Position numbers and translations under genes: made by a program. From an uncultured virus (IMG/VR IMGVR_UViG_3300020048_000043) (taxonomy: Duplodnaviria > Heunggongvirae > Uroviricota > Caudoviricetes), in IMG/VR virus record IMGVR_UViG_3300020048_000043, positions 1 through 64,000 of that record: a stretch of 64,000 nt of DNA; one strand, 5' to 3'. The notes below the pieces were generated by a model. The model ran no database searches and was not told the DNA's origin. It was given only the letters and a program-made list of their open reading frames with translations. Every line of letters starts with the position of its first letter. Position 1 is the stretch's first letter. Of this stretch, positions 1-64,000 are shown piece after piece.

Positions 1-350
1 TAAGTAATTAGTGTCGAATAAGCTCGTGAATTGCTGGGAACCCCTAAGAGCCTAATGCGCTACAACGTAAGGAGCAATCCTAAACGTGAATGCTGCGAAA
101 GCAGAAAAAAACATTAGGATAGCATATGGTGAAATAAAAGCTCGTTTAACAACGAGTCCTAAGTGCTTTGATAATGGGTAATCAGCAGCCAAGCCGCATA
201 CTGTGCGGAAGGTTCAACGACTATCCCGGAAGGGAGTAGGGCATCCTGGCGACAGGCTCTGTTCGAAGTGCGAGCGCCCTCAATAGAGTAATGCGAGGGA
301 ATGATATAGTCTGTGTTATTTAACAACAGTCGAAAGACAAAGTTGGAACT
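1..350 (+). ncRNA. Group I self-splicing intron catalytic core
   Basis: Conserved elements in order: P AATTGCTGGGAA (~29-40), Q AATCAGCAGCC (~180-190), R GTTCAACGACTA (~212-223), S ATGATATAGTCT (~301-312). Several GNRA-capped hairpins; GC is higher than the flanks. Confidence 0.9.
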
Positions 351-365
351 CTTACATAGTTATAC

Positions 366-394
366 TTGCTTATTTTTATCAAATGTTATATAAT
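366..394 (+). promoter_or_regulatory. Sigma70-type promoter for the intron-encoded tnpB
   Basis: TTGCTT (366-371), 17 bp spacer, TATAAT (389-394); AGGAGG RBS precedes ATG 421. Confidence 0.6.
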
Positions 395-420
395 ATTTGA
401 TAAGAAAGGAGGTGAGTATA

Positions 421-1584
421 ATGAAAGAAATGGTCTCACATACGATTGAGATAAAGATGAATAAGACTATGCGGCGTTATTTAGACATGTGCTTTGGTTA
501 CAACAGATATTGTTGGAATAAGATGTTAGCAGAAAACAATCGACGGCAAGAAGCAAAGGAAAAATATAAATTTGATGATTTGAGTAAGTTTCTTAATGCT
601 ACTAAAGAAGATTGGGAATTTGATATGCCATCTGCTATTCGTGCTACTAGTTTTAATAATTTATATAAATCATTTAAACGAATGTGGAAAGGGATAGCGA
701 ATTACCCTAAATTTAAGAAGAAACATGATCCACAGAAATCTTTTACATATACTGTAGAAGAAAGAACACTTATTTGGAATGATGATTACACTAAATTTAA
801 AATTAATTGTGGAAAAAATTTTAAGACACAACAAAAATACCGTTGGTTCAAATTAACAGAACCAATTGGTTTTAATGGTATTATTAAGCAAGTATGTTTC
901 TTCAAAAAAGCCGATCGATACTTTGCTAATTTTCAGATTCAACTTAACCAAGCACGTGGGCAAACTACAGCTACAGATATTGTGGGAATTGATTTAGGCC
1001 TTAAAACTTACGCTACGTTATCTGACGAAACTACATATAAGCTTCCAAAAAAGAAACTCAAGAATTTGGAAAAACGTGTAGTATTTTATCAGAAAATGAT
1101 GGATCTTAAGTATAAAAAAGGTCAACATCAACAATCACATAAATATTTGAAAACGAAAGCCAAGTTTAATAAGCTGTGGTGGAAAATAACATGTCTCAGG
1201 AAAGATTTTCTTCATCAAACTACCACTGATATTTGTAGGAAGTTCAAAACAATTGTAGTTGAAACTTTACGACCTCTAAACATGATGAAAAATAAGAAGC
1301 TAGCTAAACAAATTCAAGATGCTTGTTGGGGTATGTTTGTAGAAATGTTGCGCTATAAATCAGCATCGCATGGTAACATTTTTATACAAGCAGACAGTTT
1401 TTATCCATCAACACAATTATGTAATTGTTGTGGTCATCGTTTAGAAGGATCTAATAAGTTAAAATTACATGATAGAATCTACAAATGTCCTAAGTGTGGA
1501 AATGAAGAAGATCGAGACACGAACGCTGCCAAAAACCTACAACTTTATGGTAGTCGTATGTTGGCTGGGTTACAGCCATCTTGA
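421..1584 (+). CDS. tnpB: TnpB RNA-guided endonuclease (intron-encoded, possibly IS607-type)
   Basis: RuvC motifs GIDLG, IVVETL and DRDTNAAKNL, with a CNCC...CPKC zinc finger; all catalytic residues present. ATG 421 has an RBS (the track start at 397 does not). Confidence 0.93.
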   Translation: MKEMVSHTIEIKMNKTMRRYLDMCFGYNRYCWNKMLAENNRRQEAKEKYKFDDLSKFLNATKEDWEFDMPSAIRATSFNNLYKSFKRMWKGIANYPKFKKKHDPQKSFTYTVEERTLIWNDDYTKFKINCGKNFKTQQKYRWFKLTEPIGFNGIIKQVCFFKKADRYFANFQIQLNQARGQTTATDIVGIDLGLKTYATLSDETTYKLPKKKLKNLEKRVVFYQKMMDLKYKKGQHQQSHKYLKTKAKFNKLWWKITCLRKDFLHQTTTDICRKFKTIVVETLRPLNMMKNKKLAKQIQDACWGMFVEMLRYKSASHGNIFIQADSFYPSTQLCNCCGHRLEGSNKLKLHDRIYKCPKCGNEEDRDTNAAKNLQLYGSRMLAGLQPS

Positions 1585-1696
1585 AGAACTTGGGAGAACT
1601 CGTAAGACTACAAACTATCGTAGCTAGGTTCGTTTGTACCGAGTTGAATAGACCAATATATGTTTACATACATATATGTAAGAGTTTATATAACAG
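1540..1696 (+). ncRNA. Putative omegaRNA scaffold and intron 3' end (5' boundary approximate)
   Basis: Structured non-coding stretch from the end of tnpB to the predicted 3' splice site. TnpB omegaRNAs are known to lie at element right ends. Confidence 0.6.
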
Positions 1697-2905
1697 GAAT
1701 GTGCGTTCATGCCATTAGAATCACATATGGCTTCTATACTTCCTACAACATCTAGAACATTTTTAAATGCTAAAAAATATAATATACCGTATGGATTAGT
1801 ATTTACATCTACACCTAATGGACGTATTGGTACTGGTGAAGGTTTTTATAATATGGTTATGGATGCGTCTACTAATCCAAATAGTATATATCATTATGTA
1901 TCTATTTATTGGTGGGAATGTCCTGGTTATGATGAAAAATGGTTTGCTGAAAGATGTATGGAAGAACATTGTACTCCGGATGCTCCTAACAGTAAAGTAC
2001 AGCAAGAATATAATTTAATGTTTATAGGTTCTTCTGATAGTATATTTGAACAACAAGTTATGGAACAAATACAAGATCCAAAAAATTCACAAGAACCTTT
2101 AAAAAAAACATCTTATGCGCATGGTTATATCTATTGGTGGGATATGCCTTCAACAAAATTACGTTACGTTGTAGGTGTTGATACTGCTACAGAATATGGA
2201 ACCGATTTTTCTACGATATACGTCGATTGTTTTGAAACTGGGCAGCAAATAGCAGAAGCTAAATTTAAATGCAGTATAAAGCAGTTTTGCCACCAATACC
2301 TGCCCATAATAGTAGATCTATTACCACATAAAGTTTTAGTTATTGAACGTAACGGTGTAGGTAATCAAACCATAGAAGAATTAGTAGAGGTGTATGGAGA
2401 TATTATATTAAAGGATAATAAAGGTGTAGAAGAAAACAGTAGACCTAAATACGGAATACATTCTACTGCACAAACTAGAAATTTAGTAATAGAACAAATA
2501 TTTTCTACTATAGCAAATAATCATAATAATGTTTTATCACATAATTTAAAAATGGAAGCGGCTGGATTAGAACGTAAATCTTCAGGAAGAATTGAAGGAC
2601 AACCAGACGACTTATGTTTTGCTATGGGTTGGGCAAAATACGCATCTATGTATTATGATTTAACACAATATTTTGGTATTAGTCAAAAACAAACATTTGA
2701 TACATTAGCTATAGATGGGCAAGTTATATTAACTGAGTCTGATAATGATAATTCCGTTGTAATAGATACTACAGCATATCAAATGATACATGGTGTAAAT
2801 CCATTTGAACAAGAGGATTTTCAAATATACCAGAGTTTTAAACAGAACAAATTTAGGAAACAAGACCAACAAGATATTTTGGTTCAGATCGAAGATTTAT
2901 TATAA
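1697..2905 (+). CDS. terL: Terminase large subunit, 3' exon
   Basis: ECAF (second half of a DExAF Walker B), TSTPNG coupling motif, QEY, nuclease motifs VGVDTA and IERNGVG, and PDDLCFA. Confidence 0.88.
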   Translation, partial: ECAFMPLESHMASILPTTSRTFLNAKKYNIPYGLVFTSTPNGRIGTGEGFYNMVMDASTNPNSIYHYVSIYWWECPGYDEKWFAERCMEEHCTPDAPNSKVQQEYNLMFIGSSDSIFEQQVMEQIQDPKNSQEPLKKTSYAHGYIYWWDMPSTKLRYVVGVDTATEYGTDFSTIYVDCFETGQQIAEAKFKCSIKQFCHQYLPIIVDLLPHKVLVIERNGVGNQTIEELVEVYGDIILKDNKGVEENSRPKYGIHSTAQTRNLVIEQIFSTIANNHNNVLSHNLKMEAAGLERKSSGRIEGQPDDLCFAMGWAKYASMYYDLTQYFGISQKQTFDTLAIDGQVILTESDNDNSVVIDTTAYQMIHGVNPFEQEDFQIYQSFKQNKFRKQDQQDILVQIEDLL

Positions 2906-2946
2906 TTATTATTTAAAGGAGGTTTAATGACATTAATACATTTAGA

Positions 2947-3915
2947 TTGTTTCGTGAGTTATGCGGAACAAACAAGTTAGTATGTTTTCCTAGTATGTAT
3001 AGTGATTTATCCACATACTATAATTGGAATCTTACTGAACATTCCGCTAATGAAATGCTATCAAATTATAATACATATCATAATCTATTATGGGATTACA
3101 TTAAACAAAATAAATGTATTGTTGATAATGAAACAGATGATTTTAAAACACCATTAATTAATAACGATGATGGAATATATTTCAATGTTTTGAAAATAGA
3201 TTTTCAACGAGCGTTCACCAATTATATTTTCAAAACAGTTCCATCACATATTTATAATATTATTAAATCTTTTTGTATTGAAATTTCAAAATTATATCTT
3301 CCATCAAAAGCTAAAAAATTTTTATACAATTATACATTGACAAATATATTAGTAAACATGATTGGTAAGAAGCAATTAGCTATATTAAGAAAAACTGTTT
3401 ATGATGATGTATTATATGTTTGTACTCAGTTAGGTGAAATTATTAAAACTGAAGTAGACGGTGCATATATTACAACAAATTTACAAGAAATACCTATATA
3501 TGATATTTTTGGTTCATTGACTATAAGATCTTATAAATGGATTGTTTGGAATAAACCTATTATGGTAGGATTAAGAAAAGATAAAAATACAACTACAGTA
3601 TTAGGTTTAGGAAAATATATACCAAATATTTTTTATAAAACATTAGAAAATATTGTAATAGGTTCTAATATGCAAAGAGATGAATGTATTGAATGTTTTT
3701 TATATTCACCGTCTATTCATATTTTAGATTGGTGTTATAAAACAGAAGATGGTTTAAAAATAGAATTAGATTGTCAAAATTCAAAAATAGAATTAGAAAC
3801 AAAAAATGTAAAAGATATAGAAGATTTGAGGGAATTATCATCTATGTTAAATAGAGATAAATATTTTGAAACTATTTCGAACATTTTAATGATGGTTTAT
3901 GAACTTGTAGGATAA
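2947..3915 (+). CDS. Hypothetical protein, possibly a divergent family-B DNA polymerase palm (start uncertain)
   Basis: KIDFQRAF, AKKFLYNY and KTEVDGAYI appear in the order of PolB motifs A/B/C; no exonuclease domain. Confidence 0.4.
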   Translation: MFRELCGTNKLVCFPSMYSDLSTYYNWNLTEHSANEMLSNYNTYHNLLWDYIKQNKCIVDNETDDFKTPLINNDDGIYFNVLKIDFQRAFTNYIFKTVPSHIYNIIKSFCIEISKLYLPSKAKKFLYNYTLTNILVNMIGKKQLAILRKTVYDDVLYVCTQLGEIIKTEVDGAYITTNLQEIPIYDIFGSLTIRSYKWIVWNKPIMVGLRKDKNTTTVLGLGKYIPNIFYKTLENIVIGSNMQRDECIECFLYSPSIHILDWCYKTEDGLKIELDCQNSKIELETKNVKDIEDLRELSSMLNRDKYFETISNILMMVYELVG

Positions 3916-3935
3916 GGAGGAGTGAGATTATCATC

Positions 3936-4955
3936 ATGAGTTTAAACGTAAAAAGATTTGTATCACTTCTCCGAAAATTATCTGAACATGAAATTATATT
4001 ACCTCTATTAGCAGATATAATTGAAGGTCAAATACAAGAAGGTAATATTAAAGTAGATTCATATAATTTTCGTAGATCTCCATATGGTATTCATTATGAT
4101 TTAGATAAAAACATTGTTATTATTAGTCCTATTACAATAGATTCTATTATGTATACAAATTTTACACAACAATTATGGGCTTGGGTTAAAAATCAAACAG
4201 GTATATTAAAAGATTCAAAATATGCTAAAGAATTATCAAAAAGTAGATTAGGCCTTTTAATTGGAACATTATTATATCATGGAATTCATATTTTTAATAG
4301 ACATAATAGAGGAGAACTTATCAAGCATCCAGATACGAAACGTTGGTATCTAGAATTTATATTTAGATGTATATATTATTTTAGTGATGGACTTACTACA
4401 ATGCCTAGAAATGCTGCTTTAAAATTATATTATCCATATTTGTGGTTAGTATTTGAACGTTTTGAAAGTCCTATGTATCATAATCAATCTTTGTCTGATA
4501 GTAAAATAGATAATATTTTAGGTAGTTTTTTTAATTATAGTAAAACAGACATATATCCATCCTTAGCACAAAGTGGTTTAGATCAACCTTCATTGGATAT
4601 TTACCAAGAATGGATTATTGAGTTTTCAAAAAATTTGAAATTATTATTTTATAATCAACATATGAGATTAGATCAAATGACACAAGATTTTTTAGATAAT
4701 CAACGTACAGGTGGTAGAGAAAAAGAAATTAAATTAATTAATGCTGTTAATGTTAAAGCATTACAAGATGCATACAATATTATAAACACTGTAGATGTAT
4801 TAGAAAAAAGATTTCCTGCTCCACCCATGAGGGAATTATTTATCACATCAGAACCCTTAGCACAAAGTTTGTTTGCTGAATACGTAAGCGGTAAAACATC
4901 TGGTTACGAAGATTGGCAAAAGATTAGTGCTAGAGGTCTTTCATTCTTAGGTTAA
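3936..4955 (+). CDS. Hypothetical protein
   Basis: 339 aa ORF in the virion block. Confidence 0.7.
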   Translation: MSLNVKRFVSLLRKLSEHEIILPLLADIIEGQIQEGNIKVDSYNFRRSPYGIHYDLDKNIVIISPITIDSIMYTNFTQQLWAWVKNQTGILKDSKYAKELSKSRLGLLIGTLLYHGIHIFNRHNRGELIKHPDTKRWYLEFIFRCIYYFSDGLTTMPRNAALKLYYPYLWLVFERFESPMYHNQSLSDSKIDNILGSFFNYSKTDIYPSLAQSGLDQPSLDIYQEWIIEFSKNLKLLFYNQHMRLDQMTQDFLDNQRTGGREKEIKLINAVNVKALQDAYNIINTVDVLEKRFPAPPMRELFITSEPLAQSLFAEYVSGKTSGYEDWQKISARGLSFLG

Positions 4956-5019
4956 AACTATTATAATTATGATTTGTATCTACAATTTTAATTCATTTTA
5001 TATACGGGGGTAGATACAA

Positions 5020-6705
5020 ATGGCTTTCAATATTTTCCCAGGTGTTTATACTACGATTAGAGATAATTCGTTTTATATTCAACCTTTACCAGGCGCAATA
5101 GGTTTTATTTGTATGTTTACAGAAAAAGGACCAGATAATGTTGTCCGTATGTGTACAGGACCGCAAGATTTAATAGAAACATACGGTCGTGGTAATCCAG
5201 CCAAATACGGACAAGGCTGGTATGTGGCTATGCAGTATTTAGGTATTTTAGGGAATTTGTATATGGTTCGTGTTACACCATCAGATGCAGTTTATTCTAC
5301 ATTATGTTTAAAACATTTATCTGTTGATATTGATAGTGATGGTGTTAATGAAGATACGTTAACAGTTGTTGTTCCACCAGCAACATTTATTACAAAACAA
5401 ATAATGGATACAGCATTAGAAAATAGTTTAGCAGATGTTATTTTTTATACTACAGGTCGTGGAGACTGGTATAATAATTTACATATTAAACTAACACGTG
5501 CTATGGAATATGAAAATACATATATTTTAGATTTATATCAAAATGTCGAAGGAACATCCTTACCTGCTCTTATCGAATCTTATACAGTATCTTTTGATAA
5601 AGAATCAAAAGATATTAGTGGTGAGAGTATGTATATTGAAACTGTTCTTGATAGATATAGTGATATTATTCGTGTAGCAGTGAGTGATGCTGTAACAAAA
5701 GATTGGGTTTGTGATTTTCCATTTACAACATATTTACCATTAACAAATGGTTCTGATGGAACTATGTATGATGTTAATGGTAAAATAAACTGGGTTGTTA
5801 TGCAAAATTCTTTAGCACAAGCATATTCCGGATTAGCTGTCAATCCATTAACAGGTGAACCTGATATTGAAATTTTAGATCCGGATTGTTTAATGTTTAG
5901 TGTTGTATTTGATGCAGGTTATCCAACTGTTGTTAAAGATGCTATTATAGATCTTTGTAATAATAGAACAGATTGTTTTGCCTTTTTGGATAATGGTCAG
6001 GATCCGTTCACCCTTTTTCACCTTTTCCCCNNNNNNNNNNTGGATAATGGTGATAATGCACGAGCAGTTAACGCATTACAAAAAAGATCTAATACACATA
6101 ATTATCAAACATTTAGAGCAGCATTATATGAAATGTATACTAAAGTATATGATACCTTTACAGGTCAATATATTTGGATGACACCTATTTATCACGTAGC
6201 TAGAGCATTCGCTATGACAGAACGTGATTATGATTTGTGGTGGCCATTTGCTGGTCTTAATCGTGGTGTATGTAATGGTATTAAAGATATTAGATATAAA
6301 CTTGTTGGTGGGTTTAGAGATCAATTTAAACTCAATCAATTGAATCCTATCATGAGATGGGCACAAGGCGGAGACACCATTTGGGGTAACTGGACATGCC
6401 AAAGTAGACCAAGCGCATTACAAAATATTCACGTTGTTCTTTGCTTGCTTTATATTAAACGTGTACTTGAATGGAATCTTAAATATTATATTTATGAATT
6501 TAATGATGCATTCACTTGGGCTCTAATCCGTGATACAGTCAGTCAATTCTTAGGTGAAATGAAAACAAGAAGGGCATTAGAATGGTTTACAGTTAATGTA
6601 TTTGCTACGGATTATGATAAAAAAATCAATAGATGCCAAGTTGTTATAGATTTAAGAGTTACTGGTGCTATTGAAACAATTAGCATTACATTAATTGCAC
6701 ATTAA
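5020..6705 (+). CDS. Contractile tail sheath protein (contains an assembly gap and an apparent insert at 5998-6040)
   Basis: N-terminal PGVYT, FDAGYP, WWPFAGLNRG, LNPI, IWGN and YEFND sheath motifs. Confidence 0.9.
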   Translation: MAFNIFPGVYTTIRDNSFYIQPLPGAIGFICMFTEKGPDNVVRMCTGPQDLIETYGRGNPAKYGQGWYVAMQYLGILGNLYMVRVTPSDAVYSTLCLKHLSVDIDSDGVNEDTLTVVVPPATFITKQIMDTALENSLADVIFYTTGRGDWYNNLHIKLTRAMEYENTYILDLYQNVEGTSLPALIESYTVSFDKESKDISGESMYIETVLDRYSDIIRVAVSDAVTKDWVCDFPFTTYLPLTNGSDGTMYDVNGKINWVVMQNSLAQAYSGLAVNPLTGEPDIEILDPDCLMFSVVFDAGYPTVVKDAIIDLCNNRTDCFAFLDNGQDPFTLFHLFPXXXXDNGDNARAVNALQKRSNTHNYQTFRAALYEMYTKVYDTFTGQYIWMTPIYHVARAFAMTERDYDLWWPFAGLNRGVCNGIKDIRYKLVGGFRDQFKLNQLNPIMRWAQGGDTIWGNWTCQSRPSALQNIHVVLCLLYIKRVLEWNLKYYIYEFNDAFTWALIRDTVSQFLGEMKTRRALEWFTVNVFATDYDKKINRCQVVIDLRVTGAIETISITLIAH

Positions 6706-6735
6706 TTTAAACCATTTAAAAAGGAGTTGATTTGA

Positions 6736-7443
6736 ATGTCTGTGAATCCATTCATTGGATTAGAATTCCAAAAGTATGATTATAAAGATCAATTACGTAC
6801 AGTATTTGGAGGTAATAGTACATATATAGATCCGTATACAACAGGCTATCATTATGTGTATTTTACATTACCTAGTGCATTATCTACATCACAACAAAAA
6901 TTCTTAACAACAGTATGTCAAAGCGTTCAAATTCCAGGTATTACTGTTAATAATATTGAATATGCTGGTACTAACAATATGAAATGGTACTATCCCGGAA
7001 CAGTGGAATACGACAATAACAGATTTACTTGTAAATTTGTCGAATTCCAAGGATTACCTATTCTTCAAATTATGGGACAATGGGTAAATATTTTTAGAAA
7101 TCTTATTTATGGTATTTCAGATCCAGAAAAAGGAAGTACATCACAAGGTGGTTTTAAAGGTAAAGCGATTTATGCTACAACACTTTTTGATGGTAAAACA
7201 GTTCAATTTGCTGCTGCTTTTGTTGGTATTTATCCTACTAAAGTTCCTACGGATGCTTTTGGTAGTGATAAAACAAATCATGAAAAAGTTGAACATGATA
7301 TTGAATTTACATTCGACCATATGTATACAGGTAAAAACGTAATTCAAGCTGCTACAGCATTAGTATCTGCCACACAAGGCGATGGTATTGCAGAAGTTAC
7401 TAAACTTTATAACGAAGCAACATCTGGTGGTAGTGGTAATTAA
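6736..7443 (+). CDS. Tail tube protein
   Basis: Directly follows the sheath gene; CQSVQIPG, GIYPTKVP and IEFTFD resemble T4 gp19-like tubes. Confidence 0.75.
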   Translation: MSVNPFIGLEFQKYDYKDQLRTVFGGNSTYIDPYTTGYHYVYFTLPSALSTSQQKFLTTVCQSVQIPGITVNNIEYAGTNNMKWYYPGTVEYDNNRFTCKFVEFQGLPILQIMGQWVNIFRNLIYGISDPEKGSTSQGGFKGKAIYATTLFDGKTVQFAAAFVGIYPTKVPTDAFGSDKTNHEKVEHDIEFTFDHMYTGKNVIQAATALVSATQGDGIAEVTKLYNEATSGGSGN

Positions 7444-7463
7444 AGTTTTATATATTACAAATT

Positions 7464-7504
7464 TAATTGAGTGGTGTATATATTACACCACTCAATTATT
7501 TTTT
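7464..7504 (+). terminator. Rho-independent terminator
   Basis: 15 bp inverted repeat TAATTGAGTGGTGTA/TACACCACTCAATTA followed by a T run. Confidence 0.8.
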
Positions 7505-7523
7505 ATAATCGGGGTGTATAATT

Positions 7524-10500
7524 TTGTCTATTAAAACACGCGAATTACCTTCATTCGATCCATTTGATATTAAGAAAGAACTTGTTCAATTAGCAGATAA
7601 TCATTTTGGTGTTAATAATGTTGATTTATATGAATCTGGATTTCTGGGTTATTTGATTCAATCATTAACGTTTTTAACATCAGATATGTTATATCAAAAC
7701 GCTATGGCATATAATGAAGCGTTTTTAAAAAGATCTATATTACCATCATCTGTAACAGAAATTGCATCACAATTAGATTATAAAGCACAAAAAACTATAC
7801 CTGCAGAAGGTCCAATGACATTAGCCATACCTATTATACAAGATAGAGAAATGTTAATTAAAATTCCTATTGGTGCTAATGTTGTTGCTAACAATATTAC
7901 ATATAAAGTTAAAAACAATTATTATGTAGAAAAAAATTCTAGAGGAATTGTTGTCACAACACAAAATTCAGAAACAGGATTAGTACAAAACATACCTCAT
8001 AAAATTGAAATGAGAAATAAACAATTATGTATAATTTTTAATGTTACTATATGGCAAATAGAAATTTTCTCATATGAATTTGTTGTTGAAAATCCTATGT
8101 TATATGTATTTTATGAAGAAACAGTTGGTAATTATAATGGTCAGTTGTATAAAATTATTGTTAATGCAGAAAGTGAAATTTATACAGAAGTTAGTTCTAT
8201 ATATCAAGCTAAACCACATAATAGATATTATGAAGTAAAAATAGATAATGTAACACCACTTATTACAATTAAATTTGGTAATGGTATATATGGATATCAA
8301 CCTAAAGCTGGGGCAGAAGCACTTATTACGGTATATACAACTTTAGGTGTAGATGGAAATATAATAGCACAATCTGCTAAACTTACAGAACGTATTGTTG
8401 ATAATATTTCTGGACAAATTGTTAATGTTGAAAGTTATAATCCAGCAGCTATTAATAATGGACAAGATAAAGAAAATATTGAAGATATGAAGCGTCATAC
8501 TATTGAAAATATTAGTGCTGCTAAAAGATTAGTTACAAATATAGATTATTATGGTTTTCAAGGTGTGACAGGTTTAACAAATTTTAAAGCATTACCTGTT
8601 CTTAAAAAAAGAGATGTTATAGGAAATCATATAGATGTGTTTTCTGTATTATTTGATGATAAAAATAAACCTATACCTACAAATACTATTCCGTTATTGT
8701 TACCTTCTATTTTAGAAGAAAATAATACAGTATTAAAACAAGGTGAAGAAATTATTCATGATGGGTTTAGATATATTTCACCTTTTCATATTATGTTAGA
8801 TACAACATATGATATTCCTGTAGCTAGATATTATTATAGTTTGACAAATTTATTAGTAACACCTTTATTATTTAGTAGAAATGTTAATGAAGATATTTTA
8901 ATGGGTTTAAGACAAGTACAAGCAAAAATATTTGATAATACAGATCAGATAGTATTTATTGGAGAAATTTTTAAATTAGCAGAAATGGATGCTGGAAAAA
9001 TTCATGGTGTATTACAAATACAAGGTTATGAAGATATTGAATTGGAGTTTTCTCAACAATATGATGATAAAGTAACTGTTAATATTTCTAGTAGTTATTT
9101 AGATTCGACTGCTTTACCTACTAGTGATTTTATATGGACTGTTAAATTATATTATGGAGATCGTTTTTATAATACATATCAAGGTGAATGGAAATTATTT
9201 GAAGCAGGTAAAATTATAGATACTAACATAATAGCAACAGTTAATTCTTCATTATATATAAATAGTTTCTTAGATGTGGAAAGTATTATTTTTAAAGTAA
9301 ATCAAAATACACAGTCTGGATATTTTGAAATAATTGTAAAAAAATTATCAAATACAGATTTAGGTGGAAACACTATTAACAATTCAGATATAAATGTAAA
9401 TATTAATATATTAGGTGATATATATAATGCTAATATGACATCTGTAACATCTACTAGATTAGTATTTACAACACAATTTATTAATTTATCAAAATTTCAA
9501 GTTAATGTAGTAGAAGCATTAACAATAGCAGTATCGTATCAAGATACAATATATAATGAATATTTCAGTAATATAGATGTCTTAACACATGGAAGAAGAT
9601 TTTTACAAACAATAGTGAATGATAAACCACAATTAATAGATGTTCCTGCTATAGAACTTGTTCATTTAGGATTGAATGAAATATCTATTAAAAAAATAGA
9701 TAATTCATATATCTTCTTTTTTAGAATTAGTAAAATGGCAAATAATAGTGCAAATAAAATTTCTTGTAAACTGATGTTAGAAAATATGATGTTTGATCTA
9801 TCTGAAGATATTATGAATGAGTTTCAAGGAGAATTGACAGAAACAGAAACAGATCCAACACCAAACAATGTAAATTCTACTGTTATGTTTATGTCTCCAC
9901 CAATAAATTCAGATACAATATCTTTTGGTAATATACCATTCAAAGTAGAATTAATGTATGATGGTGAAATGTATTCTATTTATAAACAAAATACAATATT
10001 TCATTATGATTTAACAGAAATAATACATAGTAATGTTAGTAGAAATCCAGATGATTTTTATTCATATGTATGGAGTGTACCTGTTATTGAAAAAGAATAT
10101 TATACAGAAAATATAGATTATTTAGATCAATATATATTTAGTGAATTTGCTAGATTATGTGATGCTTTTAAAAAATATAAAATGTTAACAGATAGAGTGA
10201 ATTTGAAATTTGCTAGAACATTTGGAAATATATCTAATGTATTTTTAAATAGATATAATCCTATACCTGCTAAATCATATTCTGATGATTTTGATATGAA
10301 TATTATACCACAAATAAAAGTCAAAGTATATATTAAAAAAGATGCTCGTAATGATATACCTAGCATTATAGACGAATGTAAAAATGTATTATATACTTTC
10401 TTACAATTAAAATCAAATTTTCATACAAATATTTATAGAAGTGAAATGGCAAGATTTTTACATGATACTGTAGATGATTTGGAATTTTGTGAAATATTAT

Positions 10501-10637
10501 TACCTACAGAAGATTTAGTATTTGATTTTCATATAGAAGACATACCAAGACCTAGACGTGTTGAAATATATAAATATTGTCCAGAATTTATTTGGTTTGA
10601 TAAAAATAAAATAGATATTGATATTTCATTAATGTAA
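7524..10637 (+). CDS. Baseplate wedge protein (T4 gp6-like)
   Basis: FDIKKEL, NEAFL..S...SSV..IA..LDY, IKFGNGIYG..P, TLGVDGN and RLVTNIDY motifs. Confidence 0.8.
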   Translation: MSIKTRELPSFDPFDIKKELVQLADNHFGVNNVDLYESGFLGYLIQSLTFLTSDMLYQNAMAYNEAFLKRSILPSSVTEIASQLDYKAQKTIPAEGPMTLAIPIIQDREMLIKIPIGANVVANNITYKVKNNYYVEKNSRGIVVTTQNSETGLVQNIPHKIEMRNKQLCIIFNVTIWQIEIFSYEFVVENPMLYVFYEETVGNYNGQLYKIIVNAESEIYTEVSSIYQAKPHNRYYEVKIDNVTPLITIKFGNGIYGYQPKAGAEALITVYTTLGVDGNIIAQSAKLTERIVDNISGQIVNVESYNPAAINNGQDKENIEDMKRHTIENISAAKRLVTNIDYYGFQGVTGLTNFKALPVLKKRDVIGNHIDVFSVLFDDKNKPIPTNTIPLLLPSILEENNTVLKQGEEIIHDGFRYISPFHIMLDTTYDIPVARYYYSLTNLLVTPLLFSRNVNEDILMGLRQVQAKIFDNTDQIVFIGEIFKLAEMDAGKIHGVLQIQGYEDIELEFSQQYDDKVTVNISSSYLDSTALPTSDFIWTVKLYYGDRFYNTYQGEWKLFEAGKIIDTNIIATVNSSLYINSFLDVESIIFKVNQNTQSGYFEIIVKKLSNTDLGGNTINNSDINVNINILGDIYNANMTSVTSTRLVFTTQFINLSKFQVNVVEALTIAVSYQDTIYNEYFSNIDVLTHGRRFLQTIVNDKPQLIDVPAIELVHLGLNEISIKKIDNSYIFFFRISKMANNSANKISCKLMLENMMFDLSEDIMNEFQGELTETETDPTPNNVNSTVMFMSPPINSDTISFGNIPFKVELMYDGEMYSIYKQNTIFHYDLTEIIHSNVSRNPDDFYSYVWSVPVIEKEYYTENIDYLDQYIFSEFARLCDAFKKYKMLTDRVNLKFARTFGNISNVFLNRYNPIPAKSYSDDFDMNIIPQIKVKVYIKKDARNDIPSIIDECKNVLYTFLQLKSNFHTNIYRSEMARFLHDTVDDLEFCEILLPTEDLVFDFHIEDIPRPRRVEIYKYCPEFIWFDKNKIDIDISLM

Positions 10638-10649
10638 TTGGTGATTATT

Positions 10650-11639
10650 ATGAGAGAAATTATTTTAAACATATTACAAAGTACATTACCTAATGTTCAA
10701 AAAATGGAAGAACTTATTAATAAGGATGTTCATGAAGCATTAAAACTTATAGAACAACCTTGTGGTCGATTTATATTATCAAAAAATATGGTTGATAATT
10801 ATATAGAAACAGCAAATGTTTCTAAAGAACAAATAAAAATGATGATATCTAAAATGCCTGTTGCTGGATGGGTAACAGGCAATCCTTTTTATAATTTATT
10901 ATCAATATATTTGATTACATTTTTAGCAGATCAAAATGTAAATGCTGCCATATCAACATCTAGATTTTATGCTGCTGTAACATGTGGTTATTTAAAAGCA
11001 AAATATTTCCCTATTTGTGATGCAGATGTTTTACGTTATACATTAACACAAATGCATGGAGCATCTGTTGTTAAAGAAGGTTTTTCAAAACTATGTATGA
11101 AAGTAGCAGATCAAACTTTAAATAAATATATTGAACCTATGGTTCAAACATTACATGAAAATGTGTTTTATAGATATTTGGTAGATATTAGAAATAAATT
11201 AAATCAATCTATGAAAATTATAGCGTGGAAATATTATGATGTTCAAGAAAATAAAAAACAAACTAATTATGAAGATATAGCAGAAAAAATTAATAAAAAT
11301 ATTATCAATATCGCATCTGCAGATAATGTAATAAATTTTGTTTCAAAAGAAATAGGAATATCACCTATAGAAATTGAAAATTTATATATATCCATTATTG
11401 ATCATGTAGATGCTACATTATCTATGCAAATGGTAGTTTTAAAACTACTTATGACATATAATGGTATAGAAAATATTGAAAGATTAGGACCTAGAAATAT
11501 TGTAAATAGAGCATATAGAACAGAAGATATTGTAAAAACCGTTCAAGATGTGTTTGCAATTATTAATGCAAATTTTTCATTAGAAAATATAAAAGCTATT
11601 TTATATTTGGCTGCAATTCAAATTATTTCTTTTAGATGA
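10650..11639 (+). CDS. Hypothetical protein
   Basis: Long ORF in the virion operon. Confidence 0.65.
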   Translation: MREIILNILQSTLPNVQKMEELINKDVHEALKLIEQPCGRFILSKNMVDNYIETANVSKEQIKMMISKMPVAGWVTGNPFYNLLSIYLITFLADQNVNAAISTSRFYAAVTCGYLKAKYFPICDADVLRYTLTQMHGASVVKEGFSKLCMKVADQTLNKYIEPMVQTLHENVFYRYLVDIRNKLNQSMKIIAWKYYDVQENKKQTNYEDIAEKINKNIINIASADNVINFVSKEIGISPIEIENLYISIIDHVDATLSMQMVVLKLLMTYNGIENIERLGPRNIVNRAYRTEDIVKTVQDVFAIINANFSLENIKAILYLAAIQIISFR

Positions 11640-11667
11640 ATTTTATTATAGATTTGAGGTGTAATAC

Positions 11668-14600
11668 ATGGCGGATAAAATTCAATTACAAGGATCTATT
11701 TTAAATAGTCTTTCTACACAAGCAAGACAAAAAACAGTAATCCCAGATTCTGGAAATTCTATGCCTCAAACTATTATTTCACAAGAATTACCAGATAGAC
11801 AAAATAATCCATTACAACAAAAAGCAGATATGAATAGATTGATGTCTGCTTTAAGTTTTATTGCTAATAAAATAGAACAAGGATTTAATCAAACAGTCAA
11901 TGTACTAACTACAATGAATAATGCTATCACATCTAGGTTAGAAACAGTTACAAGACAATTACAAATATTGAATACAACAATTAAAACATTGAATGAAACA
12001 CAATTTCAATATTTAAATAGACAAAAGAAATCTACAGATTATATACGATTCTTTGAATTATTTAACAGTCAAATGACAAATTATTTGATCATGCTTCGTA
12101 AACAATTTATTACTGGTGATGATCCAAAACTTGTTACAATGGCTGTATTAAGATTAGTTGCTAAAGATAGTTTTTTAAGTAGAGTGTTTGGACGTAGATC
12201 ATTTGAAGCTGAAAGACGACAACATACTGCATATTTTACATTTGAATTATATCAAACCATTTTAAAATTACCTACAATTTTAAGAGACATTACACAACAA
12301 TTAGTAAATTTTTTAACATTACATTTTAAAAGACAAAGAGAACATTTTGAATGTATGGAAACAACAAATAGATGGACTGCAGAATCTGTTAATAGATTAG
12401 TTGTATTAGAAGAAAATAGACAACGTATTGGAGATAAAGATCCTAGACATTTACAACATATAGAAAAACGTGTCTTAGCCAAAAGAGATGTATTAACAGC
12501 AACTATAGAAAAACATCATAAAAAATTAATTGAAAAATACGAACAAACAAAAGAACATGATAAAAAAACAGAACAATATCAAATAAAAACAACAAATTTA
12601 TTTGAAGATTTATTAAAAGTAACAATGACAACATCATTAGCAGTTACAACTATTGTAGGTAAAGTATTATTAAATCCACGAGGCTTATTTTTTATGTTAG
12701 CAAAAGCATTTGTTGGCGTAAAAGTTTTTAGTATGGCGGTTCGTGCTATTTTAGGAACAGGAGCATCTGTATTAAATACATTAGGTTTATTAGATTTTGC
12801 TAAAGGTTTAAAAGATATAGTTGGTAGATCTATAATAGGATTATCAGAAATGATTGGTTCTGCTTTACAACTTGTTATACCAAAAACAATTTATGATGGT
12901 ATTACAGGTGTTTTTAAAAGTATTCTTTCTTTTGTTCAAAATACAGCTACAATGTTATTTCATCCAAATGAAAATGAACGTGATAAATCAAGAACTATAT
13001 TTTTAGGACAATTAGAAGGTGTATTAACAAAAATTTTTAGACAATTTGTTTGGCCCATAACAAGAGGTGTAACACAAATAATAGCATTAGTTATGGCAGG
13101 CAAATGGATTATGGGTCATAATGCTCGTCAAGCTACTAAATATGTAGATGCGGATGGTAAATCTACATTAGCACCTACAGCTAAAGGTCGTCTTTTAGCT
13201 GGACAACCTTTAGTTCAACCATTGACAATGAATAAAATTTGGGGTGTAGGTTCTGAAGAAGATAAACAAAGAAGATTCAGTATTATGGGTGCTGCTAGAA
13301 GACATGTTTTACCTGAATTAATGGGTGGACAAAAACCTTGGATGCAAGGTATTGGTTTAGAACAACGTGGATCCTATGATGCTAAATTAAGAACACCTGG
13401 ATATTCTACTGATATGGCACATGTTCATAATTTAGCAGAAAGAGGAGTAAGAAAAGTATTAACAAAACAAGTAAGTTTAGCAGCTCCACCACCAGGTGCA
13501 ACACCTGCACAAATGATTAAATGGAGATCTATGCAATCGTCTATGGGTAAAGTAGCTATGCAAGAAGAAATTAAATTAAAAGAAAGATTAAATCTCTTAA
13601 ATAGACAAGATAGATTAACAGAAGAAACAAAAGTAAAATTAATAACTAAATCTAGGCAGGAATTAAGAGAAAAATTAAGACTTATGCGTGAAACAAATAG
13701 AGAAAATGTAATAGCAGCTAACGCTCAATCTAAGTTACAAAGATTTGGTGCTTGGGGTAAAGGTAAAATTCAAGATATTAAAACAGGTGTAACAGATACT
13801 TATAGAAGAGATGGTGCTCTTGGTGTTGTTGGAGCAGCAGGATCTAAAGCAATTAATATAGCAGCGTATTTACCAAACATAATGAAATCTGTATTTGGTA
13901 CTGTTATGAATGTATTAGGTTCTGTAGCAAGAGTTTTTGGTACTGTAACGTTTATTTATTCTATATTATCTATGGTTACAAGTGCAATAGGTAATATGTT
14001 TACTAAATGGTCTAGTAAAAAAGAAAATGAAGGTAAAGGTGTAGGAGAATTTGTTACATCTTTATTTGATTGGTTAACATCTTTTATTATAACTGGTTTT
14101 ACAAATATTGTTACAAAGGGTCCTGGATTTATTTTAAAAATATTAGGTGGTATAGCCGTAGGCATATATAAAATGTTTGCTTCTCTTTTTTCGTGGTTAG
14201 GCGCATCTATAAGAGTAGCTTGGTATTCTATGTTGGATTGGGTTGCGGATTATAGTAAAGAATTACAAGAAGCTAGAGATGCTTTGAATGGAATTACTTC
14301 TTCTGCTAGAGATGTAATAGATGCAAATAAAGAGAAAGAAGCAGCTGAAAAAGAAGCAGCGGAAGCAGCAGAAAATGAAAAAAGTGAAACACAAAGTATT
14401 ATAGAACGTATAGAACAATGGACTAAATCTTTTACAGATTATTTTACAGGTGGCGCGTTTTCAGATGATATGTTGAACACTGCAAGAACAATAGGTAAAG
14501 CATTAAAAGGAATAGCAGAAGTATTATCTGGTGTTTGGGATGTTACTGTAGAAGGTGGTAGTAAATTATTAGGTGGTCTTGCTAATACAACTGGAGCATT

Positions 14601-16092
14601 TATGTCTGGTTTATTTGGTGAAGCAGGTGCTTTAGATATATTTACTACTGCTGCTGCATATGCAGAAGATAAAGGTTGGACGGATATTGCTGGTTTATTA
14701 AATCAAGCAAAAGATAAAGGTGTATTAGGTGGATTAAAAGATGCTGCGTCTAAAACAGATGTTGCAGGAACAAGAATGTTGGAAGGTGCTACAACATTTA
14801 AAGAATATGCTGAAAGATTATTAGATCAAGATACTGTAAAAACAACATCTGCTAAAGAACTTGAAGATGCTAGAAGACTAAAAGGTGGGGAACATACTAA
14901 TCCACACGGCTTAAATCAATATACTTTTGAAAATAAACAAAAAGTAATGGGTTTAGGTGAAGGTAAAGTTGTTTTTGTAGATAACTCTTCTGGAGAAGGA
15001 ACACGCTTAGGTATACATTATCCAGCACATGATGCTGTATTCTTTTATTCTCAATTAGAAAAAGTAGATCTTAAAGTAGGAGATACAATTAAAAAAGCAC
15101 AATTATTAGGTGAATCGAAAGATAAAACATATGGATTTAATATATATGATTTAAATAAAGTAGAAACACCTAATAGTAATTTTTCAAAAGCAGAAACATT
15201 TTCACATTATTTACAAACACCTGGTATGTATTCTAATCAACTTCAAGCAGCTAGTGTTAATAGTGTACAACAATGGATGACAGATAAGAACATAATACAA
15301 CCAGCAGAAGCAGGTAATAAGTTACCTATTTCGGGTTCATTATTAACTTGGGGTTTACCTAAAGTTTATAAACTTAATTCTGATTTCGGTATGCGTAAAT
15401 TATCATATGAAAAAGAGCCTAGAATGCATCGTGGTATAGATTTAAATACACCTATAGGTACACCGATAACATCTTTAGGTGATGGTGATATATTATTAAC
15501 ACATTATTTACATGGTTATGGTAATACATTAGATGTATATTATCCTAGTTTAGGACATACATTACGTTATGCACATTTAAGTAAATTTAATGTTAAAGCA
15601 GGTCAAAAAATAAAAGAAGGGGATTTATTAGCATTAACAGGAAATACAGGAATAGGAACAGGAGCACATGTACATATAGAAACTGCTCCTGGTCGAAAAA
15701 TAATACAACGTGGAGATCAACGATCTCCAATACCTTGGCAAAAAAGTATGTTATCGCGTAGTGCAGAACCAGAACAACCAAAAGCAGATGGTGTTGGTGG
15801 TGGATATGATTATTCTTATACATCTAAAGGTTTAATTAATGGTTCTAATTATAATAGTAAATATTATGTTGAAAGAATGACAAATTTACCTGTTGTTGCT
15901 TCCATTAATGCATTAGATGATGGTTCACAATCAACAAATATAATAGGACAAGTAGTTGGACAAATGGTTGTGGGAAATACAACCGCAGTAAATGCTCCGT
16001 CTACATCAACAACCATACTTGGTGGTGAAGGAGATCCTTTTGCTAAAAATATATTTGAAAAATCATTAGGTATGGCAGGAGGGTGGGTTTAG
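11668..16092 (+). CDS. Tape-measure-like / tail-associated lysin with C-terminal M23 peptidase domains
   Basis: Long helical and hydrophobic segments; intact M23 domain (HRGID, YAHLS, HVH) preceded by a degenerate M23 repeat. Confidence 0.75.
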   Translation: MADKIQLQGSILNSLSTQARQKTVIPDSGNSMPQTIISQELPDRQNNPLQQKADMNRLMSALSFIANKIEQGFNQTVNVLTTMNNAITSRLETVTRQLQILNTTIKTLNETQFQYLNRQKKSTDYIRFFELFNSQMTNYLIMLRKQFITGDDPKLVTMAVLRLVAKDSFLSRVFGRRSFEAERRQHTAYFTFELYQTILKLPTILRDITQQLVNFLTLHFKRQREHFECMETTNRWTAESVNRLVVLEENRQRIGDKDPRHLQHIEKRVLAKRDVLTATIEKHHKKLIEKYEQTKEHDKKTEQYQIKTTNLFEDLLKVTMTTSLAVTTIVGKVLLNPRGLFFMLAKAFVGVKVFSMAVRAILGTGASVLNTLGLLDFAKGLKDIVGRSIIGLSEMIGSALQLVIPKTIYDGITGVFKSILSFVQNTATMLFHPNENERDKSRTIFLGQLEGVLTKIFRQFVWPITRGVTQIIALVMAGKWIMGHNARQATKYVDADGKSTLAPTAKGRLLAGQPLVQPLTMNKIWGVGSEEDKQRRFSIMGAARRHVLPELMGGQKPWMQGIGLEQRGSYDAKLRTPGYSTDMAHVHNLAERGVRKVLTKQVSLAAPPPGATPAQMIKWRSMQSSMGKVAMQEEIKLKERLNLLNRQDRLTEETKVKLITKSRQELREKLRLMRETNRENVIAANAQSKLQRFGAWGKGKIQDIKTGVTDTYRRDGALGVVGAAGSKAINIAAYLPNIMKSVFGTVMNVLGSVARVFGTVTFIYSILSMVTSAIGNMFTKWSSKKENEGKGVGEFVTSLFDWLTSFIITGFTNIVTKGPGFILKILGGIAVGIYKMFASLFSWLGASIRVAWYSMLDWVADYSKELQEARDALNGITSSARDVIDANKEKEAAEKEAAEAAENEKSETQSIIERIEQWTKSFTDYFTGGAFSDDMLNTARTIGKALKGIAEVLSGVWDVTVEGGSKLLGGLANTTGAFMSGLFGEAGALDIFTTAAAYAEDKGWTDIAGLLNQAKDKGVLGGLKDAASKTDVAGTRMLEGATTFKEYAERLLDQDTVKTTSAKELEDARRLKGGEHTNPHGLNQYTFENKQKVMGLGEGKVVFVDNSSGEGTRLGIHYPAHDAVFFYSQLEKVDLKVGDTIKKAQLLGESKDKTYGFNIYDLNKVETPNSNFSKAETFSHYLQTPGMYSNQLQAASVNSVQQWMTDKNIIQPAEAGNKLPISGSLLTWGLPKVYKLNSDFGMRKLSYEKEPRMHRGIDLNTPIGTPITSLGDGDILLTHYLHGYGNTLDVYYPSLGHTLRYAHLSKFNVKAGQKIKEGDLLALTGNTGIGTGAHVHIETAPGRKIIQRGDQRSPIPWQKSMLSRSAEPEQPKADGVGGGYDYSYTSKGLINGSNYNSKYYVERMTNLPVVASINALDDGSQSTNIIGQVVGQMVVGNTTAVNAPSTSTTILGGEGDPFAKNIFEKSLGMAGGWV

Positions 16093-16094
16093 AA

Positions 16095-18461
16095 ATGTCT
16101 AGAACTATAGGTTATCAATATTTAGGTGGAAAAGATCCACGTGTTATTCAAACATTAACAGATGATGAATTAAAAAAAGTTGTAGATCCTACATCGCCCA
16201 TACCTCCTGTTATGCCGTATAACCCAAGACAAGATGCTTATGTAATAGCAGAAGAACAAAAAAAAGCAATAGAAGAAAAAAAACAAGAAGAACTTAAAAA
16301 AGCAATAGAAAAAGAAAAAATAGACGCAGAAGATGTATCGACTGTACCTGCAGAACCTAAAGCTCCTGTAAAAAAACCTGAAGTTAAACCTACACCAAAA
16401 GAAGAAAATCTTATGTCAGATGAAAAACAAGCAAAAGTATCATTTGATAAATCAGATTTTCCTGTTTTAGATTCTATTATAGGTTTACCACCAGGTTATA
16501 CAGTAGATCAATATGCTGGTGTTGATTTTAATATACAGGATCAAATGGAATCAGAATTTCCTATTTTAACAATAGAACCTATGATATTTGAATTAAAAGA
16601 ATCCGATGGTATATTTCCATATATTGCGGAAAAAGTTGGTATACAATATCAAATAGCTGTAATGCCTAATGATACACAAATAAGTTTTACACATAGTAAT
16701 GAATATAAACCTTCAGCTATTACTAAAGAATTACAAGATCTTATGACTTTTGGTCCTATGGGAGATATAAGACAATTAAGTCATGTAATGGGTGGTCCTT
16801 TAGGTGATGCTATGAGATACGCGGGACAAACAGTTCAAACGGGTATGGATAAAATGTTAGAATCTATATCTCATGGTATTTCAAAAAATATAGAAGCACA
16901 TCCAATATTAAGACAAATAAATGGTATAGGTAATGATGTATTGCGTGCTATGTTATTAGGAGCAAGATCCGACTTTCCTAATATTTGGCAAAATTCAGGT
17001 ACAGGAATGACGCAATCATTTACAGTTCATTTAAGAACATTTGCTACAGATCCAGATGATAAAGTATATATTCAACAAATTATAGATCCATTATCTGCAT
17101 TTTTATCTCTTAGTTTACCAAAAGGTGGGGATGTAATGTCTTATATAGAACCACCTTATATTTATGCACATTTACCTAATGTATTTGAATATGAACTAGC
17201 AGGTATCAATAATTTAACATGGAATATTCCATTATCTACATTAAATTTAAAAGGAATACCAAGACATATTCAAATTAGTTTTTCTATATCAAATTTATAT
17301 AATGTTATGGTTCAAGGTGGAGTACAACTTAATAAAGAAATGCCTACAAAAGATAAATTTTTAGATAATTTAAGAAAGAAACCTAAGAAAAAAGTAGCAA
17401 ATGAAGCTGTTTGGAAAAATGAATTTGGTGATCGTAAGCAAGGTAGAGAATCAGATAGCATAACAAAAGGTATACTACCTACAGATAGTCCAATTCAAAA
17501 AGCAGGTTTAATGGGAAGTAGTGTAGGTATTGATTTTGGTAATATGGATATAGGAAAAGCAATTGGAACTAATATAGGAACAAATATGGTAAATCTTAAC
17601 ATGAATAGTTTAGGTTTAGGTAATTTTAAATTACCTGATTTAGGTAATTTTAATTTAATGGATTTACCTATAACAGATATTGTTGGAGATCTAAATTTAA
17701 ATGGTTTATTAAATGGTTTGGATTTGAATTTGGATTTAAATTCATCTATGTTTGATTTGGATATTAAAGGTATAGATACAGATCCATTTGGAAAAGCATT
17801 AACAAATTGGGGTGTAGGTTTACATGGATCTCTTATGTCTAGTCTACAAGGCGGTGCTGGTGGTTTAAGTGGTATATTTGGTAATGGTAATTTATCCAAT
17901 ATGACTAATGGTATATTAGGTAATTTACAAATACCTAATAATTTATTAGGTGGTTTATCAAATGCGGTTACAGGATCTTTTACAGATATTTTAACATCTA
18001 TAGATGTGAGTAAGATAGATTTATCAAATTCATTAAATTTAGTAACAAATGCTGTTAAATCTGTTCCTATACAATTGACAAATTTAATACAACAAGGTAA
18101 AACAGGATTTGATAATGTATTGAATGGTGTAGTAAATACAATAACAAAAGTAAGTCCTGCTTTAGATGGTGTATTGCGTTTGTCTAAACCTTTACAAGAA
18201 ACATTACATAGAACAGCAGATGCCTTGACTTCAGAATTAAATAAAATTGATGTTGTATCTGAAATGCAACAATTAAATAATTTTGTTTTATCAAAAATAC
18301 CATCTGCTGCTCAAGTATCTACAGAATTTCAAAATGCTATTCAAAAAGTATGTGATGTTACATCCGGTGTAGTTCAATGTAAGACATTAGAAACTAGTTT
18401 GAAAATGAATCAAAATAGAACAAATAGTAGTAGATGTATGATGAAGGTGACTAAAAAATGA
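16095..18461 (+). CDS. Putative tail/baseplate protein with a Gly/Asn/Leu-rich low-complexity C-terminal half
   Basis: Follows the tape-measure-like gene; central region looks beta-rich; GNxNL-type repeats. Confidence 0.5.
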   Translation: MSRTIGYQYLGGKDPRVIQTLTDDELKKVVDPTSPIPPVMPYNPRQDAYVIAEEQKKAIEEKKQEELKKAIEKEKIDAEDVSTVPAEPKAPVKKPEVKPTPKEENLMSDEKQAKVSFDKSDFPVLDSIIGLPPGYTVDQYAGVDFNIQDQMESEFPILTIEPMIFELKESDGIFPYIAEKVGIQYQIAVMPNDTQISFTHSNEYKPSAITKELQDLMTFGPMGDIRQLSHVMGGPLGDAMRYAGQTVQTGMDKMLESISHGISKNIEAHPILRQINGIGNDVLRAMLLGARSDFPNIWQNSGTGMTQSFTVHLRTFATDPDDKVYIQQIIDPLSAFLSLSLPKGGDVMSYIEPPYIYAHLPNVFEYELAGINNLTWNIPLSTLNLKGIPRHIQISFSISNLYNVMVQGGVQLNKEMPTKDKFLDNLRKKPKKKVANEAVWKNEFGDRKQGRESDSITKGILPTDSPIQKAGLMGSSVGIDFGNMDIGKAIGTNIGTNMVNLNMNSLGLGNFKLPDLGNFNLMDLPITDIVGDLNLNGLLNGLDLNLDLNSSMFDLDIKGIDTDPFGKALTNWGVGLHGSLMSSLQGGAGGLSGIFGNGNLSNMTNGILGNLQIPNNLLGGLSNAVTGSFTDILTSIDVSKIDLSNSLNLVTNAVKSVPIQLTNLIQQGKTGFDNVLNGVVNTITKVSPALDGVLRLSKPLQETLHRTADALTSELNKIDVVSEMQQLNNFVLSKIPSAAQVSTEFQNAIQKVCDVTSGVVQCKTLETSLKMNQNRTNSSRCMMKVTKK

Positions 18462-19213
18462 ATAATATTATTAACGAATTAAAAACACAATATGGTTCCT
18501 ATCCATTCACTACGCAATTTGTGATTCAAGAACATTATGCTACTTCGTTTCATTTTGATTTAAGAATTCAAAAAGGTAATGTTGCTCCATCTTGGGCTAT
18601 ACCTAAAGCAAAATTACCAAAGGAAAAAGAAAAAATACTTGCTGTTAGGACAGAAGATCATCCATTAGAATGGATGACGTATAGTGGTATTATTCCACAT
18701 GGTTATGGAAAAGGTAAAGTTAATATATATGATAAAGGTACATGTATAGTATATGTTTGGAGAGATTCATATATTGCGTTTCAATTAATAGGTGAAAAAG
18801 TAAAAGGTTATTATAATTTACTTCGTATGAAAAAAGATCAATGGTTGTTAATAAAAATCGACGATGAAAAAGCAAAAAATAAATTTGAAAAAAGTAATGA
18901 TTTAGAAGAACACGAAATACAATATAAAACAAAATTGATGTTTTTTAAAGAAAGTCAACCATACAAAATTTTAAAAAATAAAAATAATATTACAGAATTT
19001 TATTTAGATATAGATGATGAAGCACAAATAAAAGAAAATATTGAAAAATATTTAGATTGTAAATCTTATAATATGGTTTTATCCGAAGAAGAAACAGAAC
19101 AAATTATAGTAGGAGAAGATATATTTTCTTCATCAATATCAACATATCATATATTTTTGAAAGAAGAAAAACTTAAAGAAGGATTTGAATGGACAAATAA
19201 AGATATGAAATAG
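18458..19213 (+). CDS. LigD-type DNA 3'-phosphoesterase (PE) domain protein
   Basis: FVIQEHYA..FHFDLRI, SWAIPK, LAVRTEDHPLEW and GYGKGKV..YDKG match the LigD PE pattern; C-terminal extension of unknown function. Confidence 0.88.
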   Translation: MNNIINELKTQYGSYPFTTQFVIQEHYATSFHFDLRIQKGNVAPSWAIPKAKLPKEKEKILAVRTEDHPLEWMTYSGIIPHGYGKGKVNIYDKGTCIVYVWRDSYIAFQLIGEKVKGYYNLLRMKKDQWLLIKIDDEKAKNKFEKSNDLEEHEIQYKTKLMFFKESQPYKILKNKNNITEFYLDIDDEAQIKENIEKYLDCKSYNMVLSEEETEQIIVGEDIFSSSISTYHIFLKEEKLKEGFEWTNKDMK

Positions 19214-19253
19214 AATGGAGGTGTGTGACTTGTTTATTACAAAATAAACAAGT

Positions 19254-19562
19254 TTGAATATGAGATTTGATGTATATATATCAAATGAAATGTCGTTATT
19301 TAATTTATTTGGATATAACGTAAGAACTCCTGTTCCTATTGATGGCTTAACTCAAGAAGAAATAGATTTAGCAAGAAAAGCAGGTTGGACTATTGAAATA
19401 TTAGGTGTAACAGAAGATACTACACCACCACAATCATATTTTATAACTACATGGAATAAATGGATTTGTCCAACAGAAGAATCATTAGATTTGTTACAAA
19501 AAGTTAAAAAACACGATGAAATATTTATTGTAGATAGTAATCTATTATTTATATCTGTATAA
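19254..19562 (+). CDS. Hypothetical protein (start uncertain)
   Basis: ORF in the operon. Confidence 0.55.
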   Translation: MNMRFDVYISNEMSLFNLFGYNVRTPVPIDGLTQEEIDLARKAGWTIEILGVTEDTTPPQSYFITTWNKWICPTEESLDLLQKVKKHDEIFIVDSNLLFISV

Positions 19563-19576
19563 CAAAAAGAGGTGAT

Positions 19577-19954
19577 TTGATTATGATATTAGATAAAACA
19601 AAATTATTAATGCCCAATACAGATGTTATTTTACAAAATTGTCTTTTTGATACAGATGTAGTAGATTATGATGTTGTCTGGTTTAAAGATAATCTATGGA
19701 AAAAAATAAATGGAACATTAGAAGATCATAAATCTGTAGATTTTAATTGGGGTATTGCTTACCATGTAAATGAAGATGATCATATTGGTAGAGTAATATA
19801 CGAAGGCCAACTTAAAGGTTGTGATATTATTGATAGTAATGGAAATTGGTATGCGGATGAACATGGAAAATTAACACAAACTGCATCCGAATTTTATGTT
19901 GGATATTCTGAAAAAGAGAAAGAACTTACACTTTCTCTATATTCTTATTCATAA
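19577..19954 (+). CDS. Hypothetical protein
   Basis: ORF with GAGGTG RBS. Confidence 0.6.
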   Translation: MIMILDKTKLLMPNTDVILQNCLFDTDVVDYDVVWFKDNLWKKINGTLEDHKSVDFNWGIAYHVNEDDHIGRVIYEGQLKGCDIIDSNGNWYADEHGKLTQTASEFYVGYSEKEKELTLSLYSYS

Positions 19955-19980
19955 GTTAATTTAAAGAAGGAGTGTTTATT

Positions 19981-20538
19981 ATGACTCAGCCAAAAATCAA
20001 TTCTCAATTTATTAAAACAAATATTCATCCAGATTCTGCGTCTTTAAAAGCGTTTGGAGAAGCAATTGAAACATTTAATACAAATCTTCTTGCTGTTGCT
20101 CCTGTAAATGCTGTAGCAGCTAGTAAAGATTTTACAAGTTTCAAACTAACAGCAAAAACAAAGGGTTTAGTTGGAAATAATATTTCTTTAACAGTTGTTG
20201 CGCCGGAAGATACTGCTGAACTATCTATTCAAGTTAATGGTTATGAAATTGTGGTAACTGCTGCACATGATGGTACTGATGTTACTACAACGGGTAGTGA
20301 TTTAGTAACTGCTTTAAATGCTCATGCTCAAGCAAAACTTCTTGTTGTTGCTTCTGCTGGAACAAGTGCTGCTCTTGTTGCTGTTGCTAAAACAAAACTT
20401 GAAGATGGTGTGAATGGAACATGTGTTCCTAAAGCAGGTGTATATTTTGTCGATAGTTCAAATCTATATATTGCTATTGATCAAAATCTTGCGAGTGATG
20501 CAAACTGGAGACGTATTTCCGTAGGTTCTGCTTATTAA
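19981..20538 (+). CDS. Putative minor virion protein
   Basis: Ala/Thr/Val-rich; LTAKTKGLVGNNISL resembles sheath-like domains; AAGGAG RBS; followed by a terminator. Confidence 0.55.
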   Translation: MTQPKINSQFIKTNIHPDSASLKAFGEAIETFNTNLLAVAPVNAVAASKDFTSFKLTAKTKGLVGNNISLTVVAPEDTAELSIQVNGYEIVVTAAHDGTDVTTTGSDLVTALNAHAQAKLLVVASAGTSAALVAVAKTKLEDGVNGTCVPKAGVYFVDSSNLYIAIDQNLASDANWRRISVGSAY

Positions 20539-20554
20539 TTTAATATTTTATTTT

Positions 20555-20591
20555 AAATATAGACACCCAAAAAGGGTGTCTATATTTTTTC
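20555..20591 (+). terminator. Rho-independent terminator
   Basis: AAATATAGACACCC/GGGTGTCTATATTT followed by a T run. Confidence 0.8.
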
Positions 20592-20605
20592 TATGGAGGT
20601 GTAAT

Positions 20606-20968
20606 ATGCAAGAATTTTTTGAAGATATTGATGATAATTCTACAGATTTTGATAATAGATGGATTACATCTTATGATGAAAAATATACAGTAGCATCAGA
20701 ACAAGTATTACGAATTTTCTTGCGTGTTAAACCTCGAAAAAAATATTATGAAATATGTGTTCATTGTGTTAATACAGAAAAAGAAAGTATAGAAACATTA
20801 GTTTTTTTTAAATCTTTTAAAAGATTAGATGTTATTAATGAAAAAATTAGATTTCGTAAATGGTTAACAAAAGATAATTGGTTAGGTGCAAAAGATCATT
20901 TTAAATTTGAATCTTGGAAACCATTATTTAAAAAAGCTAATGTAAAAATATCTGATTGTGTTTCATGA
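20606..20968 (+). CDS. Hypothetical protein
   Basis: GGAGGT RBS before ATG 20606. Confidence 0.65.
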   Translation: MQEFFEDIDDNSTDFDNRWITSYDEKYTVASEQVLRIFLRVKPRKKYYEICVHCVNTEKESIETLVFFKSFKRLDVINEKIRFRKWLTKDNWLGAKDHFKFESWKPLFKKANVKISDCVS

Positions 20969-20974
20969 CAGCCC

Positions 20975-21033
20975 AACAAATAATGCGGGGACAACTGCCC
21001 GAAGGCAGCTGGCCAGTCCCCGCATTATTTGTT
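20975..21033. terminator. Long GC-rich hairpin at the convergence of the two gene blocks; likely a bidirectional terminator
   Basis: Perfect 18 bp inverted repeat AACAAATAATGCGGGGAC/GTCCCCGCATTATTTGTT enclosing a CTGCC-TTCG-GGCAG stem (- strand). Confidence 0.65.
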
Positions 21034-21042
21034 TTATTTGCT

Positions 21043-21156
21043 TTAGGCGCCAATTACAACAAACAACAAACAACAACAATGTGTTTTGTCCTTACAACGC
21101 TCACAACTGTTTCTATTTGAGCACAACATATTACACAGGACAAAACTCAACAACAT
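21043..21156 (-). CDS. Putative 37 aa Cys-rich peptide
   Basis: AGGAGG 8 nt upstream of ATG; MLLSFVLCNMLCSNRNSCERCKDKTHCCCLLFVVIGA. Confidence 0.35.
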   Translation of the reverse strand: MLLSFVLCNMLCSNRNSCERCKDKTHCCCLLFVVIGA

Positions 21157-21208
21157 ACAACTGACCTCCTTTCTATGTGTAGAACATAAAACACAATAGA
21201 AAAATTAT

Positions 21209-21506
21209 AAAGACAGCGCGAGAAAGCCTACCGATTTAGCGTTAGGATGAATCGCGCCATAACGTTTGCTTTGAAAGGATTCTTATGATATCACCGACCC
21301 TAATTTCGGATTCGTCTAAGATTTGTGGTTTTGAGTGATAATTAAAATTTGCGAAAGCAAAAATCTTTTCAAGGAACGATACGGTAGGAACTACCGAAAT
21401 CTTAACGCCTGTGGAGACACGCACCGCTGTTTCTAATTCTTACGAATTAGAAATAAGTGCTGTCATTGAAGCAGGAAGCCAACCGCTAAATCGGTTGGTA
21501 GTTCAC
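21209..21506 (+). mobile_element. Non-coding miniature IS200/IS605 derivative (left end + omegaRNA + right end) related to the element at 56820-58178
   Basis: Left end CGCGAGAAAGCCTACCG...GGATGAATCGCGC and ~130 bp right end ending GTAGTTCAC closely match the full element; inserted after TTAT. Confidence 0.9.
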
Positions 21507-21521
21507 GGTCAACAACTTTCA

Positions 21522-21848
21522 CTAACGCCAAATATGAATTAAATATGTATCTAACACAGGTTGAATTTCAAAAGACATTAAGAAATCAAATAATACATTT
21601 GAGTCAGGTATTGTTATTTGTAACTTTGTTGGATACCAAGATAATATATTCTGAATTAAAATACTTGTAGTTGTATCATATATGAAAATATGATCTACAC
21701 AATTTTCTTCAATAGCAATAGTTAATTCTGTTTTTCTTTTCTTTATTTGCTCTAACATCTTATTCCAACGTGTTGAAATTTCTTTCGGTTTTGGAATTAA
21801 CATACCATAACCAATTAAAATTCCATGATTCTTGGATTTAATTTTCAT
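21522..21848 (-). CDS. Hypothetical protein
   Basis: ORF with AGGAGG RBS. Confidence 0.6.
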   Translation of the reverse strand: MKIKSKNHGILIGYGMLIPKPKEISTRWNKMLEQIKKRKTELTIAIEENCVDHIFIYDTTTSILIQNILSWYPTKLQITIPDSNVLFDFLMSFEIQPVLDTYLIHIWR

Positions 21849-21868
21849 TGAATCCCTCCTTTAAATAT

Positions 21869-21905
21869 AAAAACAAACAGCCCAAAAAATAGGCTGTTTG
21901 TTTTT
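21869..21905. terminator. Rho-independent terminator (- strand operon)
   Basis: AAAAACAAACAGCC/GGCTGTTTGTTTTT inverted repeat. Confidence 0.7.
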
Positions 21906-21907
21906 AT

Positions 21908-22081
21908 TTATTTTAATCTACCGAATTTAATTTGATGATTTTGAACTCTCACATAGCATTTATTACATACTAGTTTGCCTGTGTATATAAATGTTTCGTA
22001 TTGTTCACCACATAAAGGACAATGACAAATTTGTGGTTCATTTTCTGTTCGTATTAATTCCGCAACAGATTTTCCACCCAT
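21908..22081 (-). CDS. Small zinc-ribbon protein (57 aa, not in the ORF track)
   Basis: AGGAGG RBS; CPLC...CNKC. Confidence 0.55.
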   Translation of the reverse strand: MGGKSVAELIRTENEPQICHCPLCGEQYETFIYTGKLVCNKCYVRVQNHQIKFGRLK

Positions 22082-22095
22082 TGTATAGCACCTCC

Positions 22096-22461
22096 TTAAT
22101 ACGGTGTATTAGGTATTTCGTTTAAATTATTTTGAATAAATTTATATGCTCTATGTAAACGTAGTTCATAAGGAAGTGCTGTATCACAAGAATAACCATC
22201 ATCACCGTTAATGAATACATCCCATTCATCTTGAACGTCTATATGTTTCTTTTTTAACGCAATTACATTAGCAATCATTTCTGCTACTTTAACTGTTTTA
22301 ATAGTTTCTAATTCGTTTCTATCAAAAGAAGGACCTGTAAATATAATTTTTTGATTATTTGGGATATGATTATCTAGATGATCTCTTTTGAGAAAAACAC
22401 TATTTCCTTTTTTAGTGACGGAATATTTTTGATTAGGAAATACTTTTTCTCCTTTAAACAT
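22096..22461 (-). CDS. Hypothetical protein
   Basis: ORF with RBS. Confidence 0.6.
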   Translation of the reverse strand: MFKGEKVFPNQKYSVTKKGNSVFLKRDHLDNHIPNNQKIIFTGPSFDRNELETIKTVKVAEMIANVIALKKKHIDVQDEWDVFINGDDGYSCDTALPYELRLHRAYKFIQNNLNEIPNTPY

Positions 22462-22473
22462 TCAATATCCTCC

Positions 22474-22755
22474 TCAGCCTTCCATATGTAAAGAATTTTT
22501 ATTATTAATAAATCTTTTTACTGTATTTTTTACTTCATCCGGTGCGTGGTTTAATTCTATGAATAAATAATTATTTTGTATAAAAAATGTATATCCACTA
22601 TCACCCCATTGATCATATGGACCTATTTCGTTTTTATCAATATATTCTGTAAGATAATTTTGAAGATATGCCCATGGACCATCACCAAGTTCAGACTTAT
22701 GAATTACAAAAGAACTACTACTGCTGTTGCTTATAAACCCATTTCTAATTTTCAT
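22474..22755 (-). CDS. SNSSSSS-tag family protein 1
   Basis: N-terminus MKIRNGFISNSSSSSF (ATG 22755). Confidence 0.75.
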   Translation of the reverse strand: MKIRNGFISNSSSSSFVIHKSELGDGPWAYLQNYLTEYIDKNEIGPYDQWGDSGYTFFIQNNYLFIELNHAPDEVKNTVKRFINNKNSLHMEG

Positions 22756-23169
22756 TAACTTTCTCCTCGTCTTCAAATTCCGTAGATTCTGTAAGTCTAT
22801 CTAATGAATCTGTTGTAGGATGATGTGGAATTTCTGTAAGTCTTTTAGGTCTACCTCTTTGTTTCTTTTCTTCTTTAATTTGTCCATCCTCTTCACGAAG
22901 CCATTCCACTGCGGAACTTGGATTTTTTGTACTCATGATAAAACCCTCCTCAATTTACTGTAGGTTTAGTTGATTCTTTTTCCAATAATGATAAAACACT
23001 AATAGCTTTTTGTGTTGTAGAATTCAAAGCAGTCATACATTCTGCTAGTTCTGTTGTTATTATTTTTTGTTCCAATTGTTCTTTTAAATGAGGTATTTGT
23101 TGTATATTTGCTTGTATGATTGGATTCGATAAATATTCTAATACAATATTTATAAATTCTTGTAAGAAG

Positions 23170-23541
23170 TTAATATTTTGTGCCATCCGAATCCTCCTTT
23201 TGTTTTAAAAAATTATATCTTATATTACATAGTATACAACGATTTAACAAATCTTTCAAGGATGACTCTTTATCTATTTTATAATTAATAATAGATTCAT
23301 CTAGATATGAAAAATTTGGAAGGATGAATTGCTTTACTGGTTTATATCCTCTTCGAAGCATTTCGTTCTTTAATTCAATATACCTAGACTCCAAAGATGT
23401 GAGTTCAAGACAATTGTTTTTGATATATCCATCTAAATTTTTCTTAGCGTTGATTGTTCCAACTAATGTGAATAATTCTCTATATTCTCCTAAGAGATGT
23501 TGTCTACAAAGAATCTTAGGATCACACATCCACATCCGCAT
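23170..23541 (-). CDS. denV: Pyrimidine dimer DNA glycosylase / endonuclease V family
   Basis: MRMW..DPKILCRQHLLGEYRE and EMLRRGY signature. Confidence 0.85.
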   Translation of the reverse strand: MRMWMCDPKILCRQHLLGEYRELFTLVGTINAKKNLDGYIKNNCLELTSLESRYIELKNEMLRRGYKPVKQFILPNFSYLDESIINYKIDKESSLKDLLNRCILCNIRYNFLKQKEDSDGTKY

Positions 23542-23736
23542 TTTGTTCTTTTCTCTTTCGTCTACATTTCAATAATTCGTGTTCTTGAAAAAGTTTTTTT
23601 GTTATATTACCAACATCATCTTGAAATTTAATCCAATACATATATGTATCTTTATTTGATATTATTTCATCTACGTGACCCATCATTTCAACTTTTGTAA
23701 ATCTTGTATATACTCTATCACGTAAATTAAATTTAT

Positions 23737-23883
23737 TCATTTTTTTACCATATGATTTATTTTCTGATATAGTTTTTGTTTTTCATAACATTCTGTACAA
23801 AGAAAATAATCTAGATTTTCACCATACATAATATATTCTGATTCGTGTTCAAGAATCTTACCGCATAGTTTACATTTTTTCAT
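23737..23883 (-). CDS. Small zinc-finger-like protein (48 aa, not in the track)
   Basis: AGGAGG RBS; CKLC...CTEC; ATGA overlap with the next gene. Confidence 0.5.
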   Translation of the reverse strand: MKKCKLCGKILEHESEYIMYGENLDYFLCTECYEKQKLYQKINHMVKK

Positions 23884-23896
23884 AATTATTCCTCCT

Positions 23897-24604
23897 TCAC
23901 ATATTTTCTTTTTCAATTTTCTTGATATTGATTTTATATTTTGTTTTCATATACTCCACAAATTCTGTTTCTGATAATTTTGCTAAGTAATCTTCAAAAT
24001 CAGATTCTGGAGCTTCACCATCCCTTCTAAAATTAATAAACCAAATATCTTGTGTCTTAAGTAATTTTAACATAGAATGAAATTCATTCTGTACCTTTTT
24101 ACATTCCTCTACTTTTAAATATTCTATAGGACCTTTATCCCTTATTTGTTTATCTCTTAAAACGAATTGTTCGTATTTTGAAATCATTTGTTTGTACATA
24201 GTAATACTTTCTTCTTGATATTTCTTTTCTTCTTCATCTTTTATTTTTTCAATAGAACATTCATATAAATATTTTTTGTATTCTTCTACTTGTTCTTCAT
24301 AATAAGATATATTTTCTGTAATAATTTTACGAAATTTTTTTTCATCCAAAGGTTCAAATTCAAGTTCATTTGATACTTCACATAGTTTAAATTTTTTAAC
24401 TAAAAGATTATCAAAAAATCTTGTTTTGAAATATTGAAGTAATTTTTGTTCATTTGTTATTATATATAGAGATTCATATGTCATTCGAGGATATGTTGTA
24501 TTTTTAATAAACATCTTATTAAATTTATTAGACATTAATTTTGTCATATGAATCATAAAACTACTACTGCTACTATTTGATACAAACCCATTTCGAATTT
24601 TCAA
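23897..24604 (-). CDS. SNSSSSS-tag family protein 2
   Basis: MKIRNGFVSNSSSSSF (TTG start with RBS). Confidence 0.75.
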   Translation of the reverse strand: MKIRNGFVSNSSSSSFMIHMTKLMSNKFNKMFIKNTTYPRMTYESLYIITNEQKLLQYFKTRFFDNLLVKKFKLCEVSNELEFEPLDEKKFRKIITENISYYEEQVEEYKKYLYECSIEKIKDEEEKKYQEESITMYKQMISKYEQFVLRDKQIRDKGPIEYLKVEECKKVQNEFHSMLKLLKTQDIWFINFRRDGEAPESDFEDYLAKLSETEFVEYMKTKYKINIKKIEKENM

Positions 24605-24616
24605 AATAATACCTCC

Positions 24617-25312
24617 TCAATCAGAATTCACAAGTTTTGGATTTGATTCAATTCCTGCGTCTTCAATTACAAAAAGTATTTCTTCCGCAATTTCTTTAAG
24701 TGTTTCATAACCAGTTGTATCTAAATCAAATCTTTTTATATTTGATTGAACATATTTTAACGCATCTCTAAGAACTTTTTTATCTATTATTTTTTTGAAA
24801 ATAAGTTCAAACAATCTTCTTTCAAGTAAGTCTATGGACCAAAGACTTTTATCCCAAATAATTTGATTCATAACATTATCTGGATTGAATTGAAATTTAT
24901 TTAATGCTTTTTCATCATATATCATATTGTCGTAAATATATGTTTTACAATATTTTTCTAATTTTTCTATATATTCTATTTTAAAAACATCTGTAGCAAC
25001 ATATTTCGTAGAATAAAGAATACTTATCCATTTGCTGAATTTAGATTGAATTTGAGAATTTTCTTTTGATTCTTCTAATGTGTGTAATAATGTTTTATAT
25101 ATTTCCACAGAAAATATGTTTCCACATGTTACTATCCAACTATTATATGCTTTAGGATCTGAAACATGTTGTCTAACTTTTTTAATCAATTGTGTTGAAT
25201 TTGGTAATATTAATATTCTTTTCATCATATGTTCAACAAGTTCTTCTTGTTCGTATGTCCAACCAAATAAAGATATACTATTAACTATATTCAAATTATT
25301 ATTATATAACAT
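24617..25312 (-). CDS. Hypothetical protein
   Basis: ORF with RBS. Confidence 0.6.
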   Translation of the reverse strand: MLYNNNLNIVNSISLFGWTYEQEELVEHMMKRILILPNSTQLIKKVRQHVSDPKAYNSWIVTCGNIFSVEIYKTLLHTLEESKENSQIQSKFSKWISILYSTKYVATDVFKIEYIEKLEKYCKTYIYDNMIYDEKALNKFQFNPDNVMNQIIWDKSLWSIDLLERRLFELIFKKIIDKKVLRDALKYVQSNIKRFDLDTTGYETLKEIAEEILFVIEDAGIESNPKLVNSD

Positions 25313-25477
25313 ATTATTTCCTCCTTTATCTTGTCATAGCCATAAATAACGCACGCCAAAAACTTAATCCCATATCCATATAGGTAGTAACTTTAAACCA
25401 CAATAAGAAACTACCAATAATAATGCTAACAGAAATGATAGACAACGCAATATATATTTCTTTTCTTTCTTTCATTA

Positions 25478-25960
25478 TTATTCATCCTCTAAAGTTTTTA
25501 GAAACTTCTTAATATTATCAAATCTATACAAACCAAACATATCGACTATTTCTTTCATTTTTTTTAAATCTAGTTTATGCTTTGCTGTTAGTTCGATTTG
25601 TTCTAGCGTTCTACCTTTAATAATACAATATAATATATGACATAGTCTTTGTCTTTTTCTTTGTTGTGCTAATCTTATTTGAAAATCTATTCTGATATTG
25701 ACATCACCAGGATCAAACGGATTAAGAATACGCATATTCTTTTTAATAAGTTTAATTTCTTTTGCGTATGTGTCTTTTGCTTTTTTGAAGGATCTTAATC
25801 TTATTTTTTGTACTTCATTTTCAGAAATATTAAAAAAGCAAACATATTCTGGAAGAATGGGAATTTTAGTCAACTCCAAATTTGCTAGCATCATTTCCAA
25901 ATGCTGCGCACGTTCTTTCCATGTGAATTTTTGTTTTTTGTTTTCTCTCCAAATATCCAT
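25478..25960 (-). CDS. Hypothetical basic protein
   Basis: ORF with RBS. Confidence 0.6.
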   Translation of the reverse strand: MDIWRENKKQKFTWKERAQHLEMMLANLELTKIPILPEYVCFFNISENEVQKIRLRSFKKAKDTYAKEIKLIKKNMRILNPFDPGDVNIRIDFQIRLAQQRKRQRLCHILYCIIKGRTLEQIELTAKHKLDLKKMKEIVDMFGLYRFDNIKKFLKTLEDE

Positions 25961-25976
25961 TACATATTCCTCCTTT

Positions 25977-26651
25977 TTAATGATTAGAAATACTCACAAT
26001 ATTATCTACTTTTTGAAAATAATAACCTTGTTCGATTTCAGGATAACAATCATCCTCTACTTCAAAAAGAATAAATGATTCTAATAGTTTTTCTTCTTTA
26101 AGTTTTTCATAAATGTTTTCTGCTAACGTCTTATAAATTTGTGTTCTCGCTTTATATTTACGATCCCATTTGATACGATTTATTTTTCTGTTTTTTTCTG
26201 TATAATCTTTTTCTGTATTACATATTTCTAAAATAGTCATGGGATTAAACATCCACATATAGTTTACAAAATTTCTTACAACAGGACTCAATAACGTATC
26301 ATGAAATTTATCAAACTCTTCTGTATCAAATATATTATAATAGTTGTGAACCATGAACTGACTAACAGATGAATTATATTCTTCGTCCATTGTTTCTTTA
26401 AATAATTTATCAAAGAAAGGAACATTTCCATCTTCTAATGCTTTAGCTAGTAAATCTATAATATCTTTCTTTGTTAATTTTTGTTTTCTTTGAAACAAAG
26501 AAAGCATGTGATCAAAGTCTCTTCTTGTTTCTGCGTTAGGTTCAAACTTTAAATAATTTACAAGTTCTGACATGTTTGTAATAGTAGGTGCGTTAAATAC
26601 TAAGAAAGAACTGCTGCTACTGTTACTTACAAATCCATTCCGTATTTTCAT
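25977..26651 (-). CDS. SNSSSSS-tag family protein 3
   Basis: MKIRNGFVSNSSSSSF. Confidence 0.75.
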   Translation of the reverse strand: MKIRNGFVSNSSSSSFLVFNAPTITNMSELVNYLKFEPNAETRRDFDHMLSLFQRKQKLTKKDIIDLLAKALEDGNVPFFDKLFKETMDEEYNSSVSQFMVHNYYNIFDTEEFDKFHDTLLSPVVRNFVNYMWMFNPMTILEICNTEKDYTEKNRKINRIKWDRKYKARTQIYKTLAENIYEKLKEEKLLESFILFEVEDDCYPEIEQGYYFQKVDNIVSISNH

Positions 26652-26652
26652 T

Positions 26653-26916
26653 CTAATTCCTCCTCTTAACTTTTTGTAATGGTTCTAACCATTCAGAAAT
26701 TTTATTCTTGGATGTTACAAGAAGTTCTTGATATGATATTGTTCCTTTCTTAGCCACAGACATGAAACGAACTTTCTTAATCAAATGTGTTTCTATTAAA
26801 TCCCAATCTAGTGAGAAAATAAATTTCATCATTTGTTTTTTTGTTGAAAAATATTTTTCACCATAATTATTATCTTTCCACCAATACTTAAACAACCAAG
26901 TTGTTTTAGTTTTCAT
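26653..26916 (-). CDS. Hypothetical protein, tandem paralog A
   Basis: Shares MKTKTTWLFKYW...KYFSTKK.M.KFI..LDW with its neighbour. Confidence 0.65.
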   Translation of the reverse strand: MKTKTTWLFKYWWKDNNYGEKYFSTKKQMMKFIFSLDWDLIETHLIKKVRFMSVAKKGTISYQELLVTSKNKISEWLEPLQKVKRRN

Positions 26917-27242
26917 GAAAGAAAACCCATCTTTCTTAATTTTAATATAGAATCTATATCACTAGATTCTAATTCTTTTTCAGATGATTTCATATTCCAA
27001 AAACATTTTATTTTTCCTTTTGTAGTTACACAAAATTCATCATAATAAAAATCTGTTAATTTTTTTGATACTACCATATATTTACTTTTTTTAATTATAT
27101 GCCCATTTATAGTGGACCAATCCAAATTCTTAATAAATTTTAACATTTTTTTCTTAGTAGAGAAATATTTACGTTCAGCATACGATGTACAACTATACAT
27201 ATGAATCCAATACTTAAACAACCATGTTGTTTTAGTTTTCAT
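26913..27242 (-). CDS. Hypothetical protein, tandem paralog B
   Basis: Shares MKTKTTWLFKYW...KYFSTKK.M.KFI..LDW with its neighbour. Confidence 0.65.
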   Translation of the reverse strand: MKTKTTWLFKYWIHMYSCTSYAERKYFSTKKKMLKFIKNLDWSTINGHIIKKSKYMVVSKKLTDFYYDEFCVTTKGKIKCFWNMKSSEKELESSDIDSILKLRKMGFLS

Positions 27243-28565
27243 TTTTTAAATTACATGATTCCGAAATTTATTTATTTGACTTTCCATATCTTGTGTAAGA
27301 TCATATGATTCCATATATTTTTCCATAGGTTTTGGACGATTTTTTTCTTTTAGTGCTGCTTCTTTTGTATCATAATATTCCGGCGCATCACTCCATTCAA
27401 ATGTATCACACCAAATGATCATGATTTTTTTATTTTTTTTCACACCATATTCAAACCATTCTTTAATATCTTCTTTTGTTGTTGACATTTTTAATCACTC
27501 TCTTTCTTAGAATAATTATTATTTATTTCAATTTCTAACAATTTTTCTATTTTTTCGTTTAATGAATTTATTTTTTTCATCAATTCTTCTTGATAATATA
27601 AATCTTCTTTTTCACTTATATATGTTATTTTTGTTATTATATGTTTTAAACTAGAATATAATACCATGTTTAGTACAGTGCTCATCGAAATAAAAAATAT
27701 TATAGCAGTTATAAGATCATTATCATTATTCATTATTTTTATTCCTCCTTTTTAGTTATCATACTTTTTTTAAAATACGTATCATCTAATATAATAACAA
27801 ATTCTATATTAGATGATACATATTTATTCTTTTGAGCAGTTTTAACTGCGTTCAACATTGCCTCTGTTTCAAAAAAACTATTTCATTTTTCATTTATTTT
27901 TTCAAACGTAGGCTTCTTATATTTGGGTTCTGTATAACCCATTTTTTCAAACCAATTTTCACCATATTTTTCTTGAAGTAATGCTACTTCAGCTTCATTT
28001 AAATATTCAGGTAAAAGTCCACCAGACATATTCATAATCAAATTTTCAAGTTCAGAAAAATTTGTATCAAAATTTTGTGTAATATTCATTTCTAATATTC
28101 CTCCTTTAAAATTTTTTCTTAATTATAGTTTCAATATAAGAAAAAGGATTTAGCTCTTCGTCCATTGTATCGTTATTACTATACAACATATTATTTTTAT
28201 TTTGATATGAACTTAACCAACACCAAGCAAACGCCCATTGTTCTACTTCTACATTTTCTAAATATATTAAAGGTTTATGACATCCTTTTAATATCATAGA
28301 AAATAAATAATCTCTAACTTCGACGACAATATCTTTAAAAGACATATTAATATTTTCTTGACACATAGATAAAAGAAAATTTTTATCATCTGATGTAATA
28401 AAATCTGGGGATATCACGCCCATATTTTTAAATCCTGTAGGACACATGTAATTTAAATCTGTATAAGATACAAATCCACAAAAAGTGAAATTATTATCTG
28501 CTGTTACGTTTCGCAATATTCCATATTTTTTAAAACATAACAAAAACAATCACATCCTTTAAAAA

Positions 28566-28973
28566 TTAATTTTGTTGAATAGATTTTTGTCTTTGTTCTT
28601 TTAAATCACATACATAATTATGATCTGATGTTTGTTGAAGCATAAGATTTGAAATTAAATCTTTTGACATATTCACATATTCTTCAAATGAAAATTTTTG
28701 ATCACTTATATAAACAGTATTTGTATCTATATCCACCCAAATAAAAGGATAATCATTATCTTCAATATGTGTAGAAATACCATATCCTGTAGTAGACATT
28801 ACATTATCTTTAATCATTTCACAAAATATAATTCTTGTAAGATATGGAGCATCATTCCAACGTTCTTTGCCTCTATCTAAAGCATCTTGTAAAATAATAG
28901 CTAAATTTTCACCATCCCAATGTGAATATAAACAAATTTCTGTGTTCACAATAATATTGGCTCTAGCACCCAT
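28566..28973 (-). CDS. Hypothetical phage protein
   Basis: MGARA...LYSHWDG; AGGAGG RBS upstream. Confidence 0.6.
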   Translation of the reverse strand: MGARANIIVNTEICLYSHWDGENLAIILQDALDRGKERWNDAPYLTRIIFCEMIKDNVMSTTGYGISTHIEDNDYPFIWVDIDTNTVYISDQKFSFEEYVNMSKDLISNLMLQQTSDHNYVCDLKEQRQKSIQQN

Positions 28974-29524
28974 CACACGTTCCTCCTTAGAATATATTTC
29001 ATTTTTCAAATCGTTCTCTCAATTTAAGATATTGTTCATAAGCTTCTTTTTCTTCTTTTTCTCGTTCTTTTCTTTTTGCTTCACGTAAACGTTCAATATC
29101 AAACCAATTTTCTGGAAATTTTTTATCAAATAAAATATTTAGATCAATATCAAAATCTTCTTCTACTAGTTTATTATGATATGGGGATATTTCATTTTTT
29201 ATTTTATATTCTATTTCAATCATCTTTTTTGGTGGTATTGAATCTATTATATTATCAATATAGAAATGAACACTTGTTATTTTTTCAAAACTTTCTGTTG
29301 TTACTAAATACAAATCTTTTAAAATATTTTCAGCAATTTGAAACATATTACACATTGTATTTTTATGTTTTGTATACACTGTCATAAATAACACACCTTT
29401 CTATTTTTTTAAATTCTCTTCAAGCTCATCTATAGACATATCAATGTATAAACGTCTGTTATGTTCTCTCGCACAAAAATTCTCGTCATGATCTATATAT
29501 ATTGTATTTAAACGTCTCAATTCA

Positions 29525-30001
29525 TCAATCAATTCTTGATTTGTCATATATGTTTCCTCCTGTTTTTTTACTTAATTTGTTTATAACACGTCGTTCAATA
29601 TCATTCCATTCTTTAGAATCATTAATTTCGTCAAAGCCTAATAATTTCACTGCTTCTTTTTTTGTTGTTTTTTCTAATTCTTCTTGTTTTTCTTGATCTG
29701 AAATATGATTCAAATATTCAATATACTTGATTATTAACTTTTTTTCTAAAACATTTCTTGCTGTAATAATGAAAGTTAATTCTGATTCATATTTGGCATC
29801 GGATAATTCCCAAACATTTTTTCTTGGTAATTTATAATTAGTTATTATTTTTTCTAAAAAATTCTGAGGTATTTTTTTCTTTCCTGTTTCTACAGCAGAT
29901 AGAAATGAAGAAGATACATTTAATTTTTCTGCCATATCTTTTAATGATATGTCTAGATCCAATCTTAATTTTCTTAATGCTTTACCGAATGGTGTTAGCA
30001 T
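29525..30001 (-). CDS. XRE-family helix-turn-helix regulator
   Basis: FGKALRKLR...SLKDMAEKLNVSSSFLSAVETGKK. Confidence 0.85.
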   Translation of the reverse strand: MLTPFGKALRKLRLDLDISLKDMAEKLNVSSSFLSAVETGKKKIPQNFLEKIITNYKLPRKNVWELSDAKYESELTFIITARNVLEKKLIIKYIEYLNHISDQEKQEELEKTTKKEAVKLLGFDEINDSKEWNDIERRVINKLSKKTGGNIYDKSRID

Positions 30002-30025
30002 TATTATTCCCTCCAAAATAAAATA

Positions 30026-30054
30026 TAGGTGCTACCTATATCAGATAGCACCTA
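30026..30054 (-). terminator. Putative terminator after the radical SAM gene
   Basis: TAGGTGCTA/TAGCACCTA inverted repeat with T-rich sequence following on the - strand. Confidence 0.55.
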
Positions 30055-30064
30055 GAAAAATAAC

Positions 30065-31096
30065 TTAAACGTTATAGATTGGACAACTTCTATTATTATT
30101 TAGTAGTTTGGCTCTCCATTCTGTTACTTTTGGATTAAACCAAACATCTTCTAGAAAATTATTACAATTTACTACATTTATTCCAACTTTCCATTCACCA
30201 ATATCTTCAGAAAATGAACACGGATAAAAATATCCATGAACATTAATATAGATAGAAAACAATCCGCTTTCACAAGGTTCTGCCATTTGTTCATACTGTT
30301 TAGCATTAGGCTTATCTTTTGTAGCATCAATAAACTTATTCGCACCACAGCTATCAAAACCTATAGCAATATTATTATCAATAGCGTAGTTGATAAGTTC
30401 TTGATACTTAAATAAATCTTTCAATGGAGTCATAGCATTTCCACTCTTAGGTTTATAGAGTAGAAATACAATAGCATTAAGTTTAGACAAACGCTCTTCT
30501 GTTTGTCTAAGTTTGAGTAGACGCATACAATCATCTATGGATTCTTCAGATAGAACTTTATGGATATTTACCTGTGTCATTCCAAGATCTGTAAACTTTT
30601 TAACAGCATTAAAACATAGATCATCATCATAATGACTTACTGCTACTGCTCCACAAAGAGAAGCAATATGTTCAGCGTATGTTTTATCTTCAAACACATT
30701 ATCCAAACGTGCTCCGTTTACTGTAAGATTTGGTACAACACCATTATCTCTACAATGTTTAAACATAGGAATAAGATCTTTATTAGCATCTATATCACCT
30801 ATACCAAAAGCAATCTGTGTAAGGTTTTTTGTTTGATTTAGTTTTTCTAGAAGACGTGTAAACGTATCAATATTCATATTTTCATTATGTGCTGTTCCAT
30901 TTTTATAACACATAGAACAACGTTTTCCAAAAGGTCCAGTACAAATTGTAGATACTTCAATATCAGCAATTTCTGGACCAATGGGAGACATAACAGGATC
31001 ATCATCCATTGTCTTCCCCCATCTAGCAAAGAATCCATTATCCTTATTAAAGATATAGTTATATGTTTCAGACTTATACGTTTTTACATTCTTCAT
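30065..31096 (-). CDS. Radical SAM enzyme with a C-terminal Twitch/SPASM-like domain
   Basis: CTGPFGKRCSMC (CX7CX2C), QIAFGIG, NLTVNG, AVS; C-terminal CESG...YI..HG..YPCSF...CP. Confidence 0.85.
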   Translation of the reverse strand: MKNVKTYKSETYNYIFNKDNGFFARWGKTMDDDPVMSPIGPEIADIEVSTICTGPFGKRCSMCYKNGTAHNENMNIDTFTRLLEKLNQTKNLTQIAFGIGDIDANKDLIPMFKHCRDNGVVPNLTVNGARLDNVFEDKTYAEHIASLCGAVAVSHYDDDLCFNAVKKFTDLGMTQVNIHKVLSEESIDDCMRLLKLRQTEERLSKLNAIVFLLYKPKSGNAMTPLKDLFKYQELINYAIDNNIAIGFDSCGANKFIDATKDKPNAKQYEQMAEPCESGLFSIYINVHGYFYPCSFSEDIGEWKVGINVVNCNNFLEDVWFNPKVTEWRAKLLNNNRSCPIYNV

Positions 31097-31109
31097 AAAA
31101 AAACCTCCT

Positions 31110-31433
31110 CTAGTTTTTAGAATTCAAAATCAAATGAGTCCTACAATTTACATACATAGCAAAATTTACATTCAATTCTCGTATAAGTTCTGTCAACTCT
31201 TTAATATGTTCCTCCGCATATTCCGCAGTATCAAACGCTAGTTCATTCAATGTCTTTAATTTGTATTCTATTTCATTCACTTTTTCAGACATTTGATGTT
31301 TAGAACCTGTTTTAATACATTCAATTGTGTAATTTGTCAAATTAGCAAAATCAATATTTGCTTCAGGTGTGTTGGATACTTCTACTACAATCAATTCTTT
31401 ATCCTTCATAATAATTCCACCTTTCTTTTTCAC
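31110..31433 (-). CDS. Hypothetical protein
   Basis: ORF between the rSAM gene and tag protein 4. Confidence 0.5.
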   Translation of the reverse strand: MKKKGGIIMKDKELIVVEVSNTPEANIDFANLTNYTIECIKTGSKHQMSEKVNEIEYKLKTLNELAFDTAEYAEEHIKELTELIRELNVNFAMYVNCRTHLILNSKN

Positions 31434-31774
31434 CTTAAAATTTTTTTAAGACTCCAACAAAAATTTTCTGTTTCATCATCTTCACAATCACGAAGCATAT
31501 AATCTAAAACCATTCCCATCGCGTTATAATGCTCGTCTCCAAATACACAAATTAATTTTTCTTGAGGTTTCCATACATAGTTATATTCAGATTCTGCTGC
31601 TTCTAGATAATCTTCTACAGTCACCGGATTCCAATAATATCTTTCATTATATTTATCAACCAAATATTTTGTTTCTTCCGCAAATTCTTTCATATTTTTT
31701 GTTTTCATTGACGTATTAGTAATATAGAAAGAACATGAACTACTGTTTGATACCCAACCCATTCTAAGTTTCAT
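31430..31774 (-). CDS. SNSSSSS-tag family protein 4 (Cys variant)
   Basis: MKLRMGWVSNSSSCSF. Confidence 0.75.
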   Translation of the reverse strand: MKLRMGWVSNSSSCSFYITNTSMKTKNMKEFAEETKYLVDKYNERYYWNPVTVEDYLEAAESEYNYVWKPQEKLICVFGDEHYNAMGMVLDYMLRDCEDDETENFCWSLKKILR

Positions 31775-32118
31775 AATAATCAATCCCCCGTGTAAGAAAT
31801 ATATTCAAATTCTCCATTTTCAAACTTCACCCAATATCCACCCCAGGAACCTCTAAAATCACTTTCCATTTCTTCTTTTGAAGCACCTTCTTGATATGTT
31901 CCAATATATTTTTGAGAACTAAGTGTGTAATTTTCTACCCGCACATCATACATCTTCTTTAATATTCCCTTCTGTTTTAAATACAGCACAACCTTCTATT
32001 AGAAAAACATCTTCGACTGATAAAAAAATCATAACATGTGGTGGTGTAATACATTCCACTTTTCTATCTAAACACTCTGGATATCTCTGAAAAAATTGTA
32101 CTACATCTCTACCTGTCA

Positions 32119-32526
32119 TTACACTTTCATCTCCTTTGTATTCACAGCATAATTAGAAAGTTTATCCGCGTTTTTATTTTCTTCTCTAGGTATCCATTTG
32201 AATGTTACTTTCATTCCATTCATAATTTTAAAAACTTCTTCTTTCAATGCTTTGATTCTAGGTTCTTTTGTTTTCCATACACCACTAAGTTGATTTACTA
32301 CAAGAAGAGAATCTCCTCTTACTTCTATTTCTTTTATTTGATAAAATTTTGCTGCTGTAAGAAGTAGAATAATAGAATGATATTCTGCTTCATTGTTTGT
32401 ACCAATACCTAGATATTTATAACCTTTCCATACAAGATTTCCATTGTCTTCATATATTAGCGCACCTGCTCCGGATTCACCTGGATTATTTTTTGAACAT
32501 CCATCAAAATATCCTACATGTGTCAT
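32119..32526 (-). CDS. rnhA: Ribonuclease HI
   Basis: YFDG.SK.NPGESGAG, TNNEAEY, GDSLLVVNQ, WIPREENKNADKL. Confidence 0.92.
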   Translation of the reverse strand: MTHVGYFDGCSKNNPGESGAGALIYEDNGNLVWKGYKYLGIGTNNEAEYHSIILLLTAAKFYQIKEIEVRGDSLLVVNQLSGVWKTKEPRIKALKEEVFKIMNGMKVTFKWIPREENKNADKLSNYAVNTKEMKV

Positions 32527-32829
32527 TTAACAACCACCTAACCTTTCTTGTAGTCTTTCCAATTTTTGTAATTTTACACATTCTACTTTATTTTTAAAAT
32601 CTTCTCCAAACATTTCTTCTAACTGTTCTAACATAATTGTTACATCTGCTGTTTCTTCTATTAAATTGTCTACTGCGTTTTCTCTATCTCTAATATAATG
32701 TGAAATAGATACAATTAATTCAGCGGCTTCTTCCATCATTTGATGTAGTTGTGTTTTTCTTCCCCATTGGTTTATTGCTTTTTGATATATTTCTTTTTTG
32801 TTTATCACTTCGACTTTTTCCTCCTTCAC
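32527..32829 (-). CDS. MazG-like nucleotide pyrophosphohydrolase
   Basis: EEAAEL...EETADV.IMLEQL motif. Confidence 0.7.
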   Translation of the reverse strand: MKEEKVEVINKKEIYQKAINQWGRKTQLHQMMEEAAELIVSISHYIRDRENAVDNLIEETADVTIMLEQLEEMFGEDFKNKVECVKLQKLERLQERLGGC

Positions 32830-33005
32830 GATAAAATTCCATTACTTTTTCGTGTGTTCTTCTTTCAAGTTGTTCAAATTCTTTTGGATTTAATCTAAAC
32901 ATTATCCGCATATAATCTCTATCATCTTGACGTTGAAACCCTATTGTTTTGGATTCTATAAATAATGAGGTTAGTTTCCTAACCTCATTATCACGAAATG
33001 ATCTT

Positions 33006-33449
33006 TTATCTGTTTTCATATTCTTTCAGTTTTTCTCTATTCTCATCGATATAGTTTGATAATGCTTGTTTAACAATAGTATACACATTTTCTTTTTTTG
33101 TTTCTTCTTCTATATCCGCATTAGCAATTTCTTTATAAATATTAAGTAGCTGCTGATGCGATTTCATAAATTTAAAAATATCTGCTACATTTTCTTTTTG
33201 ATCTTTTTCTAATACGTCTATATATGCGTCCAAACTATAAATTATTTTATTCCCAAGATAATATGAATATTGATAACCAAAATTCAATACAGTTAGCAAA
33301 CAAATAATAAATAACCAAATAACAGTTTTATCAATAGGTTCCATGATATACATATATATCGTATTTCCAATCATGATACAACTAAGTATAAATGAGAAAA
33401 TAACAAATCCTTTTGTAGCAAATATTGCTGGTTTCGCATCTTTAAGCAT
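33006..33449 (-). CDS. Membrane protein (two predicted TM segments)
   Basis: Two hydrophobic N-terminal segments. Confidence 0.55.
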   Translation of the reverse strand: MLKDAKPAIFATKGFVIFSFILSCIMIGNTIYMYIMEPIDKTVIWLFIICLLTVLNFGYQYSYYLGNKIIYSLDAYIDVLEKDQKENVADIFKFMKSHQQLLNIYKEIANADIEEETKKENVYTIVKQALSNYIDENREKLKEYENR

Positions 33450-33772
33450 AAACTAATTCCTCCTCGCCTAAGGCAAATAAAATATCTTTTTTAATACTTT
33501 CCATGATAGGAAAATATTTTGGATTTTTAGTATTGTGTCTATTTTTTAAATATACATATGTTTCTTTTACATTATCTAATGGAACATATACAACACAATA
33601 ATCTTTTGATGTTTCATTATCTATTTCATATTCAATATAATTTTTGAATATTAATTTTCTCTTTTTTTCTTCAACAAACCAATAATCTGTATAATTGTTA
33701 AATAGAGAAATGTTATTCAAAAGATTATATAAATATGCTTCGCGTTCTACTATGTTAGGTAACTTTTTAAGT

Positions 33773-34309
33773 TCATTCAATGCTTTCATGCGGTAAACCA
33801 CATTTTATAATTCTATATTTTGCTTCTTTTAAATTTTCTAATGCTATATCCAAAAGTTTATCCAATTCCATCATGCGTTCAAAAGTCAGAATGGAATGTG
33901 TTACAGAATTATTATTTAAAACAACATAAGAATCTTTAAATTTAATATGTACATAATCTTCTTTCATAATAATATTAAAAGAAGAATTTTCTGATATATT
34001 TCTTACTTCGAATTGTTTATGAAAATATGTTGGAGTACATTCATCATCAGAAATATAGTGATACTTTTCTGGAAATCTAGGTTTATATTCTGTGTATCTA
34101 AATCTTATGTCTACCCATTTCAACCAATCCCAACTATAACTACAAGGTCCTTCATTTTCAATAAGTGGATTTGTAGATCCATATGAATCCGCAGCAAATT
34201 GCGATCTATATGGATTAGGTATTTCAATCAAACGAATATAAGATATTTGACTTTTTGGACATTCGTGTATTTTTACCATTCCTAAAAGTTGATCTTTATT
34301 TATTTCCAT
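33773..34309 (-). CDS. Hypothetical protein
   Basis: ORF in the operon. Confidence 0.55.
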   Translation of the reverse strand: MEINKDQLLGMVKIHECPKSQISYIRLIEIPNPYRSQFAADSYGSTNPLIENEGPCSYSWDWLKWVDIRFRYTEYKPRFPEKYHYISDDECTPTYFHKQFEVRNISENSSFNIIMKEDYVHIKFKDSYVVLNNNSVTHSILTFERMMELDKLLDIALENLKEAKYRIIKCGLPHESIE

Positions 34310-34911
34310 ATCTATATGCCTCCGTCAATAGGATATCTGTTTTTTTAAGATTTTCAATTATTTTCAAATACAAAGAATTTCTAATACATTTCGTATCTGT
34401 ATAATCAAAATCTACAGGACATTCAACATCATCTGGTGGATCTGTATAATTTCCTATATCACTATAACCGTGTTTAAGAACAGGACATTCCATACAAAAC
34501 ATATTTGAAAATTCTTCGCATTCAATATATGAGTTGGAACATCTTATCATATACAACACTCCTTAAAGATATGTTTTATGTTGTGTAATACAATTTAATG
34601 GTTTAACATATTTCTTCATCTTTAATATTATAAAAAGAAGGAATATGCGGTTCTATAAACCAATTTGTTTGTTTTGCTAAATACATAATAGGTTCAACTT
34701 CATCTTCAATAAAATTTTTCCATTGTACTTGAAGAAAATAATATATATAACATGTCATAACAATAAATACAGTAACACCAAATATCATATATTCATTCAT
34801 CATTTTCATTTCTCCTTTCTATAAGATACGGTTTTACGTATTTGAATGTAATATACGTATTCAACGTAATATATACTACGACAACAAGTGCTATTTCTAC
34901 AATAGAATTAT

Positions 34912-35373
34912 TCATCGTCCAATTACCTCTATACCACATCTCATAGGAAGTTCTCCTTCTAGAAAATATTGTTTTACACCCAACCATGTAGAAAATCTTA
35001 ATTCTTGACTTGGATAATTAATATTATCACACACTATTGGCTTACGATGATGAAATCCATAATGTCCATTACTAGGTGTAATCCAAAATAATACATCTCC
35101 ATTTTCTATATTACAAATGGAAAAAGAATCATATAAATTTCCATCGAGAGGACAATTGTTTTTAAAGAATACATATGTTTTTTCTATATCAAATAAGTTA
35201 GTTGGAATAAGAGATATAAGTTTTTTACCAAGAAATTGGGTTTTATTTTTTAAAGAAGAATCTTTACAAAACCAATCATACCATCCTGCCTCACATTGGA
35301 TTTCTCTATCAACATAATCAAATTCACCCAATTTAAATTTTTCAACCCATTCTTTAATTGACATATACGGCAT
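34912..35373 (-). CDS. Hypothetical phage protein
   Basis: GWYDWFCKD...YVFFKNNCP..G.LYD; RBS present. Confidence 0.65.
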   Translation of the reverse strand: MPYMSIKEWVEKFKLGEFDYVDREIQCEAGWYDWFCKDSSLKNKTQFLGKKLISLIPTNLFDIEKTYVFFKNNCPLDGNLYDSFSICNIENGDVLFWITPSNGHYGFHHRKPIVCDNINYPSQELRFSTWLGVKQYFLEGELPMRCGIEVIGR

Positions 35374-35398
35374 TGTATTATTCCTCCTTTTAAAATAA

Positions 35399-35431
35399 GG
35401 CGTACAACCCTATTATTTCGGGTTGTACGCC
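35399..35431 (-). terminator. Rho-independent terminator
   Basis: GGCGTACAACCC/GGGTTGTACGCC followed by TTATTTT on the - strand. Confidence 0.75.
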
Positions 35432-35443
35432 ACTTTAATTTAA

Positions 35444-35905
35444 TTACCGTCCTGTGCTACCAAAACCACCTTCACCACGTGCTGTGTCTGAAATTTCGTC
35501 CGTTACGTCCCACACACATTTATAGATTGGAGTAAGAACTAATTGTGCTATTTTATCTCTGCGCTTGTAATGAAAATCTTCATTACTATGATTGATTAAT
35601 ATTACACACATTTCGCCACGATAATCACTGTCAATTGTGCCTGGTGTGTTAAGAACTGTAATTCCTTGTTTCAACGCAAGTCCACTTTTAGGTCTTACTT
35701 GAAATTCTAGAAATGGATCTGGTATTTCTACTTTAAAACCAAGTGGAACTAGATGTCTTTCACCTGCTTTTACAATACCATCTCCTTTAGCAAAAAGATC
35801 CATACCAGAAGATCCATCTGTAGCATATTCTGGAAGAATACCAAGTCTGTCAAGAATTATTTTAACTGAACAACGATAATCAGGACAACGGATTTTTTCA
35901 TACAT
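35444..35905 (-). CDS. dut: Trimeric dUTPase
   Basis: SSGMDL, RPKSGLA, GTIDSDYRGE, IAQL, RGEGGFGSTG. Confidence 0.95.
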   Translation of the reverse strand: MYEKIRCPDYRCSVKIILDRLGILPEYATDGSSGMDLFAKGDGIVKAGERHLVPLGFKVEIPDPFLEFQVRPKSGLALKQGITVLNTPGTIDSDYRGEMCVILINHSNEDFHYKRRDKIAQLVLTPIYKCVWDVTDEISDTARGEGGFGSTGR

Positions 35906-35906
35906 A

Positions 35907-36248
35907 TTATTTTTCCTCCTCAGAAATATAAAGATAACGATCTATGATATCATGAAGATCTTTCATCGAATGTGAGAATCCATTATGCGCACCAATCTTA
36001 ATAATGTTTTGTTCACCCATCTTATATTTTTCTATAAGATATTCATCAAAATCAAAATTGGTCATTGTAGTTGTCGCACATAGATATCCTTTGTAGTAAT
36101 CTATATGCCAACCTTCTTCTTCACCCTTACGCATAATTTCATCCTTATGAAATTTTGCTAGATTAAATTTCCAAAAATTCAATTCAGAAAACTCTACTAT
36201 GAAAGAACAACTGCTGCTGTTTGAAACAAATCCATTTCGACATTTCAA
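35907..36248 (-). CDS. SNSSSSS-tag family protein 5 (Cys variant)
   Basis: MKCRNGFVSNSSSCSF. Confidence 0.75.
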   Translation of the reverse strand: MKCRNGFVSNSSSCSFIVEFSELNFWKFNLAKFHKDEIMRKGEEEGWHIDYYKGYLCATTTMTNFDFDEYLIEKYKMGEQNIIKIGAHNGFSHSMKDLHDIIDRYLYISEEEK

Positions 36249-36261
36249 ATAATATCACCTC

Positions 36262-36621
36262 CTAACAATACACTTCTCCAGATACAATAATAGGTTCACC
36301 CAATTTTTCTTTAACTTTTTGTAAAACAGTATGATTGATTGTATTGTTTTTAAAGTAATTTAAATCATCTATTGTTTCTTCTATTTTACCACTAAGTGGA
36401 AAATACAAATAATATCCTTCATCTTCAATATTATCGGCTTCAAACATATCTGGAATATATTCATCAATAAATCCCAAATGATCATAAATATATTCATATT
36501 CTCGAACCGTCACATGCTCTTTTATTAAAGATAAAAAGTCATCTCTATTATCAAATTTCCAACCAATACCTACAAAAGAAGAACTGCTGCTATTACTTAC
36601 AAATCCATTACGTATTTTCAA
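36262..36621 (-). CDS. SNSSSSS-tag family protein 6
   Basis: MKIRNGFVSNSSSSSFVGIGW. Confidence 0.75.
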   Translation of the reverse strand: MKIRNGFVSNSSSSSFVGIGWKFDNRDDFLSLIKEHVTVREYEYIYDHLGFIDEYIPDMFEADNIEDEGYYLYFPLSGKIEETIDDLNYFKNNTINHTVLQKVKEKLGEPIIVSGEVYC

Positions 36622-36635
36622 TTCTTATTCCTCCC

Positions 36636-37028
36636 TTATCGATCTTCATAAGCAATGACAACGAAATTAGGTTTACCACAATATTTATTAAATATATGAT
36701 ACATATGTTTTGGATTCATACAATTCGCATTAAAAGAAATTATAAGTTCTTTCAATTCTTCAATAGACATACTTTCTGCTAAACTTTCACCGACAGTTAT
36801 TTCATCTGAATAATTTTTATGATAAGCTAAACCTCTCAAATAATTATTTTCTAAAAAGTCATTAAACGTTTCATCTTTTTCATCATATTCATAATGAATA
36901 GAATCCAGATATTCATAAAATTCTTTTAAAAATAGTTTTTCCGCATCTTTATCTAATTCATAATCCCAACCAAAACATATGAAACTACTTGTTGAACTGT
37001 TACTTACAAATCCATTACGTATTTTCAT
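36636..37028 (-). CDS. SNSSSSS-tag family protein 7
   Basis: MKIRNGFVSNSSTSSFICFGW. Confidence 0.75.
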   Translation of the reverse strand: MKIRNGFVSNSSTSSFICFGWDYELDKDAEKLFLKEFYEYLDSIHYEYDEKDETFNDFLENNYLRGLAYHKNYSDEITVGESLAESMSIEELKELIISFNANCMNPKHMYHIFNKYCGKPNFVVIAYEDR

Positions 37029-37043
37029 AATAAATCCCCTTTC

Positions 37044-37430
37044 TTAATCTATAACACGAAATCTACATTCACCGAAAGAATATCTAAAAAGAAAACATAC
37101 ATGCCCTTCAATACTACACGCTTCGTTTATATTAAAAATAATTGTTTGAATATCCTTGGAATACATTTCTTCATTTAATATAATTCCAAAATGATATTCC
37201 TCATCATCTTCTCGAAATAAATCTATTTTTTTAATATTTATACCTGGATAATATTCTGGTGTAAATATTTTATTAATATTTAAAAGCATATTAATAAAAC
37301 TATCTGTTTCATTATATTCTATATTTGCTTTATCATATAATTCCCTAAATTCTTCCATAAATGTGGAATCATTATTTATATTTACAAACGCATCTTGAAT
37401 TTTCCACCCAATATAAATAAAGTTACTCAT
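37044..37430 (-). CDS. Probable tag-less paralog of family proteins 6/7/8
   Basis: Begins MSNFIYIGWK and ends FGEC, echoing the F.xxGW and G(E/K/D)P features of its neighbours. Confidence 0.5.
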   Translation of the reverse strand: MSNFIYIGWKIQDAFVNINNDSTFMEEFRELYDKANIEYNETDSFINMLLNINKIFTPEYYPGINIKKIDLFREDDEEYHFGIILNEEMYSKDIQTIIFNINEACSIEGHVCFLFRYSFGECRFRVID

Positions 37431-37694
37431 AATATAAAATTCCTCCTTAGATTTTTCTATTATATTGTTTCATAGCTTTTCTTACAATTCCATTTTCTAA
37501 ATCTTCTGTAGATATTCCTTTACATTCATTTAGACACGCACACATTCTACGCGCCATTTCTGGATCATCTGTTTCAAAAAGAATCTTATCTTCATCTACA
37601 TCTTTTGCTTCAGATTGTGTGATAAGAATAAAATTATCTTGATTTGTTTTTACTGGTGGATTAAAACCATCAAGATTCAAAATATATCCCTCCT

Positions 37695-38594
37695 TTAGAT
37701 ATGACAATCAACAACAGTTAGATAATAATCTTCTGGAATACTATTATATATTTTTTGATATTCTTCTTTCCAAGTATTATCATCTTTTCCATCTGTTACA
37801 ATAGCCCACCAACCCATTTTACCTTCTTCTATCCATTCCCCATTATACAATATAGCAAATGTTCTATGTTTTTCTATATCAAATTTAAAATCTTTTTTCT
37901 GAACTATATTTTGTCCATCTAAATATTCACCCCATCTTCCACCTACTACCCACCAATCCCATTTTGCGTTTGGATTTGTTCTACGAAAAACACGTAATTC
38001 TATTTCATCCTTATCATCTTTTTGATATTCTGCGTAATAACCTGCTTTTTCTTTTTCTTCTTTTGTCATAACATTATTGATTTCAAAACCATAATAGTCT
38101 TCTACAAAATCTTCAAATGTTAAAAATTCAGAATATGTAGAAAACTTTTTATAATAACCCATTTCAGCAATTTGTCTTTCTGAATACCCTACACGAATAT
38201 GTTTCAATCTTTCTCTTAAATCTGTTTTACCTATAGCATTTATATTAGAAATTCCTTGGCACTCAATATTCTTTTCAATATAAGAAAAGAGATCTTTTTC
38301 GCCTGTTTCTTCCATATACTTTATAGCATCTTCTTTTTCTTTTCTTGTTAAAGTTCTTTTAAACATATCATCATAAATTGGGTGTATTGTATTATTAGTA
38401 GCATTTACAAAACAATCATATCCTTGTGTAGTATATATCCCTTTTGCTTCTTCTGTAATATCAAATGTTTGAACATATTCTTGATATCCCGTACATTCAA
38501 ATTCATGAAAAGGCAATAGAAGTTCACTAATACTAAGTTCATCTTCTGTAGGATCTTTTTCTGTTACAACTAATACAGCAAAATGACTCATCAA
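37695..38594 (-). CDS. Hypothetical phage protein
   Basis: MSHFAVLVV...NPNAKWDWWVVGGRW...VVDCHI. Confidence 0.65.
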   Translation of the reverse strand: MMSHFAVLVVTEKDPTEDELSISELLLPFHEFECTGYQEYVQTFDITEEAKGIYTTQGYDCFVNATNNTIHPIYDDMFKRTLTRKEKEDAIKYMEETGEKDLFSYIEKNIECQGISNINAIGKTDLRERLKHIRVGYSERQIAEMGYYKKFSTYSEFLTFEDFVEDYYGFEINNVMTKEEKEKAGYYAEYQKDDKDEIELRVFRRTNPNAKWDWWVVGGRWGEYLDGQNIVQKKDFKFDIEKHRTFAILYNGEWIEEGKMGWWAIVTDGKDDNTWKEEYQKIYNSIPEDYYLTVVDCHI

Positions 38595-38779
38595 AATTCT
38601 CCTTCCATTTGAATAGCAATATATGGATGCCCTGCGTCAAGAACATCTGTATTTAGCGATACAAACAATCCACCATCTACTTTATAGATTTCATTTTCAA
38701 ATTTAATTGTTACATCTGTATTCAATGCTGAATTTGGAAGCAGATTGAGTTTATCGATAAGGTCGTTCCAAGTCATTAT

Positions 38780-39193
38780 CTAGTCCTCCTCATATTTTTC
38801 TTCTTCTGGAATATATTCTACAATTTCACCATTTTCCATAAGTTTAATAATTTCATCTACATGCGCTTCGTGAATATCGTTAGCTACGTTGTCAACATCA
38901 TATGGTCTATTTTCTGGTGGTATTCCCCAATCTAGTCCTAGACTAATTTGTCTAGTGACATCCGCGTCCCAATATGGTCCTTGTTTTGTTGCTACAAAAA
39001 CCATTGTTTCATAAATTCTATTTGCTCCAATATGTTCAAATCCTTCACTATTAGGACCTATAGACATATTTCCTACAGAAGATACCATAATATTAATATC
39101 ATCTTTTTGAAGAAGAGTATTTCTTCTAAAAAGACAATGTGAAGCACAAATGTAATGTCCAGGCCAACCTCTTTCTGTTCTTTTCACTGTCAT
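38780..39193 (-). CDS. Hypothetical phage protein
   Basis: ERGWPGHYIC..C.FRRNTLL. Confidence 0.6.
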   Translation of the reverse strand: MTVKRTERGWPGHYICASHCLFRRNTLLQKDDINIMVSSVGNMSIGPNSEGFEHIGANRIYETMVFVATKQGPYWDADVTRQISLGLDWGIPPENRPYDVDNVANDIHEAHVDEIIKLMENGEIVEYIPEEEKYEED

Positions 39194-39906
39194 TCAGATT
39201 CCTCCTCAATTATAAAAGATTCTTCTTTTTCTTCTTCAAATGGCCAACATCTTTTCACTAAAACAAATTCAGTGAAATATTTTGAAGGAGTTATATGAAT
39301 TCTAAAAATTGAATCACCATTCACCTTTTTCATTTTTTGAAATGCTTTGTTTTTTGTATTCGCTATTTCTAAAATTTCTAATCCTTCTTTTTCATTTGGA
39401 TTATTAAAAAACCCATGATCTCTATATATGACATATTGTGTTTTATTTCTACTCAATATAAAACCTCCGTTCTAATCAGACAATCTAATTTTTCCATTAT
39501 ATAACATATCTAAACCTGCTTTTTTTGCTGCTTCCTTATCGACATGATAATACAAATATAATGTTCCGTCTTTTTGAATTTTCAAAAAGTCTCCATTAGA
39601 AATAGGTTCGCCTTTTTCATCAACTAATCTTAAACCAATTTCACCATATTGTTCGTAACATTCGATATAAATGGGTTTTTTTTCTGCTCGAGAAAATAGT
39701 TTAGGCATTAGTTTTCCTCCTTTAAATTTTTACAAAAATTTGTTCTTAAAAGATATCCTTTACCAGAATCTTCTAATGGTTCTACTCCATGATTACAATA
39801 ATTTACAACACATCCAAAACCTCTACCTAAAGGTCCCATATAATGACATCCTGTAGAACAACATTCTTCATTTTCAATATGTATTGTAACTTTTAAGAAA
39901 CAGTTT

Positions 39907-40551
39907 TTACAAATCAATTATAGTTCCTCCTATTTTAGTTATATTTTCTATAAGATAAATTTTGAATTTTTCAAATTCATCTGTCAATAAAATTATTTTT
40001 TGAATAAAATTAAGTAAACTTTGTTTATCTATACTAATAGCAGATATCTTTATCTTTGCCATACAATCCGCAAATTCTATAAAACATTGTTTATATTGTT
40101 GATTTTGACCTTTATCTACTCCTATATAACAAACAATAGAAGATGTAAATGGTAACATATTTAAATTATATTTTTTGACAATATGTTTATTATACAATGA
40201 ACATTCTTCTCGATAATTTAAATTTATCACCTCATTATCAATATTATTTTTAATATATGTTTGAAAATTATTTAATTGTTCTATTATTAATGTTAATTTA
40301 ATAATATAATCTGAAATAGATTTATGTGATATTCCATTCGAATGTAAATAAATTTTTGTTTTATTAACTTGTATTTCTATAAAACAAGGATATTTTGTTC
40401 TAAACGATGGATATGATATTTGACTTCTAATATAACACGTTGTATCGAAATTTAAATGAGGTAAAGTTTTATAACTATTATAATGTAAATATATTTCATT
40501 ATTCATATATTTTCCACCTTTCTTTAAAATAATTTGTTTAATTTCTTCCAT
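39907..40551 (-). CDS. Hypothetical protein with an apparent two-fold internal repeat
   Basis: CYI...CFIE...KI occurs twice. Confidence 0.5.
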   Translation of the reverse strand: MEEIKQIILKKGGKYMNNEIYLHYNSYKTLPHLNFDTTCYIRSQISYPSFRTKYPCFIEIQVNKTKIYLHSNGISHKSISDYIIKLTLIIEQLNNFQTYIKNNIDNEVINLNYREECSLYNKHIVKKYNLNMLPFTSSIVCYIGVDKGQNQQYKQCFIEFADCMAKIKISAISIDKQSLLNFIQKIILLTDEFEKFKIYLIENITKIGGTIIDL

Positions 40552-40992
40552 AAATTTTCGATGCTACTATATGAAATAAACACAAACCAATAACAATATA
40601 TGTTGGAATAAATATATAAAACCACGAAGTTATCAATAATAGTTCAAATAATTTTAATCCAATTATAACTATCTGTGTTACCAGAATAGGAATAATTATA
40701 CATATAAGAATAATCAATTTGTAAAGTCCATCAAACATCATTTTTTTTCTCCTCCCATTTTCCAGGACTAAGTGGATGAGTTCCATCACAAAAATATCTA
40801 TGATGGAACTCATCCATTCCACAACACCAACATATTCTTCTATTATTATTTGTAGCACGAATATATTTAGAAAGTTGTTTTAATACTTCTCGTTTATTAA
40901 GGAATGGAGCAGATGTCCATTCCCACATAATATTTGTAAATTCATCTGAATTAATATCTATTGGACATATCGATTGAAGATATTTTTCAAAA

Positions 40993-41424
40993 CTAGACAT
41001 GATCTTGTTCTAAATATACTATTACTTCATTTTTAAATTCATTGAAATTAGGATCTATATTACCATAACTATAGAAGAATTCTACACTCCAATCTTTTGT
41101 TTTGAAATATTCTAACATTTCTTCCTCCTTTTTCCATATAATACTATCATTCAAATGAATTAATAATTCTTCAACATCACCTACATTAGTACACCCTTGT
41201 AACGCATCACAACCGCTACAACTTCCCCAACCAAAAACCAAATATCCATACATGTTATTGTATTTAAACAAATACCAACTATCCCCTTGCCAATCACCGC
41301 TACTTGCTTTACATATAACATCCCCCTCAATACATTCTATTAAATGATCATAATCATAAATCTCAAAATATTCTTGTGCTAACAAATTCTTTTTCAATTC
41401 ATCTAATTTTGTTTTATTGATCAT
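40993..41424 (-). CDS. Hypothetical phage protein
   Basis: DWQGDSW...GYLVFGWGSCSGCD. Confidence 0.6.
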   Translation of the reverse strand: MINKTKLDELKKNLLAQEYFEIYDYDHLIECIEGDVICKASSGDWQGDSWYLFKYNNMYGYLVFGWGSCSGCDALQGCTNVGDVEELLIHLNDSIIWKKEEEMLEYFKTKDWSVEFFYSYGNIDPNFNEFKNEVIVYLEQDHV

Positions 41425-41882
41425 ATAAATTCTCCTCCTCCAATAAAAAGTTCTCTACATCGCATAATAATTATTCCTAATTTATTTTTACCAATACCTG
41501 TTCTTAAATCTACACCCCAATACGTATCACCCCAATTATTTCCTTCTTTTAATATTTGTGTAGATGTAGAAATTAATTTGTATTGTAAATCTTTATGTTG
41601 ATCAAATTTAGCATACACACCATAAAACATAATATCATCTTTAACTTTTTCATCACCCCAATCTTCCCTTAATTTTATTTTTCTTCCTCTTGCTTTAGCT
41701 TGACCTGGTGTTGTAGCAGATAACACATATTGAAAATCTTTTTTATTTGTTGTTTTTTGTGCTTGAAAATAATGTTCTACTGTTGGATATATTTTTCCAT
41801 CTAATATAAATGTGGAAGGATAAAAATTAGATAAAAAAGCATATTCTCCTTTAAATTCTTGAATCACGTTTATCACCTCCAT
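41421..41882 (-). CDS. NADAR (YbiA-like) family protein
   Basis: FLSNFY, YPTVEHYFQAQK, AKF.QH, LKEGN.WGD.YWG, GKNKLG. Confidence 0.9.
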   Translation of the reverse strand: MEVINVIQEFKGEYAFLSNFYPSTFILDGKIYPTVEHYFQAQKTTNKKDFQYVLSATTPGQAKARGRKIKLREDWGDEKVKDDIMFYGVYAKFDQHKDLQYKLISTSTQILKEGNNWGDTYWGVDLRTGIGKNKLGIIIMRCRELFIGGGEFI

Positions 41883-42025
41883 ACTTTTTCCACCATGGAA
41901 GATTTCTTAAACAAGTTTCTTCTTTTGCTTGTTCTAATAGATTATAGTATTTTATAGGATCCACCCTCGAATGTCTACATTTTTCTTCTATTTCTTGATT
42001 CCATTCCGTGCTATAAGACATTGTA

Positions 42026-44071
<2,046 letters not shown>

Positions 44072-44133
44072 TTAAAATAAATAATAATGAACAGTTTTTT
44101 AATGGGAAACTGTTCAAAAACCCAAGATATATT

Positions 44134-45564
44134 TTATTTTACATTTTGTTTCTTAGTAATAACATATAGTAAACATACAAACATTAGAATTGTGATAGCA
44201 TGAGATGTATCTGCGTTAGTTGTATTACAACCGCCACCACCAGAAGAAGGCGTAGCAAGTTGTGTGATATTAAAAGTATCATTTACAGAATTAATTTCAA
44301 CTTCAATTCTATGGCCCAATGATGTTGTTACAACATATTTTGCGTTAGGAACAATTTCTACAATATCTCCATTTACATATGTATTTCTATTTCCTCCATT
44401 AATTGTCCATGTAAATGTAGCATTAGGAACATTCACATGAACTTTTCCTTTTTCTGCTTCTTCAAATAAATGATCCCTAAAGAAATATCCAAAATCAAAA
44501 TTAGGTTCCCACATAGCATTCACTAAACTAAAACCATGATGACCCGCTTGTCTTTCTGTTGGATGATTATCTATTTGAAATTGTACAACAATCCATGAAA
44601 TACTATTTTCTTTTATAAATTTCATTAAATCTTCACGAAATCTTCCTGGGCCTGGCCAAAAAGATTCTAAAGCATATTCCAAATCTGGACCAACGGTAGG
44701 CCACTGTTCTATATTCCAATAAGAAAATTCTGTAATTATAACTGGTTTTTGTTGTACTGTAGGTCTTACCCACGCATTATAATTATCTAAACCTGTAGTA
44801 TGAGGTCCTCTTCTACCATTCCAAGGAAATGGATGAAATCCATAAGATATATTAGAACCATTAACTGGATTTGTAAGAGCATATCTTAATTCGGAAGTAG
44901 CGTCAGGTCCATTACAAATAATAATTTTCTTTTGATCATATTGTCTTATTTTAGATATTACTTCTGTTTCATAAAAATTCTTTAATCTCATCCATTCATC
45001 GAAATGTGATTTATCTTTTGCTGTTAATGGTTCATTGAGTAATTCATATGCTAAAATTACATTTTCATTTACAAAATGTTTTGCTATTGCTTCCCATACT
45101 TCTGTTATTTCTTCTGTTGTTGTATAAATAATATCTGGATAATATTTTTCATCCAGCATATAACCATTAAATGGACAAATAATACTATGCCAATTTAAAA
45201 TAATATATAGATTATGTTTTTTAGCATAATTTACATATGTTTCTATTTCTTTTAAATAATTATCTATACCAATATGTCTATAATACGCTGGCATAAGATT
45301 AATACGAACTACATTACTACCCCATTGTCTTGCCGTATTAAACGCATTAGTTAAAAATGTATCATTCCAATGTTTTTGTGGAAGAAAACGTCTATCTTCA
45401 AAAATACCTACACCATAAAATTTAACTGGTTGATTTAAACTATTTACAATTTGATTTCCTTGTACTCTAAATGTATCTGGATAAATTGCAGCAAATGATA
45501 TATTACTAAAAAGAAATATTACACACAAACTCATTAGAATACTATTTCGAATTTTCTTAAACAT
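44134..45564 (-). CDS. Secreted glycoside hydrolase family 5 with a C-terminal membrane sorting signal
   Basis: Signal peptide; NVVR, WH, ELLNEP (acid/base) and ITEFS (nucleophile); C-terminal SSGGGGCN + TM + basic tail. Confidence 0.85.
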   Translation of the reverse strand: MFKKIRNSILMSLCVIFLFSNISFAAIYPDTFRVQGNQIVNSLNQPVKFYGVGIFEDRRFLPQKHWNDTFLTNAFNTARQWGSNVVRINLMPAYYRHIGIDNYLKEIETYVNYAKKHNLYIILNWHSIICPFNGYMLDEKYYPDIIYTTTEEITEVWEAIAKHFVNENVILAYELLNEPLTAKDKSHFDEWMRLKNFYETEVISKIRQYDQKKIIICNGPDATSELRYALTNPVNGSNISYGFHPFPWNGRRGPHTTGLDNYNAWVRPTVQQKPVIITEFSYWNIEQWPTVGPDLEYALESFWPGPGRFREDLMKFIKENSISWIVVQFQIDNHPTERQAGHHGFSLVNAMWEPNFDFGYFFRDHLFEEAEKGKVHVNVPNATFTWTINGGNRNTYVNGDIVEIVPNAKYVVTTSLGHRIEVEINSVNDTFNITQLATPSSGGGGCNTTNADTSHAITILMFVCLLYVITKKQNVK

Positions 45565-46120
45565 TTAAAACACCTCTTTCTTAAATTAATGGAAGATAAG
45601 TAGCATCTTCGCCAAACAACTTCATAATTTCATGCGCTTTTTTACATGTTTCTTCATTTCTTAAATCATAATTTCCTTCTTCATACATTACCCCCCATAA
45701 TTTTATACATTCCATAAATACAGCAAACATACTCTGCTGAAGTGTGCGATGTGTTCTGTATACAATATTTTCTGCAAATTCTTTTTTTGATTTATTATCA
45801 AATGTATTTACAAAATCTTCAAACATACTTGCCATTTCTTTCCCACTGGGTTTATTCGACATATTCAAATACCTCCTTGTTTTCAATTCTTTCATCACGT
45901 TCATTAAAAAAGAATCTTTTCTTAATACCATCGGAATATGTGCGTTGACAAATTTCAACTTCTACACCAATTATTTTTTGACCTTTATCTATAGTTCCAT
46001 TCCATGTTTTTTTAAAATTTTGAATAACTCTATTAATATCACTACCTTTGAATACACGATTAGCATGTGTACCCAATCTTGTAGACATATCTTCGTAAAT
46101 CGCTCGGAGATAATAAACCA

Positions 46121-46597
46121 TTATTTAACATCTCCTATTTTTTGACTAAGTTGTTCTTTTGCTGCTTTCATAAGAAGAATAAGTAGCATTTGCTGTTCTG
46201 TTTCTGTCAAATATTTTTTTGTTTCGTTAATATCTATTATTGCTTTAGGTTCTTCTTTCATGAAATTCATTTTAGTAAATTCTTTTATAACATCTACAGG
46301 TATTACTTCGTTTAATATTCTTACATAAAAGTGTGTTTCTCTTTCTTTAGGTATTACTTCGTTTAATATTCTTACATAAAAGTGTGTTTCTCTTTCTTTC
46401 AACGCTTCTATCATCATATCATCTGTCAATATTTCAAATGCTTCATCTATAATCTCTTCTGGTTCAAAAATATCTTTCATAGATAATGTATTTTTAAGTT
46501 CATTTATCAATTCTGTATCATCTACATCAACTTTTATATAATAACTACCTGAATTTTCTTGAAGCATATCTAGCGTTAGCCAATTTCTATATTCCAT
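46121..46597 (-). CDS. Hypothetical protein with a 17 aa tandem duplication
   Basis: KERETHFYVRILNEVIP occurs twice. Confidence 0.6.
   Translation of the reverse strand: MEYRNWLTLDMLQENSGSYYIKVDVDDTELINELKNTLSMKDIFEPEEIIDEAFEILTDDMMIEALKERETHFYVRILNEVIPKERETHFYVRILNEVIPVDVIKEFTKMNFMKEEPKAIIDINETKKYLTETEQQMLLILLMKAAKEQLSQKIGDVK
46298..46399. repeat. Perfect 51 bp tandem duplication
   Basis: AGGTATTACTTCG...CTCTTTCTTT at 46298-46348 and 46349-46399. Confidence 0.95.
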
Positions 46598-46753
46598 TTT
46601 TTATTTCCTCCTTTTCAGGTTTAAAAACAATTGCTATTCCTATTGATTGACAAAATTCAGACAAATAAGAATTATCTATTAAACCAACAGGTTTATTGGT
46701 TTTCTCAAAAATAATTGTAGAAAACTTCTCCGCATATTCCACTCTAAACATTT

Positions 46754-47110
46754 CTAATACCACTCCAATTCATCCAGAATGACTTGTGGGTCTCCAAACA
46801 TTTTAATAAGTTTTTGTAGATTTTCATTTTCTTTTAATTCTTTTTTAAGATAAATAATTTTTTGTTCAAGTTTTTCGAGTCTTTCATTTCCTGTTGGAAT
46901 TTGAATCACAATCAAATCTTCGCGCATAATTAAATCTTGATAAAAAGAATTCAAATATTTTTGAATTTCAACATAAGCATCTTCATTTTTAAAATTTGGA
47001 TCAAAATGTATTTGAATAAACTGTTCTATTTGATCCGGATCTAATTGCCAACCTACACCCAAGAAACTACTACTACTACTGTTTGATACAAATCCTATTC
47101 TAATTTTCAT
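46754..47110 (-). CDS. SNSSSSS-tag family protein 8
   Basis: MKIRIGFVSNSSSSSFLGVGW. Confidence 0.75.
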   Translation of the reverse strand: MKIRIGFVSNSSSSSFLGVGWQLDPDQIEQFIQIHFDPNFKNEDAYVEIQKYLNSFYQDLIMREDLIVIQIPTGNERLEKLEQKIIYLKKELKENENLQKLIKMFGDPQVILDELEWY

Positions 47111-47572
47111 TTTTTGTTTCCTCCTTTAATGGATTGGATTCTACGTGAAACGCTAACTCTGATAAATATTTATCATACAAATCTAAATCATCATATTTTC
47201 TATTATACTCGTAGTAATCTTCTTCACCTTTGAATTTCATTCTTCCAGTATGCGCGATATGATATGTTTGATTATCAATAATTACTTCAACATCATTTGA
47301 ATCTATTCTTTTCAAAGAAATGTAATATCTAAAACCAAATAAAACCAATCTATTATTGAAAAAGAACACAACATCATTTTCATTTGAAACTACATTGTAT
47401 TTAATTCTTTCTTTTTGAATTTCAATTTTATTTTCATGAAAATTTATAACATCTCTTACAGCTTGATCTATTTCATCATCAGGAATAGCACAATTCCAAT
47501 ATTCTTCTTCTATATCAAAATATTCTTTATCAATCCATTGAAGTTTTATCAAGTTAATCCTCCTTTAATTTT

Positions 47573-47615
47573 ATATAGCTGGATATACGTTATTTGTACG
47601 TACATCCAGCTATAT
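47573..47615 (-). terminator. Putative terminator hairpin after the Rad50 gene
   Basis: ATATAGCTGGAT...ATCCAGCTATAT inverted repeat. Confidence 0.55.
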
Positions 47616-47626
47616 ATGATTAATTT

Positions 47627-49597
47627 TTAATTAAAATCAATAGGATTAATGATAATACTATTAACACTATCTATAATATTATCATCATGCGTACAAATGA
47701 ACAACTGTGTTTGTTTTCCTAGATGTGTTAGATATTGTTTTACTTCATTGATACGTGTATCGTCTAGAAATTGTGTTGGTTCATCTATAAGCATTATAGG
47801 AACTTTATTACCCATAGCTTTTAGAAGAGCCAAATGACTTGTAAGACCTAAACATACTGTTTGTGCTCCAGACATTTGATCAAAAATACGATCACCTATT
47901 TGTATGTCAAAATTGTCCCAATCCATCTTAATAGCACCTAGGTCAAAACTAAACAATTCTTGAAAATCATGATTCAAATGATATGCTACAGGTTTGAATA
48001 GAGATGTTCTTAACTTACCAGGCATATCTTTAAATGTTTCTTTCCATGACAAAATATCATTTAAAATATTACTTGCTACTTCTATTTCTTTTTCTGTTGT
48101 TTCCTTTTTCTTAAGATTTTTTGTATACATTTCCAATAAATCTTTTTTAGTTTTTAATGACATAGCAACAGTTTGATAATTGTGTATCATTTGTTTAGAT
48201 ACATGAATTTCTTCTTCTGTCATTTCAATTGAATTTGATATTTCCGTGATTTGTTTTTCTAATGACTCTATGTGCGTTGTATATTGATTCAAATGTGTTA
48301 CATAATTATTATAATTACTCCAATGTGTAGCTACTTCATTAAGTCTTTGAGAAGATACATCTTCTACTACGCCTAATTGCTGTATTTGAATATCTATGTT
48401 ATTAATATCTTGTGTATATTTATTTATGATATCTTTTAAAATTTCAGATACATCTTTTGAGAAAGGTACAAATTGTTTCAAATGCTGTATTACAGACGCA
48501 TGTGTTTGAAGTTTATCTTTAATAGAACTGTATTTTGCTTTTTCTTGAGCAATACTTTGTGCGTCTATATGTCCATATTGTTTATTGAATGAAAGCAACG
48601 TATTAGCATTATTCATATCTGTATACTGCTCTGTCGTAAGATATGTATATAATGTTTTCTTTTGAACATTTAAATCACGTAATTGCTCTTCTGTATATGT
48701 AGCTTTTACAAGTGTAGTATCCAAACCGAAAAATATTCTTAGTTCATCTACTACAGTTAACGCATCTACATACTTTTTCACATCTTCTTCATGTTGATTT
48801 CTTTTTTGTAAATATTGTTCTTTTAATTGATATTGTTTTTGTTTTGTTTCTAGTTCTGAAAATTGTACTATGGGTTTAGAAACCATATTCAATTGTGCTA
48901 ATTGATTTCTATACATATCCAAAGAATTCATTGCTTGTGATAACTGTTTGTGTTTATTTTCTTCTGTAGTAATTTTTGTTATATCTGGTTTATGACACAT
49001 TTGAGATTCTAAATCTTGTATCTCTTGTTGTAATTCTACCAAATTAATGGGTTGTGTAGAAGATATATCTGCCAGTATTGCTTCTTTATTTTTTACTTCA
49101 GCAACATATATCTTTTCACGTGTTAGTAATTCCTTATATCCATCATTGATAGTTTTAGTATCTATGACAAGCGATATAAGTTTTTCTACAATACCTTTAC
49201 CGACATCTTTTTCAAAAAACTCATGTATAGCACCTTGTTTAACAAATGCTGCGTTATAAAACAATAATGGATCAAATGGAAGATGTTCTTGTACTTCTGC
49301 TACTTTTTTGAAAGATCGCCCATCAGATAATTCCAATAGTGATGTTTTACTTGTTCTAGTTATTTTACTTCCATCATCTAATACTAGTGTTATTTTAAAA
49401 TCTTTTGCGTATGGCCCAATAAGATATTCTATTGAATGTGATTTACCATGTTTACCAGTACAAGCAAAAGCAATAGCACGTAGAATATGACTTTTGCCTG
49501 TACCATTAGGTCCAATGATATACACATTCTTATTTTTACAATTCAAATCCAACTGTTTGATTGGCCCAAAATTCTGTATAGATATCTCAGTTAGCAT
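47627..49597 (-). CDS. Rad50/SbcC-like SMC ATPase (gp46-like)
   Basis: Walker A GPNGTGKS, Q-loop, coiled coil, MSGAQ signature, LIDEP Walker B, H-loop. Confidence 0.88.
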   Translation of the reverse strand: MLTEISIQNFGPIKQLDLNCKNKNVYIIGPNGTGKSHILRAIAFACTGKHGKSHSIEYLIGPYAKDFKITLVLDDGSKITRTSKTSLLELSDGRSFKKVAEVQEHLPFDPLLFYNAAFVKQGAIHEFFEKDVGKGIVEKLISLVIDTKTINDGYKELLTREKIYVAEVKNKEAILADISSTQPINLVELQQEIQDLESQMCHKPDITKITTEENKHKQLSQAMNSLDMYRNQLAQLNMVSKPIVQFSELETKQKQYQLKEQYLQKRNQHEEDVKKYVDALTVVDELRIFFGLDTTLVKATYTEEQLRDLNVQKKTLYTYLTTEQYTDMNNANTLLSFNKQYGHIDAQSIAQEKAKYSSIKDKLQTHASVIQHLKQFVPFSKDVSEILKDIINKYTQDINNIDIQIQQLGVVEDVSSQRLNEVATHWSNYNNYVTHLNQYTTHIESLEKQITEISNSIEMTEEEIHVSKQMIHNYQTVAMSLKTKKDLLEMYTKNLKKKETTEKEIEVASNILNDILSWKETFKDMPGKLRTSLFKPVAYHLNHDFQELFSFDLGAIKMDWDNFDIQIGDRIFDQMSGAQTVCLGLTSHLALLKAMGNKVPIMLIDEPTQFLDDTRINEVKQYLTHLGKQTQLFICTHDDNIIDSVNSIIINPIDFN

Positions 49598-50075
49598 TAG
49601 CTGTCTCCTTTTCTTTTAGTCTTAATTTCTTTTCTTCTTCCCATAATTTACGAAATACAATTCTACAACGCAATCTCACTTTGTAGAGATCTTCTACAAT
49701 AAGAGATTCTAGTTCTTGTAATAATTTTAGAAAATGAGGTTTCAGCAAACTCATTTTTTCTACACGCAATACATACTCAACATCATCTGTTTCTTCATTA
49801 AATTGCGCATTGAGATAATATGTAAACACAAATCTTTTATTCAATTGTTGTAGATGTTTTCTTCTTGGAGATGTTAAACTATCCATACATATTTCTTCTA
49901 TATAATACGGAGAAAGTCTAATAGTTCTTTCTCTTTTATATGAAAATAATGTTGTATGAATAAATTTTGTCAACGCACTTAAAATATCCGGATTCTTTTT
50001 TGATTGAAATCCATATTCTTTTAATGTATTTTGAATTGTTGTTAGTTCGATTTCTTCAAGTGCGTCGTCTGTCAT
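49587..50075 (-). CDS. Hypothetical protein between the Mre11 and Rad50 genes
   Basis: Coupled ORF overlapping both neighbours. Confidence 0.6.
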   Translation of the reverse strand: MTDDALEEIELTTIQNTLKEYGFQSKKNPDILSALTKFIHTTLFSYKRERTIRLSPYYIEEICMDSLTSPRRKHLQQLNKRFVFTYYLNAQFNEETDDVEYVLRVEKMSLLKPHFLKLLQELESLIVEDLYKVRLRCRIVFRKLWEEEKKLRLKEKETANAN

Positions 50076-51169
50076 TATAGTAAATCCTCCAATACATCAG
50101 ATGTTGTAATTATTTGCTTTGGTGCTTCTTGTATAATAGGTTCTGTTGTTGTTTCTTCTTTCAAACCAATCAACATATCAATATCTATTTGTTTATTACA
50201 AAACAAAATTAATTTTTTTCTTTTTTCTTCTGCCATTTCTGTATATGAATTATTAACTAATGTTTCGAATGTAATATTTTGTATCTGTCCGTTTTCTCCA
50301 ATAGAAAAATCAACACTATTTTCTTCTTCATTATCACTTTTAAGTCTTTTACAAAACACATTAGGCTTATTAATGATTTCATCTGTAATCATTACATACA
50401 ATTTATCATCATGTAATGCTTCTTCTACATTATTTATAAGCGCAGGTTTTAGTTCAGGAAATGTAAAACGTTGAAATGATTTGTTAATATCTGTAGAATC
50501 TTCATCTATGTAAATATACGCTGGAATACAAATCGGACTAATCATCTCATCTACTTTACCACAAAACATAGAACCACATGTGTGAAACTTACCTTTATCA
50601 TAATGTGTATGTGTATCACCTGTAAGTACAAGATCGAACTTCATAAACATTGGATCATTTTCATCTACAATTCCAGCAAACTTATTCATTTGATATGTAC
50701 TAAAATGTGAAAATAGAATTTTAGCATCTCCACGATAATCTTTTATTTCATCTAACATACCTACAGAATATGGTACAATAAATATTTTATGTTTTCCAAT
50801 TATAACTTCTGTAGACGAATTATAAGAATGTATTTTTGTATTATCTGTTTCATATTGTTTCACTACACTCCACGCATAACTTTTATCTTGAAGTATAAGA
50901 TCGTGATTACCAGATATTCCATGCCAATGAATTTCTTTAAATTGTTGTATCTTTGCTGTTTCTTTGATACAATGTTGTACAAGAATATACTCTATTGGTT
51001 TTGGTGTAGCAACATCCCACAAATCTCCTAAATTAAAAATATGTTCTACCGGCTTTATAAACGTATTAGCAAACTGTTTTACAATATACATAAAAGAAGA
51101 CAACGATTCTCTGTACAATATTTTATTTCGTCTGTCTACTCCTAAATGCGCATCCGCAAATATAATCAT
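50075..51169 (-). CDS. Mre11/SbcD-like metallophosphoesterase nuclease (gp47-like)
   Basis: DAHLG, GDLWD, GNHD, SH, GDTH. Confidence 0.88.
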   Translation of the reverse strand: MIIFADAHLGVDRRNKILYRESLSSFMYIVKQFANTFIKPVEHIFNLGDLWDVATPKPIEYILVQHCIKETAKIQQFKEIHWHGISGNHDLILQDKSYAWSVVKQYETDNTKIHSYNSSTEVIIGKHKIFIVPYSVGMLDEIKDYRGDAKILFSHFSTYQMNKFAGIVDENDPMFMKFDLVLTGDTHTHYDKGKFHTCGSMFCGKVDEMISPICIPAYIYIDEDSTDINKSFQRFTFPELKPALINNVEEALHDDKLYVMITDEIINKPNVFCKRLKSDNEEENSVDFSIGENGQIQNITFETLVNNSYTEMAEEKRKKLILFCNKQIDIDMLIGLKEETTTEPIIQEAPKQIITTSDVLEDLL

Positions 51170-51561
51170 TAGAAACCCCCCGCAAATGGAATATGTAATT
51201 GATTGGAATGTACATTTGGTAATTCTTCTATTGTAATAGATAATTTACGTTCCAACCAATCTTTTACTAAAAATCTATGACAAAATTTATCTGGCGTATC
51301 CCAACATAGTAGTACCGCATCTTCTTTTAATTCATTGAAAACTTGTTGTGGATCTAAATTACGCAGAACTTCACTTTCATAAATTTGAATATATTTTTGT
51401 TCTGTGATTTTTCTTTTTTTCAATGCCTGAACTAATGACATTGTTGGAGCTAGTGCGTGATATGTTCGACCTGTAAAATAATGAGGTGTACTAAAACTGA
51501 TAGCTACAACATTTTTATATTTACTCCATTGTTTTTTGTTTCCAAAATATGACGTATACAT
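51169..51561 (-). CDS. DUF488-like protein
   Basis: MYTSYF...LAP...LLCW..P.KFCHR.LV..WL. Confidence 0.7.
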   Translation of the reverse strand: MYTSYFGNKKQWSKYKNVVAISFSTPHYFTGRTYHALAPTMSLVQALKKRKITEQKYIQIYESEVLRNLDPQQVFNELKEDAVLLCWDTPDKFCHRFLVKDWLERKLSITIEELPNVHSNQLHIPFAGGF

Positions 51562-51562
51562 A

Positions 51563-52345
51563 TTATTCCTCCTCAAAATTATATAGATCTATTTCTGTAA
51601 ATATCTCTCTTAATAATTTTTGTGGTTTTTTATTTCCAAAAATATCTATTAATAATTTTCTTTTATCTATCAATTCATCTGTACCTCCATACTTAGTTGC
51701 TAGAATTTTTCTTAACACATTCTTTGTTTCTGTATCCAATTGAAGAATAGATAGAAAAGATTCTCCTTGTAGATCTCTATTGAAATTACTATTGAAAAAT
51801 AAAGTGTAAATATACTGTAAATAATTATTGATATAAAAATCATATTGTTGTTGTGAATCTTCACTAAACGGATATACTGCTTTGATCATATCGAATATTG
51901 TTATAACCTGAACACCACCCCAACAAATATCTCCTCCTTTATATACATTTCCATAATACCATACACTGTCTTCCTGTTCTAAATTATATAATTGTATATG
52001 ACTTGAGTTCTCTACTTTATATTGTGTTATTGAAAACGAAATCATAGGTATGTTGAATTTAAAAATATCTTTGAATGGTTTTATGGTACGCACATGTGGT
52101 AATACTTTAAAATAAACTTGTATTACATTTGTATTTGAATTGTAGTAAAAATTAGACAATATGAAATTCGGCGTAAACTCTTTTTTATATTTAATTACAA
52201 CATTTCGAAAGACTTGTTTTTTACTTTTACATTTTTTTGTCAAATATTCTTGAAAATTTACTCCAACAACATTTTTATTATACGTAAGTCCACCATAATC
52301 CAAATCATATACAAATGTATAAGGCTTATCTGTGATTAGAAACAT
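51563..52345 (-). CDS. Prokaryotic E2 family D-like protein
   Basis: GNVYKGGDICWG...FFNSNFNRDL, including the putative catalytic Cys. Confidence 0.7.
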   Translation of the reverse strand: MFLITDKPYTFVYDLDYGGLTYNKNVVGVNFQEYLTKKCKSKKQVFRNVVIKYKKEFTPNFILSNFYYNSNTNVIQVYFKVLPHVRTIKPFKDIFKFNIPMISFSITQYKVENSSHIQLYNLEQEDSVWYYGNVYKGGDICWGGVQVITIFDMIKAVYPFSEDSQQQYDFYINNYLQYIYTLFFNSNFNRDLQGESFLSILQLDTETKNVLRKILATKYGGTDELIDKRKLLIDIFGNKKPQKLLREIFTEIDLYNFEEE

Positions 52346-53289
52346 ATTATTCCTCCTGTCTAATAATATTGTTTTCTACTGTTTTAATTATAAGACGAAA
52401 TGGCGGATATGTTATTAAAACATTATCCAGTTCGTTATCCAAAAAGGGGGAAATTACCTTTAATTTTGTTTCTAGTGACTGTTCTTCTACATTTATTTCT
52501 TTGAAACACATATCTTTTACATAAGTATTGTTTGTGTTTCTGAAAAACATAGCTACTACATTATCAGCATCCACATCCCATATAATATGTCTATAGATAT
52601 ATTCTACAATATATTGTATAGGATGTATTTTTGGTTTACAATATTTGACTTTAATCCACTTGACCATATTATTCCAAAAATCACTCATCTTCCTTTTCCT
52701 CCACATCTGTTAAAGACGAATCTAAAATATAATTCGTTTGTTCTTCATACAATATTTCTGTGTCCAACACTTGTAATAATTTTTTAGATTTATTTGTTTC
52801 TGTTTTTACATAATGTGTCCCATCTTTAAAATATACAAGCATATTTCGATTTAACGGTTTTTCATGTATAATATTTCTAGATGGATTTATTTTTAAATCA
52901 AATTCAGGCGTCATATATTTATGTGTTGTTTCAAAAGGATCTTTTTCTAATGGAATAGGTATCTCAAATTTTTCATCTGAAAAATCTGTTATATATCTGA
53001 ATAAATAATAACATTCATCTATTTTTTGAAAATTCATCTTAAAAATATTTTGAATATACATGATTGATTTACACCTCCTTTAATTTATCGATAATGGTAT
53101 CTACTTGAATATTATTTGTTTTTATAAATCTTTGAAAATCAAAACTAGTATTTACTTTATTATGTTGTACTATGATTATATTTTCATTTTCTGGATCATA
53201 TGGTAATAAATTTACTAAACCTAATTTTTGTCTTTCATATTGTGAATCATTTATTGACGCACAACGTAATAGTAAAAAATAGTTTATTG

Positions 53290-54075
53290 TCAATTAACAA
53301 CACCTCCAAATTTATAATTATATAACCTAGTCAAATAGAAAAACACAGATACTAAATCTCTTAATCTTCCATTATTACTGAATGATTTTTTAAAATAAGC
53401 TTCAATTTTATTTTCTATTTGTTGTGCTTCTTCTTCTGTCATACATCTTAATATTTCATGTGATTTATATGTAAAATCATAAATATTACTACGGTCTGTA
53501 AAACAACTATACGCATATCTAGCAGCAGCAGATAACATTTTAAAAATAATTATAGAATCTGCTTCTATTATTTTTAAAAATAATTCATTTGGATGAATAC
53601 CTATATATACAACTAAATCTATAATCCAAGAAACATAATCTTTATCTACATAACTATCATAAAATATTGATGATGAAAACTCTCCTAAAAAAGATTGTAG
53701 TGCTCTTGTAGATAAAAGAGCACTACTCAGTTGTACTACTTTACGATTATTAATAGTGTTTATATAATTTTCTATTTTTTGACAATAAGGTACAGTTTTA
53801 GTACCGACTGTTTCACCTTCTTTACACAAAGATCTATTTATATTTATTGTTGTTATATCATCTGTTATTTTACAATAGTATATGTAGTTTCTTCTTTGTG
53901 TAGAACAATAATAATGCGCTATAAAATATTCTGGCTTTCTATTCTCTATTTTGTCTACAAACTCATGTATACTAAAAAAATCTCGAAATTCATGTCGAGT
54001 AGAATTTGTCGCACCCCATTCAAAATCAAAACCTAATACTACTGTATTTTGTAAAATATTTTTTTCTATACACAT
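53290..54075 (-). CDS. Hypothetical protein in the E1/E2/JAB cluster
   Basis: 261 aa ORF. Confidence 0.55.
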   Translation of the reverse strand: MCIEKNILQNTVVLGFDFEWGATNSTRHEFRDFFSIHEFVDKIENRKPEYFIAHYYCSTQRRNYIYYCKITDDITTININRSLCKEGETVGTKTVPYCQKIENYINTINNRKVVQLSSALLSTRALQSFLGEFSSSIFYDSYVDKDYVSWIIDLVVYIGIHPNELFLKIIEADSIIIFKMLSAAARYAYSCFTDRSNIYDFTYKSHEILRCMTEEEAQQIENKIEAYFKKSFSNNGRLRDLVSVFFYLTRLYNYKFGGVVN

Positions 54076-54078
54076 ATA

Positions 54079-54900
54079 TTAATCCTTCCTTTCGAGTTGT
54101 TTATTAACAAACTCCAAAATATCTTTATGTGATGTAGGAGGAGCGAAAGCATCTTCAACATCTGCGGGAGCACTATTATATTTAGTATCTGGTTTTCCTG
54201 GATACACATAATCTCTTTCATTGGATGGTTTATTTTTATTATACCAGTTGCTTCTATAAAAGTAAGATTCATCTGTTGAACCCATATTGTATACGGATGT
54301 TGCGGGTGTAATTATTTGTTGTGTAATTTGTGGCATATCCATTACATCAAATACAAATAAATCCTCCAGTTTAAGCATTATTTTATTACCTAGATATGAC
54401 AATCGGACATCTACATTATTGTTGAAATTTAGAAAATTCATTTTATCAATATTCTTCAATACACAACTAATATGCGGAAGAATATCCAAGGAAGAATCAT
54501 TTGTATCATCTGTTGAAGAAAATGTAATACCCATTGTATGATGTGAATGTAATTCAAACATCAATACACAATCTTCGGGCAGTTCCCAACCAAATGTAAC
54601 ATGTGCTCCAGATACTACTTGTTGTGGAATATATAGTGTATGAGATTTTGTTTTTGTATTCCAAAGCATAAAAATTTCCATTTCAGAATGATACAAATTA
54701 TAAATATACGCTGCTCTTTTAAAGAAATCTATAAGATAATTGATATGTGGTTTAGGAATTTTCCATTCAATAACAGGAAGAGCAGATTTTTCAAGTAATA
54801 CTTTAGGCGCAACAGTATAACCAGTATTAATATTAAGTGTCATTGTATTTGTCTCCCCCGTAAGATATACTCTATTGTCAATAACTTTTACATTACTCAT
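54079..54900 (-). CDS. JAB/MPN metalloprotease (prokaryotic JAB)
   Basis: E...PQQ.VS...ELHSHH.M...FSSTDD.ND. Confidence 0.82.
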   Translation of the reverse strand: MSNVKVIDNRVYLTGETNTMTLNINTGYTVAPKVLLEKSALPVIEWKIPKPHINYLIDFFKRAAYIYNLYHSEMEIFMLWNTKTKSHTLYIPQQVVSGAHVTFGWELPEDCVLMFELHSHHTMGITFSSTDDTNDSSLDILPHISCVLKNIDKMNFLNFNNNVDVRLSYLGNKIMLKLEDLFVFDVMDMPQITQQIITPATSVYNMGSTDESYFYRSNWYNKNKPSNERDYVYPGKPDTKYNSAPADVEDAFAPPTSHKDILEFVNKQLERKD

Positions 54901-54922
54901 TTATATTTCCTCCTTTGTATTT

Positions 54923-55312
54923 TTAACGATTAACATATTGTGTAAGTTCAAACGTAACTTCTACATCATTTGCTTTTTCTGCTCTATGTTTTGCGTATAG
55001 TTTTTTAAATTCATCTAATTCAAGAAGAAATTCAATTTCCTTATCTTCTTGTTGTTCTATGAATTTTAGTTTTTGTGATATATACATAATAATATTTTCT
55101 GGTTCTTTTACTTGTTTAGCATATGTTAATAATTCTTCTAGACTTTCTTTCAAATAATCCCACATACTTTGAAATCCACCGATGTTAGTATCCAAGGATT
55201 CTATGATAGCAACAATTTCAAATTCATTATTACCCATCAACAAGTCTTCTTCTTTTTCTGTTAAACCTTCAATATTATTAAATAATGTTTCATTCTCAAA
55301 ATCAGAAAGCAT
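54923..55312 (-). CDS. Hypothetical acidic protein
   Basis: ORF with RBS. Confidence 0.55.
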   Translation of the reverse strand: MLSDFENETLFNNIEGLTEKEEDLLMGNNEFEIVAIIESLDTNIGGFQSMWDYLKESLEELLTYAKQVKEPENIIMYISQKLKFIEQQEDKEIEFLLELDEFKKLYAKHRAEKANDVEVTFELTQYVNR

Positions 55313-55325
55313 GTGATTCCCTCCT

Positions 55326-56123
55326 TTAAATAGAAGTGACTAATTCATACTTAAAAATAGCATCTGTTGTATTGTTTGTATAAAATCCATGTTTTTCAGA
55401 ATATCCCATTATATTAATAATAGGATTTGTTATGAAAATAATTTCTAATATTCTATTGTACACCATAGTTGTTAATAACATATCATAATCTTCTCTATAC
55501 ACAAAATTCTTAATGATGTTTTTATACAATAGTTTTTTATTCCATATATTACAATTTTTATTATACATTGGATCTATGTCTGATTTTTTCTTATATAAAT
55601 TTATAAATGGGTTGAAAGATAAATAATAACATCCCTCCTTATCTATTGTAGGTATAATGAATTTGAATTGTTCTCTTACATATTCTTTATCTTGAAAATC
55701 TGTATTTATTAATATAGAAAAATGAAATTTAAATTCTTTCACAAATGTTTGTATATCACATACACGATCACCCCATATAAAAATATATGATACATTTTCA
55801 TGAAAATTAAAATATGGAAGATTCAAAAATAAAGTAGACCAATCATGTGTTTGTAAAACTTTAATTTTATTTTCACAAAAGAAAGGTTTGACTGGATCAA
55901 AAAGAACATAATAATATGGTATGTTTTGTCCTACTAAAAACTTAGTTAAAATATTAGGTAAATATGAATTGACCATGTTACCTATTTGAACAAAAACTAT
56001 AGGTGTTTTTTTAACATGTTGTAGAGATTTTATAAAAACAATATCTTGTATATATGTATCTACTGTTTCTTGTGTATATTTTTCATAATAATCGAATGGT
56101 AGTAAATATTTATTTGATATCAT
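55326..56123 (-). CDS. Hypothetical protein next to the E1 gene
   Basis: 265 aa ORF. Confidence 0.55.
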   Translation of the reverse strand: MISNKYLLPFDYYEKYTQETVDTYIQDIVFIKSLQHVKKTPIVFVQIGNMVNSYLPNILTKFLVGQNIPYYYVLFDPVKPFFCENKIKVLQTHDWSTLFLNLPYFNFHENVSYIFIWGDRVCDIQTFVKEFKFHFSILINTDFQDKEYVREQFKFIIPTIDKEGCYYLSFNPFINLYKKKSDIDPMYNKNCNIWNKKLLYKNIIKNFVYREDYDMLLTTMVYNRILEIIFITNPIINIMGYSEKHGFYTNNTTDAIFKYELVTSI

Positions 56124-56125
56124 AT

Positions 56126-56761
56126 TTATTCCCTCGCAATTGTGTATTTATTTATAACAAATTTTGTGTGTGTTATTTTATTTTTCTCAATTAAATTAAT
56201 CACCGTATTAATAATCATAGACGCAGACATCATATTAGCAGCAATAGTTTGATCACCTAGTTCTGTACAAGATGCTACAGCAAGTTGTTCTTCTGTTATA
56301 TTTTTAAAATATTCTGTAATATCTTGTCCTATCTGATTTTGATAATCATACAATAGAACTTGCGCATAATTTCTTGTATTACCCCCATCTATATAATATA
56401 TAGGATATTCTTTAGCTTTTTCTTTAAAAACAGAATCTAGTTTCAATCTTACTGGAATTTTATCAACACAACCTATAACAACATTATGTTGTTCTTTATC
56501 CATAAAATCAAAAATATTTGTATCATCTACATAATAAGGAAAACTACCTACATTATAAGTAACACCTAAAACTGTAGATTTAGCAGAACCAATATCTTGT
56601 GTTAGAAAATTTTGTCTTTTAATGTTTTTTGCTTCTACAATATCTCCATCGAGAATATGATAATTGCTAATTTTATCTCTTCTCCTATGATAATACGAAG
56701 ATATAAAATGAATCAAATGTCCACCGGTTCCACCCGCACCTATTTGAATAATATTATACAC
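56126..56761 (-). CDS. ThiF/E1-like adenylating enzyme
   Basis: IGAGGTGG, DGDIVE.KN..RQNF, K, GCVD...R, IDGGN, SC. Confidence 0.88.
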   Translation of the reverse strand: MYNIIQIGAGGTGGHLIHFISSYYHRRRDKISNYHILDGDIVEAKNIKRQNFLTQDIGSAKSTVLGVTYNVGSFPYYVDDTNIFDFMDKEQHNVVIGCVDKIPVRLKLDSVFKEKAKEYPIYYIDGGNTRNYAQVLLYDYQNQIGQDITEYFKNITEEQLAVASCTELGDQTIAANMMSASMIINTVINLIEKNKITHTKFVINKYTIARE

Positions 56762-56790
56762 TTATAATTACCTCCATTTCCAGAAAAATA

Positions 56791-56817
56791 AAATGGGTGG
56801 AAATTAATCCACCCATT
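56791..56817 (-). terminator. Rho-independent terminator adjacent to the IS insertion site
   Basis: AATGGGTGGA/TCCACCCATT followed by a T-rich run on the - strand. Confidence 0.7.
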
Positions 56818-56876
56818 ACAGAGATCACGCGAGAAAGCCTACCGATTCAGCGGTAGGATGAATCGCGCTCTAGCAA

Positions 56877-56904
56877 TTGACTTTTTAAAACAATATGCTA
56901 TAAT
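56877..56904 (+). promoter_or_regulatory. Sigma70 promoter of tnpB
   Basis: TTGACT, 16 bp spacer, TATAAT with an extended -10 TG. Confidence 0.7.
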
Positions 56905-56939
56905 ATTTAAAACATTCTACAATAAGGTGGTGATCCAAA

Positions 56940-58163
56940 GTGGCAGATAAAATCATTCTCAACTACAAATATCTTCTTCGTCCTACAAAGCAGCAAAAAT
57001 CTACACTTTGGAATATCCTCCAATGTTGTAGACATCTATATAACGAAGGACTTGAACTTCGTAACGAATGTTATGAATGCGCGAAAATTGGTTTGAACAA
57101 ATACGATTTAGATGATTATTTCAAAAACCGTTATACGCATGTTCATTCACAAGTGAAACAAAACGTCAACAAACGGCTCGATACTGCGTTTAAGAATTTC
57201 TTCGAAAAACGAAGCAAGTATCCGAAATTTAAATCACGTAATCAGTATCGATCTTTCACATATCCACAAAGTGGTTTTCGTCTTATCAATGATAAACGAG
57301 TTAAACTATCCGGTGTTGGTGAAGTAAAACTTGTGCTTCACAGACCGTTAGTTGGTAAAATTAAAACATGTTCATTAAAACTTTCAAAAACAAATAAGTG
57401 GTATGTGATATTTTCTGTTGAAGTAGCATTAGAAGATTTTTTTAAAACACCCACTTCGCAAAACAAAAATGCCGTTGGTTTAGACATTGGCATTAAAACA
57501 TTTGCTTCACTATCTGACGGCACTCAGATTGAGAACCCAAGATTCTTGCTTAACTCAGAAAAGAAATTGAAACGAGCACAACGGAGGTTGTCTCGCAAGA
57601 AAAAGGGTTCTTGTAATCGTAAGAAACAAATACACAAACTCGCGAAGTTACATGAGCGGGTAGCGAATCAAAGAAGAAACTTTCACTTTCAAACAGCTCA
57701 CTGGCTAGTAAATAATTACGGACTTGTCGCAGTCGAAAACTTATCACCACAATTCATGATCAAGAATCACAAATTAGCAAAACACGCAAGTGATATTGCG
57801 ATTAGTCAATTCTTCAATATCTTGACTTACGAAGCCTACAAACACGGAACACTAGTAGGCCCCGTAAATCCGTATAACACTAGCCAGCTCTGTTCGAAGT
57901 GTAAACAGATTGTCTCAAAAGATTTGTCTGTGCGAACGCATCAGTGTCCCTATTGTGGGTTCACCTACGATAGAGATGTCAATGCGGCAATTAACATTGT
58001 TGATGGGATACCTGACCAGTTTAAGCAGGAATACATTCTTTTGAGAAACGATACGGTCGGAACTACCGAAATCTTAACGCCTGTGAAGACAAGCACCACT
58101 GTTTCTAATTCTTATGGATTAGAAATAAGTGCTGTCGTTGAAGCAGGAAGCCAACTGATTTAG
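56940..58163 (+). CDS. tnpB: TnpB RNA-guided endonuclease
   Basis: YKYLLRPT HTH, GLDIG, VAVENL, CSKC...CPYC, DRDVNAAINI. Confidence 0.95.
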   Translation: MADKIILNYKYLLRPTKQQKSTLWNILQCCRHLYNEGLELRNECYECAKIGLNKYDLDDYFKNRYTHVHSQVKQNVNKRLDTAFKNFFEKRSKYPKFKSRNQYRSFTYPQSGFRLINDKRVKLSGVGEVKLVLHRPLVGKIKTCSLKLSKTNKWYVIFSVEVALEDFFKTPTSQNKNAVGLDIGIKTFASLSDGTQIENPRFLLNSEKKLKRAQRRLSRKKKGSCNRKKQIHKLAKLHERVANQRRNFHFQTAHWLVNNYGLVAVENLSPQFMIKNHKLAKHASDIAISQFFNILTYEAYKHGTLVGPVNPYNTSQLCSKCKQIVSKDLSVRTHQCPYCGFTYDRDVNAAINIVDGIPDQFKQEYILLRNDTVGTTEILTPVKTSTTVSNSYGLEISAVVEAGSQLI

Positions 58164-58178
58164 CGGTTGGTAGTTCAC
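58047..58178 (+). ncRNA. omegaRNA scaffold (5' boundary approximate)
   Basis: Overlaps the tnpB 3' end and the right end; conserved in the miniature copy at ~21375-21506. Confidence 0.7.
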
Positions 58179-58182
58179 TGTT

Positions 58183-58713
58183 TCACATTGTTATTTTCTT
58201 TCTTGTATCCAATATATCTTGGTGATAAAAACTATGTTCGTTATTTTCTTTTAATGTTTGAATCCAATGTGTGTAATATTCTGTCGAAAGTATTTCACCA
58301 GGACACATAATAGGTATATCATATTTGACGCAATCTCTTATAGTATCTACATTATCTTCAAAATGACAAATTGGATTAAGTACATGTAATAGTTTTGCTT
58401 TATCTATGACATTATGATAAACACCACGAATTTTAAAATTATGAAAAGCACAATATTCAAAAATATTATCAGAAAGTTTAGGTTCTGTTTCTGATTCAAA
58501 TAGATAATGTTCTCTTCTTGTTACAATATAAAAATCTGTATGACAAGAAATTAAAGAAAATAATCTTCTTCTTGAATTAAATCTATCTGTTTTTTCCCAT
58601 AACGTATCATCGAAATCTGTTGTTACTTTGTATATAGAATTTAATGTATTATATAACATATCTTCTGTTGCGGAAAAATATACACCATGAATTTTTTTTG
58701 TAATAATTTTCAA
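58183..58713 (-). CDS. HAD-superfamily phosphatase-like protein
   Basis: DFDDTL motif I, VTRR, K, FEDN. Confidence 0.6.
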   Translation of the reverse strand: MKIITKKIHGVYFSATEDMLYNTLNSIYKVTTDFDDTLWEKTDRFNSRRRLFSLISCHTDFYIVTRREHYLFESETEPKLSDNIFEYCAFHNFKIRGVYHNVIDKAKLLHVLNPICHFEDNVDTIRDCVKYDIPIMCPGEILSTEYYTHWIQTLKENNEHSFYHQDILDTRKKITM

Positions 58714-59023
58714 TATTTATTCCTCCGTAATCAATGATACGTTTCTTCTTTTATGTTTATCATCTACAAATTGAATTTTAACTTTTGTTAGATTTTTCAT
58801 GATTCTTTTATACTGTACTTCTGTGATAGGTTCTTCATTCAATTCAATGTATGCTTGTTTAACTTCTTCGTATTTGATAGGAATCTTTTTCATCTTTGCA
58901 AAAATGATACTATACATTTTTGCTTCTGATGTATATCCTTGTTCAAGCAATCCTTCAAAAATCAAAGTAACTTGTTTTTGTTTATCTTTTTCATAACCTA
59001 AATCTATATTACATCGCATATAA

Positions 59024-60355
59024 TTAATCCTCCTCTATTTCAACAAGTTGAATATTTGAATTTAACTTAACATATTTTTTATATTGTGTTGGAACGCACA
59101 ATATAATTTTAATACGTTTAGATATTTTATTAAACATTTCAATATCTGAATCTATTAACATCAAATCTGTAATGCCTATCAAAATATCTATGGGACGTTT
59201 AGATAATTCTAGAATCATGTTTTTTAATAATGTTCCACCAAATCCTTTAAATTGAATACGTTCTATTTGTTTTTTTGATACATTTTTATAATCAAATTGT
59301 TTTTCTACATCTCCTCCAATTAAATAATCTATTCCACCAATGGATGCGATCCCTGCTATATGACTTAACACTTTTGGTACATATGATAACATAGATCCAC
59401 TACTATCTATTAACACACCTATACGAGGATAATATAATTTTTTACGTCCTGGTTTTGGTATATCTAAATTAGACATACGTCTATTTGGACGCATCCATGT
59501 TTCTTTTTGACCTCTTATTTTAATAGCACGAGTAACAGATTTAGTTAATTGTTTTCTCCATTTTTGAATACTTGTTTGATATATTTTTAAACCATGTATG
59601 ATTGTTTTTCCAAGCTCTGAACCTATATTTATTTTAAGATCTTTTAATGCTTCTTGAATTATATTTTCATACATACTTTCAACTGCTTTTGATGGTTGTT
59701 CTATAAAATTATGTACATCTATTTTATCATAATTTAATTTTGAACAATCAAAATTTCCGCTTCCGGACATTCCTTCATTATCATTTGTATTGCTGTCCGT
59801 ATTGTTGTATTCTCCACCATCATTATTGGATCCAGGAGAATTGCTGCTATCTGATGATCCACTTCCTTTTTCATTTTCATTAGTCTGCTGTTGTGTTTGA
59901 TCATTATTAGGTTCCTCCTCTTTAGGAAAATTATTATAAATATATTCCCATGTGTTTTTATCCATTATATCAAATAAACCGGAATACAATGTACCTGGTT
60001 TATGGTTAACAACAGACGAAACTTTTTTAATATCAGGATTGAGATATGGTTGTATGGAAGCATCCAATGAAATATTTAATTTCCAAGAATCATACAAACT
60101 AGTATCTATAAATAAATGACCAAACGCAATATGACTTGCTTCATGTAACAACGCAAATTGTAAATCCGATTCCGTTTGATAAAACTCGTGATTTAAATTT
60201 ATTTCTATAAAAATACTTTTTCTAGTCATAGAAACTCTTGCCGGTTGATCTAAATCGATATTGTTGCGTATAATACAATTGGTGAGTATTCGATAACAAA
60301 GTTTTTGAAAAATATTTCCAAATTTTAACTTATTTAGAACTAATTGTACATCCAT
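59024..60355 (-). CDS. HExxH metallopeptidase-like + vWA domain protein (DUF2201-like)
   Basis: LLHEASH...H, Asn/Ser/Gly-rich linker, W.RPNRR, IDSSGSM MIDAS, GGT, TD. Confidence 0.82.
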   Translation of the reverse strand: MDVQLVLNKLKFGNIFQKLCYRILTNCIIRNNIDLDQPARVSMTRKSIFIEINLNHEFYQTESDLQFALLHEASHIAFGHLFIDTSLYDSWKLNISLDASIQPYLNPDIKKVSSVVNHKPGTLYSGLFDIMDKNTWEYIYNNFPKEEEPNNDQTQQQTNENEKGSGSSDSSNSPGSNNDGGEYNNTDSNTNDNEGMSGSGNFDCSKLNYDKIDVHNFIEQPSKAVESMYENIIQEALKDLKINIGSELGKTIIHGLKIYQTSIQKWRKQLTKSVTRAIKIRGQKETWMRPNRRMSNLDIPKPGRKKLYYPRIGVLIDSSGSMLSYVPKVLSHIAGIASIGGIDYLIGGDVEKQFDYKNVSKKQIERIQFKGFGGTLLKNMILELSKRPIDILIGITDLMLIDSDIEMFNKISKRIKIILCVPTQYKKYVKLNSNIQLVEIEED

Positions 60356-60357
60356 AT

Positions 60358-60852
60358 TTATTCCTCCTTAAACATATTTTCTTTTGTTGTCCTATATAAT
60401 TTCCTCCCTCTTATATTATATTGCGTATATTTAGAAAAAGAAGAAAGATCTTGTTTATTAGCATCCATCAAATATAAATCTATTTCTTTTGTATTGAATA
60501 TATTTACAGTCATGTATCCTGTTGGCGTATGTAACGAATTCCAACGCTGAACAATAGCATTATTTACATTTAACAATATATTCAACAATGGCATCAAATA
60601 TGTTTCTTTCAATGATTCTGATTTAATTTCAACTTTTAGATCACCGATAAAATTATTACCAAGTAATGTTTTTACAAATGGATGAATTAATGAAATATCA
60701 TTTGTATATATTAATGCTCTTGCTCCTTCCATTGGACATTGTGTCATATCTTTTAAATCTCTTATATCCTTATACAAATTAAAACCGGTCATCATACAAA
60801 ATAATTTTTCATCTGATGCGATATACAAACCATTAGTAATAAGCTGTTTCAT
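60358..60852 (-). CDS. Hypothetical protein
   Basis: ORF between the MoxR and vWA genes. Confidence 0.6.
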   Translation of the reverse strand: MKQLITNGLYIASDEKLFCMMTGFNLYKDIRDLKDMTQCPMEGARALIYTNDISLIHPFVKTLLGNNFIGDLKVEIKSESLKETYLMPLLNILLNVNNAIVQRWNSLHTPTGYMTVNIFNTKEIDLYLMDANKQDLSSFSKYTQYNIRGRKLYRTTKENMFKEE

Positions 60853-60865
60853 ACTTTAAACCTCC

Positions 60866-61882
60866 TTAATTATTTGTAATAATAGAAATAGAATCTAAGA
60901 ACTTCTGTTCACGATAAAGTTCTTCTATTCCAGAATCTATTTCTGTTAACATACGACGTAGAACTGCTGGATGTGTTTCCGCATTACGATAAAACCATTC
61001 AGCAACTATATTAGGTGTAGTAAGTTCTTTTCCTGTATTAAGCTGTTGTATAATTTCATTACTAATACTTAATGCTGTTTCATTTGACAAATCTTCTAGA
61101 AATAACATAGATAAATCTTTATTATCAAAATATGTATCCAAAACAGAAGCAAATTGAACTGCTGCTTTCTGTCCTACCATTCCACGAATAATAATATCCA
61201 ACGCATCCAACGGTTGAATATGATTGTTCTTACAATAATGTAGAATATCAATCAACTGTGTCCATACACGTGGTTTAGGTTTTATATTAATATTCATTAC
61301 ATTTCTTACTTCATCTATAAACAACTCTGGATGTTTCTTTAAAAATGAAATTACTTTATCATCATACTTATTTTTATTTCTTAACCATTTTTCCCAACTA
61401 GAAAATTCTGCCATCACTTCAATGAAAATAAATCGTGCTATGAATGCTGCGTCGTCAAAACTATATACTAAATCAAATTCTTCAGAATCCGGATTCATTG
61501 CTGTCATAATCCAAGTTCCTTTTGGTAGTTTGTGTTCATGTAACTGTTTGGCTAGCATCATTGGCATTATAGCATTTAATACATCTTTATTAGTTCTATT
61601 AAGTTCATCTACAAAGATAATATATTTATTTTCTTCACTTTCATGTGGAAACCAAAAAGGTGCAGCCCAATGCATTTTTCCATCATCTGATTTATACGGA
61701 TAACCAATTAAATCTTCTGTATTTTGTAGGGAAAGTTCGACTTTTATAAGTTCTCTATTATTACGTTTAGCAATAATAGAACCCATATCTGTTTTTCCAA
61801 CACCTGTATCTCCTAATAAACAAGGAACATGTCCAGTTGCCATTGAAAGTTCTACTGCTTGTTCAATTATAAATCTATTCAT
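60866..61882 (-). CDS. MoxR-like AAA+ ATPase
   Basis: GDTGVGKT, DLIGYP, FVDELNR, TAMNP, D.AF..RF, PR.W. Confidence 0.88.
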   Translation of the reverse strand: MNRFIIEQAVELSMATGHVPCLLGDTGVGKTDMGSIIAKRNNRELIKVELSLQNTEDLIGYPYKSDDGKMHWAAPFWFPHESEENKYIIFVDELNRTNKDVLNAIMPMMLAKQLHEHKLPKGTWIMTAMNPDSEEFDLVYSFDDAAFIARFIFIEVMAEFSSWEKWLRNKNKYDDKVISFLKKHPELFIDEVRNVMNINIKPKPRVWTQLIDILHYCKNNHIQPLDALDIIIRGMVGQKAAVQFASVLDTYFDNKDLSMLFLEDLSNETALSISNEIIQQLNTGKELTTPNIVAEWFYRNAETHPAVLRRMLTEIDSGIEELYREQKFLDSISIITNN

Positions 61883-61966
61883 TTGAATCCTCCTTTTGAC
61901 AGAAAAATATAATGGGCCTATTTCTAGACCCATTAATATTTAGTCTATATTTACTTTCAATTAAAA

Positions 61967-62584
61967 TTACACCTCTTCTTCGTAATAATTTTTTACTGCT
62001 TGTTTCAAATAAACCCATTCATCACAAGAAATAAGTTTTTCTTTTCGTTTACCTTCAAATTCTTTGATAAGATGTAATGCAAGTTCTATAATATATTCTG
62101 TATCTTTTATTTGTTTTTCATTTGATACAGTATTATTAATTTCTTCAGAAAAGTCTTTTAAATCTGTTGGAAAAATAGTACACATAGACTCTGTATTAAT
62201 CATAGAGTCTGTAAGAGAAATTTTTATAATTTCATATGGCACATAATATTGATATTCTATTTTTCTACCGATTCCATATAATCTTTTGTATTTTATGATA
62301 TTTGGATAATTTTTAATTATATATCTAAGATAACGTTTAGTATAGGAAGAACTATAAAAATTTGATTCTTGATTACACACAAATTCTTCTGTTATCGGAT
62401 TTCTTTTTATGGAAAAAACAAAATTGATAAAATATTTTAAATTCTCACATATTGTTTGTTCTGTAATAACACCATTGAACCAGCATTTTATAAACGGATG
62501 TACACTTTCTTTAATTTCTCCATTTTCTGTTTTATAAACAAAACGTATGTCTTTCATAGAATAATCAGCCATATAATCACACAC
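61967..62584 (-). CDS. Hypothetical protein
   Basis: ORF with RBS. Confidence 0.55.
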   Translation of the reverse strand: MCDYMADYSMKDIRFVYKTENGEIKESVHPFIKCWFNGVITEQTICENLKYFINFVFSIKRNPITEEFVCNQESNFYSSSYTKRYLRYIIKNYPNIIKYKRLYGIGRKIEYQYYVPYEIIKISLTDSMINTESMCTIFPTDLKDFSEEINNTVSNEKQIKDTEYIIELALHLIKEFEGKRKEKLISCDEWVYLKQAVKNYYEEEV

Positions 62585-62602
62585 TCCTTTATAAATAAAA
62601 TA

Positions 62603-63514
62603 TTAAAGTAACAAAGATAATTGATCTACTGTAAGTTGAAATCCTGCTGCTCCTTGATGTCCACCTCCACCATATTTTTTAGCAATATTACCTACATGAA
62701 TATGTTGTTTTGGTGTATATAAACCCACATAGACTTTTTTATCAGAACCAATACTATAAGTAATCATCATATCATGTTCATCTTCATCGAAAATTGGATC
62801 CAAACTCAAACTACCTTGTCCCATCTTATTAATGACAAGTGCTTTTTTACCTTCAAACTTAATTACATATGCTGCTTTCTTTGCTTGTTCTGTATTTCTT
62901 TTTGTAATATATTGTTTAATAATTTTCCCTTTTATAATAAGAGATTCTACGATTGAATTGGGTTCTTCATTGAAGAATATATCCCAAATATTACTTGGAT
63001 CGTTTAAATCTGTAATTTGACTTTCCATTCCGTATTTAAATGGCATAATAATATTTTCCCACTGTTCTTTATCTTCATTTTTCCAACAATCGAACGTATC
63101 TATATACTTAACCCATATTGGCATATTTTCTGTACTAAAACAATATGTCCAACATAGATATGTAGCAGAATAATCTTTATGTCTTACACCAACAATCATA
63201 TCTTGTTTATCTTTCATCTTTTGAAATGCTGTAACATGATGATCTATCCAAACCATGTTCTTTTCAACAATACTGTATATATAATCCATAATATCTGTAT
63301 CAAAACAAAAATCTACAATATACACAACATCATCTTTTGTAATAGCTGCTTCTTCTATTAACTTTTTTTGATTATCAATATCATAATTACATTCATATGT
63401 ATGAATTTTACTTTCTACTTTTTCTCCATATGTTTTTAACATATAATTTTTAATAATAGCTCCAGATGCTTGCCCATCTAAATCATCGTGATGAAAAATA
63501 ACATACTTAGACAT
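62603..63514 (-). CDS. DHH/DHHA1 phosphoesterase
   Basis: HHDDLDG, VDF, IDHH, GGGGHQGAAGF. Confidence 0.9.
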   Translation of the reverse strand: MSKYVIFHHDDLDGQASGAIIKNYMLKTYGEKVESKIHTYECNYDIDNQKKLIEEAAITKDDVVYIVDFCFDTDIMDYIYSIVEKNMVWIDHHVTAFQKMKDKQDMIVGVRHKDYSATYLCWTYCFSTENMPIWVKYIDTFDCWKNEDKEQWENIIMPFKYGMESQITDLNDPSNIWDIFFNEEPNSIVESLIIKGKIIKQYITKRNTEQAKKAAYVIKFEGKKALVINKMGQGSLSLDPIFDEDEHDMMITYSIGSDKKVYVGLYTPKQHIHVGNIAKKYGGGGHQGAAGFQLTVDQLSLLL

Positions 63515-63809
63515 TTGAATCCTCCTTTTTAAAATACAAACCTACTTCTGTAAGTACTTCTCTAGCTGCTTTCCATACATTATCTTTTAACATATCGTGT
63601 TGTACTCTATCTGTTTCTTTAATATCTTTAAGTCTTACAAGTTCATTCAATACAGCATATGCTTCTGGTAATTGTTCTATCATTTTTTTCATAGAATCTG
63701 AAACGCGGATACCATTGATATCCGCGTGTAGAATAACATCGTCGTTTTCATTTACGATATTATAACAAAATTGACTATTTACTTCAGGTTTTTGAAAAAA
63801 CCAAGCCAT
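63507..63809 (-). CDS. Hypothetical protein
   Basis: ORF with RBS. Confidence 0.55.
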   Translation of the reverse strand: MAWFFQKPEVNSQFCYNIVNENDDVILHADINGIRVSDSMKKMIEQLPEAYAVLNELVRLKDIKETDRVQHDMLKDNVWKAAREVLTEVGLYFKKEDSNV

Positions 63810-64000
63810 ATTACTTTTCCTCTCCTACCCAAACATGAATGCCAAATTTTCTTTTGATATGTTCTACCAACGAAACATACATTTCTTTGTATTCTTTTTT
63901 CTTTTCTTCACAACGTTTATTTTGTATTTTTAGATGTTCTATAGTTTTAAGTAATTCCATATTATCGTTTTGAAGTTGTGTGTTTGTAAGAGATAATGTT

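Follow-up and report, generated by a model that had tools for sequence, protein, structure and literature searches.

A predicted tnpB-only IStron in the terminase gene of an uncultured tailed phage and its possible role in RNA-guided homing

In this study, we analysed a 64,000-nt stretch of DNA (hereafter the window; positions 1 to 64,000 of IMG/VR record IMGVR_UViG_3300020048_000043) from an uncultured member of the Caudoviricetes. The first 1696 nt of the window probably represent a tnpB-only IStron of an IS200/IS605-like ('group A'-like) type, which lies in the terminase large subunit gene (terL) between the codons for the Walker B Asp and the catalytic Glu and for which a series of homing steps can be proposed. 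The element is about 1.7 kb in size and, judging from its sister copies, has lost its first 21–22 nt to the edge of the record. It comprises a group I ribozyme (1–335), an intact ISDra2-like tnpB (421–1584) inserted in the loop of the ribozyme's final hairpin, and a conserved, structured 3′ end, with no tnpA (Table 1). A sequence-only reading of the same DNA had already proposed an IStron that splits terL; the anatomy it described agrees with our comparison with relatives, whereas the structural argument from which it predicted the junction, and its promoter for tnpB, did not hold.

Table 1. Predicted features of the element in the window, and loci with sister insertions
Feature	Position or locus	Strand	Basis or remark
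P2 hairpin loop and 3′ strand (TAA-GTAA-TTAGTG)	1–13	+	Alignment, MFE folds of five copies
J2/3 (TCGAATA)	14–20	+	Identical in copies in four other genes, kept in a Staphylococcus phage intron
Group I ribozyme core, P2 3′ half to P9	1–335	+	RF00028, 5′-truncated match
Closing stem of the tnpB loop, 5′ strand AACTCTTA	347–354	+	Pairs with TAAGAGTT at 1679–1686; read from sequence
Segment absent from tnpB-less relative (tnpB and most of its 3′ untranslated region)	355–1673	+	Contig in run X2
Ribosome-binding site GGAGGTG	408–414	+	6 nt before the tnpB ATG; read from sequence
tnpB, 387 aa, IS200/IS605-type RNA-guided nuclease	421–1584	+	RuvC motifs with the D-E-D triad intact, zinc finger intact
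Predicted omegaRNA scaffold, several stem-loops	1540–1696	+	Alignments, RNAalifold; inferred by analogy
TAACAG, element 3′ end	1691–1696	+	Intron terminates in G1696 at the 3′ splice site; IStron right end at the same base
Predicted omegaRNA guide, GAATGTGCGTTCATGCCATT	1697–1716	+	Initial 20 nt of exon 2 of terL; target match in intron-less alleles
terL exon 2, catalytic Glu through nuclease domain, stop codon included	1697–2905	+	phrog_2, P0001
Major head protein insertions	L003, L007		
DnaB-like helicase insertion	L005 = L010		
UvsX-like recombinase insertion	L008 (exon 1), L009 (exon 2)		
QueC-like amidotransferase insertion	L009 and L011 (exon 1), L011 (exon 2)		

Results

Position of the element in terL

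The frame at 1697–2902 matched the terminase large subunit family phrog_2 (E 1.3e-11), and the TAACAG at the end of the element is followed, as read earlier, by in-frame GAA TGT GCG TTC ATG. An uninterrupted protein, P0001 (576 aa), matched the same frame over its residues 175–576 with 99.75% identity and reads ...RRPMFVWVD/ECAFMPLE at the intron site (slash). In T4 gp17, the Walker B Asp and the catalytic Glu of the hhhhDE motif are Asp255-Glu256. In the alignment, FVWVDECAF of P0001 stood opposite MIYIDECAF of T4 gp17 (3EZK; E 1.8e-8). These comparisons indicate that the intron splits terL between the codons for these two residues. The junction had been predicted as F-D/E-C-A-F; P0001 and an allele in sequencing run X9 agree with D/E, but the residue before Asp is Val rather than Phe. 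Because the record starts inside the intron, the upstream exon and the window's own target-adjacent motif (TAM) lie outside it, and neither the tail of the record nor a tblastn search with P0001 yielded terL residues 1–174 (exon 1).

Intron-less homologues of terL, whose existence the sequence-only reading had left to be checked, were present both as proteins (P0001 and P0028) and as DNA. In the sequencing-run comparison, which covered contigs of four runs (X1, X2, X3 and X9) out of 21 found, intron-less junctions occurred in X9 and X3, and the X9 allele joins ...TGGGTTGAC directly to window base 1697. A second lineage contains exon 1 products that end in ...FVWVDQ and a stop codon (P0015, P0018) or in ...FVWVDQVRSLY and a stop codon (P0017), 398-aa exon 2 products (P0003, P0021, P0024) on contigs of the same sizes (30,867 and 17,970) as those of the exon 1 products, and uninterrupted 587-aa forms (P0019, P0026). 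Split and uninterrupted terL alleles thus exist in two lineages, the first being that of the window with its uninterrupted P0001 and P0028. Searches of viral contigs found neither an exon 1–intron junction nor close exon 2 alleles, the phage collection contained no close relative of the window's terL (all matches <60% identity), and a scan of prokaryote species genomes with P0015, the exon 1 product of the second lineage, gave no match.

The group I ribozyme

A group I core had been proposed for the 5′ part of the element, and covariance-model searches agreed with it. Rfam family RF00028 matched window 1–335 on the plus strand with 45.6 bits (E 5.9e-10; model positions 34–253 of 253, flagged as 5′-truncated), and the full-length sister copy in L005 (1047–1395) scored 61.9 bits over model positions 1–253, above the cut-off of 50. 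The default (gathering) Rfam scan of the whole window was empty since 45.6 bits is below the gathering score of 50, and the truncated intron shows only when an E-value threshold is used. Even an E-value scan of three whole sister loci was empty, and the match appeared once one locus had been cut to 441 bases. By blastn, the ribozyme was about 70% identical to introns of Staphylococcus, Brochothrix and Enterocloster phages. The ribozyme in the 5′ part of the element is of a Twort-like group I type.

Comparison with full sister copies indicated that the first 21–22 nt of the intron, which precede the first base of the record, contain P1 with its internal guide as well as the 5′ strand of the P2 hairpin. 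In these copies, the intron begins with CAA-loop-GGTCCC and the full P2 hairpin is CACTAA-GTAA-TTAGTG; the Staphylococcus phage intron has CTATACA-GTAA-TGTATAG at P2, so that the stem is kept with different letters. P1 pairs exon GGAU with GUCC and has a U-G pair at the splice site. P1 and P2 folded as proposed in five of five sister copies (GGAU/C...G-GUCC), with the last exon base U paired with G and pairs on both sides of it. The intron had been thought to start about 2 nt before the window; at four full sites, 21–22 nt precede the equivalent of base 1 (CAA-loop-GGTCCCTTCAC).

The segment GTCGAATA (13–20) had been taken for the internal guide. Its letters are identical in copies within four other genes that have other exons, and TCGAATAA is also kept in the Staphylococcus phage intron of a tail-tube gene. 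We rejected this candidate: the segment consists of the final P2 base pair and J2/3, and the true guide, in P1, lies upstream of the window.

Sister insertions and boundaries

The same element of about 1.7 kb was found in four other phage core genes, which encode a major head protein, a DnaB-like helicase, a UvsX-like recombinase and a QueC-like protein. Both halves of each interrupted gene match contiguous parts of one PHROG profile, and removal of the element restores an open frame in terL (compared with P0001) and in the head-protein and helicase genes. Alignments to all six loci that reach the 3′ end (L003, L005, L007, L009, L010 and L011) stop at 1696, and the 3′ terminus is ACAG in seven of seven copies, the window included. 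The occurrence of copies in five unrelated genes, terL among them, is taken from these alignments as evidence of mobility as one unit; their spread to five different genes is unexplained, because no tnpA was found. The exons of the four other host genes had no homologue in the 122-kb record.

On the 5′ side, TGGAT adjoins the element at four of four independent full sites. This flank ends in U, contains GG and is one letter from TTGAT, the published TAM of group A IStrons and ISDra2 (PMC4227781; 10.1101/2023.11.20.567912). The T at −5 of TGGAT, seen at four sites only, is unexplained by P1 pairing. No common motif was present in the 3′ flanks of five sites. A search of 185,579 prokaryote species genomes with one 22-nt intron pattern gave 0 matches, a looser left-end pattern matched only two already known contigs, and the element was found only in phage-like contigs.

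tnpB and the lack of tnpA

The tnpB frame matched HTH_OrfB_IS605, OrfB_IS605 and Cas12f1-like_TNB as well as PHROG, scored 232 bits against NF040570 (cut-off 100), and gave 226 bits with the IS200/IS605-type model versus 138 bits with the IS607-type model. Its product aligned over the full length with the ISDra2 TnpB structures 8BF8 and 8EXA (E 3.5e-35), and GIDLG, VVETL, DRDTNAA and two CxxC motifs (CNCC and CPKC) align to those of ISDra2 TnpB; the earlier description of tnpB as intact is thus upheld. The ribosome-binding site GGAGGTG is kept in five of six copies, the window included, and reads GGGGGTG in L003. The promoter that had been assigned to tnpB fared differently: it was not in the list of the consensus scan, in which seven promoter-like sites stood against 7.4 expected in shuffled sequences, and its TTGCTT/TATAAT is missing from five of five other copies although the ribosome-binding site is kept. 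That tnpA is lacking was confirmed, as the element offers no space for such a gene and PF01797 had no match in the 122-kb record, which is 44% complete by CheckV estimate.

The 3′ end and the predicted guide RNA

The letters from about 1540, in the last tnpB codons, to the end of the element at 1696 are near-invariant among the copies, even at synonymous sites of those codons, and similarity then drops abruptly. RNAalifold predicted a terminal stem in which 1643–1654 pairs with 1682–1694 around a palindromic hairpin at 1656–1679; the palindrome shows compensatory changes between copies, and the left-end hairpins P1 and P2 are unlike it. Within the stem, the pair 1649/1688 is U-A in two copies and C-G in four, so that the 3′ fold is drawn from one compensatory pair in six closely related sequences. 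No Rfam family matched the predicted omegaRNA scaffold. The intron's own closing stem (347–354/1679–1686) is invariant and for that reason shows no covariation; since it and the terminal stem both use 1679–1686, the two would exclude each other.

By analogy with published IStrons, terL exon 2 fits the role of omegaRNA guide. The fit comes from the exact boundary in six of six sister loci, from the predicted 3′ structure, which extends to 2 nt before that boundary, and from the published elements, for which the 3′ flank is given as the guide (PMC13565253; 10.1101/2023.11.20.567912).

Discussion

Relation to known elements

The closest counterparts of the element are the group A IStrons of Clostridioides difficile and relatives, such as CdISt1 and CdiIStron (PMC4227781; 10.1101/2023.11.20.567912). 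As described there, these too have the ribozyme at the 5′ side (subgroup IA2 is assigned for the published members only), an IS605-type tnpB in a loop whose closing stem is short and balanced in composition, left and right ends that are the splice sites (the window's own 5′ end being outside the record), a pentanucleotide ending in U next to the left end, and a 3′ end NCAG. According to the same accounts, many of their copies have no tnpA, ORF-less derivatives exist, and the omegaRNA lies in the 3′ region of tnpB and overlaps the 3′ splice site, as is predicted here. The element differs from those described in its flank (TGGAT versus TTGAT/ATTAT/TTTAT) and in its terminus (ACAG versus TCAG, the last three letters agreeing). 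It also has no tnpA fragment, whereas tnpA (Y1) or a fragment of it is a trait of group A, and its left and right hairpins are dissimilar, in contrast to the similar subterminal palindromes at both ends of group A IStrons. It further differs in its confinement, as far as found, to phage-like contigs. Published omegaRNAs have a pseudoknot and a three-stem-loop layout; here several stem-loops are predicted.

IStrons on phage genomes are also known from group B (IS607-type), namely CbISt3 and CbISt4 of the Clostridium botulinum phages c-st and D-1873. For CboIStron of the same group, experiments have demonstrated both that guided TnpB cuts the empty site and that ribozyme and guide RNA are in conflict. 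Unlike the present element, group B IStrons insert after sites ending in GG, end in CGG, have a serine TnpA and splice after G, and the preference of TnpB here for the IS200/IS605-type model also sets it apart from them. The ribozyme resembles those of Twort-like Staphylococcus phage introns, as the core of the tail-tube intron of vB_Sau_CG (KY794641.1) is about 70% identical over window 3–222. That intron shares the P2 GUAA loop, the same J2/3 letters, a nuclease ORF downstream of the core and a location in a phage core gene, but its passenger is annotated as a protein-only intron-encoded nuclease, whereas the passenger here is a TnpB with a predicted guide-RNA module. As to the nuclease, ISDra2 TnpB (PDB 8BF8, 8EXA and 8H1J) aligns over the full length, has the RuvC and zinc-finger motifs in common and uses the TAM TTGAT, one letter from TGGAT, although ISDra2 is a plain insertion sequence with tnpA and no intron.

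A possible homing cycle and its alternatives

A homing cycle can be proposed from these parts. TerL would be produced only after splicing, because the E-C-A-F codons of exon 2 lie downstream of the 3′ splice site but ahead of the first ATG in that exon. Unspliced transcripts would yield the omegaRNA, with its scaffold at about 1540–1696 and the first 16–20 nt of exon 2 as guide. Splicing and guide formation would be mutually exclusive, since the terminal stem of the scaffold and the closing stem of the ribozyme share 1679–1686. During co-infection with an intron-less relative, the TnpB–omegaRNA complex would recognize a TGGAT-like motif with which exon 1 ends, together with the immediately adjoining exon 2 match, and TnpB would cut the empty site; repair from the intron-bearing genome would copy the element in, or the rival genome would be lost. 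The carrier genome would be safe, because 1.7 kb separates its motif from its target. A homing-endonuclease role of TnpB has already been published for IStrons generally (10.1101/2023.11.20.567912; PMC13565253), and according to a 2026 review, IStrons that lack tnpA could spread through intron homing (PMC13565253).

We tentatively extend this cycle to a phage-restricted IStron lineage in which TnpB has replaced the protein homing endonuclease of a Twort-like intron and acts between co-infecting phages, a reading that we regard as possible rather than probable. Under it, the opening bases of terL exon 2 together with a TGGAT-like motif among the Walker B codons would guide the cut, and intron-less relatives would be converted or excluded. 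The synonymous Val/Asp variants in every intron-less allele (GTC, GTT or GTG with GAT or GAC, never GTG-GAT) would be motif changes that allow escape, and the shared letters 1679–1686 would form a switch by which transcripts are apportioned to terL mRNA or to guide RNA. TGGAT was found in none of six distinct intron-less terL alleles (GTCGAT, GTTGAT, GTTGAC and GTGGAC were seen), a result that chance alone, given AT-rich codon use, would produce about half the time by our estimate.

Alternatively, the IStron may be settled and no longer homing, that is, a vertically inherited self-splicing intron whose TnpB is idle at terL or serves another end, with the intron-less alleles being older lineages or products of precise loss. 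We consider this rather unlikely. It would accommodate the lack of tnpA, the lack of TGGAT in the six alleles, the existence of a tnpB-less derivative, which shows that decay does occur, and the age of the copies, which differ by dS 0.3–0.9, so that the insertions are not recent. Nevertheless, dN/dS was 0.10–0.23 in all 15 pairs among six tnpB copies, which indicates purifying selection on tnpB, and the nuclease motifs were matched in five of the six (the exception, L009, has no match to the DRD-x-NAA pattern). The near-invariant 3′ scaffold, synonymous sites of the last tnpB codons included, also speaks against this alternative, and the 99.75% protein identity between an uninterrupted allele and the window's exon 2 points to recent gain or loss.

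It is improbable that tnpB and its RNA form a separate unit (355–1673) nested in the terminal loop of the intron, with the intron tail from 1674 onward as guide, which would home into tnpB-less introns and not into intron-less terL. The idea derives from one contig (depth 17.5) of run X2, which is labelled RNA and is probably DNA, in which 354 is joined directly to 1674, exactly 1319 nt being skipped and the closing stem kept as a small hairpin; the different nuclease ORF downstream of the core in the related Staphylococcus phage intron also makes ORF swapping plausible there. However, all full copies (five sites) have the same two outer boundaries and travel as a single unit, the 3′ stem with its compensatory pair continues to 1694, and the TCTTA before 355 does not resemble the TTGAT-type motif used by the closest TnpB that has been characterised, whereas the exon flank TGGAT differs from that motif by one letter. 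Moreover, published IStrons have their right end at the 3′ splice site, and loss of the ORF is a recognised form of decay among them (PMC4227781; 10.1101/2023.11.20.567912).

It is very improbable that the joining of the element to terL exon 2 is an assembly artefact: the record does begin inside the element, and assemblies through a repeated element can be chimeric, as in the hybrid locus L009, where the element links exon 1 from one site with exon 2 from a different gene, but the join falls exactly at the Asp/Glu codon boundary, the independent sister-lineage proteins P0015, P0017 and P0018 break off at the same point, and a contig of run X1 spans 1554–2396 without difference across letters specific to the window's copy, even though it is not independent because X1 (share 0.80) may be the source sample.

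Significance

The logic of IStrons has been published: left-end motif, splice sites and guide coincide, the empty site is cut by TnpB, and the ribozyme competes with the guide RNA. By 2014, IStrons had already been listed for Clostridium botulinum phages. New here are the four other host genes, the TGGAT/ACAG ends, the purifying selection on tnpB, the terL polymorphism in two lineages and the tnpB-less form. The locus offers a natural setting for a clean test of the IStron-homing prediction, since the element carries tnpB only and interrupts a late gene that is essential to a large phage of lytic type, near-identical alleles with and without the intron circulate, four sister insertions delimit TGGAT as a candidate motif, and a tnpB-less derivative exists. 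Its TnpB, which is compact, ISDra2-like and paired with a new candidate motif, could have practical interest as well. If TnpB is inactive here, the element would simply be a further case of a self-splicing intron within a phage core gene. If it is active, gene conversion and competition among phages would have RNA-guided nucleases among their agents, alongside protein homing endonucleases.

The terL gene is interrupted between the Walker B aspartate and the catalytic glutamate

The virus record is a single linear sequence of 122,295 bp (29% G+C; 44% complete by the CheckV estimate), of which the window covers the initial 64 kb, and its first base falls within the element. Immediately after TAACAG, an open frame reading GAA TGT GCG TTC ATG... 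extends to 2905 and matches positions 371–605 of 807 of the phrog_2 profile (terminase large subunit). A protein search revealed an uninterrupted TerL of 576 aa (P0001), whose residues 175–576 match window 1697–2902 at 99.75% and which reads ...RRPMFVWVD|ECAFMPLE... across the junction. In the T4 gp17 alignment, MIYIDECAF stands opposite FVWVDECAF of P0001; this places the element between the Walker B Asp and the catalytic Glu, in agreement with the sequence-only reading. No match to residues 1–174 of P0001 was found anywhere in the record.

Indirect evidence on the exon 1 side comes from intron-less contigs and from proteins of a sister lineage. A contig of sequencing run X9 has ...CCTATGTTTGTATGGGTTGAC fused directly to window base 1697, one of run X3 has ...TGGGTGGACGAG fused to base 1700, and eight viral-contig loci, some of them duplicates, carry an uninterrupted terL with GTCGAT, GTTGAT or GTTGAC at the site. 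In a sister lineage (~72–81% protein identity), exon 1 products end just past the Asp (...FVWVDQ* in P0015 and P0018), exon 2 products (P0003, P0021 and P0024; 398 aa) begin at the first Met, and the two halves come from contigs of matching sizes (30,867 and 17,970), while uninterrupted 587-aa forms (P0019 and P0026) occur as well. Taking the split and unsplit products together, both lineages are polymorphic at exactly the Asp|Glu codon boundary. The protein record of P0017, another exon 1 product of the sister lineage, ends ...FVWVDQVRSLY* instead of ...VWVDQ*, which suggests another intron variant at this site, one whose 5′ end differs.

Sister copies supply the missing 5′ end of the ribozyme

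The group I core claimed at the window start was recovered with the Rfam group I intron model; because it scores less than the gathering cut-off of 50, a default Rfam scan gives no match. The intron start had been placed about 2 nt before the window, but 21–22 nt are actually absent at the record edge. In minimum-energy folds, 5/5 sister copies form a P1 in which exon GGAU pairs with GUCC (the splice-site pair being U-G) and which adds one C-G pair and a loop of 4–5 nt, and a P2 of CACTAA-GTAA-TTAGTG, of which the window retains TAA-GTAA-TTAGTG only. An intron in the tail-tube gene of a Staphylococcus phage has CTATACA-GTAA-TGTATAG at the P2 position, followed by the identical TCGAATAA. The P2 folds and the shared TCGAATAA identify GTCGAATA as the last P2 pair plus J2/3, conserved whatever the exon, and its proposed role as internal guide was thus rejected.

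The element carries an intact tnpB and a conserved 3′ end

The TnpB encoded by the element scored 232 bits against NCBIfam NF040570 (cut-off 100), fitted the IS200/IS605-type model (226 bits) better than the IS607-type model (138 bits), aligned over its full length with the solved ISDra2 TnpB (E 3.5e-35) and retains GIDLG, VVETL, DRDTNAA and two CxxC pairs, bearing out the claim of an intact gene. The ORF runs for 387–394 aa from a conserved start in 6/6 copies, the window included; L009, a metagenome copy, has no match to the DRD-x-NAA pattern, and all six copies retain the other two motifs. Substitution rates (dN/dS 0.10–0.23 in 15/15 pairs; dS 0.3–0.9) show that tnpB is under selection. The promoter proposed for tnpB was discarded: it was not listed by a consensus scan, which itself gave no excess over shuffles (7 sites versus 7.4), and its hexamers are missing from 5/5 other copies. 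Just ahead of the ribosome-binding site of tnpB, an imperfect inverted repeat overlaps the proposed −10 hexamer; this repeat occurs in the window copy alone.

Between the last tnpB codons and 1696, hardly any position varies among the six copies, synonymous sites included; beyond 1696, similarity drops abruptly. RNAalifold predicted several stem-loops in addition to a terminal stem, with one compensatory pair only (1649/1688; U-A in 2 copies, C-G in 4). The terminal stem needs letters also used by the ribozyme closing stem, an overlap that may represent a ribozyme-versus-guide conflict like that shown experimentally for CboIStron (10.1101/2023.11.20.567912).

Features of the window and the record, and copies of the element (G000:C1, whole record; copies are placed by the window positions they align with)
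Feature	Position	Strand	Details
Group I intron model match	1–335	+	45.6 bits, E 5.9e-10; model positions 34–253 of 253, marked 5′-truncated
Ribozyme closing stem	347–354 with 1679–1686		AACTCTTA with TAAGAGTT
Imperfect inverted repeat	373–406		TTATCAAATGTTATATAATATTTGATAA
GGAGGTG, upstream of tnpB	408–414
tnpB ORF	421–1584		387 aa; three Pfam TnpB domains
Terminal stem, predicted	1643–1654 with 1682–1694
Palindromic hairpin within predicted terminal stem	1656–1679
TAACAG	1691–1696
Free-standing tnpB	56940–58163	+	407 aa; NF040570 305 bits
Third TnpB-like match, partial	G000:C1:77364–77897	−	Outside window
Group I match	G000:C1:102681–102874	−	40.4 bits; outside window
Group I match	G000:C1:103459–103663	−	24.3 bits; outside window
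Runs of 10 N	6031–6040; G000:C1:67752–67761; G000:C1:110761–110770
Copy L003	1–1696		79.8% identity; major head protein
Copy L007	1–1696		79.7% identity; major head protein
Copy L005 (= L010)	1–1696		81.0% identity; DnaB-like helicase
Copy L009	1–1696		82.5% identity; QueC-like amidotransferase exon 1, UvsX-like recombinase exon 2
Copy L011	1–1696		82.5% identity; QueC-like amidotransferase exons 1 and 2
Copy L008	1–568 (its contig ends there)		90.8% identity; UvsX-like recombinase exon 1

Other features of the record

The product of the free-standing tnpB is ~30% identical to the IStron TnpB, and no group I core was found next to this gene. At a second locus (L014, G000:C1:101959–105163), one large ORF ends ...GYNAD and the next begins MFDGDQM; both further group I matches lie at this break, with a 260-aa ORF in between. 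We take the large ORF to be RNA-polymerase-like and the motif to be of the catalytic NADFDGD type, which appears to be split here. The first N run lies within a 561-aa ORF (5020–6705). In the record tail (G000:C1:~120000–122295, outside the window), a minus-strand gene pair with its upstream region is present, as read by eye, in two near-identical copies ~1.7 kb apart, the second cut by the record end, as would fit an assembly that broke off at a repeat.

DISCUSSION

Full copies of the element were recovered by searching viral and metagenome contigs with sequence patterns and proteins, and at the sequence level these comparisons establish its anatomy, its boundaries, its five sites and the allele polymorphism of terL. 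The alignment with the window stops at 1696 in 6/6 loci reaching the 3′ end, and in each host gene the two halves match adjoining parts of one PHROG profile. TGGAT is the 5′ flank at 4/4 independent full sites, where the intron starts with CAA, 2–3 loop bases and GGTCCCTTCAC before the equivalent of window base 1; the 3′ flanks have nothing in common.

Published accounts describe the left and right ends of IStrons as splice sites and the left-abutting motif as splice donor, transposase target and TnpB TAM; the omegaRNA extends ~15 nt beyond the intron 3′ end, and the empty site is cut by TnpB, the element being restored by recombination (PMC4227781; 10.1101/2023.11.20.567912; PMC13565253). The most likely reading is that these rules apply to the terL element and that it homes into intron-less alleles. 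Production of TerL would depend on splicing, since the ECAF codons follow the 3′ splice site and precede the first ATG of exon 2. From RNA left unspliced, a guide matching 1697–1716 would be made; in a mixed infection, TnpB would cut any intron-less terL in which a suitable motif immediately precedes the guide match, and that allele would then be converted or lost. We infer every RNA and cleavage step, as well as the TAM, by analogy with known IStrons.

Three points count against homing: TGGAT is present in 0/6 distinct intron-less terL alleles (their natural flanks are GTCGAT, GTTGAT, GTTGAC and GTGGAC), no tnpA was found (as the sequence-only reading had noted), and the copies are old. The strongest rival, against which the selection on tnpB counts, is that the element has settled and ceased to home. 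A second, less likely, is that tnpB forms a nested unit whose guide would be the intron's own tail; in its favour is a contig of run X2 in which 354 is followed directly by 1674, leaving an intron without tnpB whose closing stem caps a 5-nt loop, and against it is the predicted terminal stem, which reaches 1694. An assembly artefact is the weakest alternative, since the join falls exactly at the Asp|Glu codon boundary. At L009, QueC-like exon 1 is linked to UvsX-like exon 2 through the IStron, with the partners in L008 and L011; this join reflects either a chimeric assembly or recombination between copies of the element, and is a warning about assemblies passing through the IStron repeat.

Among known families, the group A IStrons (CdISt1/CdiIStron) come closest; the terL element shares their architecture, although its end letters are TGGAT/ACAG rather than TTGAT/TCAG. 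The phage-borne IStrons listed in 2014, in C. botulinum phages c-st and D-1873, belong to group B (PMC4227781), and a 2026 review already raises intron homing by IStrons that lack tnpA (PMC13565253). In the full-text literature, with most subscription journals outside its coverage, no title or abstract was found that describes a terminase-gene IStron or this TGGAT family. The terL IStron offers a natural test case for homing by such elements.
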